Part shown: positions 1 to 33,909 of the stretch, piece by piece
Position numbering within the stretch: position 1 is the first letter of the stretch
How the letters are laid out: each line of letters opens with the position of its first letter
Assembly: GCA_026025795.1 (NCBI GenBank)
Contig: JAPEUG010000175.1
Location: 1 to 33,909, forward strand
Length of the DNA stretch: 33,909 bases
DNA from: Thelocarpon superellum
Lineage: Eukaryota
Direction: 5' to 3'
The notes under the pieces: generated by a model
What the model was told of the DNA's origin: nothing
What the model saw: only the letters and a program-made list of their open reading frames with translations
The model's database searches: none
Position numbers and translations under genes: made by a program

Positions 1-2427
1 ATCGGTTGACATTGATGCAATCCTTGAGGTATTGCAAGGTCCACTTTTCCCGACAAGACCCAAGGTCAAGGCCGGACATGATGACGGGGTGGCTTCGCTG
101 CAGGACCGTCTCGAATGCATCTTTGGATATCATGTGAATCCTTGGGACGTTGAGGGCCCACTGCTGAGGCGCCGCGCGGGTCGTGCCATCCGTGATCTCC
201 CGTTCCAGCCCGGTCTTTGGGCCACGCACTTGCTCACCTACTTTTCCCTCTTGTAGCTTCCAGCTTTGAGATGGATGTTGGACGGCCATCGTCCACATAC
301 CGTCATTCCAGTGAGTGCCGAAGGAGAAACAAACTGCGCCGCCGCCAAAAATCATGGTAATGTCTGAGGTGGAATAAGCCGAACAACCAATCAATAGCGG
401 CCGCGGCCGCGGGTAGCCCCGGTGGATGCGTTTCACAGAGAGGTCACGCCCAAGGAAGAGGATCTCATCCTCTTCCCGCGGTATCGCCCGTGGTCCAACC
501 CCGCCAAATACCAGCACGCCTTCGGGGGTGGGAGAGAGCGTCGCACCAAATCGACCGAAGCAATCGATGCCGGTTTTGGTGCGTTCCAGACAATCTTGAA
601 ATGTTATCGCGGTATCATCTCCTGGCTGAATGGCCCACTCCCAACAATGTGGAATGATCGTCCCTGTCGCGTCCATACCACCAAAGATAACGCCTTTCAT
701 TGTCGCTATCGTGAACATGGAGGCTCCGAACGTGGCCGGCGGTCGATGGCCGACAATCCGCAGCGTCTGCCAGCCGCCATGTGCCGTCCAAAGGAGCCAG
801 TCATCGAGGACTCTAGAGGCGTCACTTTTGCCACCACAGATCAGTACTCTGCCGTCCGGAAGTGCGGCCGCGGAATGGCGGTATCGCGGATGAGGCAGTG
901 GGTCGCATTCCACCCAGCGGCGAGTTGCTCTATCGTACAGCCAGCAGTCGGCCAAGGCATGGTCCGGCGAGCTTCGGCCGCCGACGAGCAGACTATGCTC
1001 GGGTCCGGTGGGTGTGATGGTGTGGCACAAGCGGGGGGAAATGCCTGCAGGAGCCAAGCTGACCCGATCACGGCCGGCCAACTGCTTCACCCAGACGTCG
1101 CATGAAGACGTTCGACTGATGGGGCCCATGCCGCCATGATTTGCAACCGCCCCATGGTCTGGGCTGAAGGCCGCGCCGAAACGTCTACGACCGCAGCCTT
1201 TGGGGTGAGCCTGGTAGACTAGCTGGACCTTCTCCTTCGTGCGCTCGAGCCCCAAGCTCTCGGCAAGCGTCTCTTTGCCATTAGGGCCTCGCGTCTTGTA
1301 GGCCACGAGACACAAATAATGGGAGGCAAAGAGTATAAATTCCTCCCATTCATCAAAGGGTTCGACAGCATTCACTGCCAATCGTTCTTCTGCGGTCATG
1401 AAGTCGTCATCGCTCCACATTGTCCAGAGATCCTGAACCGTCGACTCTACCCAGCCAGCGTCGGCAAAACGACGTCGCTGATCTTCTTTGGTAGGATATC
1501 GATGGATAGGGTGCAGAGCAGTCTGGAGTTTTTCAAAATGTCTTAACATCGTCTGGGCAAAGGGGTGGTCGGCTCCATCTGGCAGGCACTGCTCCAGCAA
1601 ACAGAATTGCGCTGCGGACCAGCATTCAATCAGCCATGAACGCGTGGACGAGCACTGAGTCCAGCATGCTCTTACCAGCTTCGTATCGTGTCGCCCACGC
1701 GATGAGAGCATCAGCCGTGTCGACGTCCATGTAAGTGATGGATACCTCCGCCGTAAATAGTACGATGCACCTGGACGGGTCAAATTGCCTGTCCAGTAAT
1801 TGGCCGAGCTTCGTAAGATCTCGTAGATCGCACCCCAGCGCAAGATATTCATCACTGCAGAGCAGAAAAGGATCCTCAACGTCGCCGAATCTAAAATTGT
1901 TCAATAGATCTCGCATCCCCAAGCAGGAGGCGATGATACTGCGTTTGTTCATCATAAGTGGCATAAAATCGACATCCACAAAGACAGTGCCCGTACAACT
2001 TTCGCGGTAGCGGGTTAGACATTGAAAGGGTAGCGGGTCACTACACCAGTCGATGAGCAATTCTGCGCGGCTGGTGCTTGGTACCACGGCGCGTGCTTAC
2101 TACCCGCAGCCCAGGTTTACAAGGACCTTTTGCTTCTCTGACGGCTGCTGGAGAAACTGTCGCACCACATGGTCAATGGCTTTCATTCGGAGCCAGTATC
2201 CTCGGTTGATCAAGGGCGAACGCCGTTGCGGCTTCTTGACGAAATGGCGGTAGAATTCGGGCTCATTCTTGAAATAGATACGCTCCACGCTGCGTTTGGA
2301 GACAATGCTGCTGTTGTTGGTCTCCAAAGCCCAAGTCAGCCTCCTCCACGTTCAACTGAAGCGAGAGGCTCACTCCCATGACTGCCTCATCCCGCCGCTC
2401 TGCTTGCCGTTTCCTGAGCGGAGGCAT
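1..2427 (-). CDS. PPM2: tRNA wybutosine-synthesizing protein 4 / leucine carboxyl methyltransferase 2 (LCM + Kelch + start of JmjC); 3' end lies beyond the window start
   Basis: Exons 2427-2374, 2321-2101, 2040-1676, 1611-<1. Motifs [61 protein letters not shown]; Kelch repeats ([24 protein letters not shown]); JmjC-like [17 protein letters not shown] at the window edge, in the same frame as the start of exon 4. Confidence 0.92.
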
Positions 2428-2866
2428 CTTAAGCCAGAGACGCGGGTAGGGATGGGCATGCGAAGAGCAGATTCGGAAGGAGTTCTCCAAGCAACAGCCG
2501 CTCTCTCTCTGTTCGTGGGCGTCAGCCGCGCTTAACCGGACAGACCATGTACTGGAGTCACGTGTACCCATTTATCTCGACCTGGACATGATGTCACCAT
2601 CCGTACACGAAGCGTGGGAGGTCGATCATACCGTTCTTAGTACTTGTCGAACCAACGCCCGAGTCTTACCACACAAAGCAAGAAATTTCTCGCTCGAACT
2701 AACTTTGGAATGCCTTGGGATGGAGCAGGTCTAGAGGTACAGGGCCCAAGTCCTCTGGCTGTTGAATCAGCCTCCCCGTGCGGTGCCGTGAACCCGGTCA
2801 GAGTGGCTAGCAGTGTATCTGCTTCCTCTCTTTCTGATCATCTTTCCAATTCAAAGTTGGGTAACG

Positions 2867-3823
2867 ATGTCTCCCACCGGCTGGTTGGACATTCATGGGC
2901 ACTTCACGCCCCCCCAATCGCCAGAAGAGGCACTGAGACGGTTTCAAAGCATGCATCAGGGCCTCTTCTTCGTGCCTGAGCCGTTCGAATGGGACGCAAC
3001 TGGCGTGCTCAGCTACCTCGACCGCGCCGGCATCACCATGCAAATGCTCTCTAACATTCCGATAAGCATACCGGCTCTCATCGCCTCGAATGACTATGGA
3101 GCCTTCATCGTTCGTCAACATCCCCACCGGTTCGGCCTTCTTGCCGCCCTCCCGACGGATGACCCTGATGCGGCGCTGGCCGAAATTTCTCGTACCACCA
3201 CCGCCTTCGCTCCGCCCGCCGATGGCTTTGCTGTTACGACGGTGTATAACGACACGTGGCTCAGCGATCCGATCCTGCACCCGGTCTGGACCGTCTTAAA
3301 TGAGCGAAAAGCGGTCGTTTTCGTTCATCCCAATGCATACGCCGATGCCGCTCAAGGCCGACCAGCGCCGCTCATCGAGGTGGCATTTGATACAGCGCGG
3401 ACGGTGGTTGACATGCTCTATCGTGCCGTCTTCCGACGGTACCCGGAGATCCATTTTGTCCTCGCGCACGCCGGCGGCGCCCTGCCCGCGCTGTCTGGAC
3501 GGCTTTCGCTGCTGGGGGCGGAGCAATGGGTCCCCAATCCAGAGCAGATCACCAAGCAGGAGATCGAGACACAGCTGGCACGACTGTACCTAGATACAGC
3601 CGCGTCTGCCTCCACCGGCCTGCCGCCCGCCATCCGGATGGTGGGGGCAGAGCGGTGCGTGTATGGTGCCGACTGTGGGGTGCCTTGCTCCACCGAGGCT
3701 ACCATGGAAGAGAATCGACTAGCCGTGCTCGACGTGGAGGCAAGAGAGGCGGGAAGCAAAGGCACGATTGGGCAAAACGGTTGGGCCCTCTTTCCAGCTG
3801 CCGCTACCAGAGCTGGCAGATAG
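2867..3823 (+). CDS. Amidohydrolase-2 family metallo-hydrolase/decarboxylase (ACMSD / 6-methylsalicylate decarboxylase-like), intronless
   Basis: Single ORF from ATG 2867. HxH metal motif (DIHGH), VVFVHP, FDTARTVVDM, LAHAGGALP, LYLDTA, VYGADCG. Confidence 0.9.
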   Translation: MSPTGWLDIHGHFTPPQSPEEALRRFQSMHQGLFFVPEPFEWDATGVLSYLDRAGITMQMLSNIPISIPALIASNDYGAFIVRQHPHRFGLLAALPTDDPDAALAEISRTTTAFAPPADGFAVTTVYNDTWLSDPILHPVWTVLNERKAVVFVHPNAYADAAQGRPAPLIEVAFDTARTVVDMLYRAVFRRYPEIHFVLAHAGGALPALSGRLSLLGAEQWVPNPEQITKQEIETQLARLYLDTAASASTGLPPAIRMVGAERCVYGADCGVPCSTEATMEENRLAVLDVEAREAGSKGTIGQNGWALFPAAATRAGR

Positions 3824-4012
3824 AGCGAGGTGCAAGCCAACACAGGAAGACGGGATACGAACAGGAAGAGCCTATCTTAGCTTCAAAATTTAAGCTGTTC
3901 GGTCTGATCTCACGAGTGTACCCAAGTCGGGCAGTCCATGGACCCGTCATGCTCAAGGTCGAAACGGTCCCTTACCTGAGTGGGCTATTTCGACTTTGTA
4001 CGGATCCGATGC

Positions 4013-4055
4013 CCTCGTAGATACCCTCGTAGAGCCTCGTAGAGCCTCGTAGAGC
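4013..4055. repeat. Short tandem repeat of a CCTCGTAGAG-like unit (~4 copies)
   Basis: cctcgtagatac cctcgtagag cctcgtagag cctcgtagagc seen directly. Confidence 0.8.
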
Positions 4056-4388
4056 AACCACCTGTCGGATCCATCTCGCGATTCCCTTGGCGAGTGTTGA
4101 TGGGGAAAGCAGCTGGCTAATGCGAGTGGAAGGCTGGGTGCAGGAGCTGGTGTGCAGAAGCGATCAAAGCTCGCTCGCTTTGCCGCAGTCTCGGCTCGCG
4201 CGCCTCGTTCCCGCCCCACCTCGCCCGAGCAACGGAACATCGTTGTACATCGGCAACCGCGCAATCCCCTCCGTTGGTCAGAATTTTGACAGTCGATGGA
4301 GTGGTAGTGCGCCTCATCCGCGGCGGTGGCCTCGAAGACTTTGGACATACAGGCCGCGTCGGCCACAACGGTGGTGCAAGGCGTCATC

Positions 4389-5942
4389 ATGGCGATGAAC
4401 TTCATCACCTTCAATCAGGACTACAGCTGTCTGGCGATCGGTAGAAGCTTGATCCGTGTAGCAGAGGACGCTCCCGACTGATCTCTGCAAAGGGACTTCA
4501 CGTGGCTTTCGAATATACTACACCGACCCCTTCTCAAAATGCTTCGAGAGCTCCGAGGGCAACATCGCCATCCTCGAGATGCTCTTCTCCACCTCGCTCG
4601 TCGCCTTCGTCCTCTCTCCGCGGCGGTTGCAGATTAAGAATACCAAAGTACGTGCTACTTTTGCTACTGCCCTCTTGCGCACGCCCCGTGCGTCTCCTCC
4701 GTGCTACGCTCGGGCGCTGTGCTGCGCCTGATCTTGACCCTGACCGTGAATGGATGTGCAGCGAGAAACGACCATCTGTGAACTTACTTTCCCGTCCTCG
4801 GTCCTATCGGTCCGTCTCAATCGAAAGCGGCTTGCGGTGATCTTGGAGGAACAAATCTACCTCTACGACATCAGCAACATGAAGTTATTGTACACGATCG
4901 AGACGTCGCCCAACCCAGGTGGTAGGCTGACCCCACCGTCCTTGGCCCAGCATGGCGCTGCTGACGGAGGGCAGCCATCTGTGCACTGGCACCGTCATCG
5001 ACGCATTGCTACCTGACGTATCCGCTCCCGAAGAAGGCCGCACCCACCTCCTTTACCCCGCCATCTCATGCCCCCCCGGGCTCGCCCTACGTCGCCCCTT
5101 CGAGCGGGGAAGTGCTCATCTTTGACGCGATGAAGCTCGAGGCGGTCAATGTGGTGGAAGCGCACCGATCACCGCTCTCATGCATCGCCCTGAACAGTGA
5201 GGGAACTCTGCTCGCGACCGCTTCGGACAAGGGCACCATCATCCGCGTCTTCTCCGTGCCGTCGGCGGAGAAGCTGTACCAATTTCGACGAGGATCGATC
5301 CCATCGAGCATCTACAGCATGTCATTTAACTTGAACTCCACTCTCCTCTGCGTGTCGTCCGCCACCGATACCGTGCACATCTTTCGACTGGGCCTGCCGA
5401 CCGAGCCGGCCGAGGCCTCGCCATCCCGTGGCCGCCTACGCCGACTGAGCACGGAGAGCGATCCGCCACCGGATGGGGGCGGCGCCGATGAGGGGAATGG
5501 GTCGCACGCGGTGCCACGGCAACATAACGGGACGCTAGGGAGCATGATCCGACGCTCCTCGCAAACCATCGGCAAGACGTTCGCGTCTTCGGTGAGCGGG
5601 TATTTGCCCACCGCCGTGACGGAGATTTGGGAGCCGACACGAGACTTTGCCTACATCAAGATTCCCAAGCGCCCCACCAGCGGACAGTCCTGGACCATGC
5701 CGCTCAAGAGTGTAGTGGCGATGAGCAGTAGCAGTCCGCAGGTCATGGTGGTGACGAATGAGGGCATCTTCTACGTCTTTAATATTGACATGGAGAAGGG
5801 AGGAGAAGGGGTGCTGGTGAAGCAGTACTCGTGAGTGGAGACGCCTGAACGTAAGGTCCGACGAGCTAATCCAGGCCGTAGGGTACTCGACTCACACGAC
5901 AAGCTAGGACAGTCGGCCCTGGACGACAGCCGGGCATTCTGA
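4389..5942 (+). CDS. ATG18: Autophagy protein 18 (PROPPIN WD40 phosphoinositide-binding protein)
   Basis: Exons 4389-4440, 4493-4647, 4762-4921, 4975-5830, 5882-5942, all [38 protein letters not shown] and the FRRG lipid-binding motif. Confidence 0.96.
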
Positions 5943-6481
5943 TGATCTGGTGGCGGAATTTGGCATCGTCTGGCGTCACGGATCAAGCCGTTCTCTGTCA
6001 TCTTGGCTCTTGGGAGAGATCAGTGTCGCACGATTCCCATTGCTGATGCCTTTTCCACTGACATTCGACCCCGACATTCGAGACCTATCTTGCCGTAGAT
6101 ATCTCCACGGTCGTGGACCTGGTTCTCCAATGACGGTTCACACACTATGCGGTCGATGAAGCAGCGCATGTCGTGGCTGTGCTTCGGTGACGGCGTGCGG
6201 TCACGCGCTTATCGTGGACAACGCGGAAAGCCTTTGTAGGAGTATGTTACTCGCACTGCTCGCCTCGTGCTTTCCACCTGACGCTGAGCGACTGAGGCGA
6301 GCAGGACCTCGGAGCTTCGAGATCTGATAAGATAGAACAACCCCACCGTTAATCTAGCGAGACCAACCGCTGGAGTTACCATACGTCAGCAGGCAGCCTC
6401 GAGCGTCCGGATGATGAAAGCTCTCGTAGCTCGGCCAGATTCGTGTCCCCCACCAGCCCGCACGATGCAAATTCATAAGCT

Positions 6482-6529
6482 AAGACTGTTGACCATATAA
6501 ATTCCTGAACCAAGACGTTGACCATATAA
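6482..6529 (+). repeat. Direct repeat AAGAC(T)GTTGACCATATAA x2 just upstream of the PI31 start
   Basis: Copies at 6482-6500 and 6512-6529, each ending in TATA-like CATATAA. Confidence 0.7.
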
Positions 6530-6556
6530 CATCACTTAACAATAAGCACTTCCACA

Positions 6557-7816
6557 ATGTCCGCGGCGGGAAATCCTCTCAGCGCCGGCTCGCTCGCCAC
6601 CTTCATGGCTGCGAGCTTGCCCCGGAACGAAGGACCACAGCTCCGGACCCCCTACGAGGCCGTCGCGCTGTTCAGCCACGCGTGCATGATCGCGGTGGGC
6701 TTCCGATTGATTGGTCTCGGCGAAGATGACAAGATTGGTAAGCCTCAATACGGTCTCCAAACATGTTGCTGCGCCGGGAGGAGGGAAACTGAGTGGTTAG
6801 ATGCACATCAAGATGCCGCCGATGTCCATCCGTTACCCGCCGCGTGGAATGTGTCCTCGGTGGTCGCCTTTCGCTACGCCCATTCGCAATCGTCTTTGGA
6901 GTATCTCATCAAAATCAACCGGCTTGGCTCCAAGGCCGTCGTGCTGGGAATAGGACTCGGCGACGAGAAGACGGCTTCGTTTGATGTCGCCGTCGACGAC
7001 TATCTCTCTCCTAGCTCTTTTCCCTTATCGCTTCCGGCCATTGACGGTGCGGTGGAGGCGAGTCATGTCCGTGCGTTGCAGGACGTCTTCATCTCGCCCG
7101 TCCGGATCGCCGACCTTGGCTCGCTCTTTAAGCTACGCATCATCCAGAAGCTGGCACCCGGGATTCACAAGCCGGGCTACGAGGAAGATCCCGATGCCTC
7201 CGAGCCTCGTTTTGGCGGCACGCCATCGAATCCGCACCAAGGTATTGAGGGGCCTCCATCTCACCCGAGTTTCCTGCCGTCGCCTGCGAGGCCCACACCC
7301 TTCCACGATCCACTGGTGCAGCCGCCGCGACGACCATTTCCTGCCGGGGAGCTTCCGCCGCCCGGTTTCGAGGATGAATACGAGGTCACTCGGCCACCAC
7401 GGCCGTTCCCTCCACGCCTTGGCGGCGAGGGTCGGAACCCGCTCAACATCGGCGCAGACGACCTCTTCCCACCTGGTCTAGGACCGTATGATCCGCTGCG
7501 CCCATCTTTTGGACCCGGGATGCCAGGGGGATTTGGCGGCGGCGGAGGCATGCATCCCACCTTCGATGACCCGCTGTTTGGTGGGGTTGGCCGTGGTCGC
7601 GGCGATGGGCGGTACGTTTCCCCATCTTCCTGAGAGAGTGTCGAGCTAACCTTTATCTTGACTTGCAGAGCCCCCCCGGGCGCACGCTACGATCCTGTCG
7701 GGCCTGGCGATGGGCCGCCCCATGAGCCGGGCTTCCGAGGTCCGCGCTTTCCGGGAGGTGGTGGAAGTGGACCCCCGAACCCGTTTGGCGGATTTGGTGG
7801 CGGCGATTTCATCTGA
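6557..7816 (+). CDS. Proteasome inhibitor/regulator PI31 (PSMF1/Fub1-like)
   Basis: Exons 6557-6737, 6801-7611, 7669-7816. FP domain (YEAVALFSHACMIAVGFRLIG, FRYAHSQSS); Pro/Gly-rich tail with IGADDLFP, GGMHPTFDDPLF, PPGARYDPVGP; ends GGDFI*. Confidence 0.93.
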
Positions 7817-8923
7817 GGATATTTCTAGTGCATTCGGACGGTAGTGCTTCACCCTGGCACGGTGGTTTGAAGCCAATTCACATGCTGACGACTTGATGAG
7901 GCCGGAGCATATTAGACATTAAATTGATGGATTATGAAGTAGCCTCTATGCGATTGGACGGCTGTGATTTACAGGTGCGTCGTCTTCTGATCCCGGCCGA
8001 GGGGTCGTGGAAGTTGGGGTTCGAGGCATACGGGCCGATGAAAACCTGTCCGGGCGAATGTGCTTGATGGGTAAAAGGGTGTGGCCATAAGCGTCGGAGG
8101 CTACACTTTGTCGTAGAAGCGGACTTATGCCATGAATTATATGGAGCACTGAAGCGACTAACCTCTAGTCGACTTGGCCGTACTTGGATGGTCTCGAAGA
8201 GAACTGATGGGAAGCTAACGTGCTGCACTTGGTGCGACGGGCACCGGAACTTTTAAGGAATCTTCGAGACGTGTTGTTGGAGAAAATGTACCAAATGTTG
8301 GATCTGAAACGTGGCCCGGGTGCCGGAACTCCTCCCAAGAGAATTGATCCGCATGCATCGACGGGTTCTGTTCCTGGACCTCGACCGAGAATGATTCTCT
8401 TGGATCGCTTTGCGCGCTGAATGGGACACGAATACCCTTGATCCCCAGCCCGCCGTCGGCATTTATTGTCCGAGGGCACCGAGGGTTTCGGACGACTGGG
8501 ATCGGCTCGTTGACAATGCCGACAACAATGTATGAGCCGGGTCGACGCACCCAGGACGCCTAGCGAGCGGGATTCTTGGTCGTATCGGCCACCCACTACT
8601 GGCGGGACACTATGGTCCCCCCACCCTCGACGTGGGTGGTACCGGGCGTAGCCGCTTCGTGGTAACCCTACCCGGCGGACAGTTCGCGATGGAGCCCAAT
8701 TCAGATGGATCGTCCGTCTCATTCCCCGTCTCACAATCGCCGCCGTCCGGCCTCCACCACAACTTCTGATCGACGGTCGGTATTACGTCGCCACGAGGTA
8801 CCTGTTGCCCCCACCGGGCCCACCGGGCCGCGACGATGGTCGGTATAAGTGCATGGCGGCCTTCAAGGAAATTCGTGCGTCGACTTTATCACGTCACGCG
8901 GCGTCCAGTCGTCCAAATTCATC

Positions 8924-10532
8924 ATGAATCAATTACCGACGGGCGCCGACTTGCAGTACCAGCTTGCTCACAATGACAATAACACTGGGCCGCCACTCAA
9001 CTACGTGAATGGCACGCTGCTCGGGCTCGCGACCGTCTCCGTCATCGCCCGCCTGTTCTCCAAGAAGCTGACGAGGGTCCGGTGGGGTTATGATGACTCC
9101 CTCATCGTCTTCGGCCTGGTGAGTGCGCTTGAGGAGCGGTGATGGAGATCATATGCTGACGAAAGAAAGATTGTGTCCTGCATGTTCAGCGCTACGCTCT
9201 TCTATGGTACGTGGTATGGTGTGGACCACTTGGCTGTTCTGCCGCTGGGAAATGCCGCCTCTGACCGTGCGCCAGCCACGGACCAAGGACTTGGAAGGCA
9301 TGTGGTCACGCTCGACCCGAATTACATGTACACGACGCAGCTGGTTCGTCTGTCTGCTCCAACTCTCACGACACTTCGCTCACGCTCTCCAGGCCCGGTA
9401 TATCCTAGAGATCCTCTCCGCAGTATGCATGATGGCGGTCAAGACGTCCATCATGATTTTCTACCACCGCATCTTCCCGTCCCGGGTCTTTCGGTGGTGG
9501 GTGGTAGCACTGCAGATCTTCATGACTTTGACGTTCATATCCGGCCTCCTCTGCATCATCTTTGCCTGCACGCCCATCAGCTACTACTACGACCCCAAGG
9601 TCGAGGGACACTGCATCAACCTCGAGACCTTTGATTTCGTGGAGGGAATCTTGACCATCGTCACGGACGTGTATATCCTCGTCCTTCCGCTGCCGATGGT
9701 ATGGAAGCTGCGAGTCTATCGGAAGCAGAAGTGGGCGTTGTCCATCATCTTCGTCCTCGGCGGATTGTGCGTCCACCTCCTCCTCTCCCTGCAACTGTAC
9801 CAAAGATTGACAGACTGGCAGTGTATGTTTTGCAAGCGCCAGCAAGCTTTCCATGATCCACTTGATTTGGTCAGATGATCAGACATGTACGAACCCTCTC
9901 GGCGTGCTCTTCACGATGACTGACGACAGGTTGGAATAGTCACGGGTTACTGGCCCGCCATCTGGAGCTTGATCGAGAATAATGTCGGCGTCTTCTGCGC
10001 TTGTCTCCCCACCTTGCGCCCTCTGATGCTCCGAGTGGGAAAGCGGACCATCTCTCGCCGGTCCAGTGACGGCGGTGCGATCGCCGACGCGCACGACCAG
10101 GGGCCACTACCATCAATTGTCGCGGCCCCGACCAAGTTTGGTCCCGTCCATCCAGGAGCGCTCCAGCCGTATTCCTTTGACCCGAAAGCGGACTCATCAG
10201 ACGACATTTCACAGCCATTCATCTTTCCTTCCAAAAATGTCTCCGATCTGACTCTGCTGCAGAACCCGGGCAAGGTGGAAGCGGCGCCATCACACTACAT
10301 CGCTTACAATCCGGCGCAACATTCTCGATCCAATCGCTCCATTTCGTCAGAGCACACTCGATGGTCATCACAAGGCACGACGTTGGGAAGCGTCAGCGTC
10401 AACGACTTTGACGAATTTGACTTTGATCTTCCCGACGAACTGCAATCGAGCTCAGCCCCACCGCGTCGAATATACCAACCACGACAACCGCCACCCATCT
10501 TGACCAACCCTTTCTCCGACCAGTACGCTTGA
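8924..10532 (+). CDS. PTH11-like (fungal rhodopsin-domain) integral membrane protein without CFEM
   Basis: Exons 8924-9118, 9170-9206, 9276-9343, 9393-9766, 9822-9886, 9940-10532. Motifs WGYDD, GLGRH, VKTSIMIFYHRIF, FACTPISYYYD..GHC, TDVYILVLPLPMVWKL, WSLIENNVGVFCACLPTLRPL. Confidence 0.9.
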
Positions 10533-11685
10533 CGGGTTGTGAGAACGGAGTGCAAGACTACGAGAGACGACTTATGTTTCGGGTCTGTTGCCGAGTACGG
10601 CGTACATGGTGGGGTGTTGGGGAAATACTGTCGCATGATGCGTATGGTTGGAACCGGGGGGAGCATTGGACGTGCCGGTCCCGTTTTATATACGGCCTGA
10701 TCAAGACCCATCAGGTAGCAACTAATAGGTAGGTGATCTCTTCCCAGAAGATAATCAAGACCATAGCAAACCGCACGCTCGAATCTCTCGTAAGATGAAA
10801 GGTATGCAGCGAGCGATGGGTGCCAGTCACGGAGATCATCTAGGTGATGTATGTGCGTGTACTCTACGCGGAATCATCATCGTCGTCACCACCATCACAC
10901 TGCTAGTACCACGCTGCTGCACAAGTATGAGTAAGATTCTAGCTTGATCCCCGCGCCTCTTCCGGAGCTTACTGTACCATCCTTACTGCATGTACGGAGA
11001 AACTACCGTGCATGACTGTGTGACCGTAGCTGCAGCCGAGTCTGATGACGCCTCTTGCATGTCATGTGGGTGCTCTTGCCCGCTCTCGCATTTGCATCCG
11101 TCCGTGCCACCGTCCCACCAGTGACAAGACTACCAGTCATTCCATGCAGTCAATCTATGGCACTTTTCGGTGGTTCGGCTCTCCGTCGGAGACAGGGGAG
11201 GCGCCGGGCACGCCGGAGATACTAGGGGCAGCCGGGGATGCAAGTGCTCGTACGGCACGGTACGAGATCCGCCAATTGCGCGGCATGCATACCCACACTT
11301 GTACTGTTCGATCGGGCGGGAAGGAAGGGAAGTAGGCACGGTAGGAGACCAAGATTCGACGAGTCATGCGGCGAGACCAACGGCGGCGCTCGCCGCGCGG
11401 CGCCACACCCCATCCAGTCAACCAGCCAACCAACCAGCCGCACGCATGCAGGCTCACGAACAATCAACCCTATCTTGCCTGGCGCTTTGACTTTGACCTT
11501 GAGGGATGCGGTGTGGGTCGGGGGGAGGGCCGTTCGAGTGGTGAAGAAGAGAGGAGAGGAGGCATACCGACGGCGTGACGCTATGCTGCAGGCTACCGCC
11601 ACGCTACGCTACGCGCCGCTGTGCTTCGGGGTCGCCGTACGCGCCCAGGCCGCCATTAACTTTGCCTCTCCGTGCATTGGGTTTT

Positions 11686-11720
11686 GCCTTGCCTTGCCTT
11701 GCCTCGCCTTGCCTTGCCTC
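11686..11720. repeat. (GCCTT/GCCTC)x7 pentanucleotide microsatellite
   Basis: Seen directly. Confidence 0.85.
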
Positions 11721-13280
11721 ATTCGCCATGAATTGCCTTGCGTCGCCTGCCCGTAAGCTTGGTTCAGCCGCTGTACGCGGCGCGAACAACTGCCCGTCGC
11801 CCACCGACCATGTTACCATAGCACAGCCGGTGAGCAAGAGGCTGGCTGACCTGTACTCTAATGACTATGTTGCTTATACGAGTACTTCGACGATTGATTG
11901 ACCAACCACTAGGCGGTGAGGTGATGTGACTACTTCGTCCCTATAAGCAGTTGCTACAACAGCCGTTCCGTTGAACATACACATACAATGCTACTGGCAC
12001 TGCGGTAGTAGTACGGGAGAGGGTTTGGAGCAATGGTCGGACGCAGTGTCGTTATAGCCACAGATCTCCACGCCTAGCTTGACTACTGTGTCCGGTCATT
12101 TCTGCAACCCTCCCGTACTTCGTCCTGGAATTTTCCGAGATGAATTACGCTATGCGGCTGAGGGCGTACGGCGGGTAAAACGCCGCACGTGTGGCAGACA
12201 GTCACTTACAGAAGAGCCACTTTACGTCCGTCTACGTCGTGAATCATCTTAATGCAATGGCATGAAGTGGGATGAAAGATGATGCTCATATTTTACGCTA
12301 CCTTTTGTTCCCTTTCTTCTTCAACAGATGGTATTTGTAGTGGCTAACGCCTTTGACACACGTATGATGGTGAGACTGAGCACCTCTTGGTGGAGGCCGA
12401 TATGACGCAAGCTGACATACAGCCGAGACACTTCTCCGCGGGCGGGCTCGTACTCGTACAAGCATCGTTACCGCAAAGGTAGTGGACCGTCCCGGCGCCC
12501 ATAGAACGATTGTCCGCACGACCCGCCCGTGCCGTAACCGAGAGAAAGGAACAGAGAAAGAAACAGAGAGAAAGAAAGAGAGAGAGAGCGTGGAATTCGC
12601 CAGCGCTTGCTAGACGCTGGAACCCCGTCTTACCGCATGCCATCAAATCTTTGAACGAACGGTAATTGGTTCAAGTACTCCGTAGTATGGAGACACATCC
12701 AGTCGCAATTACAGCGGCACCAGCGTCTTGCTCAGTGGTCCCGTTCAAACCGGCATCCGAAGCGCCACACATTTGACTCCGAATAGTCTCTCTGCTGAGT
12801 AGTCCAACCCGCCCCCAATCCTTGACCCGTCCAATACTTCCACCCCGTGTGCCCATACCATTCATGTTTGCGCCCCCCTTCCCCCCCAGCGTCATCAGGA
12901 ATATGTTGCCAACTTCGGTGTCAACGCCGCCTCCCGTTCCAATGGATTCTTTGTGCCAAACAGAGCAAGAAATACCGCCGCTAGCGGCGGCCCGCAGTCC
13001 GAAGATGAACGTGACTAAAATTCCTGTCGTCCACTCGTATTTGATACTCGCCAGTAGGACAGTCCAAACTGTCTCTTCTCCATATCTCCGATCTCTCTTC
13101 GTTACTCGCACTCGCAGTGGTGCGGGTGGTATCAGTCACCGCCCAAACGCCCACCTCAAACCAAGACATATCGGGCTAGTTCATGGGTCGTAGGTGGCAA
13201 CGAAGTTGAACATCCCCTAGCTTGGGTCTCTGCGGACACACTTGCCGCAAATTAGGCTGGGAGCTTTCGCCGCTTTTCGC

Positions 13281-14685
13281 TCACCAGTAGTACGCCGGTG
13301 CCGCCGGAGCCCTGGGGCTGTGGCCAAAAAGGTCGAGCCGCGGCTGTTGCGCAGCATGCAGCCCGGCGTGCGGGGCTATGGCGTGTGAGAAATGCTCCCC
13401 GGTGCTCACCGCCTGTAAGAGCATGTCTGGTGCAGGCATGCCGTGGGAGAGCGTTGCGATCGGGGCTGAAAAGGCGGGGTTGGACCGTGGTCGCGTTGGT
13501 GCCGATGCGTCATTGACATTGGGCGTGTCAGGCGCCACATGGACCATGCGAGTCTCGAGGCTGCTAGATCGGTACATGCTTGATTCGATCGTACTGATCT
13601 CGAACCGTTTGGCACAGCCATCCTCGGTGTGTCTAGAACGCGTCAGCCCAATCCAGGTGCAAATTGCAGGGTCCAGGCGGCGACCGACCTTCGGAGTGTG
13701 TCCTTCCGAGCGAACATGTTCCCACAGAGCTCGCATTGGTAGTTTCGCTGCTTCATGTGCACCTGTGCCCTACGTCAGCCCCGGGCCCTGGCCATTCAGG
13801 CGTGTGACTCACGCTCTGATGGTGACGCATCAGGTCTGTCTTGCGCACAAACTTCTTGTCGCAATGCTGCACCTGGCACGGGTGGGCGTACACTCGTCCC
13901 GGGTCGTGTGTCTCCATGTGAGCTTTGAAGTTGTAGCTCCGTCCAAATAGCTTGCCACAGACGTGGCACGTGTGCGTCGCGTCCGCCGCCGTGGTCAAGC
14001 GTCGTTTCTTCCGCCGTCGTACGTCGCCCCGCCCCGCCACCCCCGGCTCTTCCGCCTGGCCTGGCGAGAGCGAGTAGTTACGCGGCGCTGGCTCGAAGGG
14101 AGGCGTGTCAGCCGAGGATAAGGGCCGCGCCGGTGCGAGATTCAGGTAGCCCTGGACCCGAGCTTCGCTCCCACGCATGGCCAGCCAGTTGTGGGAGTCC
14201 TCCGGCTTGATTTTGGGTCCCGGGTCCGGTCCATAGTCCGCGGTCGAGTATGGCTCCCCGCGTGCGTAGGAGAAAGAAGATCGGGTGGACATGTCGCAGG
14301 AGGAGGGAGAGGATGACAGGTCCGGCACATGCGTCGGGGTCGACGACACCTCCAGCGCGGCAGGGGAGAGGGACGAGTGCGTGTGAAAGGTGGCAAAAGG
14401 ATCGTAGGCCTCGGAAAAGATATCGGGTGCATGAGATCTTGTCGACGATTGCGCCATGTCCACCTGTCGTGACCCGGCGACGGACTCAACCGATGGGGGA
14501 GATGGAGGAAAAGGAGTCGACCTCGCTCGCGGCAGGCTCAGACTGGAAGCGCTCCACAGGCCCTGTGCTCGCTCGGGCGTCGGCCCGGGAATAGGATCGT
14601 CAGGTAGGGACGAAAAGGCAGAACAGAGTGCTCGCTGGGGAACGGGGGACAGCAATGATCTTCTTGGCCGGACTATTTGGTCCAT
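13281..14685 (-). CDS. C2H2 zinc-finger transcription factor (three fingers)
   Basis: Exons 14685-13813, 13762-13689, 13632-13281. CHVCGKLFGRSYNFKAHMETH, CQVQHCDKKFVRKTDLMRHHQSVH, CELCGNMFARKDTLRRHTEDGC; basic NLS RRRKKRR. Start codon uncertain. Confidence 0.88.
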
Positions 14686-16120
14686 GCCAGAGATGGGCGC
14701 TGACGGCGCTCATCGGACGGGGAGGAGATATATGAAGGAAGTCGCCTTGACGCTCGGGCACCGCATCGACCACGGTCCACTGGCAGCGGCACTGGCGGTG
14801 CCGCAGGCTAATGCCCTTTCCGTACCTCACTCTGCCCTAGCACGCACCTTGGGACTCAGCGGCGGCTGGCCGGAGACGAACGTGACGGTGTAATGTGGAA
14901 GGAAGGGCAGAAGGAGGTGGAGGTGGGCAAGCGGTGGGCTGTGAGCACCAGGTTCGCCAGAGCAATGTTCTTGTAGGCAAAGATCCTGATACATGTGCTC
15001 GCGGGGCGCACGTCGATGGCAGATCAGCACCCATCGTCCTTAGCGGGGCTTTAAACCAACAAAAGCCGCCGTCGTCGTGCTTCGGTCCCAGGGCATTGGT
15101 GGCCTTAGCCCCCCTCTCACTGGCCCCTCTGCCCTCCCTAGGGCAGCATGGTGAGTGGTGGGCCGTAATGGGGGATTCCTAACCCGATGAACGGGTCCGT
15201 GGCCTGCATTGGTCCATCTGGATGCATGGGCCCTGGCTCGTGCACACCTTGTCGACGGCGATTGATGAAGGGGGAAGCCTCGGGTCCGCCTGCTTCCCCC
15301 GACGGTCGACGAGCGACGGCCCGCCATCGCCGCTGGGCGGGGCGATGTTCCGAGAGGAGAAGCGAGCCTACTCGGACACGTCTGGTTGGTGTCGACGTCA
15401 AGCTCTGGGTCATGCTCGCATCGGCCGTCAGCGCCAACAAGCGACCAGGATCTCGACCGTGGTCGGCCGTTGACGAAACATCTGGTGGGGGGATGGGGAG
15501 GAAGGGAGGGAGGGGGCGGTGCGCTTGACCGCATCGAGGGTGGGTCCCTACGCATGGCTAGTCGCGTTGGTCCCTCAGCCCAGTGTTGGAGCCGCAGGGC
15601 TGGTGGGGGGTTGCGAGGACCACACCGACATCATCTCACCACGGACGAGTGGTCCCTCGCGTTAGCACGCGCCAAGGATGCGAACCATGGCGCGGACGGG
15701 TTGATGACGGTACTGGGCCGACCAGACAAGACCTCGTAGTGAGCTCGTCACCTCATTACGCGGACAGCGGAGAGGCGGTATGGGCGCTCGTTGCTCTACG
15801 AACCGCCCTGCGTAGCGTCCAGACGCAGATGCCATTTCATTTGACGGCGCGGGTGAACCATGGTCGCGGGACTACACGCTCCTCAGGCCTCATTTCACTT
15901 CACAGAAGCAGCGTCGGCCGCCACGGTCATCGATGGTCAGCCTTGAAGCCGGGCGTCGGGAGGCTTGGGCGAGCTGGGATAAGGTTCGCCGCGAGGGCGC
16001 GCTATCCTGGACCCCAGGCCGATCCAATGTGGGCATGCGAATAAGCGCTGAATTGATCAAGTACCCACATCCGGCGTATTTAGCTCCCCACCCTCGCTAA
16101 GGATTGCCCAAACAGGGAGT

Positions 16121-19100
16121 TTAAGGGCGTGCCCGCGCACGGCGACCAGCACGGCCCACACCTGCTCCGGTGCTCCGTGGCCGTGAACCCGCCGGTGGCG
16201 GGCGTGACCGTTCGTACAGCCAGATGGCGGCCACGAAGGGCAGGTGTGTCAGCTTGAGCAGCGCGATGCGTCCCGTCCGCAGCTGCTCGGCCGTGAGGAA
16301 CAGTCGGAGGGGTCGCAGGAAGAGCAACGGCAGTAGATTCTAAAAATTCACCGTCGCATAATTAGTCGTCATTCTGTAGGCCCTGGTCACTGCTGGTGCT
16401 GGTGCTGGTGCTGGTGCTGGTGCTGGTGCTGGTGCTGGTGCTGGTGCTGGTGCTGGATGATGCCGGGGCTTTGGCTGTTGCTGCTGCTGCGGGAGCTCGC
16501 TACGCCGGCCCGACACCGCGGCTCCCTTGGCCGAAGCGAGGGCAGTGACAGCCGGTCCCCTACCCTGCCCGACAAGTCTACGCTCGGAGCTTCGCATGGC
16601 ACACCTGCACCAGAGAACGGAAGGGGAGAGGAAACACAACGCACCAGCGGCGGGTAGAAGTAGGTCAGTCGGTTACTCGTCGATGCCTACTGGCGCGTCA
16701 ATGGGTTGCGGCGACGCATCTTCCCGAACAGCCGCCCTTGGCCGTCGCCCGAGAGGCCAGAGGCTCAAGACGCACCTCGAGCACGAAGACAGCCGACCTT
16801 GCCACGAAAATCCGTTAGTCACGGCGTCGGATGCAAGCGCTAGAGCGGCGGTGCTGCGACGGCTGCAGCGGAAGCACCGTCACATGCGCCAACCGAAGCG
16901 ACCAGGATGCGGTGAAACAAGGAGTGGGGAGGGAAGGGGAGGATGAGCACAGCCATGCCACTCGTCCGGCTTGCGGTGAAGGAGCTTACACGAAGAGGTA
17001 ATTCTCTCTGGCTCACCAAAACCAATCGTAAGCAACGCCGCGCTCGTCAACTCCCTCATATGCCAGCTCTGAGAAAGTGCGGGCTTCGTCGGCACGTACC
17101 TGGCGTGCTCCATGACCTGCCGACGTCAGCGCCCGGACCGTCACTAAGCTCCTTTGCTCAGCCTCAATTGCCCCTGCATCAAAGGCCCTCATACCTTGGT
17201 CAGACGGTTGCTCAACAGACTGATCAGGACGGTAATGAGCAGGATGTTCGTCATGCAGACGAAAGTCAGCTATCACGTCACGTTTTAGCTCGTCTCGGTC
17301 GTGGGGCAGAACATGCATTTTGGTCTACGGGCGGAAGTACCATCAGCGGGGGCCCTAGGATAGGCGAAATCTGCACGCGATTAGCCTTCCCACGGGAAAT
17401 CCCCACGGACCCTGGCACAGGGTGGAACGCGAGCGTTGAGGGTCCTCCGACTACCTACCTCACGCATGATGTCCTGGCGCAGTGAGTTGCATCAATGGCA
17501 TGGTCTTGTCAGCGTCAACGGGCGGCGGGCGGCAGACTCACGAAACCCAGATAGCTAGAACTACACAGGCGAGCATTAGGACAGGGGCCCTACGCACGTA
17601 CGTTCACAGGGGGTCAACGCAGCCGACCTACCCAAAGAAGACTTGGATCAGAATCCAAGACATTTCGCTGAGCGAGAAGCGGTCTCGAGCCAACATGGAG
17701 AAGGTCGTGAGGAAGCCTGGCGGTCGGACGGGTCAGCTTCCGCCTGCTGCGGCTGCGGCTGAGAAGTCGCGCGCGTACCGATGTAGAGGATGACGACGAT
17801 GGACAGAAACTTCACAAAGTCCTTGGTCTAAGCCATATCAGCACCTGCTCCTGAAGCTTCACCGCTCCCAACCCACCATCTCTTTCAAACAGGGTAGCTA
17901 CGCCATTGCACGTCAGTTCCTGTGTTTACCTTGCGGTTGCTTGAGGCCAAGCCTCACCAAGGTGCCGAAATAGGGATGGAGACTCAGGAGGGAGCAGATC
18001 CTGTGGCAAAGGTCAAGGGCGTCAGCTGAGGCCTATGGCTCAACCACGTCGCGGGCGCCCACCTGGGCACGAGAAACAGGGCCTCGAGCGAGAGGATGTC
18101 GAACGAGACGTCGGTGATGCCGTCGTCATCCTGGACTACGCCCACGATTCCTGTCACCGCATGTCATTTAGCGGAGCTCGTCGAATCCTTCTTCATCCTC
18201 GGGTCCGATGCCCTCGGCATCTCGGGGCGTATGTGGCTTACGCACGAGCAATGACGTAGGCCACGCCGACGCCGATGATTCCCATGTCCCACAAGGACCA
18301 AAAGTCGGCCGAGTAGAAGAGCGTGCCGGCGTCTCGATACTGACTCCATTCGTCGTAGGCGAAGGCGGCAATCCAAATCCACAGCAGGATCTCGACGGCA
18401 GAAATTTGCGAAACGTCGCGTTCGATCAGACACAGGTAGTACAAGATCAGAAAGGAGGTAAAGAAGCATGACTCGAAGATCTTCATGTACAGGGGGACCC
18501 TCAGGCGACAGTAAGGATCGGCCAGCCTAGATGGCCTGTGAGCCCCGGACGTCGCCCATCGGCCAGGGACATACCTCTTGTTGTATAGATGTGCTCTCTT
18601 GCGCGACTTGACGCTCAGCGATTCCCAGAACACAACATGCCCGTTCCAGATGTCGTTGACGATCTTCTGCACCGACTTCCGGCTGAGGAATTTCTTCGCG
18701 TCTGCCACCGCAGCAATCTCAAGGGCGTTTAAGCCAGCAAAGCGTACCGCTGCGTTCGCCTCATCTTCATCATCTCCGTCCTCTCTGCTCCGCCACAAGT
18801 TGGCGGTCCATCGTCTGGCCAGGGGCCCAGCGGGAGCTGCATCGACTGCTCGGGTGAGCAACGACGTGGTCTCGCCAGCAGCGGACGAGGCATGTGGGGG
18901 GCTGATCGATGCACGCTCCGGATCCGCTGGCGGGCGATGCTGGTCATGTTGGCCATGTCCTCGTGGTGGCAACTGGTAAAAGAGGCTGTCAATTCTTTCG
19001 GTCTCCGACATGTGCGCCAGCAGTCTCCACGCTACCACCTCGCACGCTTGACCACGAGCTTCGTTTGCACCGTGCTCATCGTCTTCACGCTCCGAGAAAT

Positions 19101-19572
19101 GATATCTGCCTGCCCTAGGACGAGGAATGAGCATCCGTCGTCCCTATGGCTCCGACGGCATGGACTTACAGGAGCGCAGCGACGGCGGCCGGATGATGCA
19201 CTTGTTCTCCCAGGTACGAGACAAGTGGCTGCAGCCGCAGGTTGGACGAGCCGTGTTGGACGTGATCGGACGGGTGGCCTCCGTCTACCGTGGCTTGGAC
19301 GTATCTAGCGGTTGATCAGCCTCATGCAGGATATGTAGTAACAGCCCGCTCTAGATAGCATACACGATGATCTTCTCCACCATCGCCCCAAACTCCTCGT
19401 CATCCGTGATCTCGGGCAGCTCTGGCAGCTTGGCGGACCATTCAAAGTGCGTTGGGAGAGTTCCGGCCGTCGGCGGCTGAGCCGACATCCTGGACGACGT
19501 TGACGGCATGAGGACGAACGGGGGAAGCGCTGTCACTCTGTTGCTCCGTCCGGGAAGATGGCGTTGACTCAT
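16121..19572 (-). CDS. YVC1: Vacuolar TRP-family cation/Ca2+ channel YVC1-like (18 exons)
   Basis: Exons 19572(or 19509)-19364, 19304-19170, 19114-18575, 18526-18246, 18150-18063, 18000-17958, 17897-17877, 17827-17779, 17716-17632, 17560-17542, 17473-17459, 17370-17341, 17269-17195, 17116-17100, 17007-16990, 16797-16776, 16686-16645, 16339-16121 splice in frame. Motifs NALEIAAVADAKKFLS, RLRVP, DFWSLWD, VFFGSSYLGF (pore), TNILLITVLISLLSN, VLEASTSNRLTYFYPPLNLL. Confidence 0.9.
16391..16456. repeat. (TGCTGG)x11 perfect hexanucleotide microsatellite in the last YVC1 intron
   Basis: Seen directly; lies within intron 16644-16340. Confidence 0.95.
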
Positions 19573-19955
19573 GAGCTATCCACTCGAGACATGTTCGAAC
19601 CTTCGGAATAAACTGCTACAGCAGGACTGACAGATCGGGTGATACCGAAGATTACTGCAACTTTGTAGACGGTCAATATCCCTCCTCTCTGGATACCGGC
19701 TTCATTCCATGTGTCACTTCTCGTCCTCGGAAAGCTACAGCCAGTTATGCAAGTGCCGATGCCGTGCAGGGATGGGGCCGCCAGGGACCATCTCGCTAGC
19801 TATGGTGCTAGCGAGAAGGACCCAGCACGCCTGGGAGAGCTTAACCGGCCCGCCGTGAACTGCCACCGCAGCACGAAAGCACGACGTGTGAGACCGAAGC
19901 CCCGCCATCATCAAACGTTCAAGTGCCGCATGCCCGCGGCCCGGCTTCAGCAAGG

Positions 19956-22900
19956 ATGGCCTTGACTTCGGTACGCTTTACTCGGATGCGAGCTCGGATG
20001 ACTTACGAGGTGCTGAACATTCACAGTGGAAGTCCTTCAACTTCTTCGACGTCTCGCAGGTGAAGCCGCCGGATGAAGGCGAGAGTTCCCGCGTGTTTGG
20101 AGTAAGTGCCCACCCTGCCCGGTCGTACCACCCTTTCTGACTCTGCCAGAATAGTGATATTAGCTGCGTCTGCTCAGGATCCGATAATCTCTTCCTGGGA
20201 AGCACCGATGGCTTTGTGCGTATCCTCTCGCGAACCTTCAAAGTGGTCCGGGCTTTCCAAGCCCACGAGACTGCCTCCATCACCCACATGAAGCAGGTCG
20301 AGGGCACGTCGTTGCTCGTGACCATCTCCGAAGACCTCTCCAACGAACCTGTCTTGAGGGTGTGGGCGCTGGACAAGACGGATAAGAAGAGCGGCAATCC
20401 TCGGTGTCAATCAACTCTCGCCATCCACAACGGACGGAAACAGTTTCCGGCAAGTCATCGCCGACCCTGACACGAACGCTGAGCGTTGCTAATGCTGGGT
20501 AGATCTCGGCCTTTGCCGCCCTCGACGACCTGTCGCAGCTCGCCGTTGGCTTTGCCAATGGTTCTGTCACTGTCATCCGGGGGGACCTAATTCACGACCG
20601 TGGCGCCAAACAGCGCACCGTCTTCGAGTCTGAGGAGCCCGTGACGGGGGTCGCCTTCCGCGAGGGCACCCGGCTGACCACGCTGTATCTGTCCACGACG
20701 GCGCGCATCCTCACGCTCGTCATCTCTGGCAAAGGCCAGGGACAGCCGGCGCGAAGCTTGGAGGATGCCGGATGTGGCGTCGACTGCATGACGGTGGACC
20801 AACGCACCGGCGATATCATTGTCGTGCGCGACGACGCCATCTACTACTATGGCCTGAACGGGCGAGGGCCGTGCTATGCCTATGAAGGTCCCAAGCGGCT
20901 TGTCGACACGTACAAGGAATATGTGGCGTTGATCTCACCGCCCAAGTCACGATCCACGTCGGCCAACACAGCCATGGGCCGCTTCAGCAATGGCTCGGCC
21001 GACGATCTGTTCAACACTACTACCTTCACCCTCCTCGATACCGACCTGAAGTATGTCGCGCACTCGGAGGGGTTGATCGCCCAGGTGAAGACGTTATTCG
21101 TCGAGTGGGGCGATCTCTTCATCCTCACCGTCGATGGCAAGGTAGTGCGGCCACTGATCCTTCTCTGAATTCAGCTGACGGGCGTAGCTGTTCCGATACC
21201 ATGAGAAGACGTTGCCACAGAAGCTAGAGATCCTGTACCAGCGCAATCTGTACGTCCTGGCGATCAGTCTGGCCCAAAAGGCCAATCTCGGCGTGGTGCA
21301 GCAGAACATCATCTACCGGCGATATGGCGACTACCTTTACCAGAAAGCCGAATTTGACGGTGCCATGCAACAATATCTCAAGGCCATCAACAATACTGAG
21401 CCGTCACAGGTCATCCGAAAGGTGTGTCTGCCTCCTCACGGCCTGCTCTCTTCTCGGCACACACTGACTGGGCCAGTTTCTGGATGCTCAACGCACGCAG
21501 AATCTCATTGAATACCTAGAGGAGCTTCATGAGCACCACAAAGCCAATGCCGACCATACCACCCTCCTGCTGAACTGCTATGCCAAGCTGAAAGACATTG
21601 ATAAGCTCGAGAAGTTTATCAAGTCACCAGGCGAGCTCAAGTTCGACCTGGACACGGCCATCTCGATGTGCCGCCAGGGAGGGTATTTTGCCCAGGCTGC
21701 CTATCTGGCCACGCGACATGGCGAGCATGATCTCGTCGTCACTATTTTGGTGGAAGATTCCAAGAAATATGCCGAGGCGCTCCAATACATCTGGCGCCTC
21801 GACCCGGCGACGGTAGGATCTCAGCCCCTGTGGCGGAGGCACGAGGCTGCCCTGACTGGTTCTAGGCGTACCACAACCTCATGAAGTATGCACGCGTGCT
21901 GCTCGAACATTGCTCGGTCGACACGAGGCAGCTCTTCATCGACTATTATACCGGTCGATATCAGCCGCGGCGGGACCCGGTGCCTCCGGCTGACAGCAGC
22001 GCCTCGGCCGGTGGTGCATCGAGTGCGATCCAGAGCTTAGCGTCCTTTCTTCCCCTGTCCTACCTCAACCCCTCCAATCTGGCGTCGAATCTGACGTCGA
22101 ACCTGGCCTCACCCGGCCCAGAAGCCCAGAAAGTGCCGGTCGCCCCTAGCGCCGCGGCCGACGGCGCCACGCCGCATGAATCGGTATCGTATGAGGTGCC
22201 GAAGCCACGGACGGCCTTCTCGGCTTTTGTGGACCATCCGGACGACTTCATCGCCTTTCTCGAATCGTGTTTGGGCGAGGGCGGGGTCGAAGAAGAGAAT
22301 CAAGGGGATCTCTACACGACCTTGTTCGAGATGTATCTGCACAAAGCCTCGGAGAAACGAGGCGACGAGCGTGCTGGCTGGGAAGCTAGAGCCAAGCATC
22401 TGATTGAGAGCGGCGAGGTCACGTTTCCGGCATCGACGGGGCGAACACGGCTGACCTGGCGCTAGATCCCGATCGACACGTCGAACGTGCTCCTACTCTC
22501 TCATCTGTCGAATTTCCGCGACGGCACGATCTTGGTTCGCGAGAAACAGGGCCTCCGCTTCGACATTTTCCGATCGTACACGTCGGCCAACGATACGGCT
22601 GGGGCGATCAAGGCGCTGAAGAAGTACGGGCCGGAAGAGCCGCATTTATACCCTGCTGCGCTGGCCTACTTCACCTCGAGCGCAACGGTGCTCGAGGAGG
22701 CGGGCGATGAACTGGAGGTTGTGCTCAAGAAGATTGAGGATGACGGGCTCATGGCGCCGTTGCAGGTGATTCAAACCTTGAGCGCCAGTGGCGTAGCGAC
22801 GATGGGCCTGTTGAAGAAATATCTGAGTGCCACGGTCGAGCGGGAGAGCAAGGAGATTGCCTACAATCGACGACTTATCGAGAGCTACCGCAGCGAGACC

Positions 22901-23293
22901 GAGGTCAAACGAAAGGAGATAGATGAGCTCGGCAGCAAGCCGGCCGTGTTTCAAGCGCGTCGATGCTCGGCCTGTGGTGGCAATCTCGATCTCCCGACGG
23001 TCCATTTCCTATGCAAGCACTCCTTCCACCAGCGTTGTCTCAACCAGGTCGACGACGACATAGCGTGTCCATTATGTGCCGCCGAAAATTCCACCATCCG
23101 CGCCATCCGACGGGGTGAGCCTCTTCCTGCTTCGAGTTCTCGAATCAGACTAACCATCTCCCGATCAGCCCAAGAAGAATCGGCGGATCGACATGACATG
23201 TTCCAGGATGCGTTGGAGCGATCGACGGATAGATTTGGGACGATCAGTGAGTTCTTTGGACGTGGGGTGATGTCAGTCCCGACGAATGAATGA
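19956..23293 (+). CDS. VPS11: Vacuolar protein sorting 11 (PEP5; HOPS/CORVET class C subunit with C-terminal RING)
   Basis: Exons 19956-19970, 20027-20101, 20150-20449, 20503-21141, 21188-21421, 21477-21812, 21866-22417, 22466-23114, 23169-23293. MALTSWKSFNFF, GDLIHDRG, YGDYLY, EPSQVIRKFLD, RING CSACGGNLDLPTVHFLCKHSFHQRC..CPLC. Confidence 0.96.
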
Positions 23294-23543
23294 GAAGTGT
23301 TGGCTCTTGCTGGACGGCGATGCTGCAGGCTCTCTTTCTGCTGGGCCATTCCGTAGCGCTTATCGTGGGACAATGAGCGAGCGTGGGGGGTGATACAGGG
23401 GACGACCTTGTCGAAGGACTTTGTACAAATGCGGGACACCATATCACGTGCTCTCGCGATGGATCTCGACGCGTGAAGGACGAGGAATGGCAATGCGGTG
23501 CCATCCGTTCGGACATAGTTCCACGCAATGCTACGATAACATA

Positions 23544-24788
23544 ATGGGACGCACGCGTATCATTCACGACTCAGAGGCGGACGAGGAGGAGGACGAAGAC
23601 GAGGATGTAGACAGCTCAAGTGGCGAATCAGAGCGGGCGCCCTCGCCCACAGTCACCGCCCGCACCTCTCCTTCTCCTTGTCCTTCCACACGCATACCGA
23701 CACCCACGAGCCCCGCCACCACCACCTCCCCCGCAGCGACGGCACCCGCGCCACGAAAGTCAAAGAAACGTCCGAGAGACGACTGGGCTTTTCCCAGCAG
23801 CGACCACGACTACGGCGAACATGACAATGACGAGGCTGCTGGCGCCCCAAAGTGGAAGAAGGCCGGTCCAGTCCGAGCGGGAACGACGTCGATGACGAGC
23901 AAAAGCGCATCTCGCAGAGCTGACGGGCGTATAACGACCGAAGTCACGATGGACGAGAGCGAGAGCGAGAGCGAGAGCGAGAGCGAGATGAAAAGTGCGG
24001 ACGCCAACACAGATCACCAGCCTGCACGATCGAGCGAGCCCTTGCCAGCGCCCGGCGGCGCCCGGCGGACGCGACGAAGTGGGAACGACCAGCTCCTTGA
24101 CGGCCTACCGAAACCGAAGCGCAAGCGGACGCACGAGCAGAAGCACGCCAGAGGCGAAGGCGCGGGCGAGGGTGAGGACGATGCGACGGCCCACTGCCGC
24201 CCCGTCGAAGAACTGGACGTCGTCTACCCCGCCAAACCATCCATCGAGATCGATCTCTCGGCGCGAGGATCTGAACTGTCCGCCGCACAAAAGCAGGCGT
24301 ACGAGCTGATTGAATCCCGGTCGCCTGCTCCTACTCGCCCTCCCGCCGTAGAGGATCTGTCTCGGGAGGAAGAAACTAAGCATCTCTCCACCAGGGCGAG
24401 GGGCAAAGCCAGGACGAAAGCCAAGACGAAAGGAACGGGAACAGGCAAAGGAAGGGCGAAGAACAAGGCCGACGAGACGCAGATGGGCGCGCTGGATCAC
24501 CACCCCCCCGCTGCATCGCCGGAGGAGTCGACACCTCCGAGGGACTTACCAACCTTCGAAGAAGAAAAGGCCCCGATTACGCATGATACGCCGCCCAAGC
24601 CGTCCGCTATGAAAAGAGAAGACGTCCCGTCGGTACCAAATCTGCTTCCTGCGCTGTCACGAAGCGTCCTGGGTGGCGCAGGCGTCAAGACGGGAGGCGT
24701 CGGCCAGGAGAAGGGAATCAAGGTGCATCGCGTGGGACTGAGCCGGCGCGTGGCTATCCCATCCCTTTTGCGCGTACTAAAGAAGTGA
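23544..24788 (+). CDS. Intrinsically disordered, likely nuclear protein with C-terminal RVGLSRR motif
   Basis: 414-codon ORF from ATG 23544 with acidic, Ser/Thr/Pro-rich and basic patches (PRKSKKRPR, PKPKRKR); ends HRVGLSRRVAIPSLLRVLKK. Confidence 0.75.
   Translation: MGRTRIIHDSEADEEEDEDEDVDSSSGESERAPSPTVTARTSPSPCPSTRIPTPTSPATTTSPAATAPAPRKSKKRPRDDWAFPSSDHDYGEHDNDEAAGAPKWKKAGPVRAGTTSMTSKSASRRADGRITTEVTMDESESESESESEMKSADANTDHQPARSSEPLPAPGGARRTRRSGNDQLLDGLPKPKRKRTHEQKHARGEGAGEGEDDATAHCRPVEELDVVYPAKPSIEIDLSARGSELSAAQKQAYELIESRSPAPTRPPAVEDLSREEETKHLSTRARGKARTKAKTKGTGTGKGRAKNKADETQMGALDHHPPAASPEESTPPRDLPTFEEEKAPITHDTPPKPSAMKREDVPSVPNLLPALSRSVLGGAGVKTGGVGQEKGIKVHRVGLSRRVAIPSLLRVLKK
23955..23987 (+). 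repeat. (GAGAGC)x5.5 coding microsatellite encoding an ES repeat
   Basis: Seen directly; encodes ESESESESESE. Confidence 0.85.
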
Positions 24789-24988
24789 AGGTCTGTGCAC
24801 TGAAGATGCGATGTGAAGAAAAGGGCAGGTTGACGGCAACTCTTCCTCTTCTTCTCACTCTTACGAAGCGTGGCGTTGGCGGGACTCAACGAGACGGGAC
24901 GCGACTTGAAGATTCCCATAGCACTTGGAATGATTGCCTGGCGAGGACTAGTAGTTTATCGATTGCATCTACTTTCTTCTCCCACACA

Positions 24989-27496
<2,508 letters not shown>

Positions 27497-28380
27497 CTAC
27501 TAACATACTAGTAGTCAGTCAGACCTGAACGTGGACTTTCGATGATGGGTCGTCGACGCTCGCCAGCCGTAGTCGCGGTACGAGGTAGCTTACCACGAAA
27601 GTTCTTGCGCTTGCCCTTACCCTTGCAAACACGCTCACCCTCCGCGGAACGTTTGTGCTATGCGCGGTGCCAAAGTCAAAAAATCGTGATTCATGGTTTC
27701 TCGTGGCAGCCACAGCGAACGGGCCCCGCGTAGTTGATCTGCCGCCTTCCGCCAAGATCTCCCAACTGTCACTGACTCCCGTGGCCTCCCAGTCACGGCA
27801 CAGATGACGCCTTGACCAATCACCGTTGCCATGACCCGTGGCCGGTCCTCTGTTGGTCCGCACCGACCGCAGCGCTTATGGTCGCCGTGGAGCAGCGACG
27901 CTAGGATCGACATCGTGCCATCAGATCCTCTCTAGTAGTAGCGTTTTGACCATGGCAAGGTGCTGAGAAAAGTTGGGCCAAGACGCGAAGAAGATTGGAT
28001 ACGGGTCCTGACTTCCTTTTCCTCTTCCCCCGGCTCCGCCCTGCGCCCTGCGCCCTGTGCCCAGGCCCCTGGCCCTCCGCGCTGCGCGCAGTGTGTAGGG
28101 AGCAGTCGCCCCACCCCACCACCGTCCCCACCTATCTACGCTTCTGCCCGCATCACGCACCCGCCCCCAGCTTATGTCTCTTACCTCATAGAAATGGCGA
28201 GCCGGCTTGGTTCTTGGGTCTGACACTTTCCCCGGACTACCGTCTTCCCGTGCTGGCGTGTCGTTGGTCCTGGGCAACGAGCACCCGTACTTCCTTATCA
28301 AGGGAGCTGCTCCCTCGGGGTCTCGCAGCACGACGTAGGGCTGACCTGACCGGTGGATGCTCCCACTTTCTCCCGCCATC

Positions 28381-31182
28381 ATGGCTTCATCTCCGCCCCA
28401 CGATGAACAGACCACAACCTTCTTTGTGGGTCAGCACGAGACCAAACGAGTGCTGCCCGTCACCGGCGCGATGCTGCGCCAAGCACAAGATAGTGGGGTG
28501 AGTGGCGTTTGGCAAGGCGGGCGCGCGTGACGAACCGCAAGCTGATGGAGGAGCAGTATGACATGCTGACGACTCCGGTCACGACCCCTCATTACCACTC
28601 TCGCGTGCTGGCCCTGCTGTCCTCCCATCTCTCGCAACTCGGCGGCGTCGGTAACGGGGCAAGCAAGAAGCCGTCGGCCGCGCCCAAGTTCCCCACCCCC
28701 GTCATTCCACCCCTGAATCCTGTCGACACTCCGCTGTCTCCCTCCTCCACCATCTCGCAGCTCCTGGCCGTCGCCGCACCCTGGACCGATCTGTGCTCCC
28801 CCGACCCGCTGATTGCTGACCTCTCACGCCAAGTGCTTCGCCAGGAGGTGGCGTACGCGGCCTTTTGCGGCATCGGAAACATTATTCTCCCTGCGCCCAA
28901 GCTGCACCATCGTGACGTTCATGGCCGGGGCCTCACGCAGTATGGGCGGGCCGTGCAGGAGAGCCTGGTGGCCGGACCATATCTGGCCATCACCATGCTT
29001 CTGCCCATGACGGACCATCCCGACACGGATCCGGTCGAGGGTGTTGGAAACCTGGCCCCCTTTGCCCGCGAAGACTTCGTCGAGGAGGCCGAAGGTCAAG
29101 AAGGGCGGAGAGCCGACATCTTTGGCACGTGGGACGGGTGGAACCTCATCAGGACCGTGTGTAACTATAGCCCGAGGCTGTTTGTAGGTGAGATGGCGCG
29201 TCAAGAATGCGAAGCTGATCAACCGCTCGACCGCTCAACTTGCCCCCCGTCTCAACATCTCTCCGTGCCCGTCTGGCGATGATGACCACTGCTGATCGTG
29301 GCGGTGACCCACACAGGCCTCAGCATCCCTCGGCACCTCCCTCCAATAGCCGTCCAGAGCCGGTGGTTCTCCGAACCTCTACGTCTGATGGCCTTGGATT
29401 CAACCACTTTTCTGCGAAATAAGAACCACTACCCCGTCCTAGGCAAATCCCACCAAGCGCTCGTAGCGCGATACATGCGGCTGCGCAATAGTCCCTGGAT
29501 TCTCTTGTGTGACGTTGGACCCATCCCCCATAGCACAGGAGCGGGAGATGACGCCTCCACCCCGGTCGATGGCTACCACAGTTCCACGGGCAGTGGTGAC
29601 ACCAGCGGCGGCACGCCTACCCCATCCCCCAAACTGGCCCTCGTCGAGACCAACCGCTCTACGCTCGCTGAGGCCGCAGCAGCAGCGACGGCTGCGGCAC
29701 GAGCATCGCGGCGCTCCTCGACCGCCAGTCCCTTTGAGGATCCGCAGGCGCAAGCACACATCTACGCCCGCGGCGGCACCCCTATCAGCGCCACCAAACC
29801 GCGCAAAGACCCGACGCCGCATCTCAGCTACATTCGATTCCTGTCCCGCTCGCAGCCGGCCCACACCACCATCGAGCGCTTCGGGGCCGGATATCAGGAT
29901 TATTTGCAGGCGCCACTTCAACCACTCACCGACAACCTGGAGAGCATCACATACGAAGTGTTTGAGAAGGATCCGGTCAAGTACGACTGGTATGAGCGAG
30001 CGATGGCGGCGGCCTTGTCCGACTTTGACGACCAGAAGCTCAAAGGATCAGGGCCAAACGGAAAAATCGTGGTGGCTGTCGTGGGTGCTGGCCGAGGGCC
30101 GCTGGTCAATCGTGCGTTGAGAGCCAGCCTCGCCGCGGGGGTCAACATGGAGCTCTGGGCGGTGGAGAAGAACCCAAACGCCTTTGTCCTGCTGCAGCGG
30201 CACAACGAGTCCGACTGGGGCGGGCGTGTCAAGGTGGTAAAGAGCGACATGCGGTCATGGAAGGGACCGCCGCTCCGACCTCAGCCGGCCGTTGACGTTG
30301 ACGACCCGTACGAGAAGAACGGCGTGGACGGCGGATTCGGGCGCGTCGACATCATGGTGTCAGAGCTGCTTGGTTCCTTTGGCGATAACGAACTCTCGCC
30401 GGAATGTCTCGATGGCGTGCAGCACGTCTTACACCCCGAGCACGGCATCTCCATCCCAGCCTCCTACACGGCGCATCTCACCCCCGTTGCCGCACCCCGC
30501 CTTCACACCACCATTAGCTCTCGCGTCGCTGCCGATCCCACTGCCCCGGAAACACCTTACGTAGTGATGCTGCACGCGATCGACTACCTGTCCACGGCAC
30601 CAGTCCATCCAACAGCTTTTTCCCCAACCACCGCGTCCACTTCCTCCCCCGCGCTCCCGCTTCCCCTGGTCCAACAAGCCTGGGAGTTCGCTCATCCCAA
30701 TCCTATCCTTTCGACCCCCCACACTGACAGCCTCGCGTCCAACGCCCACAACACTCGCTTCGCCCACCTACGCTTCCCCTGTGCCGCGCGCGGCTCCTGT
30801 AATGGCGTGGCGGGCTACTTTGAGACGGTGCTCTATAGCCATGTTGAACTCAGCACGCGCCCTGACACCATGGACGCGAAGAGTGCCGACATGATCAGTT
30901 GGTTTCCGATCTATTTTCCTTTGAAGGTGGGTTCGCCTCTTCTCCTCCGCCGTCTTGCCCTACCCTACCCCGTCCTCTGCTAACATGATCCACGCATGCA
31001 CGAAGACACCGCTCTATTTCCCCGACTCTTCCGAACTAGACATCAGTATCTGGCGACAGACAGACGACCGCAAGGTCTGGTACGAGTGGATGGTAGAGGC
31101 GTTTGTGGTGGTAGATGAGCATCGCATCCGTCTTGGCTCCTCGGAATTGCATTCGTCCAAGAAGAATGGGTGCTTGCGATGA
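28381..31182 (+). CDS. PRMT5: Type II protein arginine methyltransferase PRMT5 (Skb1/Hsl7)
   Basis: Exons 28381-28497, 28557-29187, 29317-30926, 31006-31182. QEVAYAAFCG, YQDYLQAPLQPLTDNLESITYEVFEKDPVKY, VVGAGRGPLV, VEKNPNA, VSELLGSFGDNELSPECLDG, SWFPIYFPL, KVWYEW. Confidence 0.96.
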
Positions 31183-31560
31183 TATTAGAGGAGTCCTCCT
31201 TTAACTATCCATTTGATCGAGGAGGTGATTTTGTCGAACACCCCCCTACCCCCTCCACCCAAGCGTTCTCGTTCGTCCCTTTCGCTTGATTCTGGAACGC
31301 CGGCGGCGCAGACTTTGGGCGTGCGCTATGCTTTATAGCAGTCTCCACATGTCAGGATACGAGGTTTCTGGGCTGGTGAGGGACAGGCTCAGCCTGAGGC
31401 TGTTCGTATATACTTACATCCTTCTCCTGACCTTTCGACACATGACCTCTATATCACGGCTCTTCCAATTCCCTCCCCCTCATACACGCTCCCCACTCAT
31501 TCCTCCCACCAACGTACTCCCGTCCATCCACCAACCCGTCGCCGACTCCATCCAACCACC

Positions 31561-31617
31561 CTGTCCCCGTTAGCAACGCTCAAGACCCAGAAAGGACACA
31601 CTCATCTAAAAAAAAAG
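31561..31617 (-). other. Telomerase RNA 3'-processing signals: U-rich Sm-like site plus 45-nt terminal intron with non-canonical 5' splice site
   Basis: Minus strand: CU9AG (31617-31606), then AUGAGU (31605-31600), branch point GCUAAC (31574-31569), 3' splice site CAG (31563-31561). Confidence 0.8.
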
Positions 31618-31888
31618 TAGTGCCGTCCCTTCCCGTCCGCGAAGACGAAGACGAGAAGAGACAGCTGGGGTGCCTCCTCCTCGGCACATGGAGATTCCTT
31701 CCCTCAAATGGCACCTCCGCCACCAATCGACACTTCGATTCGCCCCCGCCGTGGCTCCGTCCGGTTCGAAAGCGTGCTTCTCGTCGCGTGTCCAGCTCCG
31801 ATCTTGTCTCGTTCTGCGTCGCTCGGACGTCTCGCTTTCTCGTCGCGTGAAAGTGCCAGTGGGTTCGTGTCTGGTCGCAAGGGCGATA

Positions 31889-31945
31889 GCAGGAGCAGAC
31901 AAGCACAAAGCTTTGAGCCTCACCCGAGAGAGGTCCCGCTCCTAC
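31889..31945 (-). other. Telomerase RNA CR4/5 three-way junction (P5, P6, P6.1)
   Basis: P5 GUAGGAGCGG/CUGCUCCUGC; P6 GACCUC..GAGGCUC; single A linker; P6.1 AAGC-UUUGU-GCUU; GU linker. Confidence 0.85.
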
Positions 31946-32364
31946 CCATCGTGCAACCCTCATGTCGGGACGTGAGCCGTAGCATTTCCACTCGCTGAGA
32001 TCCCGAGATGGTGTCCGACGCGTCAGAAAGTGGTGAGCGTTAATCAGGGCTGGACATCGAAGATTCACTTCTCGTAGACCGGAGGCTGGTTGGACTGCAA
32101 GAAGAGGCGAATCTTGCGTCGTACGTTGGAAAGGTGATATCATCAGGAGTGGAAATCCTCGGAATTGCTCGTTCTCCGTCTCTCATATCTAATGCCACCC
32201 GGACGGTCCAGGAACATCGCCGCGAGTCGATTTCGTCCTTCCTCGAATCGGTCATCCCTCCAAGATGCTGTCGTCCATGCTGTATTGCACACTCCCCACC
32301 GTCGACCAGGACACCCGAAGGCGCCTGAGATTCTTCTGTCTGTTCGTATTGGCGGTACCCTCAG

Positions 32365-32465
32365 GGACTAGTCTTTGCTTCCTCTTCCGTCGAGCTGCCA
32401 TGGAGATGACACCGTCGAGAAGGGCATTGAAAAGCGGGCAAAGGACATCCTCAAAAACCGCTTTC
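32365..32465 (-). other. Telomerase RNA pseudoknot candidate
   Basis: S1 GAAAGCGG/CCGCUUUU; loop UUUUUGA; S2 GGAUGUCCUUUGC/GCAAAGACUAGUCC (bulged). Confidence 0.72.
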
Positions 32466-33683
32466 GTCTCCATTGAGGAGGTAGACATCCGCTCCGTCTG
32501 TGACGACAGCGTGGATCAAGTGTCGACGCTCACCTGTCAACCCCAGTGCAACCCACAAGAGGAGGCGATTAACGCGGCTGATCGAGACCCCAGCTAGGTC
32601 CCTTCGGACCGAGCCGGGCCACATCGTATGGCTACTGCCTCAACGTGGGTCCGGTGAGGGAGCTTCATCATGAAGATGATACGGATGAGGATTGAGGTGG
32701 ATAGCCGGGCCATAAACAAAGCACCGTGGTGCCCGCGAGGTGGGGAGAAAGGTACGGGACGTCTTCCAGCTGCACCAAGTCCACTCCCGGGTCAACCCAC
32801 AATGAGCCACCGCCCCTTGCGCACCCCAAGACCGAAACCGCTAGACACCTCGGAGTCCCGCACACGGTCCTTCTGAACACAATCGACCATCTCTCGATCC
32901 GTGCCACTCTCTACTCGACCAGATGAAATGAGACGACTGGAACGGACGTCATGCTTGATCTGACCACTCCACACCCGCTTTCCTTGTATGTTCAAAGCCA
33001 TCGGACGTGCTCGTCGCGGTACCAATGATGAAGCGGTGAGCTCCAACAACGAGTACACAACGACGATCACGAGCGATAGCAAAGACAGTGCCACGCTGTA
33101 GCGATGGCGAAAGCAGGCCTGAAGTGTTCTGTTCGTAGGCAAGTATCGTGTGACCGAATCCTGGACGTGTTCATGTCTCATCTCAGCCGGGCAGGAAGAG
33201 AGTGGCAGGGTCGAGAGGGGTTCGGTTATTGAACAAACAGAAGGATCTTGTCACGAGACAGGCCATTCGGCGATTAGGACCCGCAAAGGGGGGTTGCAAA
33301 CAACGACGGCCATCGCAGAGGAACCCGAGAGCGACACGGTCAGCATCAACGGAAGATCCCAAAGGCGGTCCATGGCGAGCCACGTGCCACCCGACCTTTC
33401 TCACCGACTATCGCTCAATGACTTCCTGCCGTGCTCCACATCAACAAGACATCCCAAGATGATCAGAGTATGGTGTCCAGCCATAGACAGCGACGCATTC
33501 TGTTTCAAGAAATGCATGCCATCCATTCTTTGACGCCGAGAGGCTCTGGACGTCAACCTCCCCTTTCGTACCTCTCGCATAGGCTTGGGCAGACGAGGCC
33601 CGTCGCGAATGCAAGGGATTAATCGAGGAGGCGACAACTGTGACGCGAAACTGGTCTTCCGTGGGGAAGAAGTCGACGATAGA

Positions 33684-33692
33684 TTAGGGTTA
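33684..33692 (-). other. Telomerase template 5'-UAACCCUAA-3' (1.5 repeats complementary to TTAGGG)
   Basis: + strand ttagggtta; lies 2 nt downstream (minus sense) of a 15-bp helix. Confidence 0.85.
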
Positions 33693-33909
33693 AGTTCCGA
33701 CACCCATCCTCCCATACCACCACGTCCAAAGTGACATCGCCAGTAGAATCTGTGCATCCGAAGAGACCATGCCATGAGGCTCGTGGGCCAGACTCTACGG
33801 CAGATGCCCGGGTAGATATGGGAGGCTTTGAGGCATCCCGGCACGAGGCAGAGAGATGAGTGCCGGAAGACTATGGGAAGGGCGAGCCGCGGTGTGGTAT
33901 AGCTCCCTC

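Follow-up and report, generated by a model that had tools for sequence, protein, structure and literature searches.

The window analyzed here, a 33,909-nucleotide stretch of DNA, carries on its minus strand a collinear series of elements between positions 31606 and 33909: a template boundary helix, a telomeric template, a pseudoknot, a CR4/5 three-way junction with P6.1, and a U-rich tract followed by a terminal intron (Table 1). An earlier note on this DNA had proposed these five elements, in this order, as a hidden telomerase RNA (TER) locus. All five were located as proposed, and each agrees with published Pezizomycotina TERs. Judged from the elements themselves, from membership in Rfam family RF02462 and from helix covariation, the locus is very likely the TER gene of a filamentous ascomycete.

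Table 1. Features of the predicted TER gene, listed in the 5' to 3' direction of the RNA
Feature	Position	Strand	Details
Core-enclosing helices, 5' strands	33878-33890	-	GCGG 33887-33890, GCCCUU 33878-33883; 19 nt from window edge
Template boundary element, 5' strand	33860-33872	-	UUCCGGCAC 33860-33868; Rfam register adds AGU 33870-33872
Template boundary element, 3' strand	33693-33703	-	GUGUCGGAA 33695-33703, then CU, then template
Template	33684-33692	-	5'-UAACCCUAA-3'; 1.5 repeats, complementary to TTAGGG; UAA...UAA ends
Long-range post-template helix, 5' strand	33672-33677	-	GUCGAC; homologous to Rfam helix cUGGu/gCCAg
Conserved block	32564-32583	-	GAUCAGCCGCGUUAAUCGCC; kept in 4 of 4 TERs and the Rfam consensus
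Long-range post-template helix, 3' strand	32522-32527	-	GUCGAC
Pseudoknot domain	32366-32461	-	RF02462, 54.1 bits
PK1	32458-32461 with 32434-32437	-	GCGG/CCGC
Pseudoknot U-rich loop	32451-32457	-	UUUUUGA
PK2	32438-32449 with 32366-32378	-	contains CUUUGC/GCAAAG
PK2.1 hairpin	32419-32424 with 32381-32387	-	inserted
Core-enclosing helices, 3' strands	32352-32362	-	GAGGGU 32357-32362, CCGC 32352-32355
CR4/5 three-way junction	31889-31945	-	corresponds to Rfam hairpins at model ~1656-1690
P5	31938-31945 with 31889-31896	-	8 bp
P6	31915-31935	-	6 bp
Junction A	31914	-	invariant, between P6 and P6.1
P6.1	31901-31913	-	AAGC-UUUGU-GCUU; 4 bp, loop UUUGU
Sm-like tract and predicted mature 3' end	31606-31624	-	pyrimidine/U-rich, GGCACUACUUUUUUUUUAG; U9 tract ends at 31606
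Terminal intron, 45 nt	31561-31605	-	5' splice site AUGAGU 31600-31605, branch GCUAAC 31569-31574, 3' splice site ACAG 31561-31564

The covariance-model search that the note had suggested returned RF02462 (Ascomycota telomerase RNA) at the pseudoknot with 54.1 bits (E 7e-14), where the family has a gathering score of 30; it is the sole gathering-level Rfam match in the window. The alignment is partial and confined to the pseudoknot, spanning 96 nt at model positions 1285-1381 of 1858. Because only these 96 positions align, whereas a metagenome locus (L030, described below) aligns with the model end to end, the fungus is distant from the RF02462 seed species. Assignment of the match to CR4/5 was considered and rejected, since the consensus structure placed on L030 puts model positions 1285-1381 at the pseudoknot and CR4/5 at approximately 1656-1690. 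Matches to SNORD100 and HOTTIP_1 (E 3.6-4.3) lie far under the gathering scores of those families and are attributed to chance.

A pattern scan of metagenomes gave at least 119 matches; among the matches listed, six carry the full pseudoknot signature and the other 113 are chance occurrences. The six loci represent three distinct TERs on metagenome contigs, termed L030, L007 and L079, which score 676.8 (model positions 1-1858), 50.7 and 47.0 bits, respectively, against RF02462. Order and spacing are the same in all four TERs, including that of the window: The template comes first, the pseudoknot follows at a distance of 831-1300 nt, and a U/pyrimidine-rich tract, AU(A/G)AGU and GCUAAC lie 539-942 nt past the pseudoknot. 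The statement that such RNAs are too diverged for routine annotation holds only in part. Similarity between the window and its relatives in blastn is indeed limited to three functional islands of 30-144 nt, but RF02462 does flag 96 nt at its gathering threshold. A PRMT5 gene neighbors the locus in the window and points to Ascomycota. In the homologous loci, a search for PRMT5 synteny gave no tblastn match below E 0.7, a result of little weight given the short flanks.

The template sequence TAACCCTAA is present as a single copy in the 33.9 kb when both strands are counted. The expected number is 0.03, and one or more copies were seen in 3 of 100 shuffles. The template represents more than one but fewer than two telomere repeats, ends in direct repeats, and is identical to the 9-nt template of Neurospora crassa (PMC3592445), as the note had stated. 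No telomere repeat array is found within the window. In the minimum-free-energy fold of 33684-33895, the template is unpaired and the boundary helix closes the arm (z -2.5, with an equally good fold in 1 of 200 shuffles). This helix, UUCCGGCAC paired with GUGUCGGAA, comprises 9 bp and ends 2 nt before the template. Its duplex energy is -14.6 kcal/mol on 11-nt 3' windows and -18.7 on wider windows, a value that 300 shuffles of the 3' strand failed to reach. The core of the helix, CCGR/YCGG, becomes CCAG/CUGG in L007, and in three of the four TERs the sequence GGAACU abuts the 5' side of the template.

Two helices are predicted to enclose the core by pairing over a long range. The position of the 5' strands agrees with the Rfam consensus structure, and the GCGG/CCGC and GCCCUU/GAGGGU pairings of the window are replaced by GCAGU/ACUGC in L079 and ACAGU/ACUGU in L007. 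When all upstream sequence was searched for a partner of the 3' strand, the best duplex was found at this site in three of the four TERs (the window, L079 and L007, not L030). The mean duplex energy is -14.6 kcal/mol for cognate strands versus -10.3 for non-cognate strands; cognate strands also pair more stably than non-cognate strands for the boundary helix and P5. The signal against shuffled sequences is weak to moderate in the window (17 of 300 reach the value) and absent in L030 (104 of 300). RNAalifold proposed a local alternative in which the core-enclosing 3' strand pairs with the start of the pseudoknot (GCGGUUUU with GAGGGUACCGC). This was rejected, as the local pairing does not hold in L030; the long-range helices, whose pairing changes on both sides, are preferred. 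The long-range post-template helix can form in all four sequences with differing letters. Its control is weak, with -13.7 for cognate and -11.7 for non-cognate strands, and 236 of 300 shuffles reach the value in L007. Since covariation is assessed here on just four sequences (the window, L030, L007 and L079), the shuffle counts are indicative only.

Compensatory changes across the three homologues are present in the pseudoknot, CR4/5 and the core-enclosing helices. In the pseudoknot, 82 of 84 pair cells across the four TERs are standard, and both PK1 and PK2 show changes on both sides. The first PK1 pair is G-C, G-U or A-U, and the first PK2 pair is C-G or U-A. The loop UUUUUGA adjoins CUUUGC/GCAAAG, and these runs of U and A could form base triples. 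For CR4/5, 64 of 72 cells are paired among the four TERs, and 8 of 18 pairs have changed in a compensatory manner. No shuffle out of 500 reaches this percentage of pairing, and at most 44% is paired when the structure is slid. The P6.1 element has the published form of a 4-bp stem with a 5-nt NUNGN loop (PMC3592445); the loop in L007 has 4 nt. The A at 31914 is the counterpart of the invariant A described between P6 and P6.1 (PMC4993307).

The position and composition of the Sm-like tract are alike in all three homologues, and the tract is comparable to the Aspergillus motif CGGC3-5U7-12 (PMC3603654). In L030, the end of the RF02462 model is the base preceding AUAAGU. An A at intron position 1 is reported to block the second splicing step (PMC4299874). 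The TER 5' splice sites of filamentous fungi are described in the same paper as AUA(A/C)GU, whereas the site in the window has G at position 3. In the literature searched, no paper mentions AUGAGU in connection with telomerase RNA. Position 31606, given as one bound of the locus in the note, coincides exactly with the predicted cleavage site. The other bound, 33909, is the edge of the window and not an end of the gene.

At this edge, the gene is probably 5'-truncated in the window. Only 19 nt precede the structured core here, whereas the leader measures 195 nt in L030 and 209 positions in the Rfam model, and 224 nt precede the minimal core of the N. crassa RNA. Because the core starts so near the edge and relatives carry approximately 195-224 nt ahead of it, the start of the RNA is probably some 200 nt past this edge. 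The length of 2.3 kb proposed earlier is therefore a lower bound, and by analogy with these relatives the full RNA would measure approximately 2.5 kb. Alternatively, transcription might start in the 19 nt that precede the core-enclosing helix, so that the gene is complete and the mature RNA is about 2.29 kb. A TATA-like CTATAC at 33896-33901 would fit this reading, and no functional constraint on leader length is known. However, a start within these 19 nt leaves no room inside the window for the promoter-to-start distance, and the minimal core of N. crassa begins only at nt 225 (PMC3592445). The 195-nt leader of L030 moreover has TATAAAA located 56-62 nt ahead of it, and L079 and L007 have a conserved block in common approximately 270 nt upstream of the core helices. 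We consider a complete gene unlikely, and truncation is the preferred reading.

Two further explanations dispute the function of the locus. One is that the motifs came together by chance in intergenic or protein-coding DNA that has no TER function. Stop-to-stop frames of up to 200 amino acids do overlap the region, so the description of the stretch as having no credible ORF needs to be qualified. Nevertheless, no Pfam family was recognized in any of the nine ORFs tested. The protein-level comparison with the homologous loci covered the three longest minus-strand frames, for which tblastn gave no match below E 0.02. Chance also accounts poorly for an RF02462 match of this E value and for five collinear elements with compensatory changes common to three homologues. 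Furthermore, a stricter version of the pseudoknot pattern has no match in 596 billion bases of prokaryotic genome contigs. The probability of this explanation is negligible, and it can be regarded as effectively refuted.

The other explanation is that the locus is a duplicate or pseudogene derived from TER, with the working gene located elsewhere in the genome. In its favor, the 5' leader and promoter would lie outside the window, and the 5' splice site deviates from AUA(A/C)GU. Yet all functional elements are intact and properly paired, including the invariant template, the U and G of L6.1, the junction A, and PK1 and PK2. In the published studies cited here, each species is described as having a single TER locus (PMC3592445, PMC3603654). 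In addition, 164 of the 165 bases of a contig from an RNA library agree with 31733-31897, although this contig has a depth of 2, is strandless, and comes from a wood-decay metatranscriptome that possibly contains DNA. The search of RNA runs identified one run (0.05 of sampled words) and three small contig pieces without start, end or strand, and the uncovered parts are uninformative. A non-functional copy is thus very improbable. A working TER gene is favored instead, since every testable sequence or structural feature of a Pezizomycotina TER is found at this locus and RF02462 scores above its gathering threshold.

Knowledge of the family suggests how the RNA would function once transcribed. 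TERT would bind the RNA and copy the single-stranded template UAACCCUAA into TTAGGG repeats, and the 9-bp helix located 2 nt upstream would halt copying once the template's 5' end is reached. The two core-enclosing helices and the long-range helix may draw the template near the putative triple-helix-type pseudoknot, which is approximately 1.2 kb downstream in the sequence. The separate CR4/5 three-way junction (P6/P6.1) would serve as a second domain that binds TERT and stimulates activity. The 3' end is predicted to be made by the spliceosome, with the first step cutting at the A-first 5' splice site just past the U-rich Sm-like tract. If the second step is blocked, the RNA would be released with an end near 31606.

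This architecture closely resembles that of the 2049-nt N. crassa TER (Qi et al. 2013, PMC3592445), which has the same template, a template-adjacent boundary helix and two core-enclosing helices. As described there, the N. crassa RNA also has PK1, PK2 and an inserted PK2.1 in a pseudoknot more than 1 kb past the template, as well as a CR4/5 domain with a short P6 and the same form of P6.1. The two RNAs differ in length, with at least 2304 nt within the window versus 2049 nt in total, and in the distance from CR4/5 to the 3' end, which is approximately 300 nt here and 190 nt in N. crassa. In Aspergillus TERs (Kuprys et al. 2013, PMC3603654; Kannan et al. 2015, PMC4299874), the A-first 5' splice site likewise comes immediately after a U-rich Sm-like tract. 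These RNAs also have a GCUAAC(U) branch, a boundary helix separated from the template by about 2 nt, and runs of U and A in the pseudoknot for U-A.U triples. Their 5' splice site is described as AUAAGU or AUACGU (PMC4299874), in contrast to AUGAGU here. In Schizosaccharomyces pombe TER1, the 3' end also derives from the first splicing step beside an Sm site. The 5' splice site of that RNA is canonical and G-first, and the second step is blocked otherwise (PMC4299874), whereas in the window the A at position 1 would be expected to act as the block.

Vertebrate telomerase RNA similarly has a TTAGGG-type template, a triple-helix pseudoknot and a CR4/5 domain with P6.1, and both of these domains are required for its activity (PMC3592445, PMC4993307). 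The RNA predicted here is approximately five times longer and bounds its template with an adjacent helix, not with a P1 tether alone. No H/ACA 3' domain is present, and the predicted spliceosomal cleavage would form the 3' end instead.

The gene is ordinary in kind, though TER genes are seldom annotated in full, and the locus is an added member of a known family that leaves the existing understanding of telomerase RNA function unchanged. Three proposals taken jointly have about an even chance of being correct: The RNA of approximately 2.5 kb would be longer than the 2425-nt M. graminicola TER, which Qi et al. ranked in 2012 as the largest then known; AUGAGU, outside the described AUA(A/C)GU, would be the site at which the 3' end forms; and conserved blocks such as that at 32564-32583 may dock holoenzyme proteins of filamentous fungi. 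If the predicted cleavage-type 5' splice site is used, G would be tolerated at its third position.

For the fungus, the finding would add to its gene map an essential non-coding gene that protein-centered annotation misses and of which Rfam marks only 96 nt. The locus and the three metagenome TERs provide diverged sequences that back the published helices by covariation. The finding would also offer handles for telomere work: Marker mutations could be placed in the template and loss-of-function changes in residues of L6.1 and the pseudoknot, and the A-first splice site could serve studies of the 3' end.

The five ordered elements that the earlier note had described as a telomerase RNA (TER) gene were all confirmed on the minus strand, which was read over 31000–33909. 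The covariance-model search that it proposed was also positive. RF02462, the Rfam family "Ascomycota telomerase RNA," scores 54.1 bits (gathering score, 30; E about 1e-13), aligns over model positions 1285–1381 of 1858, and is the sole Rfam match at gathering thresholds in the entire window.

Positions of the TER elements, conserved islands, pairing strands, and neighboring genes
Feature	Position	Strand	Description
Template	33684–33692	−	TAACCCTAA
Blastn island 1			template and boundary strand, 30 nt
RF02462 match	32366–32461	−	pseudoknot
Blastn island 2			Rfam-matched stretch, 97–144 nt
CR4/5	31889–31945	−	P5, 8 bp; P6, 6 bp with bulge; single A; P6.1, AAGC-UUUGU-GCUU
Blastn island 3	about 31892–31944		43–51 nt
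Core-enclosing helices, window			GCGG/CCGC and GCCCUU/GAGGGU
Core-enclosing helix, L079			GCAGU/ACUGC
Core-enclosing helix, L007			ACAGU/ACUGU
Core-enclosing helix, L030			GCAC/GUGC
PRMT5 arginine methyltransferase	28494–30983	+	two exon-sized ORFs, convergent with the TER gene
DEAH-box helicase with HA2/OB domains	24989–27496	−	neighboring gene
Kelch-repeat protein	2–1900	−	neighboring gene

Homologs were sought in metagenome contigs with a pattern derived from the conserved stretch, which matched at least 119 loci. Among the 119 matches listed, six also carry the downstream AGAGGAA signature; the other 113 lack it and were set aside as chance. The six comprise three distinct sequences, L007, L079, and L030 (L027 is identical to L007 at 4038 of 4038 bases, and the short loci L087 and L118 share part of L079). 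L030 matches the entire RF02462 model (676.8 bits, positions 1–1858), and L007 and L079 score 50.7 and 47.0 bits; thus, Rfam confirms all three homologs. A stricter version of the pattern was absent from prokaryotic contigs totaling 596 billion bases. The window and its three homologs all carry an (A)AACCCUAA template 831–1300 nt upstream of the Rfam-matched stretch, and a U- or pyrimidine-rich tract followed by AU(A/G)AGU lies 539–942 nt downstream, with GCUAAC 30–42 nt farther on and YAG shortly after. Blastn aligns the window with its homologs in three islands only, which is the pattern of conserved functional islands amid otherwise unalignable sequence that Qi et al. (PMC3592445) described for these RNAs.

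The template occurs as a single copy in the 33.9-kb window, where 0.03 copies are expected and 3 of 100 shuffles contain at least one. The boundary helix, a 9-bp pairing of UUCCGGCAC with GUGUCGGAA, is separated from the template by 2 nt, the same spacing as reported for Aspergillus (Kuprys et al., PMC3603654). The energy of this helix was never reached when its 3′ strand was shuffled 300 times, and in the fold of 33684–33895 the helix closes a long arm that leaves the template unpaired (z −2.5; 1 of 200 shuffles). Three sequences have CCGR/YCGG as the core of this helix, and L007 has CCAG/CUGG. In L007 and L027, the template, which precedes the pseudoknot by about 1062 nt, is CUAAACCCUAA and has a period of 7 nt (CUAA-ACC-CUAA). 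The repeat that it specifies could be TTTAGGG instead of TTAGGG; another reading is an 8-nt AACCCUAA template. One RNA-library contig aligns over 35 nt that span the boundary strand and template (33679–33713, four differences) and departs from the window on both flanks; its source is probably the TER of a different fungus from the wood-decay sample.

Reading the Rfam match as CR4/5, the P5/P6/P6.1 three-way junction, was rejected, since the full consensus structure, taken from the L030 alignment, places the pseudoknot at model positions 1285–1381, and it is the third blastn island that fits the CR4/5 definition instead. The pseudoknot consists of PK1 (NCGG/CCGN) followed by the loop UUUUUGA, and PK2 (GAYGU.YUUUG with CAAAR.ACUAGUC) with the hairpin PK2.1 inserted between its strands, a layout that Qi et al. 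(PMC3592445) give in words. Standard pairs occupy 82 of 84 pair cells across the four sequences. A U run adjoins three U-A pairs, from which we infer U-A.U triples, in keeping with the 3–4 proposed for Aspergillus TER. For CR4/5, the published definition comprises a P6.1 with a 4-bp stem and 5-nt NUNGN loop in a 39-nt P6/P6.1 unit (PMC3592445), and PMC4993307 adds an invariant A joining P6 to P6.1; the window agrees with both. The L007 loop has 4 nt. In the four-sequence alignment, 64 of 72 cells are paired, a percentage reached by none of 500 shuffles, and sliding the partners by 1–3 columns leaves ≤44% paired. Covariation in relatives, which the earlier note had called for, is present: 8 of 18 CR4/5 pairs change on both sides, the first PK1 pair is G-C in the window and L007, G-U in L079, and A-U in L030, and PK2 begins with C-G or U-A.

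PK2 is immediately followed by the 3′ strands of two core-enclosing helices, whose 5′ strands are located right before the boundary element. The mean duplex energies of cognate versus non-cognate pairings are −15.2 versus −8.5 kcal/mol (P5), −14.6 versus −10.3 (core-enclosing helices), −11.5 versus −8.7 (boundary helix), and −13.7 versus −11.7 (the long-range post-template helix); these energies, like the partner and shuffle counts that follow, rest on four sequences and are indicative only. The best upstream partner of the core-enclosing 3′ strand is the homologous site in three of four sequences, L030 being the exception, and shuffles reach the real value in 17 of 300 cases for the window and 104 of 300 for L030. 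For the post-template helix of L007, 236 of 300 shuffles do so, the tested stretch having partly cut its strand.

At the 3′ end, GGCACUACUUUUUUUUUAG is followed by AUGAGU ... GCUAAC ... ACAG. The RF02462 model ends at the base directly preceding AUAAGU in L030, so by homology the mature end in the window would be 31606, exactly where the earlier note had begun its interval. Aspergillus sites read AUAAGU or AUACGU with a GCUAACU branch (Kuprys et al., PMC3603654), whereas the 5′ splice site here has G at position 3. A literature search for AUGAGU alongside "telomerase RNA" found no match; the survey of Qi et al. (2015), outside that search, may include such variants. A second AUGAGU (31495–31500, minus strand), located 105 nt beyond the predicted cleavage site, is probably irrelevant because no U tract precedes it and no branch motif follows.

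The first core-enclosing strand begins only 19 nt from the window edge. Because 195 nt precede it in L030 and 209 positions in RF02462, the N. crassa minimal core fragment begins at nt 225 (PMC3592445), and a block some 270 nt upstream of the core helices is conserved between L079 and L007, the window probably removes about 200 nt of the 5′ end. The proposed size of ~2.3 kb therefore stands as a lower bound (2304 nt inside the window), and the full RNA would be nearer 2.5 kb. The longest TER reported in 2012 has 2425 nt (PMC3592445). In L030, TATAAAA (2543–2549, minus strand of the locus), 56–62 nt upstream of the start of the full-length Rfam match, is a plausible promoter element of that TER.

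RNA data came from one wood-decay metatranscriptome, as contigs. A 165-nt contig (depth 2, strand not given) matches 31733–31897 with one difference, which is compatible with transcription of the locus and no demonstration of it. All four TERs retain the block GAUCAGCCGCGUUAAUCGCC (32564–32583, minus strand), which is also conserved in the Rfam consensus as CCAGGCGCAUUAAC. This block is part of the large insertion, some 35 nt upstream of the post-template helix 3′ strand, and is given no role in the TER literature examined. Other conserved blocks, at about 33320–33520 (minus strand) in the template-to-pseudoknot insertion, include GACGUCCAGAG...GCUGGAC, which possibly forms a helix, UGGGAUGUCUUG, and UUUGGGAUCUUC; they are common to L079 and L007, and partly to L030.

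Stop-to-stop frames of ≤200 aa overlap the TER region, and the reported absence of a credible coding signal holds: none of nine ORFs tested has a Pfam family, and tblastn of the three longest minus-strand frames against the homologous loci gave nothing below E 0.02, the best match being 17 aa overlying a conserved RNA block. About 620 nt separate the PRMT5 stop from the 3′ end of the TER gene, and the nearest protein clusters of PRMT5 are ascomycete.

The view that such genes escape routine annotation is half right: the Rfam model does flag the pseudoknot, but out of 2304 nt or more it recognizes just 96. Judged from its sequence, the locus is supported as a true member of the well-described TER family, as first interpreted, and does not represent a new type of element.

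Follow-up and report, generated by a model that had tools for sequence, protein, structure and literature searches.

At the 3′ end of a telomerase RNA (TER) gene on the minus strand of the window (the whole 33,909-nt stretch of DNA that was analysed) lies a 45-nt intron whose first base is A instead of G. Very probably this element is a terminal intron, in the precursor of a Pezizomycotina telomerase RNA, that serves as a 3′-end processing signal of the type found in Neurospora and Aspergillus. Its 5′ splice site (donor), AUGAGU, has the A at +1 and keeps U2, G5 and U6, and departs from the exact consensus hexamer AUAAGU by a G at +3. As the mechanism itself has been known since 2015, what is new here is confined to a single changed base in the donor and to the lineage of the host. 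The finding adds one more lineage, near the lichen genus Thelocarpon, to those with an A-first signal for spliceosomal cleavage of telomerase RNA, and provides a natural case of a donor with G at +3. It helps in annotating where fungal telomerase RNAs end, and leaves the picture of how those ends are made unchanged.

The gene is identified by its three-way junction, which matches the Rfam family of Ascomycota telomerase RNAs (RF02462) with 54.1 bits against a gathering score of 30 (E = 7e-13), and by a conserved block, UCGGAACUUAACCCUAA, that holds the template UAACCCUAA. All 17 columns of this block are invariant in the five TERs that were aligned (the window and four relatives, including L006). 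Just 217 nt separate the template from base 33909, the last of the window, so the 5′ end of the gene and its promoter may be absent from the contig. In the other direction, the terminal intron is found 855 nt downstream of the three-way junction. A low-threshold Rfam search also returned a SNORD100 C/D-box-like match inside the TER gene (32622–32678, minus strand), which is at chance level (17.9 bits against a gathering score of 58, E = 3.7).

Table 1 Coordinates of the telomerase RNA gene, its terminal intron and the adjoining 3′ elements. Positions are those of the window.
Feature	Position	Strand	Remarks
Telomerase RNA (TER) gene body	31606..33909	-	Extends between the window edge and the predicted cleavage site; RF02462 match, template block and terminal module
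Conserved block UCGGAACUUAACCCUAA holding template UAACCCUAA	33684..33700 (template 33692-33684)	-	Template for TTAGGG repeats
TER three-way junction (P6/P6.1, CR4/5-like)	32366..32461	-	RF02462, model positions 1285-1381 of 1858
Terminal hairpin, adjoining the U-tract on its 5′ side	31622..31665	-	17+2 base pairs
Single-stranded 3′ tail ACUACU9AG	31606..31621	-	16 nt; unpaired in MFE and centroid folds
U9 run, candidate Sm/Lsm-type site	31608..31616	-	Only T9 in the window
Telomerase RNA terminal 'half-intron'	31561..31605	-	45 nt; relatives' introns 47-58 nt
Non-canonical 5′ splice site AUGAGU	31600..31605	-	A at +1, G at +3; positional counterpart of AUAAGU in 10/10 relatives
Branch site UGCUAAC	31569..31575	-	Branch A 31570; (G/U)GCUAAC at the matching place in relatives
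3′ splice site CAG	31561..31563	-	First AG past the branch; 9 nt from branch A; relatives 9-13 nt

Direct reading of the minus strand gives the anatomy of the junction base by base. C31617 precedes the U9 run, which ends 2 nt before the donor, with A31607 and G31606 sitting between the two. A spacer of 24 nt then separates AUGAGU from UGCUAAC, in which GCUAAC occupies 31574–31569 with U31575 before it and the branch A is nucleotide 36 of the intron, and a further 8 nt, ending in CAG, complete the element. The original prediction had read U9AG, AUGAGU, GCUAAC and CAG here as a 45-nt intron starting with A, and all of its coordinates are correct. A composite pattern of these signals (TTTTT, N0-4, ATRAGT, N15-45, GCTAAC) matches once on both strands of the 33,909 bases, at the site of the terminal intron, and in none of 100 dinucleotide-preserving shuffles. 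The T9 run also occurs once in the window, and at least once in 6 of 100 shuffles. The bare hexamer ATRAGT is unremarkable, with 11 matches in the window against 18.7 expected; since it is not enriched alone, the signal resides in the combination of elements and in their position.

We then compared this region with relatives from metagenomes. Scanning metagenome contigs with the junction motif yielded 40 loci, 11 of them TER-like, and 10 of these 11 pass the RF02462 gathering score, the truncated locus L034 falling below it. The ten loci with downstream sequence make up four sequence groups (L001 = L004; L006 = L031; L011/L013/L015/L025/L027; L038). Each of the ten contains exactly one array of a U-tract, AUAAGU, 26–35 nt, (G/U)GCUAAC and 8–12 nt ending in AG, located 540–943 nt past the junction. 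Their U-tracts range from U5 to U11 and end 0–5 nt before AUAAGU. The window departs from these positional homologues at intron position +3, where it has G and all ten relatives have A, and at the base that follows CUAAC in the branch motif, which is G in the window and U in all ten. The comparison was made with a motif-anchored table, a MAFFT alignment of the 3′ regions having set the donor of the window out of register. Of the 61 loci from the metagenome and prokaryote scans together, 10 contain the extended junction motif; the same junction pattern matched 21 loci in contigs of prokaryote genomes, none with the extended motif, and these were set aside as chance matches.

The relatives also fix where the RNA family ends. 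L006 and L031 align to the full RF02462 model (positions 1–1858, 676.8 bits), and the last position of the model falls on the base just 5′ of AUAAGU, so that the curated 3′ end of the family coincides with the exon/intron junction. The element had been placed at the 3′ end of the TER gene from the sequence alone, and this placement is upheld by the RF02462 match, by the equivalence of the module to that of the relatives and by the family model ending at this very junction in L006 and L031. Within the largest group, whose copies are near-identical, the U-tract varies in length from 8 to 11, and in L025 the loss of one base relative to L011, L013, L015 and L027 has turned the acceptor UAG into AAG, the next YAG lying ~20 nt further on. 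Both kinds of variation fit a weak constraint on an acceptor that would never be used.

Qi et al. reportedly described, in 2015, spliceosomal cleavage of the same type for the telomerase RNA of Neurospora crassa. [quoted passage not shown] Changing this A1 to G restored splicing, with the spliced form becoming dominant and the cleaved form dropping more than 10-fold, and an A. niger intron supported cleavage in S. pombe, with ends mapping within the Sm-binding site (PMC4299874). Conservation across 13 Aspergilli covers AUAAGU, replaced by AUACGU in A. nidulans, together with GCUAACU and CGGC3-5U7-12 (PMC3603654). According to a review, spliceosomal cleavage is how every known telomerase RNA of filamentous fungi is processed (PMC4993307). 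The premise that Aspergillus TER 3′ ends arise by spliceosomal cleavage at an A-first donor agrees with both Aspergillus papers (PMC4299874, PMC3603654). The proposal that AUGAGU is a variant of the AUAAGU signal also gains support, as the donor stands where the relatives have their module, A at +1 is the determinant and +4 already varies in Aspergillus (PMC4299874, PMC3603654). The variant itself is absent from all ten relatives and from the variants named in the available portions of these two papers, namely AUAAGU and AUACGU (PMC4299874, PMC3603654). A full-text literature search for AUGAGU with telomerase, a search that did not extend to the alignments of Qi et al. 2013 and 2015, returned no relevant report; among the AUAAGU matches listed, the only telomerase-related papers were PMC4299874 and PMC3603654.

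On this basis we propose a mechanism that borrows three of its parts by analogy from published work on other species: the restriction to the first splicing step, the precise mature end and the binding of proteins. RNA polymerase II would read past the mature end into the intron and a second exon, and the spliceosome would assemble on AUGAGU, UGCUAAC and CAG. The first transesterification would free exon 1, the telomerase RNA ending at G31606, and would leave a lariat made of the intron and exon 2. Because the intron begins with A instead of G, ligation of the exons would fail, and the cleaved RNA would be released. The terminal hairpin (31665–31622) and the single-stranded U9 tail would then be the likely Sm and/or Lsm-type platform that shields the end, possibly after trimming by a few nucleotides into the U-tract. 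The G at +3 would be a neutral variant of the usual A.

The window shares with the Neurospora/Aspergillus type its setting in the terminal intron of a Pezizomycotina TER, an AU-first donor right after a U-rich single-stranded tract, a GCUAAC branch site, a nearby YAG and a short intron (45 nt against 47–58 nt in the relatives). It differs in the donor, AUGAGU where AUAAGU and AUACGU are reported, and in the G that follows the branch motif, which is U in the GCUAACU of Aspergillus (PMC3603654). With S. pombe TER1 (Box et al. 2008, via PMC4299874) it shares a 3′ end predicted to be made by the first splicing step beside a U-rich site of Sm type; S. pombe TER1, however, has a canonical G-first donor and its second step is slowed by other features of the intron (PMC4299874), whereas the window is A-first, and the 9 nt that separate its branch A from the acceptor are a short, ordinary distance. 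In S. cryophilus and S. octosporus TER1 a donor variant likewise blocks exon ligation, in this case GUCAGU with hyperstabilised U6 pairing (PMC4299874). That mechanism needs C at +3 together with G at +1, in contrast to the G at +3 and A at +1 of the window (PMC4299874). Taken together, the AUGAGU of the window and the AUACGU of A. nidulans (PMC3603654) suggest that the mechanism depends on four bases of the hexamer (A1, U2, G5 and U6) instead of all six.

What G at +3 means for this donor can be judged from the introns of the same organism. The PRMT5 gene of the window contains two verified introns, 28498–28556 with the donor GUGAGU and 29189–29316 with the donor GUGAGA, whose ends are set by breaks in the Pfam domains and an in-frame stop. 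Both have G at +3 and A at +4. These two PRMT5 introns make up our whole donor statistics, a listing of introns by frame continuity having proved too noisy in GC-rich DNA. As G is the usual base at +3 in the organism's verified introns, its presence in AUGAGU is mechanistically unremarkable.

The same stretch contains a second formal donor register that went unmentioned in the original prediction. GUGUGU, at 31601–31596 of the minus strand and 4 nt downstream of the A-first donor, agrees with five of the six positions of the donor consensus. An AC dinucleotide also stands at 31564–31563 (minus strand), 6–7 nt past the branch A. Suppression genetics with A1 and C-last introns indicate that an A-first intron may in principle ligate to a C-last acceptor. 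Such A-first/C-last ligation is also hinted at in the discussion of PMC4299874. It is conceivable, then, that another pairing of sites completes splicing, with either GUGUGU at 31601 as donor or A1 joined to the AC; the element would then be an ordinary or alternative intron, or would yield a mixture of cleavage and splicing that tunes the level of telomerase RNA, and the mature 3′ end would lie elsewhere. We consider this very unlikely on several grounds. The A-first donor is kept by all four groups of relatives, and the second donor has no counterpart in any of them (GUCUCC, GUCUCU, GUGUUC or GUAUUC, and GUUUCC at the corresponding place). A simple count of base pairs with the 5′ end of U1 favours the A1 register, which forms 6 Watson-Crick and 2 GU pairs out of 9, over the GUGUGU register with 4 Watson-Crick and 3 GU pairs. 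In addition, the Rfam model ends at the junction defined by the A-first donor, and both PRMT5 introns have A at +4, not the U that GUGUGU would place there. A more specific version treats AUGAGUGUGU as a two-register donor, in which the A-first register would give dead-end cleavage and functional telomerase RNA, GUGUGU or AC ligation would give full splicing and inactive RNA, and the choice of register would set the RNA level in this lineage; we attach very little weight to this idea.

The reading as a cleavage signal is accompanied by a hairpin and U-tail architecture immediately upstream of the donor. The last 90 nt before it fold with −40.5 kcal/mol (z = −4.95), and none of 200 shuffled sequences folds as well. 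We folded five relative sequences that cover all four groups (L001, L006, L013, L015 and L038), and in four of them (L001, L013, L015 and L038) the MFE or the centroid structure repeats this plan, with a stable hairpin at the end and a U-rich tail left unpaired behind it; the fold of L006 places the U-tract in the loop of an additional small hairpin. The hairpin and U-tail arrangement is thus conserved, with conservation of the tail among relatives limited to the U-run. The window reads CGGCACUACU9 where the Aspergilli have CGGC3-5U7-12 (PMC3603654), and its CU9AG does not match the Sm consensus AU5-6GR literally as that is quoted in PMC3603654. Kuprys et al. regard the U7-12 tract, within whose length range the U9 of the window falls, as the Sm site in Aspergilli (PMC3603654). 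By its U-run, the U9 tract is a candidate site of Sm and/or Lsm type, binding by Sm, Lsm or La proteins being indistinguishable at this level. G31606, the last nucleotide of the exon, was taken as the mature end in the original prediction and is better understood, by analogy, as the predicted end of the cleavage product; since ends from the A. niger intron were mapped inside the U-rich site (PMC4299874), trimming back into 31608–31616 is possible.

The hairpin and the U-tract also feature in a different account, namely that the motif is a relic or a coincidence and that the 3′ end is produced by another route, such as termination and exonuclease trimming against these two elements. The departures of the donor from consensus at +3 and of the branch context at the base after CUAAC would be in keeping with decay of this kind. 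Set against it are the composite motif, found once in the window and never in its 100 shuffles, the same order, spacing and position of the elements in all ten relatives, and the statement in the review that spliceosomal cleavage is general among the known telomerase RNAs of filamentous fungi (PMC4993307), which together make this account highly improbable. Equally hard to sustain is the idea that the donor is in truth AUAAGU and that the G at +3 comes from an error in the assembly or from a rare allele, for although the site is seen on one contig only and all ten relatives carry A at this position, there is no sign of error in the data and G is usual at +3 in the verified introns.

The host of this cleavage signal was placed with the help of a neighbouring gene. 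Prp43, a DEAH helicase encoded without introns on the minus strand at 24989–27307, is 87% identical to its counterpart in a metagenome-assembled genome of Thelocarpon impressellum. In a midpoint-rooted tree of this one gene (37 sequences), the window groups with Thelocarpon (support 100/99), and the pair falls inside a nine-row clade with Peltula, Phylliscum, Chaenotheca, Sclerophora, Piccolia, Sarcosagium and Caeruleum (98/95). A Thelocarpon-like lineage reportedly belongs to none of the classes that Qi et al. surveyed in 2013. That study presented telomerase RNAs from six classes of Pezizomycotina (PMC3592445).

Two genes with links to the spliceosome are located near the TER gene. One is Prp43, which acts in spliceosome disassembly and discard, and the other is PRMT5 (28381–30983, plus strand), an arginine methyltransferase of Sm proteins, which is convergent with TER, its end and the 3′ splice site being 578 nt apart. 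A tblastn search with the PRMT5 of the window gave no match at the 11 TER-like loci, whose available flanks share no synteny; with no PRMT5 beside these relative loci, the adjacency of Prp43 and PRMT5 to TER is probably a coincidence.

Possible signs of the organism were also seen in a wood-decay metatranscriptome (X1, share 0.05), in which four short contigs matched the region 30000–33909, one of them well. This contig of 165 nt covers 31733–31897 with 1 difference at a depth of 2, and lies inside TER, outside the U-tract and the intron; no contig of the run reaches into 31540–31700. The match suggests the presence of this organism, or of a near-identical one, in that wood-decay sample. Possibly the TER gene is transcribed there, carry-over of DNA being an alternative source of the contig. 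Finally, a canonical-looking intron of 92 nt that could be due to chance (31417–31326, minus strand; GUAAGU...CUGAC...UAG) is found ~190 nt downstream of the predicted cleavage site, within the presumed second exon of the precursor.

Follow-up and report, generated by a model that had tools for sequence, protein, structure and literature searches.

Does the 57-nt stretch at positions 31889–31945 of this Thelocarpon superellum contig form the three-way junction of a telomerase RNA (TER), and how much of the case rests on its likeness to the human P6.1 hairpin? The window, by which we mean the whole stretch of 33,909 nt that was analyzed, had previously been given a sequence-only reading, in which these positions were described as a vertebrate-like CR4/5 domain with a typical P6.1 hairpin. 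We examined the fold of the stretch, its relatives in metagenomes, its relationship to the Rfam telomerase family of ascomycetes and the gene in which it lies.

The flagged stretch folds as a P5/P6/P6.1 junction on the minus strand

The string quoted in the sequence-only reading, A-AAGC-UUUGU-GCUU-GU-C, was found as the reverse complement of plus-strand positions 31899–31914, which places the feature on the minus strand. Folding of the minus-strand 57-mer (31889–31945) yielded a 10-bp P5, a short bulged P6 and a 4-bp P6.1, bearing out the earlier description of a 10-bp P5 that closes a bulged P6. The fold reached −25.2 kcal/mol (z = −2.98), which was equaled by 0 of 200 dinucleotide shuffles. 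Two of the 10 base pairs of P5 (31936–31945 with 31889–31898) are G-U pairs, P6 consists of 2 + 4 bp with one bulged C and an 8-nt loop (UCUCGGGU), and a single A (31914) stands between P6 and P6.1. The 4-bp P6.1 stem, the 5-nt loop with U at position 2 and G at position 4, and the flanking A and GU were all present as claimed, with the loop L6.1 at 31905–31909, its U at 31908 and its G at 31906. In the window, 20 of 20 junction pairs are formed. The coordinates of the junction and of the other elements of the gene are listed in Table 1.

Table 1. Coordinates of the junction and of the other predicted TER elements in the window, with the basis of each assignment.
Feature	Positions	Strand	Basis
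Template UAACCCUAA, 1.5 TTAGGG repeats, in conserved context cggaacuUAACCCUAA	33684–33692	−	Unique in window
Pseudoknot region, U-rich strand CGGUUUUUGAGGA and nested helix	32366–32461	−	Rfam RF02462 Telomerase_Asco
Whole P5/P6/P6.1 three-way junction, CR4/5 equivalent	31889–31945	−	Fold, window-free covariance model match, covariation
P5 5′ strand GUAGGAGCGG	31936–31945	−	Fold; covariation
P6 stem-loop, GA+CCUC with GAGG+UC	31915–31935	−	Fold, covariation, Rfam P6 columns
P6.1 hairpin, stem AAGC/GCUU, loop L6.1 UUUGU	31901–31913	−	Fold, covariation, Rfam P6.1 columns
GU linker, P6.1 to P5	31899–31900	−	Invariant alignment columns
P5 3′ strand CUGCUCCUGC	31889–31898	−	Fold; covariation
Putative 3′-end processing module	31561–31616	−	Single pattern match; layout in relatives
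U9 tract	31608–31616	−	Putative 3′-end module
Non-canonical 5′ splice site AUGAGU	31600–31605	−	Putative 3′-end module
Branch site GCUAAC	31569–31574	−	Putative 3′-end module
3′ splice site CAG	31561–31563	−	Putative 3′-end module

The frequency of the P6.1 motif was then compared with shuffled sequence. A 4-bp Watson–Crick stem with an NUNGN loop occurs 25 times in the window (both strands) versus 18.7 ± 4.2 in 200 shuffles. If the motif must also carry the 5′ A and 3′ GUC flanks, there is 1 occurrence in the window versus 0.09 expected, and at least one was found in 18 of the 200 shuffles. Taken alone, the P6.1 motif is weak and not significant. The resemblance to human P6.1 that had been put forward is therefore real as a string and as a fold, but, recurring as it does in those 18 shuffles, it is by itself only a lead. 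That the junction is more than chance follows from homology, covariation and context, and not from its likeness to human P6.1.

The stretch is a conserved island whose three helices covary

To obtain relatives, 44 metagenome loci were collected using a 25-letter pattern taken from the pseudoknot only, and thus independently of the junction. When a 2.6-kb minus-strand query from the window was compared with these 44 loci by BLAST, only three conserved islands emerged: the template (query positions ~198–236), the pseudoknot (~1439–1575) and the flagged stretch (1967–2020), which showed up to 92% identity over 50 nt; the rest was unalignable. A junction homolog was located 333–568 nt downstream of the pseudoknot start in 39 of the 44 loci, and the junction of the window starts ~520 nt past the same point. 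The loci in which BLAST found no junction were L006, L009 and L035, which have 26, 348 and 145 nt of downstream sequence, respectively, and L008 and L033. L008 (4747 nt) matches the pseudoknot pattern but has no upstream template 9-mer, no junction by either BLAST or covariance model and no Rfam match, and is probably a chance match or something unrelated.

The alignment comprised the window and 38 loci (39 rows, 27 of them distinct); L020, which ends after 29 nt, was left out. The junction segments were found with the window's own junction as the BLAST query, so that the set tilts toward window-like sequences, even though selection of the loci had relied on nothing but the pseudoknot. Across the 27 distinct rows, 89.1% of the cells were paired under the structure of the sequence-only reading, compared with 73.5% in shuffles (reached by 0 of 500), and both sides changed in 13 of 20 pairs. 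The covariation score was 0.502 versus 0.209 for shuffled alignments (0/500), and it did not exceed 0.153 when the partners were slid by 1–3 columns. In P5, 83.3% of the cells were paired and both sides change in 9 of 10 pairs. P6 had 92.0% of its cells paired, with its two inner pairs covarying (UA 18, CG 8, UG 1; CG 19, AU 8), and P6.1 had 99.1%, likewise with two covarying pairs (AU 14, GC 12, GU 1; CG 13, UA 7, UG 5). RNAalifold, run on the alignment, independently arrived at this junction, in which compensation was seen for 11 of 16 pairs. All three helices are thus supported by covariation. Among the letters that never vary are GGAC where P5 meets P6, a UCAA that precedes P6.1 and a GUC that follows it; this GUC, made up of the GU linker and the first C of P5, is identical in 39 of 39 aligned rows.

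A covariance model built without the window finds the junction, and Rfam columns name its hairpins

We built a covariance model, R1, from 25 of the 38 loci using the same structure and excluding the window. Loci L010, L014, L017, L025, L026, L027 and L030 were left out as exact or near copies, as were L032, L034, L036, L037, L038 and L040. When the window was searched (33.9 kb, both strands, filters off), R1 matched 31882–31952 on the minus strand with 65.2 bits and an E-value of 2.1e-16, and the remaining 19 matches listed had at most 8.7 bits. R1 also gave exactly one junction in 40 of the 44 loci: 39 of them scored 59.8–76.8 bits, a range that includes the score of the window, and the shortened L020 scored 19.2 bits. 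The junction of L033, which had been missed by BLAST and was outside the training set, was among those found, and three of the four loci without an R1 junction have no more than 348 nt of downstream sequence.

The curated ascomycete telomerase family, RF02462, behaved differently. In a search of 31000–33909 at E ≤ 10, it matched only the pseudoknot part and gave no match over the junction (31889–31945). Among 4227 Rfam families compared with the same segment at E ≤ 10, only RF02462 and a chance SNORD100 match were returned, and no other telomerase family. Rfam includes a vertebrate telomerase model, and a vertebrate telomerase match was thus absent from this segment at that threshold. We surmise that RF02462 is silent over the junction perhaps because a local piece of ~40 nt can reach only a low score under a model of 1858 positions. 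The covariance-model search that had been suggested as a check therefore came out in two ways, with no junction match from the curated model and a unique match from the purpose-built one.

The link to Rfam was obtained through the relatives. RF02462 matches were found in 17 of 20 loci scanned, with no match in L005, L039 and L008. Five loci (L012, L015, L013, L003 and L034) match the whole model (1–1858) and L029 matches positions 423–1858, these six scoring 677–1229 bits and having junctions that align with that of the window; another 11 of the 20 match only near the pseudoknot, as the window does. In L012, the junction columns carry the Rfam structure <<<<<<________>>>->>>,<<<<_____>>>> with the consensus GACCCAUCUcGAGUUGGAGUC A AAGcUUcGUgCUU, and the P6 and P6.1 of the window align with the L012 columns that are annotated as P6 and P6.1 in Rfam. 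By hand count, the window agrees with the Rfam consensus at 35 of 44 positions, and four of the nine differences amount to two compensated P6 pairs. From UCAA to GUCUG, a run of 21 positions, there is one difference, at loop position 3. By sequence, the junction is homologous to the annotated P6/P6.1 columns of Rfam, by way of relatives that match the whole of RF02462.

The junction lies in a minus-strand TER gene

As judged from sequence, the elements on the minus strand follow the order of a TER gene: template, pseudoknot, junction, and a module composed of a U-tract, AUGAGU, GCUAAC and CAG. The gene begins at or past the end of the window (33909) and extends to ~31606, and the TER is at least 2.3 kb in length. 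Its pseudoknot matches RF02462 with 54.1 bits (gathering threshold 30; E 7e-13) at model positions 1285–1381 of 1858, which is the sole Rfam match at the gathering threshold in the whole window; the model recognizes only 96 nt of the window's TER. The template context stands 794–1301 nt upstream of the pseudoknot in 32 of the 44 loci, and 1232 nt upstream in the window. The window ends 217 nt upstream of the template (33693–33909, minus strand), whereas the start of the Rfam model in L012 lies ~420 nt upstream, so the 5′ end and promoter of the TER may lie outside the window.

In the RNA libraries, a sole match was found, a 165-nt metatranscriptome contig over 31733–31897 with one other letter, whose source could be DNA. 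It is compatible with transcription of the TER over 31733–31897; the sequencing runs were compared as contigs, so that RNA ends, strand and expression level are not readable from them. The two minus-strand ORFs that overlap the TER contained no Pfam family. A PRMT5 arginine methyltransferase gene (28509–30983, plus strand), which extends over two ORFs and is presumably split by an intron, converges with the 3′ end of the TER. Further along, a DEAH-box PRP43-like helicase of 772 aa is encoded at 24989–27307 on the minus strand, and the members of its PRP43 cluster are mostly from Ascomycota.

Downstream of the junction, U9, AG, AUGAGU, 25 nt, GCUAAC, 5 nt and CAG follow one another in a pattern that has one match in the window and was found in 0 of 100 shuffles. 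In Aspergillus, TER 3′-end cleavage by the spliceosome is described, in the cited sections, as involving a pyrimidine tract, an A-first 5′ splice site, a branch site and a 3′ splice site (PMC4299874, PMC3603654). By analogy, the segment 31561–31616 likely serves the spliceosomal cleavage of the TER 3′ end. The AUGAGU is located 292 nt past P6.1, and the relatives have AUAAGU at +160 to +388; of the relatives, 25 yielded a site at the equivalent place, and in every one it reads AUAAGU. The window's site differs from the AUA(A/C)GU form given for TER 5′ splice sites in the same sections of these papers (PMC4299874, PMC3603654), in that A is kept at intron position 1 and position 3 is G. A canonical GUAAGU at +480 from P6.1 (~31417) was also considered as the 5′ splice site and was dropped, since the U9-AG-AUGAGU...GCUAAC...CAG module fits the layout of the relatives.

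Alternative explanations of the stretch

A chance cluster of hairpins in GC-rich intergenic DNA, merely P6.1-like, would be in keeping with how common the simple motif is (25 versus 18.7 expected) and with the survival of its flanked form in 18 of 200 shuffles. It does not account for the window-free model scoring 65.2 bits at the junction and no more than 8.7 bits elsewhere in the window, for the same element at the same place in 40 of the 44 pseudoknot-anchored loci, or for compensatory changes across all three helices; taken together, these observations already refute it, and its remaining probability is negligible. The 27 distinct alignment rows and 21 distinct cores show that the loci are not assembly copies of one sequence. 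We likewise give virtually no credence to the junction being part of a protein-coding gene or a UTR. A 187-aa ORF (31580–32143, minus strand) does span it on the same strand, but this ORF has no Pfam family at E ≤ 0.01, conservation is limited to an island of ~50 nt between unalignable flanks, and the substitutions within that island are paired and compensatory, which is the pattern of an RNA structure and not of codons.

It is also improbable, if less extremely so, that the junction belongs to a duplicated or decaying TER copy, a pseudogene, and not to a working telomerase RNA. Sequencing run X1, from which this DNA may derive, includes a different contig of 5070 nt that bears both a template-like piece and a stretch resembling the junction, the latter with 4 differences in 47 nt. 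A second allele over 31936–32071 is also present in the run, and the window has AUGAGU where 25 relatives have AUAAGU. Against a decayed copy, however, the template, pseudoknot motif, junction, U-tract, A-first 5′ splice site, branch site and CAG are intact and in order, and the R1 score falls inside the 59.8–76.8 bits of the relatives. Near-identical fragments from two other metagenome runs, both moss-metagenome DNA, are furthermore unchanged inside the junction: they carry 1–5 other letters per piece of 150–250 nt and none within 31889–31945. Having weighed these accounts, we hold with high confidence that, by sequence and structure comparison, 31889–31945 on the minus strand represents the template-distal P5/P6/P6.1 junction of a filamentous-type ascomycete TER, the counterpart of vertebrate CR4/5. 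The earlier call of a CR4/5-type junction of a TER has held up, through the island shared with relatives, the covarying helices, the unique match to the window-free model and the Rfam P6/P6.1 columns.

The 5070-nt contig of run X1 has a depth of 62.6, compared with ~133–153 for the window, and matches 31892–31938 and ~33674–33700. It is a second TER, which is either a paralogue or derives from a different fungus present in the sample. Over 31936–32071, the same run contains two contigs of 136 nt. One, at a depth of 91.7, is identical to the window; the other, at a depth of 44.6, shows 6 differences, all of them outside the junction. The pair suggests two alleles or strains.

Comparison with known telomerase RNAs and proposed function

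Vertebrate-like P6/6.1 elements in filamentous ascomycetes were published in 2012–2013 (PMC3592445, PMC3603654), and nine nucleotides shared with vertebrates are mentioned in the cited part of the latter (PMC3603654). The junction is indeed vertebrate-like, as the sequence-only reading had it, yet on those published accounts this is the expected state for TERs of filamentous ascomycetes. In the sections of Kuprys et al. (2013; PMC3603654) considered here, Aspergillus and other Pezizomycotina TERs (RF02462) have the same order of elements as the window, from the template to the GCUAAC branch site. The P6 and P6.1 of RF02462 align column for column with those of the window, whereas the model matches the window's TER only at 1285–1381, the sequence beyond the three islands having diverged too far for it. 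Within P6, the two inner pairs are swapped in a compensatory manner and the bulged C of the window is one position away from the bulged A of Rfam; the loop reads UUUGU in the window and UUcGU in the RF02462 consensus.

The three-way junction of Neurospora crassa, as characterized in the cited passages of Qi et al. (2012; PMC3592445), resembles that of the window in its 4-bp P6.1, 5-nt NUNGN loop, short P6 and variable P5. The P6 and P6.1 of the window together measure ~40 nt, compared with the 39-nt minimal active fragment of N. crassa, a likeness drawn from the published description (PMC3592445). According to the same passages, activity is restored in trans when TERT is combined with the 39-nt P6/6.1 and a template-pseudoknot fragment. 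P5 can be dispensed with, and the L6.1 mutations U1854A and G1856C were made to test the importance of the loop (PMC3592445). For N. crassa, binding to TERT at the TRBD and the requirement in trans for activity are experimentally established (PMC3592445).

Vertebrate CR4/5 (human P6.1, nt 302–314), in the part of the literature cited, shares with the window the P5/P6/P6.1 layout, the 4-bp stem and the 5-nt loop, in which U2 and G4 of the window correspond to human U307 and G309 (PMC2965242). According to the same source, these two human residues show 100% conservation across vertebrates and are required for catalysis, and TERT binding depends on pairing of the P6.1 stem (PMC2965242). The P6 of the window is much shorter than human P6. 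Vertebrate TERs end in an H/ACA domain; the TER of the window, unlike a vertebrate TER, is at least 2.3 kb long and has a putative fungal-type spliceosomal-cleavage module downstream of the junction. The vertebrate likeness consists of structure and a few nucleotides, as the literature already has it.

Budding-yeast TERs also have a template-distal three-way junction in a long fungal RNA. Their junctions, as summarized in the cited text, have long helices, lack a P6.1/L6.1-type hairpin and are dispensable in vitro (PMC3592445). The element of the window is of the vertebrate/Pezizomycotina type and not of the budding-yeast type.

In the window, the ~40-nt module of P6 and P6.1 has the full set of features that the N. 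crassa and human work singles out. By analogy with N. crassa and vertebrates, the function of the junction is most likely that of a second element for binding TERT, at its TRBD, and for activation. The linked P6 and P6.1 would form a second, independent TERT-binding element that acts at the TRBD, catalysis would require the L6.1 residues U (31908) and G (31906), and P5 would only tether the module to the remaining RNA.

The TER of the window is a diverged addition to the established P6/6.1 class of filamentous ascomycetes. It fixes the annotation of a TER gene, giving exact positions to its template, pseudoknot and junction and to the likely 3′ cleavage site, and the comparative set for P6/P6.1 gains one diverged sequence together with ~27 distinct metagenomic ones. 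The established picture is unchanged, vertebrate-like P6/6.1 of ascomycetes having been in print since 2012–2013.

Variation in the L6.1 loop

Whether relatives keep the loop U and G had been named as a test on which the CR4/5 reading could fail. Loop position 2 is U in 25 of the 27 distinct rows, with C in L018 and L021, and position 4 is G in 23 of 27, the exceptions being L012 and L026 (C) and L013 and L031 (U). When the row of the window is subtracted, 24 of 26 distinct relatives have the U and 22 of the 26 have the G, so that both were largely kept, an outcome that favors the CR4/5 reading.

The loops without G are UUUCU in L012 (2836–2906) and L026 (2120–2190) and UUUUU in L013 (2120–2190) and L031 (1120–1190). 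These four related loci represent three distinct alignment rows and one copy with one N, and L012 and L013, the two of the four that were scanned, exceed 1200 bits over the full length of the Rfam model. The loop G is reported as essential for both N. crassa and vertebrates. As loops without G occur in TERs that match the whole model, this G is perhaps dispensable or replaced in some filamentous fungi. We advance only tentatively, and with more doubt than belief, the joint proposal that this is so and that the AUGAGU-type TER belongs to a possibly undescribed lineage.

The length of L6.1 also varies (alignment columns 45–49). It is 5 nt in 12 distinct rows, the window and 11 others, and 4 nt in 15 of the 27. 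The published consensus, as worded in the cited section, is NUNGN (PMC3592445); beside this 5-nt form, the 4-nt loops observed were CUAG, UUAG, UUCG, UUGG, UUUG and UCCG.

Follow-up and report, generated by a model that had tools for sequence, protein, structure and literature searches.

Template-adjacent helices that bound the template of telomerase RNA are already a known kind of element, those of filamentous ascomycetes having been described in 2012-2013 and encoded in the Rfam consensus. According to the available part of PMC4993307, fungi bound the template with a stable helix that lies directly upstream of it, and in Kluyveromyces, Saccharomyces and S. pombe a template-adjacent helix at the base of a longer arm blocks copying past the template, the arrangement also proposed here. 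The yeast templates and telomere repeats differ from those of the present locus, and the same source reports that the tip of the Saccharomyces arm binds Ku and that the S. pombe helix overlaps the template. Within the Aspergilli, a boundary helix of ~8 bp, supported by covariation, is in most cases separated from the template by 2 nt (Kuprys et al. 2013, PMC3603654, available part). In Neurospora crassa the template 5'-UAACCCUAA-3' was verified with template mutants (PMC3592445, available part). That paper, in which N. crassa telomerase was also reconstituted in vitro, restricts the term 'template boundary' to a figure legend, a single descriptive sentence and the title of a cited reference. 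No experimental test or mutant of the boundary element in a filamentous fungus was found in the available text of PMC3592445, PMC4993307 and PMC3603654.

The locus considered here lies at one end of the window, by which we mean the whole 33,909-base stretch of DNA that was analysed, and is read on the minus strand. An earlier note on this DNA had interpreted a long helix beside a putative template as a template boundary element, citing the use of adjacent helices by fungal telomerase RNAs to bound the 5' side of the template, which agrees with PMC4993307 and PMC3603654 in the parts of those articles available. That interpretation is supported by the placement of the helix in a locus recognised by Rfam model RF02462, by its match to the curated core, by double changes in a group of related loci and by an excess of pairing over shuffled sequence. 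The minus strand from 33909 to ~31890 is very probably a Pezizomycotina telomerase RNA gene with the 15-bp helix as its template boundary element, of the fungal template-adjacent type and at the base of a 174-nt arm, in which the core CCGG/UCGG, probably continued by AG/CU beyond a 2-nt bulge, is conserved and the distal 9-11 bp are a lineage-specific stabilising extension. The features of the locus are collected in Table 1.

Table 1. Positions of the proposed telomerase RNA features in the window, with the evidence for each.
Feature	Positions	Strand	Basis
Probable outer core-enclosing helices, 5' strands (CCGCGG ... GCC)	33881..33892	-	Alignment to Rfam '((((((---(((' columns via L013 alone
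5' strand of boundary helix: AG (33872-33871), possible UC bulge (33870-33869), UUCCGGCACUCAUCU (33868-33854)	33854..33872	-	Pairing; within conserved motif CCCAYAGUYUYCCG
Arm enclosed by helix, 144 nt, with nested 10-bp stem and apical island 33784-33760	33710..33853	-	Folds; conservation with L040 group
3' strand of boundary helix: GGAUGGGUGUCGGAA (33709-33695) and CU (33694-33693); curated conserved part UCGG-A-ACU (33700-33693)	33693..33709	-	Pairing, conservation
Template UAACCCUAA, 1.5 telomere repeats, specifies TTAGGG	33684..33692	-	Single copy in window; identical to N. crassa template
Long-range helix, 5' strand GUCGAC, just 3' of template	33672..33677	-	Equivalent to Rfam '<<<<<' cUGGu, 17 nt after template start
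Long-range helix, 3' strand GUCGAC, ~60 nt before three-way junction	32522..32527	-	Aligns to Rfam '>>>>>' gCCAg
Three-way junction (P5/P6/P6.1, CR4/5-like)	32366..32461	-	Rfam RF02462 match

Identification of the locus begins with the three-way junction, which matches the Ascomycota telomerase RNA model RF02462 in cmscan at 54.1 bits (E 7e-13, gathering score 30) over model positions 1285-1381, i.e. the CR4/5-like three-way junction. On that strand the template precedes the junction by ~1.2 kb, and its single occurrence in the window compares with a chance expectation of 0.03. The junction is the one part of the window RNA that scores against RF02462; when 33560-33909, which spans the template, was scanned by itself against Rfam at E values up to 10, no telomerase match was returned. 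As the template region could not be scored directly against the curated model, the comparison was bridged through L013, a related metagenomic locus that matches the full model (positions 1-1858, 676.8 bits), and through which UAACCCUAA aligns with the unpaired template positions of the RF02462 consensus. The region was read as non-coding, since a 168-aa open frame (33401-33907, minus) has no Pfam match and its gaps relative to the L040 group, the nearest relative among the matches listed, are not multiples of three; the frame was accordingly rejected as a coding sequence. Two further Rfam hits were recorded: a match to CRISPR-DR36 within 33560-33909 at E 4.2, rejected as chance, and a weak match to the C/D-box snoRNA-like family SNORD100 inside the telomerase RNA (32622-32678, minus; 17.9 bits against a gathering score of 58, E 3.7), which is most likely chance.

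Compared with the Pezizomycotina element of N. crassa (Qi et al. 2012/13, PMC3592445, available part) and RF02462, the helix in the window occupies the same position 5' of an identical template and, in the RF02462 columns, carries the same letters, AGU..CCGR on one strand and UCGG-A-ACU on the other. The surrounding layout is likewise common to both: the strands of the outer helices that enclose the core come first, a long-range helix starts just 3' of the template, and a CR4/5-like three-way junction is present. The curated RF02462 helix consists of 4 + 3 bp, whereas that of the window has 15 continuous base pairs, and its template-proximal register is AGU/ACU, where UU/AA is also possible in the window. 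The Aspergillus helix, as given in the available part of PMC3603654, shares the 2-nt spacing but has ~8 bp and a short arm, in contrast to 15 bp and a 144-nt arm with internal stems. What sets this locus apart is the 15 bp, the 144-nt arm and an RNA divergent enough that the junction alone scores against the curated model, while the length of the helix and a conserved invariant base that reaches the template are mildly new for the element itself. The template, boundary helix and core layout are thereby placed in a telomerase RNA that the curated model recognises at the junction alone, a layout that is useful for the annotation of very divergent fungal telomerase RNAs, and the listed base pairs offer specific targets for boundary mutants. 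CGGAACUUAACCCUAA together with the three-way junction could serve as anchors for finding this locus in other genomes.

The pairing proposed in the earlier note was reproduced to the letter. The strands UUCCGGCACUCAUCU (33868-33854) and GGAUGGGUGUCGGAA (33709-33695) on the minus strand pair at 15 of 15 positions, comprising 12 Watson-Crick and three G-U pairs with a duplex energy of -23.6 kcal/mol, and the dinucleotide CU (33694-33693) separates the helix from the template, as had been claimed in giving its end as 2 nt away. Likewise, the nested 10-bp stem claimed inside the arm, GUAGAGUCUG (33798-33789) with CAGAUUCUAC (33752-33743), is paired at 10 of 10 positions, and its pair probability was 0.99 in all four sequence contexts folded (201, 260, 410 and 710 nt). 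The window thus holds a stable helix whose 3' strand ends within 0-3 nt 5' of the template, namely 15 bp at a distance of 2 nt, or 0 nt if the flanking AG and CU pair.

Alignment to the Rfam columns via L013 (alignments A1 and A2) indicates that the curated 4-bp core, CCGG/UCGG, lies within the 15-bp helix, which lengthens it on the distal side. At L013 the Rfam consensus reads AGU-UCU-CCGA ('<<<---<<<<') against UCGG-A-ACU ('>>>>->>>'), with the unpaired UAACCCUAA directly after. In the same columns the 5' side of the window is A33872 G33871 U33870 / C33869 U33868 U33867 / C33866 C33865 G33864 G33863 (AGU-CUU-CCGG), and the 3' side is U33700 C33699 G33698 G33697 / A33696 / A33695 C33694 U33693. 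Three template-proximal registers are possible in the window, all within ~1.5 kcal/mol: UU/AA alone, UU/AA with AG/CU across a UC bulge, and AGU/ACU. Since the curated AGU/ACU pairing runs up to the template, the 2-nt spacer may itself be paired (A33872-U33693 and G33871-C33694); each of the four RNAs compared has AG and CU, and the helix may therefore abut the template, with the conserved AG/CU closing the 2-nt gap. The spacing given in the earlier note was thus exact, but the two U-A end pairs on which it placed the end of the helix are not conserved (33868/33695 is U-A in four of the six rows of A2 and 33867/33696 in two of six), and the gap itself is possibly paired by AG/CU.

Relatives were obtained from a metagenome scan with the junction motif, which yielded at least 118 loci; among those listed, ten had a telomerase-type junction by the screen and represent three distinct RNAs, the other 108 of the 118 being rejected as chance matches. 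A stricter junction motif gave no matches in prokaryote-genome contigs and none in viral contigs. The loci L003 and L011 are identical and count as one telomerase RNA, as do L013 and L110, while L040, L042, L051, L077 and L087 are near-identical variants of a further one, referred to as the L040 group; neither L087 nor L110 has enough flanking sequence to include the template. The window RNA is 0.45 identical overall to L040, whose group is its nearest relative among the matches listed. Alignment A2 comprised six rows from four telomerase RNAs, leaving out L051 (equal to L042 here) and L011 (equal to L003), and in it L013 is gapped opposite the distal pairs. L013 is also misplaced in the 5' part of the four-way global alignment (identity 0.00), so the L040 column alone was used from that alignment. 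Four sequencing runs were additionally inspected. Run X3, a moss metagenome, contains a near-identical strain whose sole listed change within the arm, 33753 T>C, falls in neither helix, and a contig of a related organism in run X5 keeps 27 of the 30 letters at 33684-33713, also covers 33541-33567 and ends before the 5' strand. No covariation was obtained from runs X3-X6, X4 and X6 having no coverage of the template region and X5 none of the 5' strand.

Comparison with these relatives revealed that both strands of the helix are islands of conservation, with identities to L040 of 0.72 and 0.88 against 0.45 for the whole RNA (the 25-nt bin 33709-33685 being 0.88 identical). The 5' strand lies in the motif CCCAYAGUYUYCCG, which is common to the window, the L040 group, L013 and the Rfam consensus; on the 3' side the window, the L040 group and L013 all read CGGAACU, and GGAAC, followed by U or C and then U, directly precedes the template in all three listed relative RNAs, the template region of L003 being AAACCCUAA. 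Across L040, L042 and L077, 12 of the 15 pairs are kept. Two of these, 33862/33701 and 33860/33703, change from C-G in the window to A-U in the L040 group (A2 columns 16/202 and 18/200), i.e. double changes of the compensatory kind that the earlier note had proposed looking for in relatives, and 33863/33700 changes from G-U to A-U. Broken pairs in the group are 33867/33696 (U-A to C.A) and 33859/33704 (U-G to C.U), with 33868/33695 additionally broken in L077. As the L040 group is the single informative lineage for the distal pairs, their comparative support amounts to approximately two independent substitution events, and as the core and AG/CU are invariant in sequence, they give no covariation signal in either direction.

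When AG/CU is included, the resulting 17-pair helix was paired in 85.9% of cells in A2, a count in which the cells of L003 are unreliable because that row is one column out of structural register. None of 500 shuffles reached any of five measures for the whole counted structure (27 pairs, nested stem included), and sliding the partner strand by 1-3 columns reduced pairing of the same structure in A2 from 82% to 27-49%. RNAalifold, given the window and the L040 group, predicted 12 of the 15 helix pairs unaided, and when the four RNAs were folded separately over the stretch that begins with the 5' motif and ends at the template, each closed a long arm by pairing YCCG with CGGA adjoining the template. 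The nested stem was paired in 76% of cells in the relatives with six double changes, but the alignment there is unreliable and RNAalifold picked another register.

How much of the helix is general, and how much specific to one lineage, is indicated by a duplex-only test on the 17 nt before the template. In the window and in L040 no stretch paired better than the homologous 5' strand (its duplex was equalled in 8 and 46 of 1000 shuffles, respectively), whereas in L013 and L003 the strongest duplex formed elsewhere and did not exceed chance (86 and 394 of 1000 shuffles, respectively). When a partner for the conserved 5' motif was sought by best duplex, the sites obtained were inconsistent across the four RNAs. 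From the duplex-only test, the long helix is specific to the lineage of the window and L040 and the short core alone is general; the 4-bp core was found in all four telomerase RNAs compared, and the distal 9-11 pairs are lineage specific.

This division gives rise to the best surviving alternative, which is nonetheless improbable: that the short curated element alone (CCGG/UCGG plus AGU/ACU, 7 bp) forms in vivo, that the distal 5' strand folds locally, either as CCGGCAC/GUGCCGG (33866-33860/33844-33838) or as the small hairpin of the relatives, and that the 15 bp are an over-extension. The absence of a significant long duplex in L013 and L003 is consistent with it, as is the arrangement in L013 and the Rfam consensus of a short helix followed by a small hairpin. 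Folding also lends it weight. The 15-bp helix is part of the minimum-energy fold in a 201-nt context (mean pair probability 0.66), but it lies 3.7 kcal/mol above the optimum in a 260-nt context (0.37), 4.4 kcal/mol above in a 410-nt context (0.20) and 3.5 kcal/mol above in a 710-nt context (0.31). The fold of 33909-33650 (minus), which the earlier note had named as a check on its helix, went against it, as the local hairpin CCGGCAC/GUGCCGG replaced the 15-bp helix in the minimum-energy structure of this 260-nt context; in the 201-nt context the same hairpin is 0.8 kcal/mol above the optimum. With the helix optimal at 201 nt and suboptimal at 260-710 nt, and a hairpin so close in energy, energy by itself does not discriminate between the two folds. 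Only 37 nt of the window lie upstream of A33872, compared with ~227 nt in the Rfam model, so that part of the 5' region of the telomerase RNA is probably missing from the window and may contain competing partners for the helix strands. Against the local fold, the hairpin CCGGCAC/GUGCCGG has no counterpart in the L040 group, in which the distal pairs are kept with two double changes; moreover, the hairpin uses the core CCGG and so cannot coexist with the curated helix.

The preferred reading is that the extended helix, together with its curated core, presumably forms in vivo and, by analogy, would set the template boundary. We infer this function from yeast, ciliate and other systems (PMC4993307 and PMC3603654, available parts). 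Under such a mechanism, the reverse transcriptase would copy UAACCCUAA from its 3' end toward U33692, and the stable duplex adjoining U33692 on the 5' side, which the RNA-binding domain of the reverse transcriptase may hold in place, would keep positions 33693 onward out of the active site. Synthesis would then stop and the product translocate, such that only TTAGGG repeats would be made.

A less probable alternative still is that the helix forms but that its main role is not that of a steric boundary, the invariant base instead anchoring the RNA-binding domain of the reverse transcriptase, as ciliate helix II does, or the helix simply supporting an arm that brings in an accessory protein, in the manner of the Saccharomyces Ku arm. 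The invariance of CCG/CGG and ACU across four divergent telomerase RNAs and the Rfam consensus goes beyond structural need, the apical island of the arm is 0.84 identical to L040, and template-adjacent helices are described in the available part of PMC4993307 as acting via protein binding or base pairing, all of which would suit such a role. However, an anchor or recruiting arm is compatible with boundary function and so is not exclusive of it, and the arms of Aspergillus are short and are reported, in the available part of PMC3603654, without Ku or Reg2 elements. A combination of these ideas in two layers is possible, if rather doubtful: the invariant base (AG..CCG / CGG-A-ACU) would be a putative sequence-specific anchor for the RNA-binding domain of the reverse transcriptase, again as in ciliate helix II, while the lineage-specific arm with its apical island at 33784-33760 would be a putative dock for an accessory factor of filamentous-fungal telomerase.

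Chance pairing was assessed by keeping the 33 nt ending at the template and shuffling the 180 nt upstream with dinucleotides preserved. Shuffles reached the duplex energy of the 15-bp helix in 1 of 1000 cases, and in 8 of 1000 with a slightly longer upstream range. That the helix plays no part in structure and is a fortuitous complementarity between one G-rich and one C/U-rich stretch is barely credible. Composition does favour long runs (anchored runs of at least 10 arose in 494 of 3000 shuffles, because a G-rich strand faces a C/U-rich one), but a contiguous run of at least 15 ending 0-4 nt from the template arose in only 4 of 3000, and the helix is both conserved with compensatory changes and coincident with the curated element.

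Beyond the boundary helix, the long-range core-enclosing helix 3' of the template that is expected of RF02462 members was also present. The two GUCGAC strands pair with one another, and UCGAC/GUCGA in the window against CUGGU/GCCAG in L013 constitutes double changes at two pairs, as read by eye; the corresponding Rfam '<<<<<' strand closes ~100 model positions before the junction. An island of conservation at 32560-32584 (minus), CGAUCAGCCGCGUUAAUCGCC, shortly precedes the 3' strand of this helix and has identities of 0.80, 0.64 and 0.76 in all three relatives. A further island at 33535-33559 (minus), GACGUCCAGAGCCU, is 0.72 identical to L040 and 0.68 to L003, is covered by the 33541-33567 segment of run X5 and is possibly part of a pseudoknot or of the core; the stretches of the RF02462 consensus structure that were inspected mark no pseudoknot.

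Within the arm, the apical island at 33784-33760 (minus), CGAGCCUCAUGGCAUGGUCU, is nearly unchanged in the L040 group (0.84 over its 25-nt bin), its flanks being ~0.4 identical. Directly after the 5' strand, the relatives carry a small hairpin, UUCCgaAAGGAA in Rfam, UCCCGAAAGGGA in L013 and CCUUGCGCAAGG in L040, followed by a conserved AUGYCU; the window at 33835-33853 (minus) retains GGGAUGCCU, in which the hairpin is weak.

Toward the other end of the RNA, ~450 nt 3' of the junction, an island at 31890-31943 (minus; at its widest 31960-31885), GGGACCUCUCUCGGGUGAGGCUCAAAGCUUUGUGCUUGUCUGC, is also found in contigs of related organisms in runs X5 and X6, and its bin 31934-31910 is 0.88 identical to L040 and 0.84 to L003. 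It lies approximately where the Rfam model would end and may represent the 3'-end or processing region of the telomerase RNA. Downstream of this presumed 3' end, within 31560-31630 (minus), a run of nine U followed by AG (~31626-31614) and the motif UGCUAAC (~31576-31570) were observed, which could be intron signals connected with processing of the 3' end by the spliceosome, or could belong to an adjacent gene.
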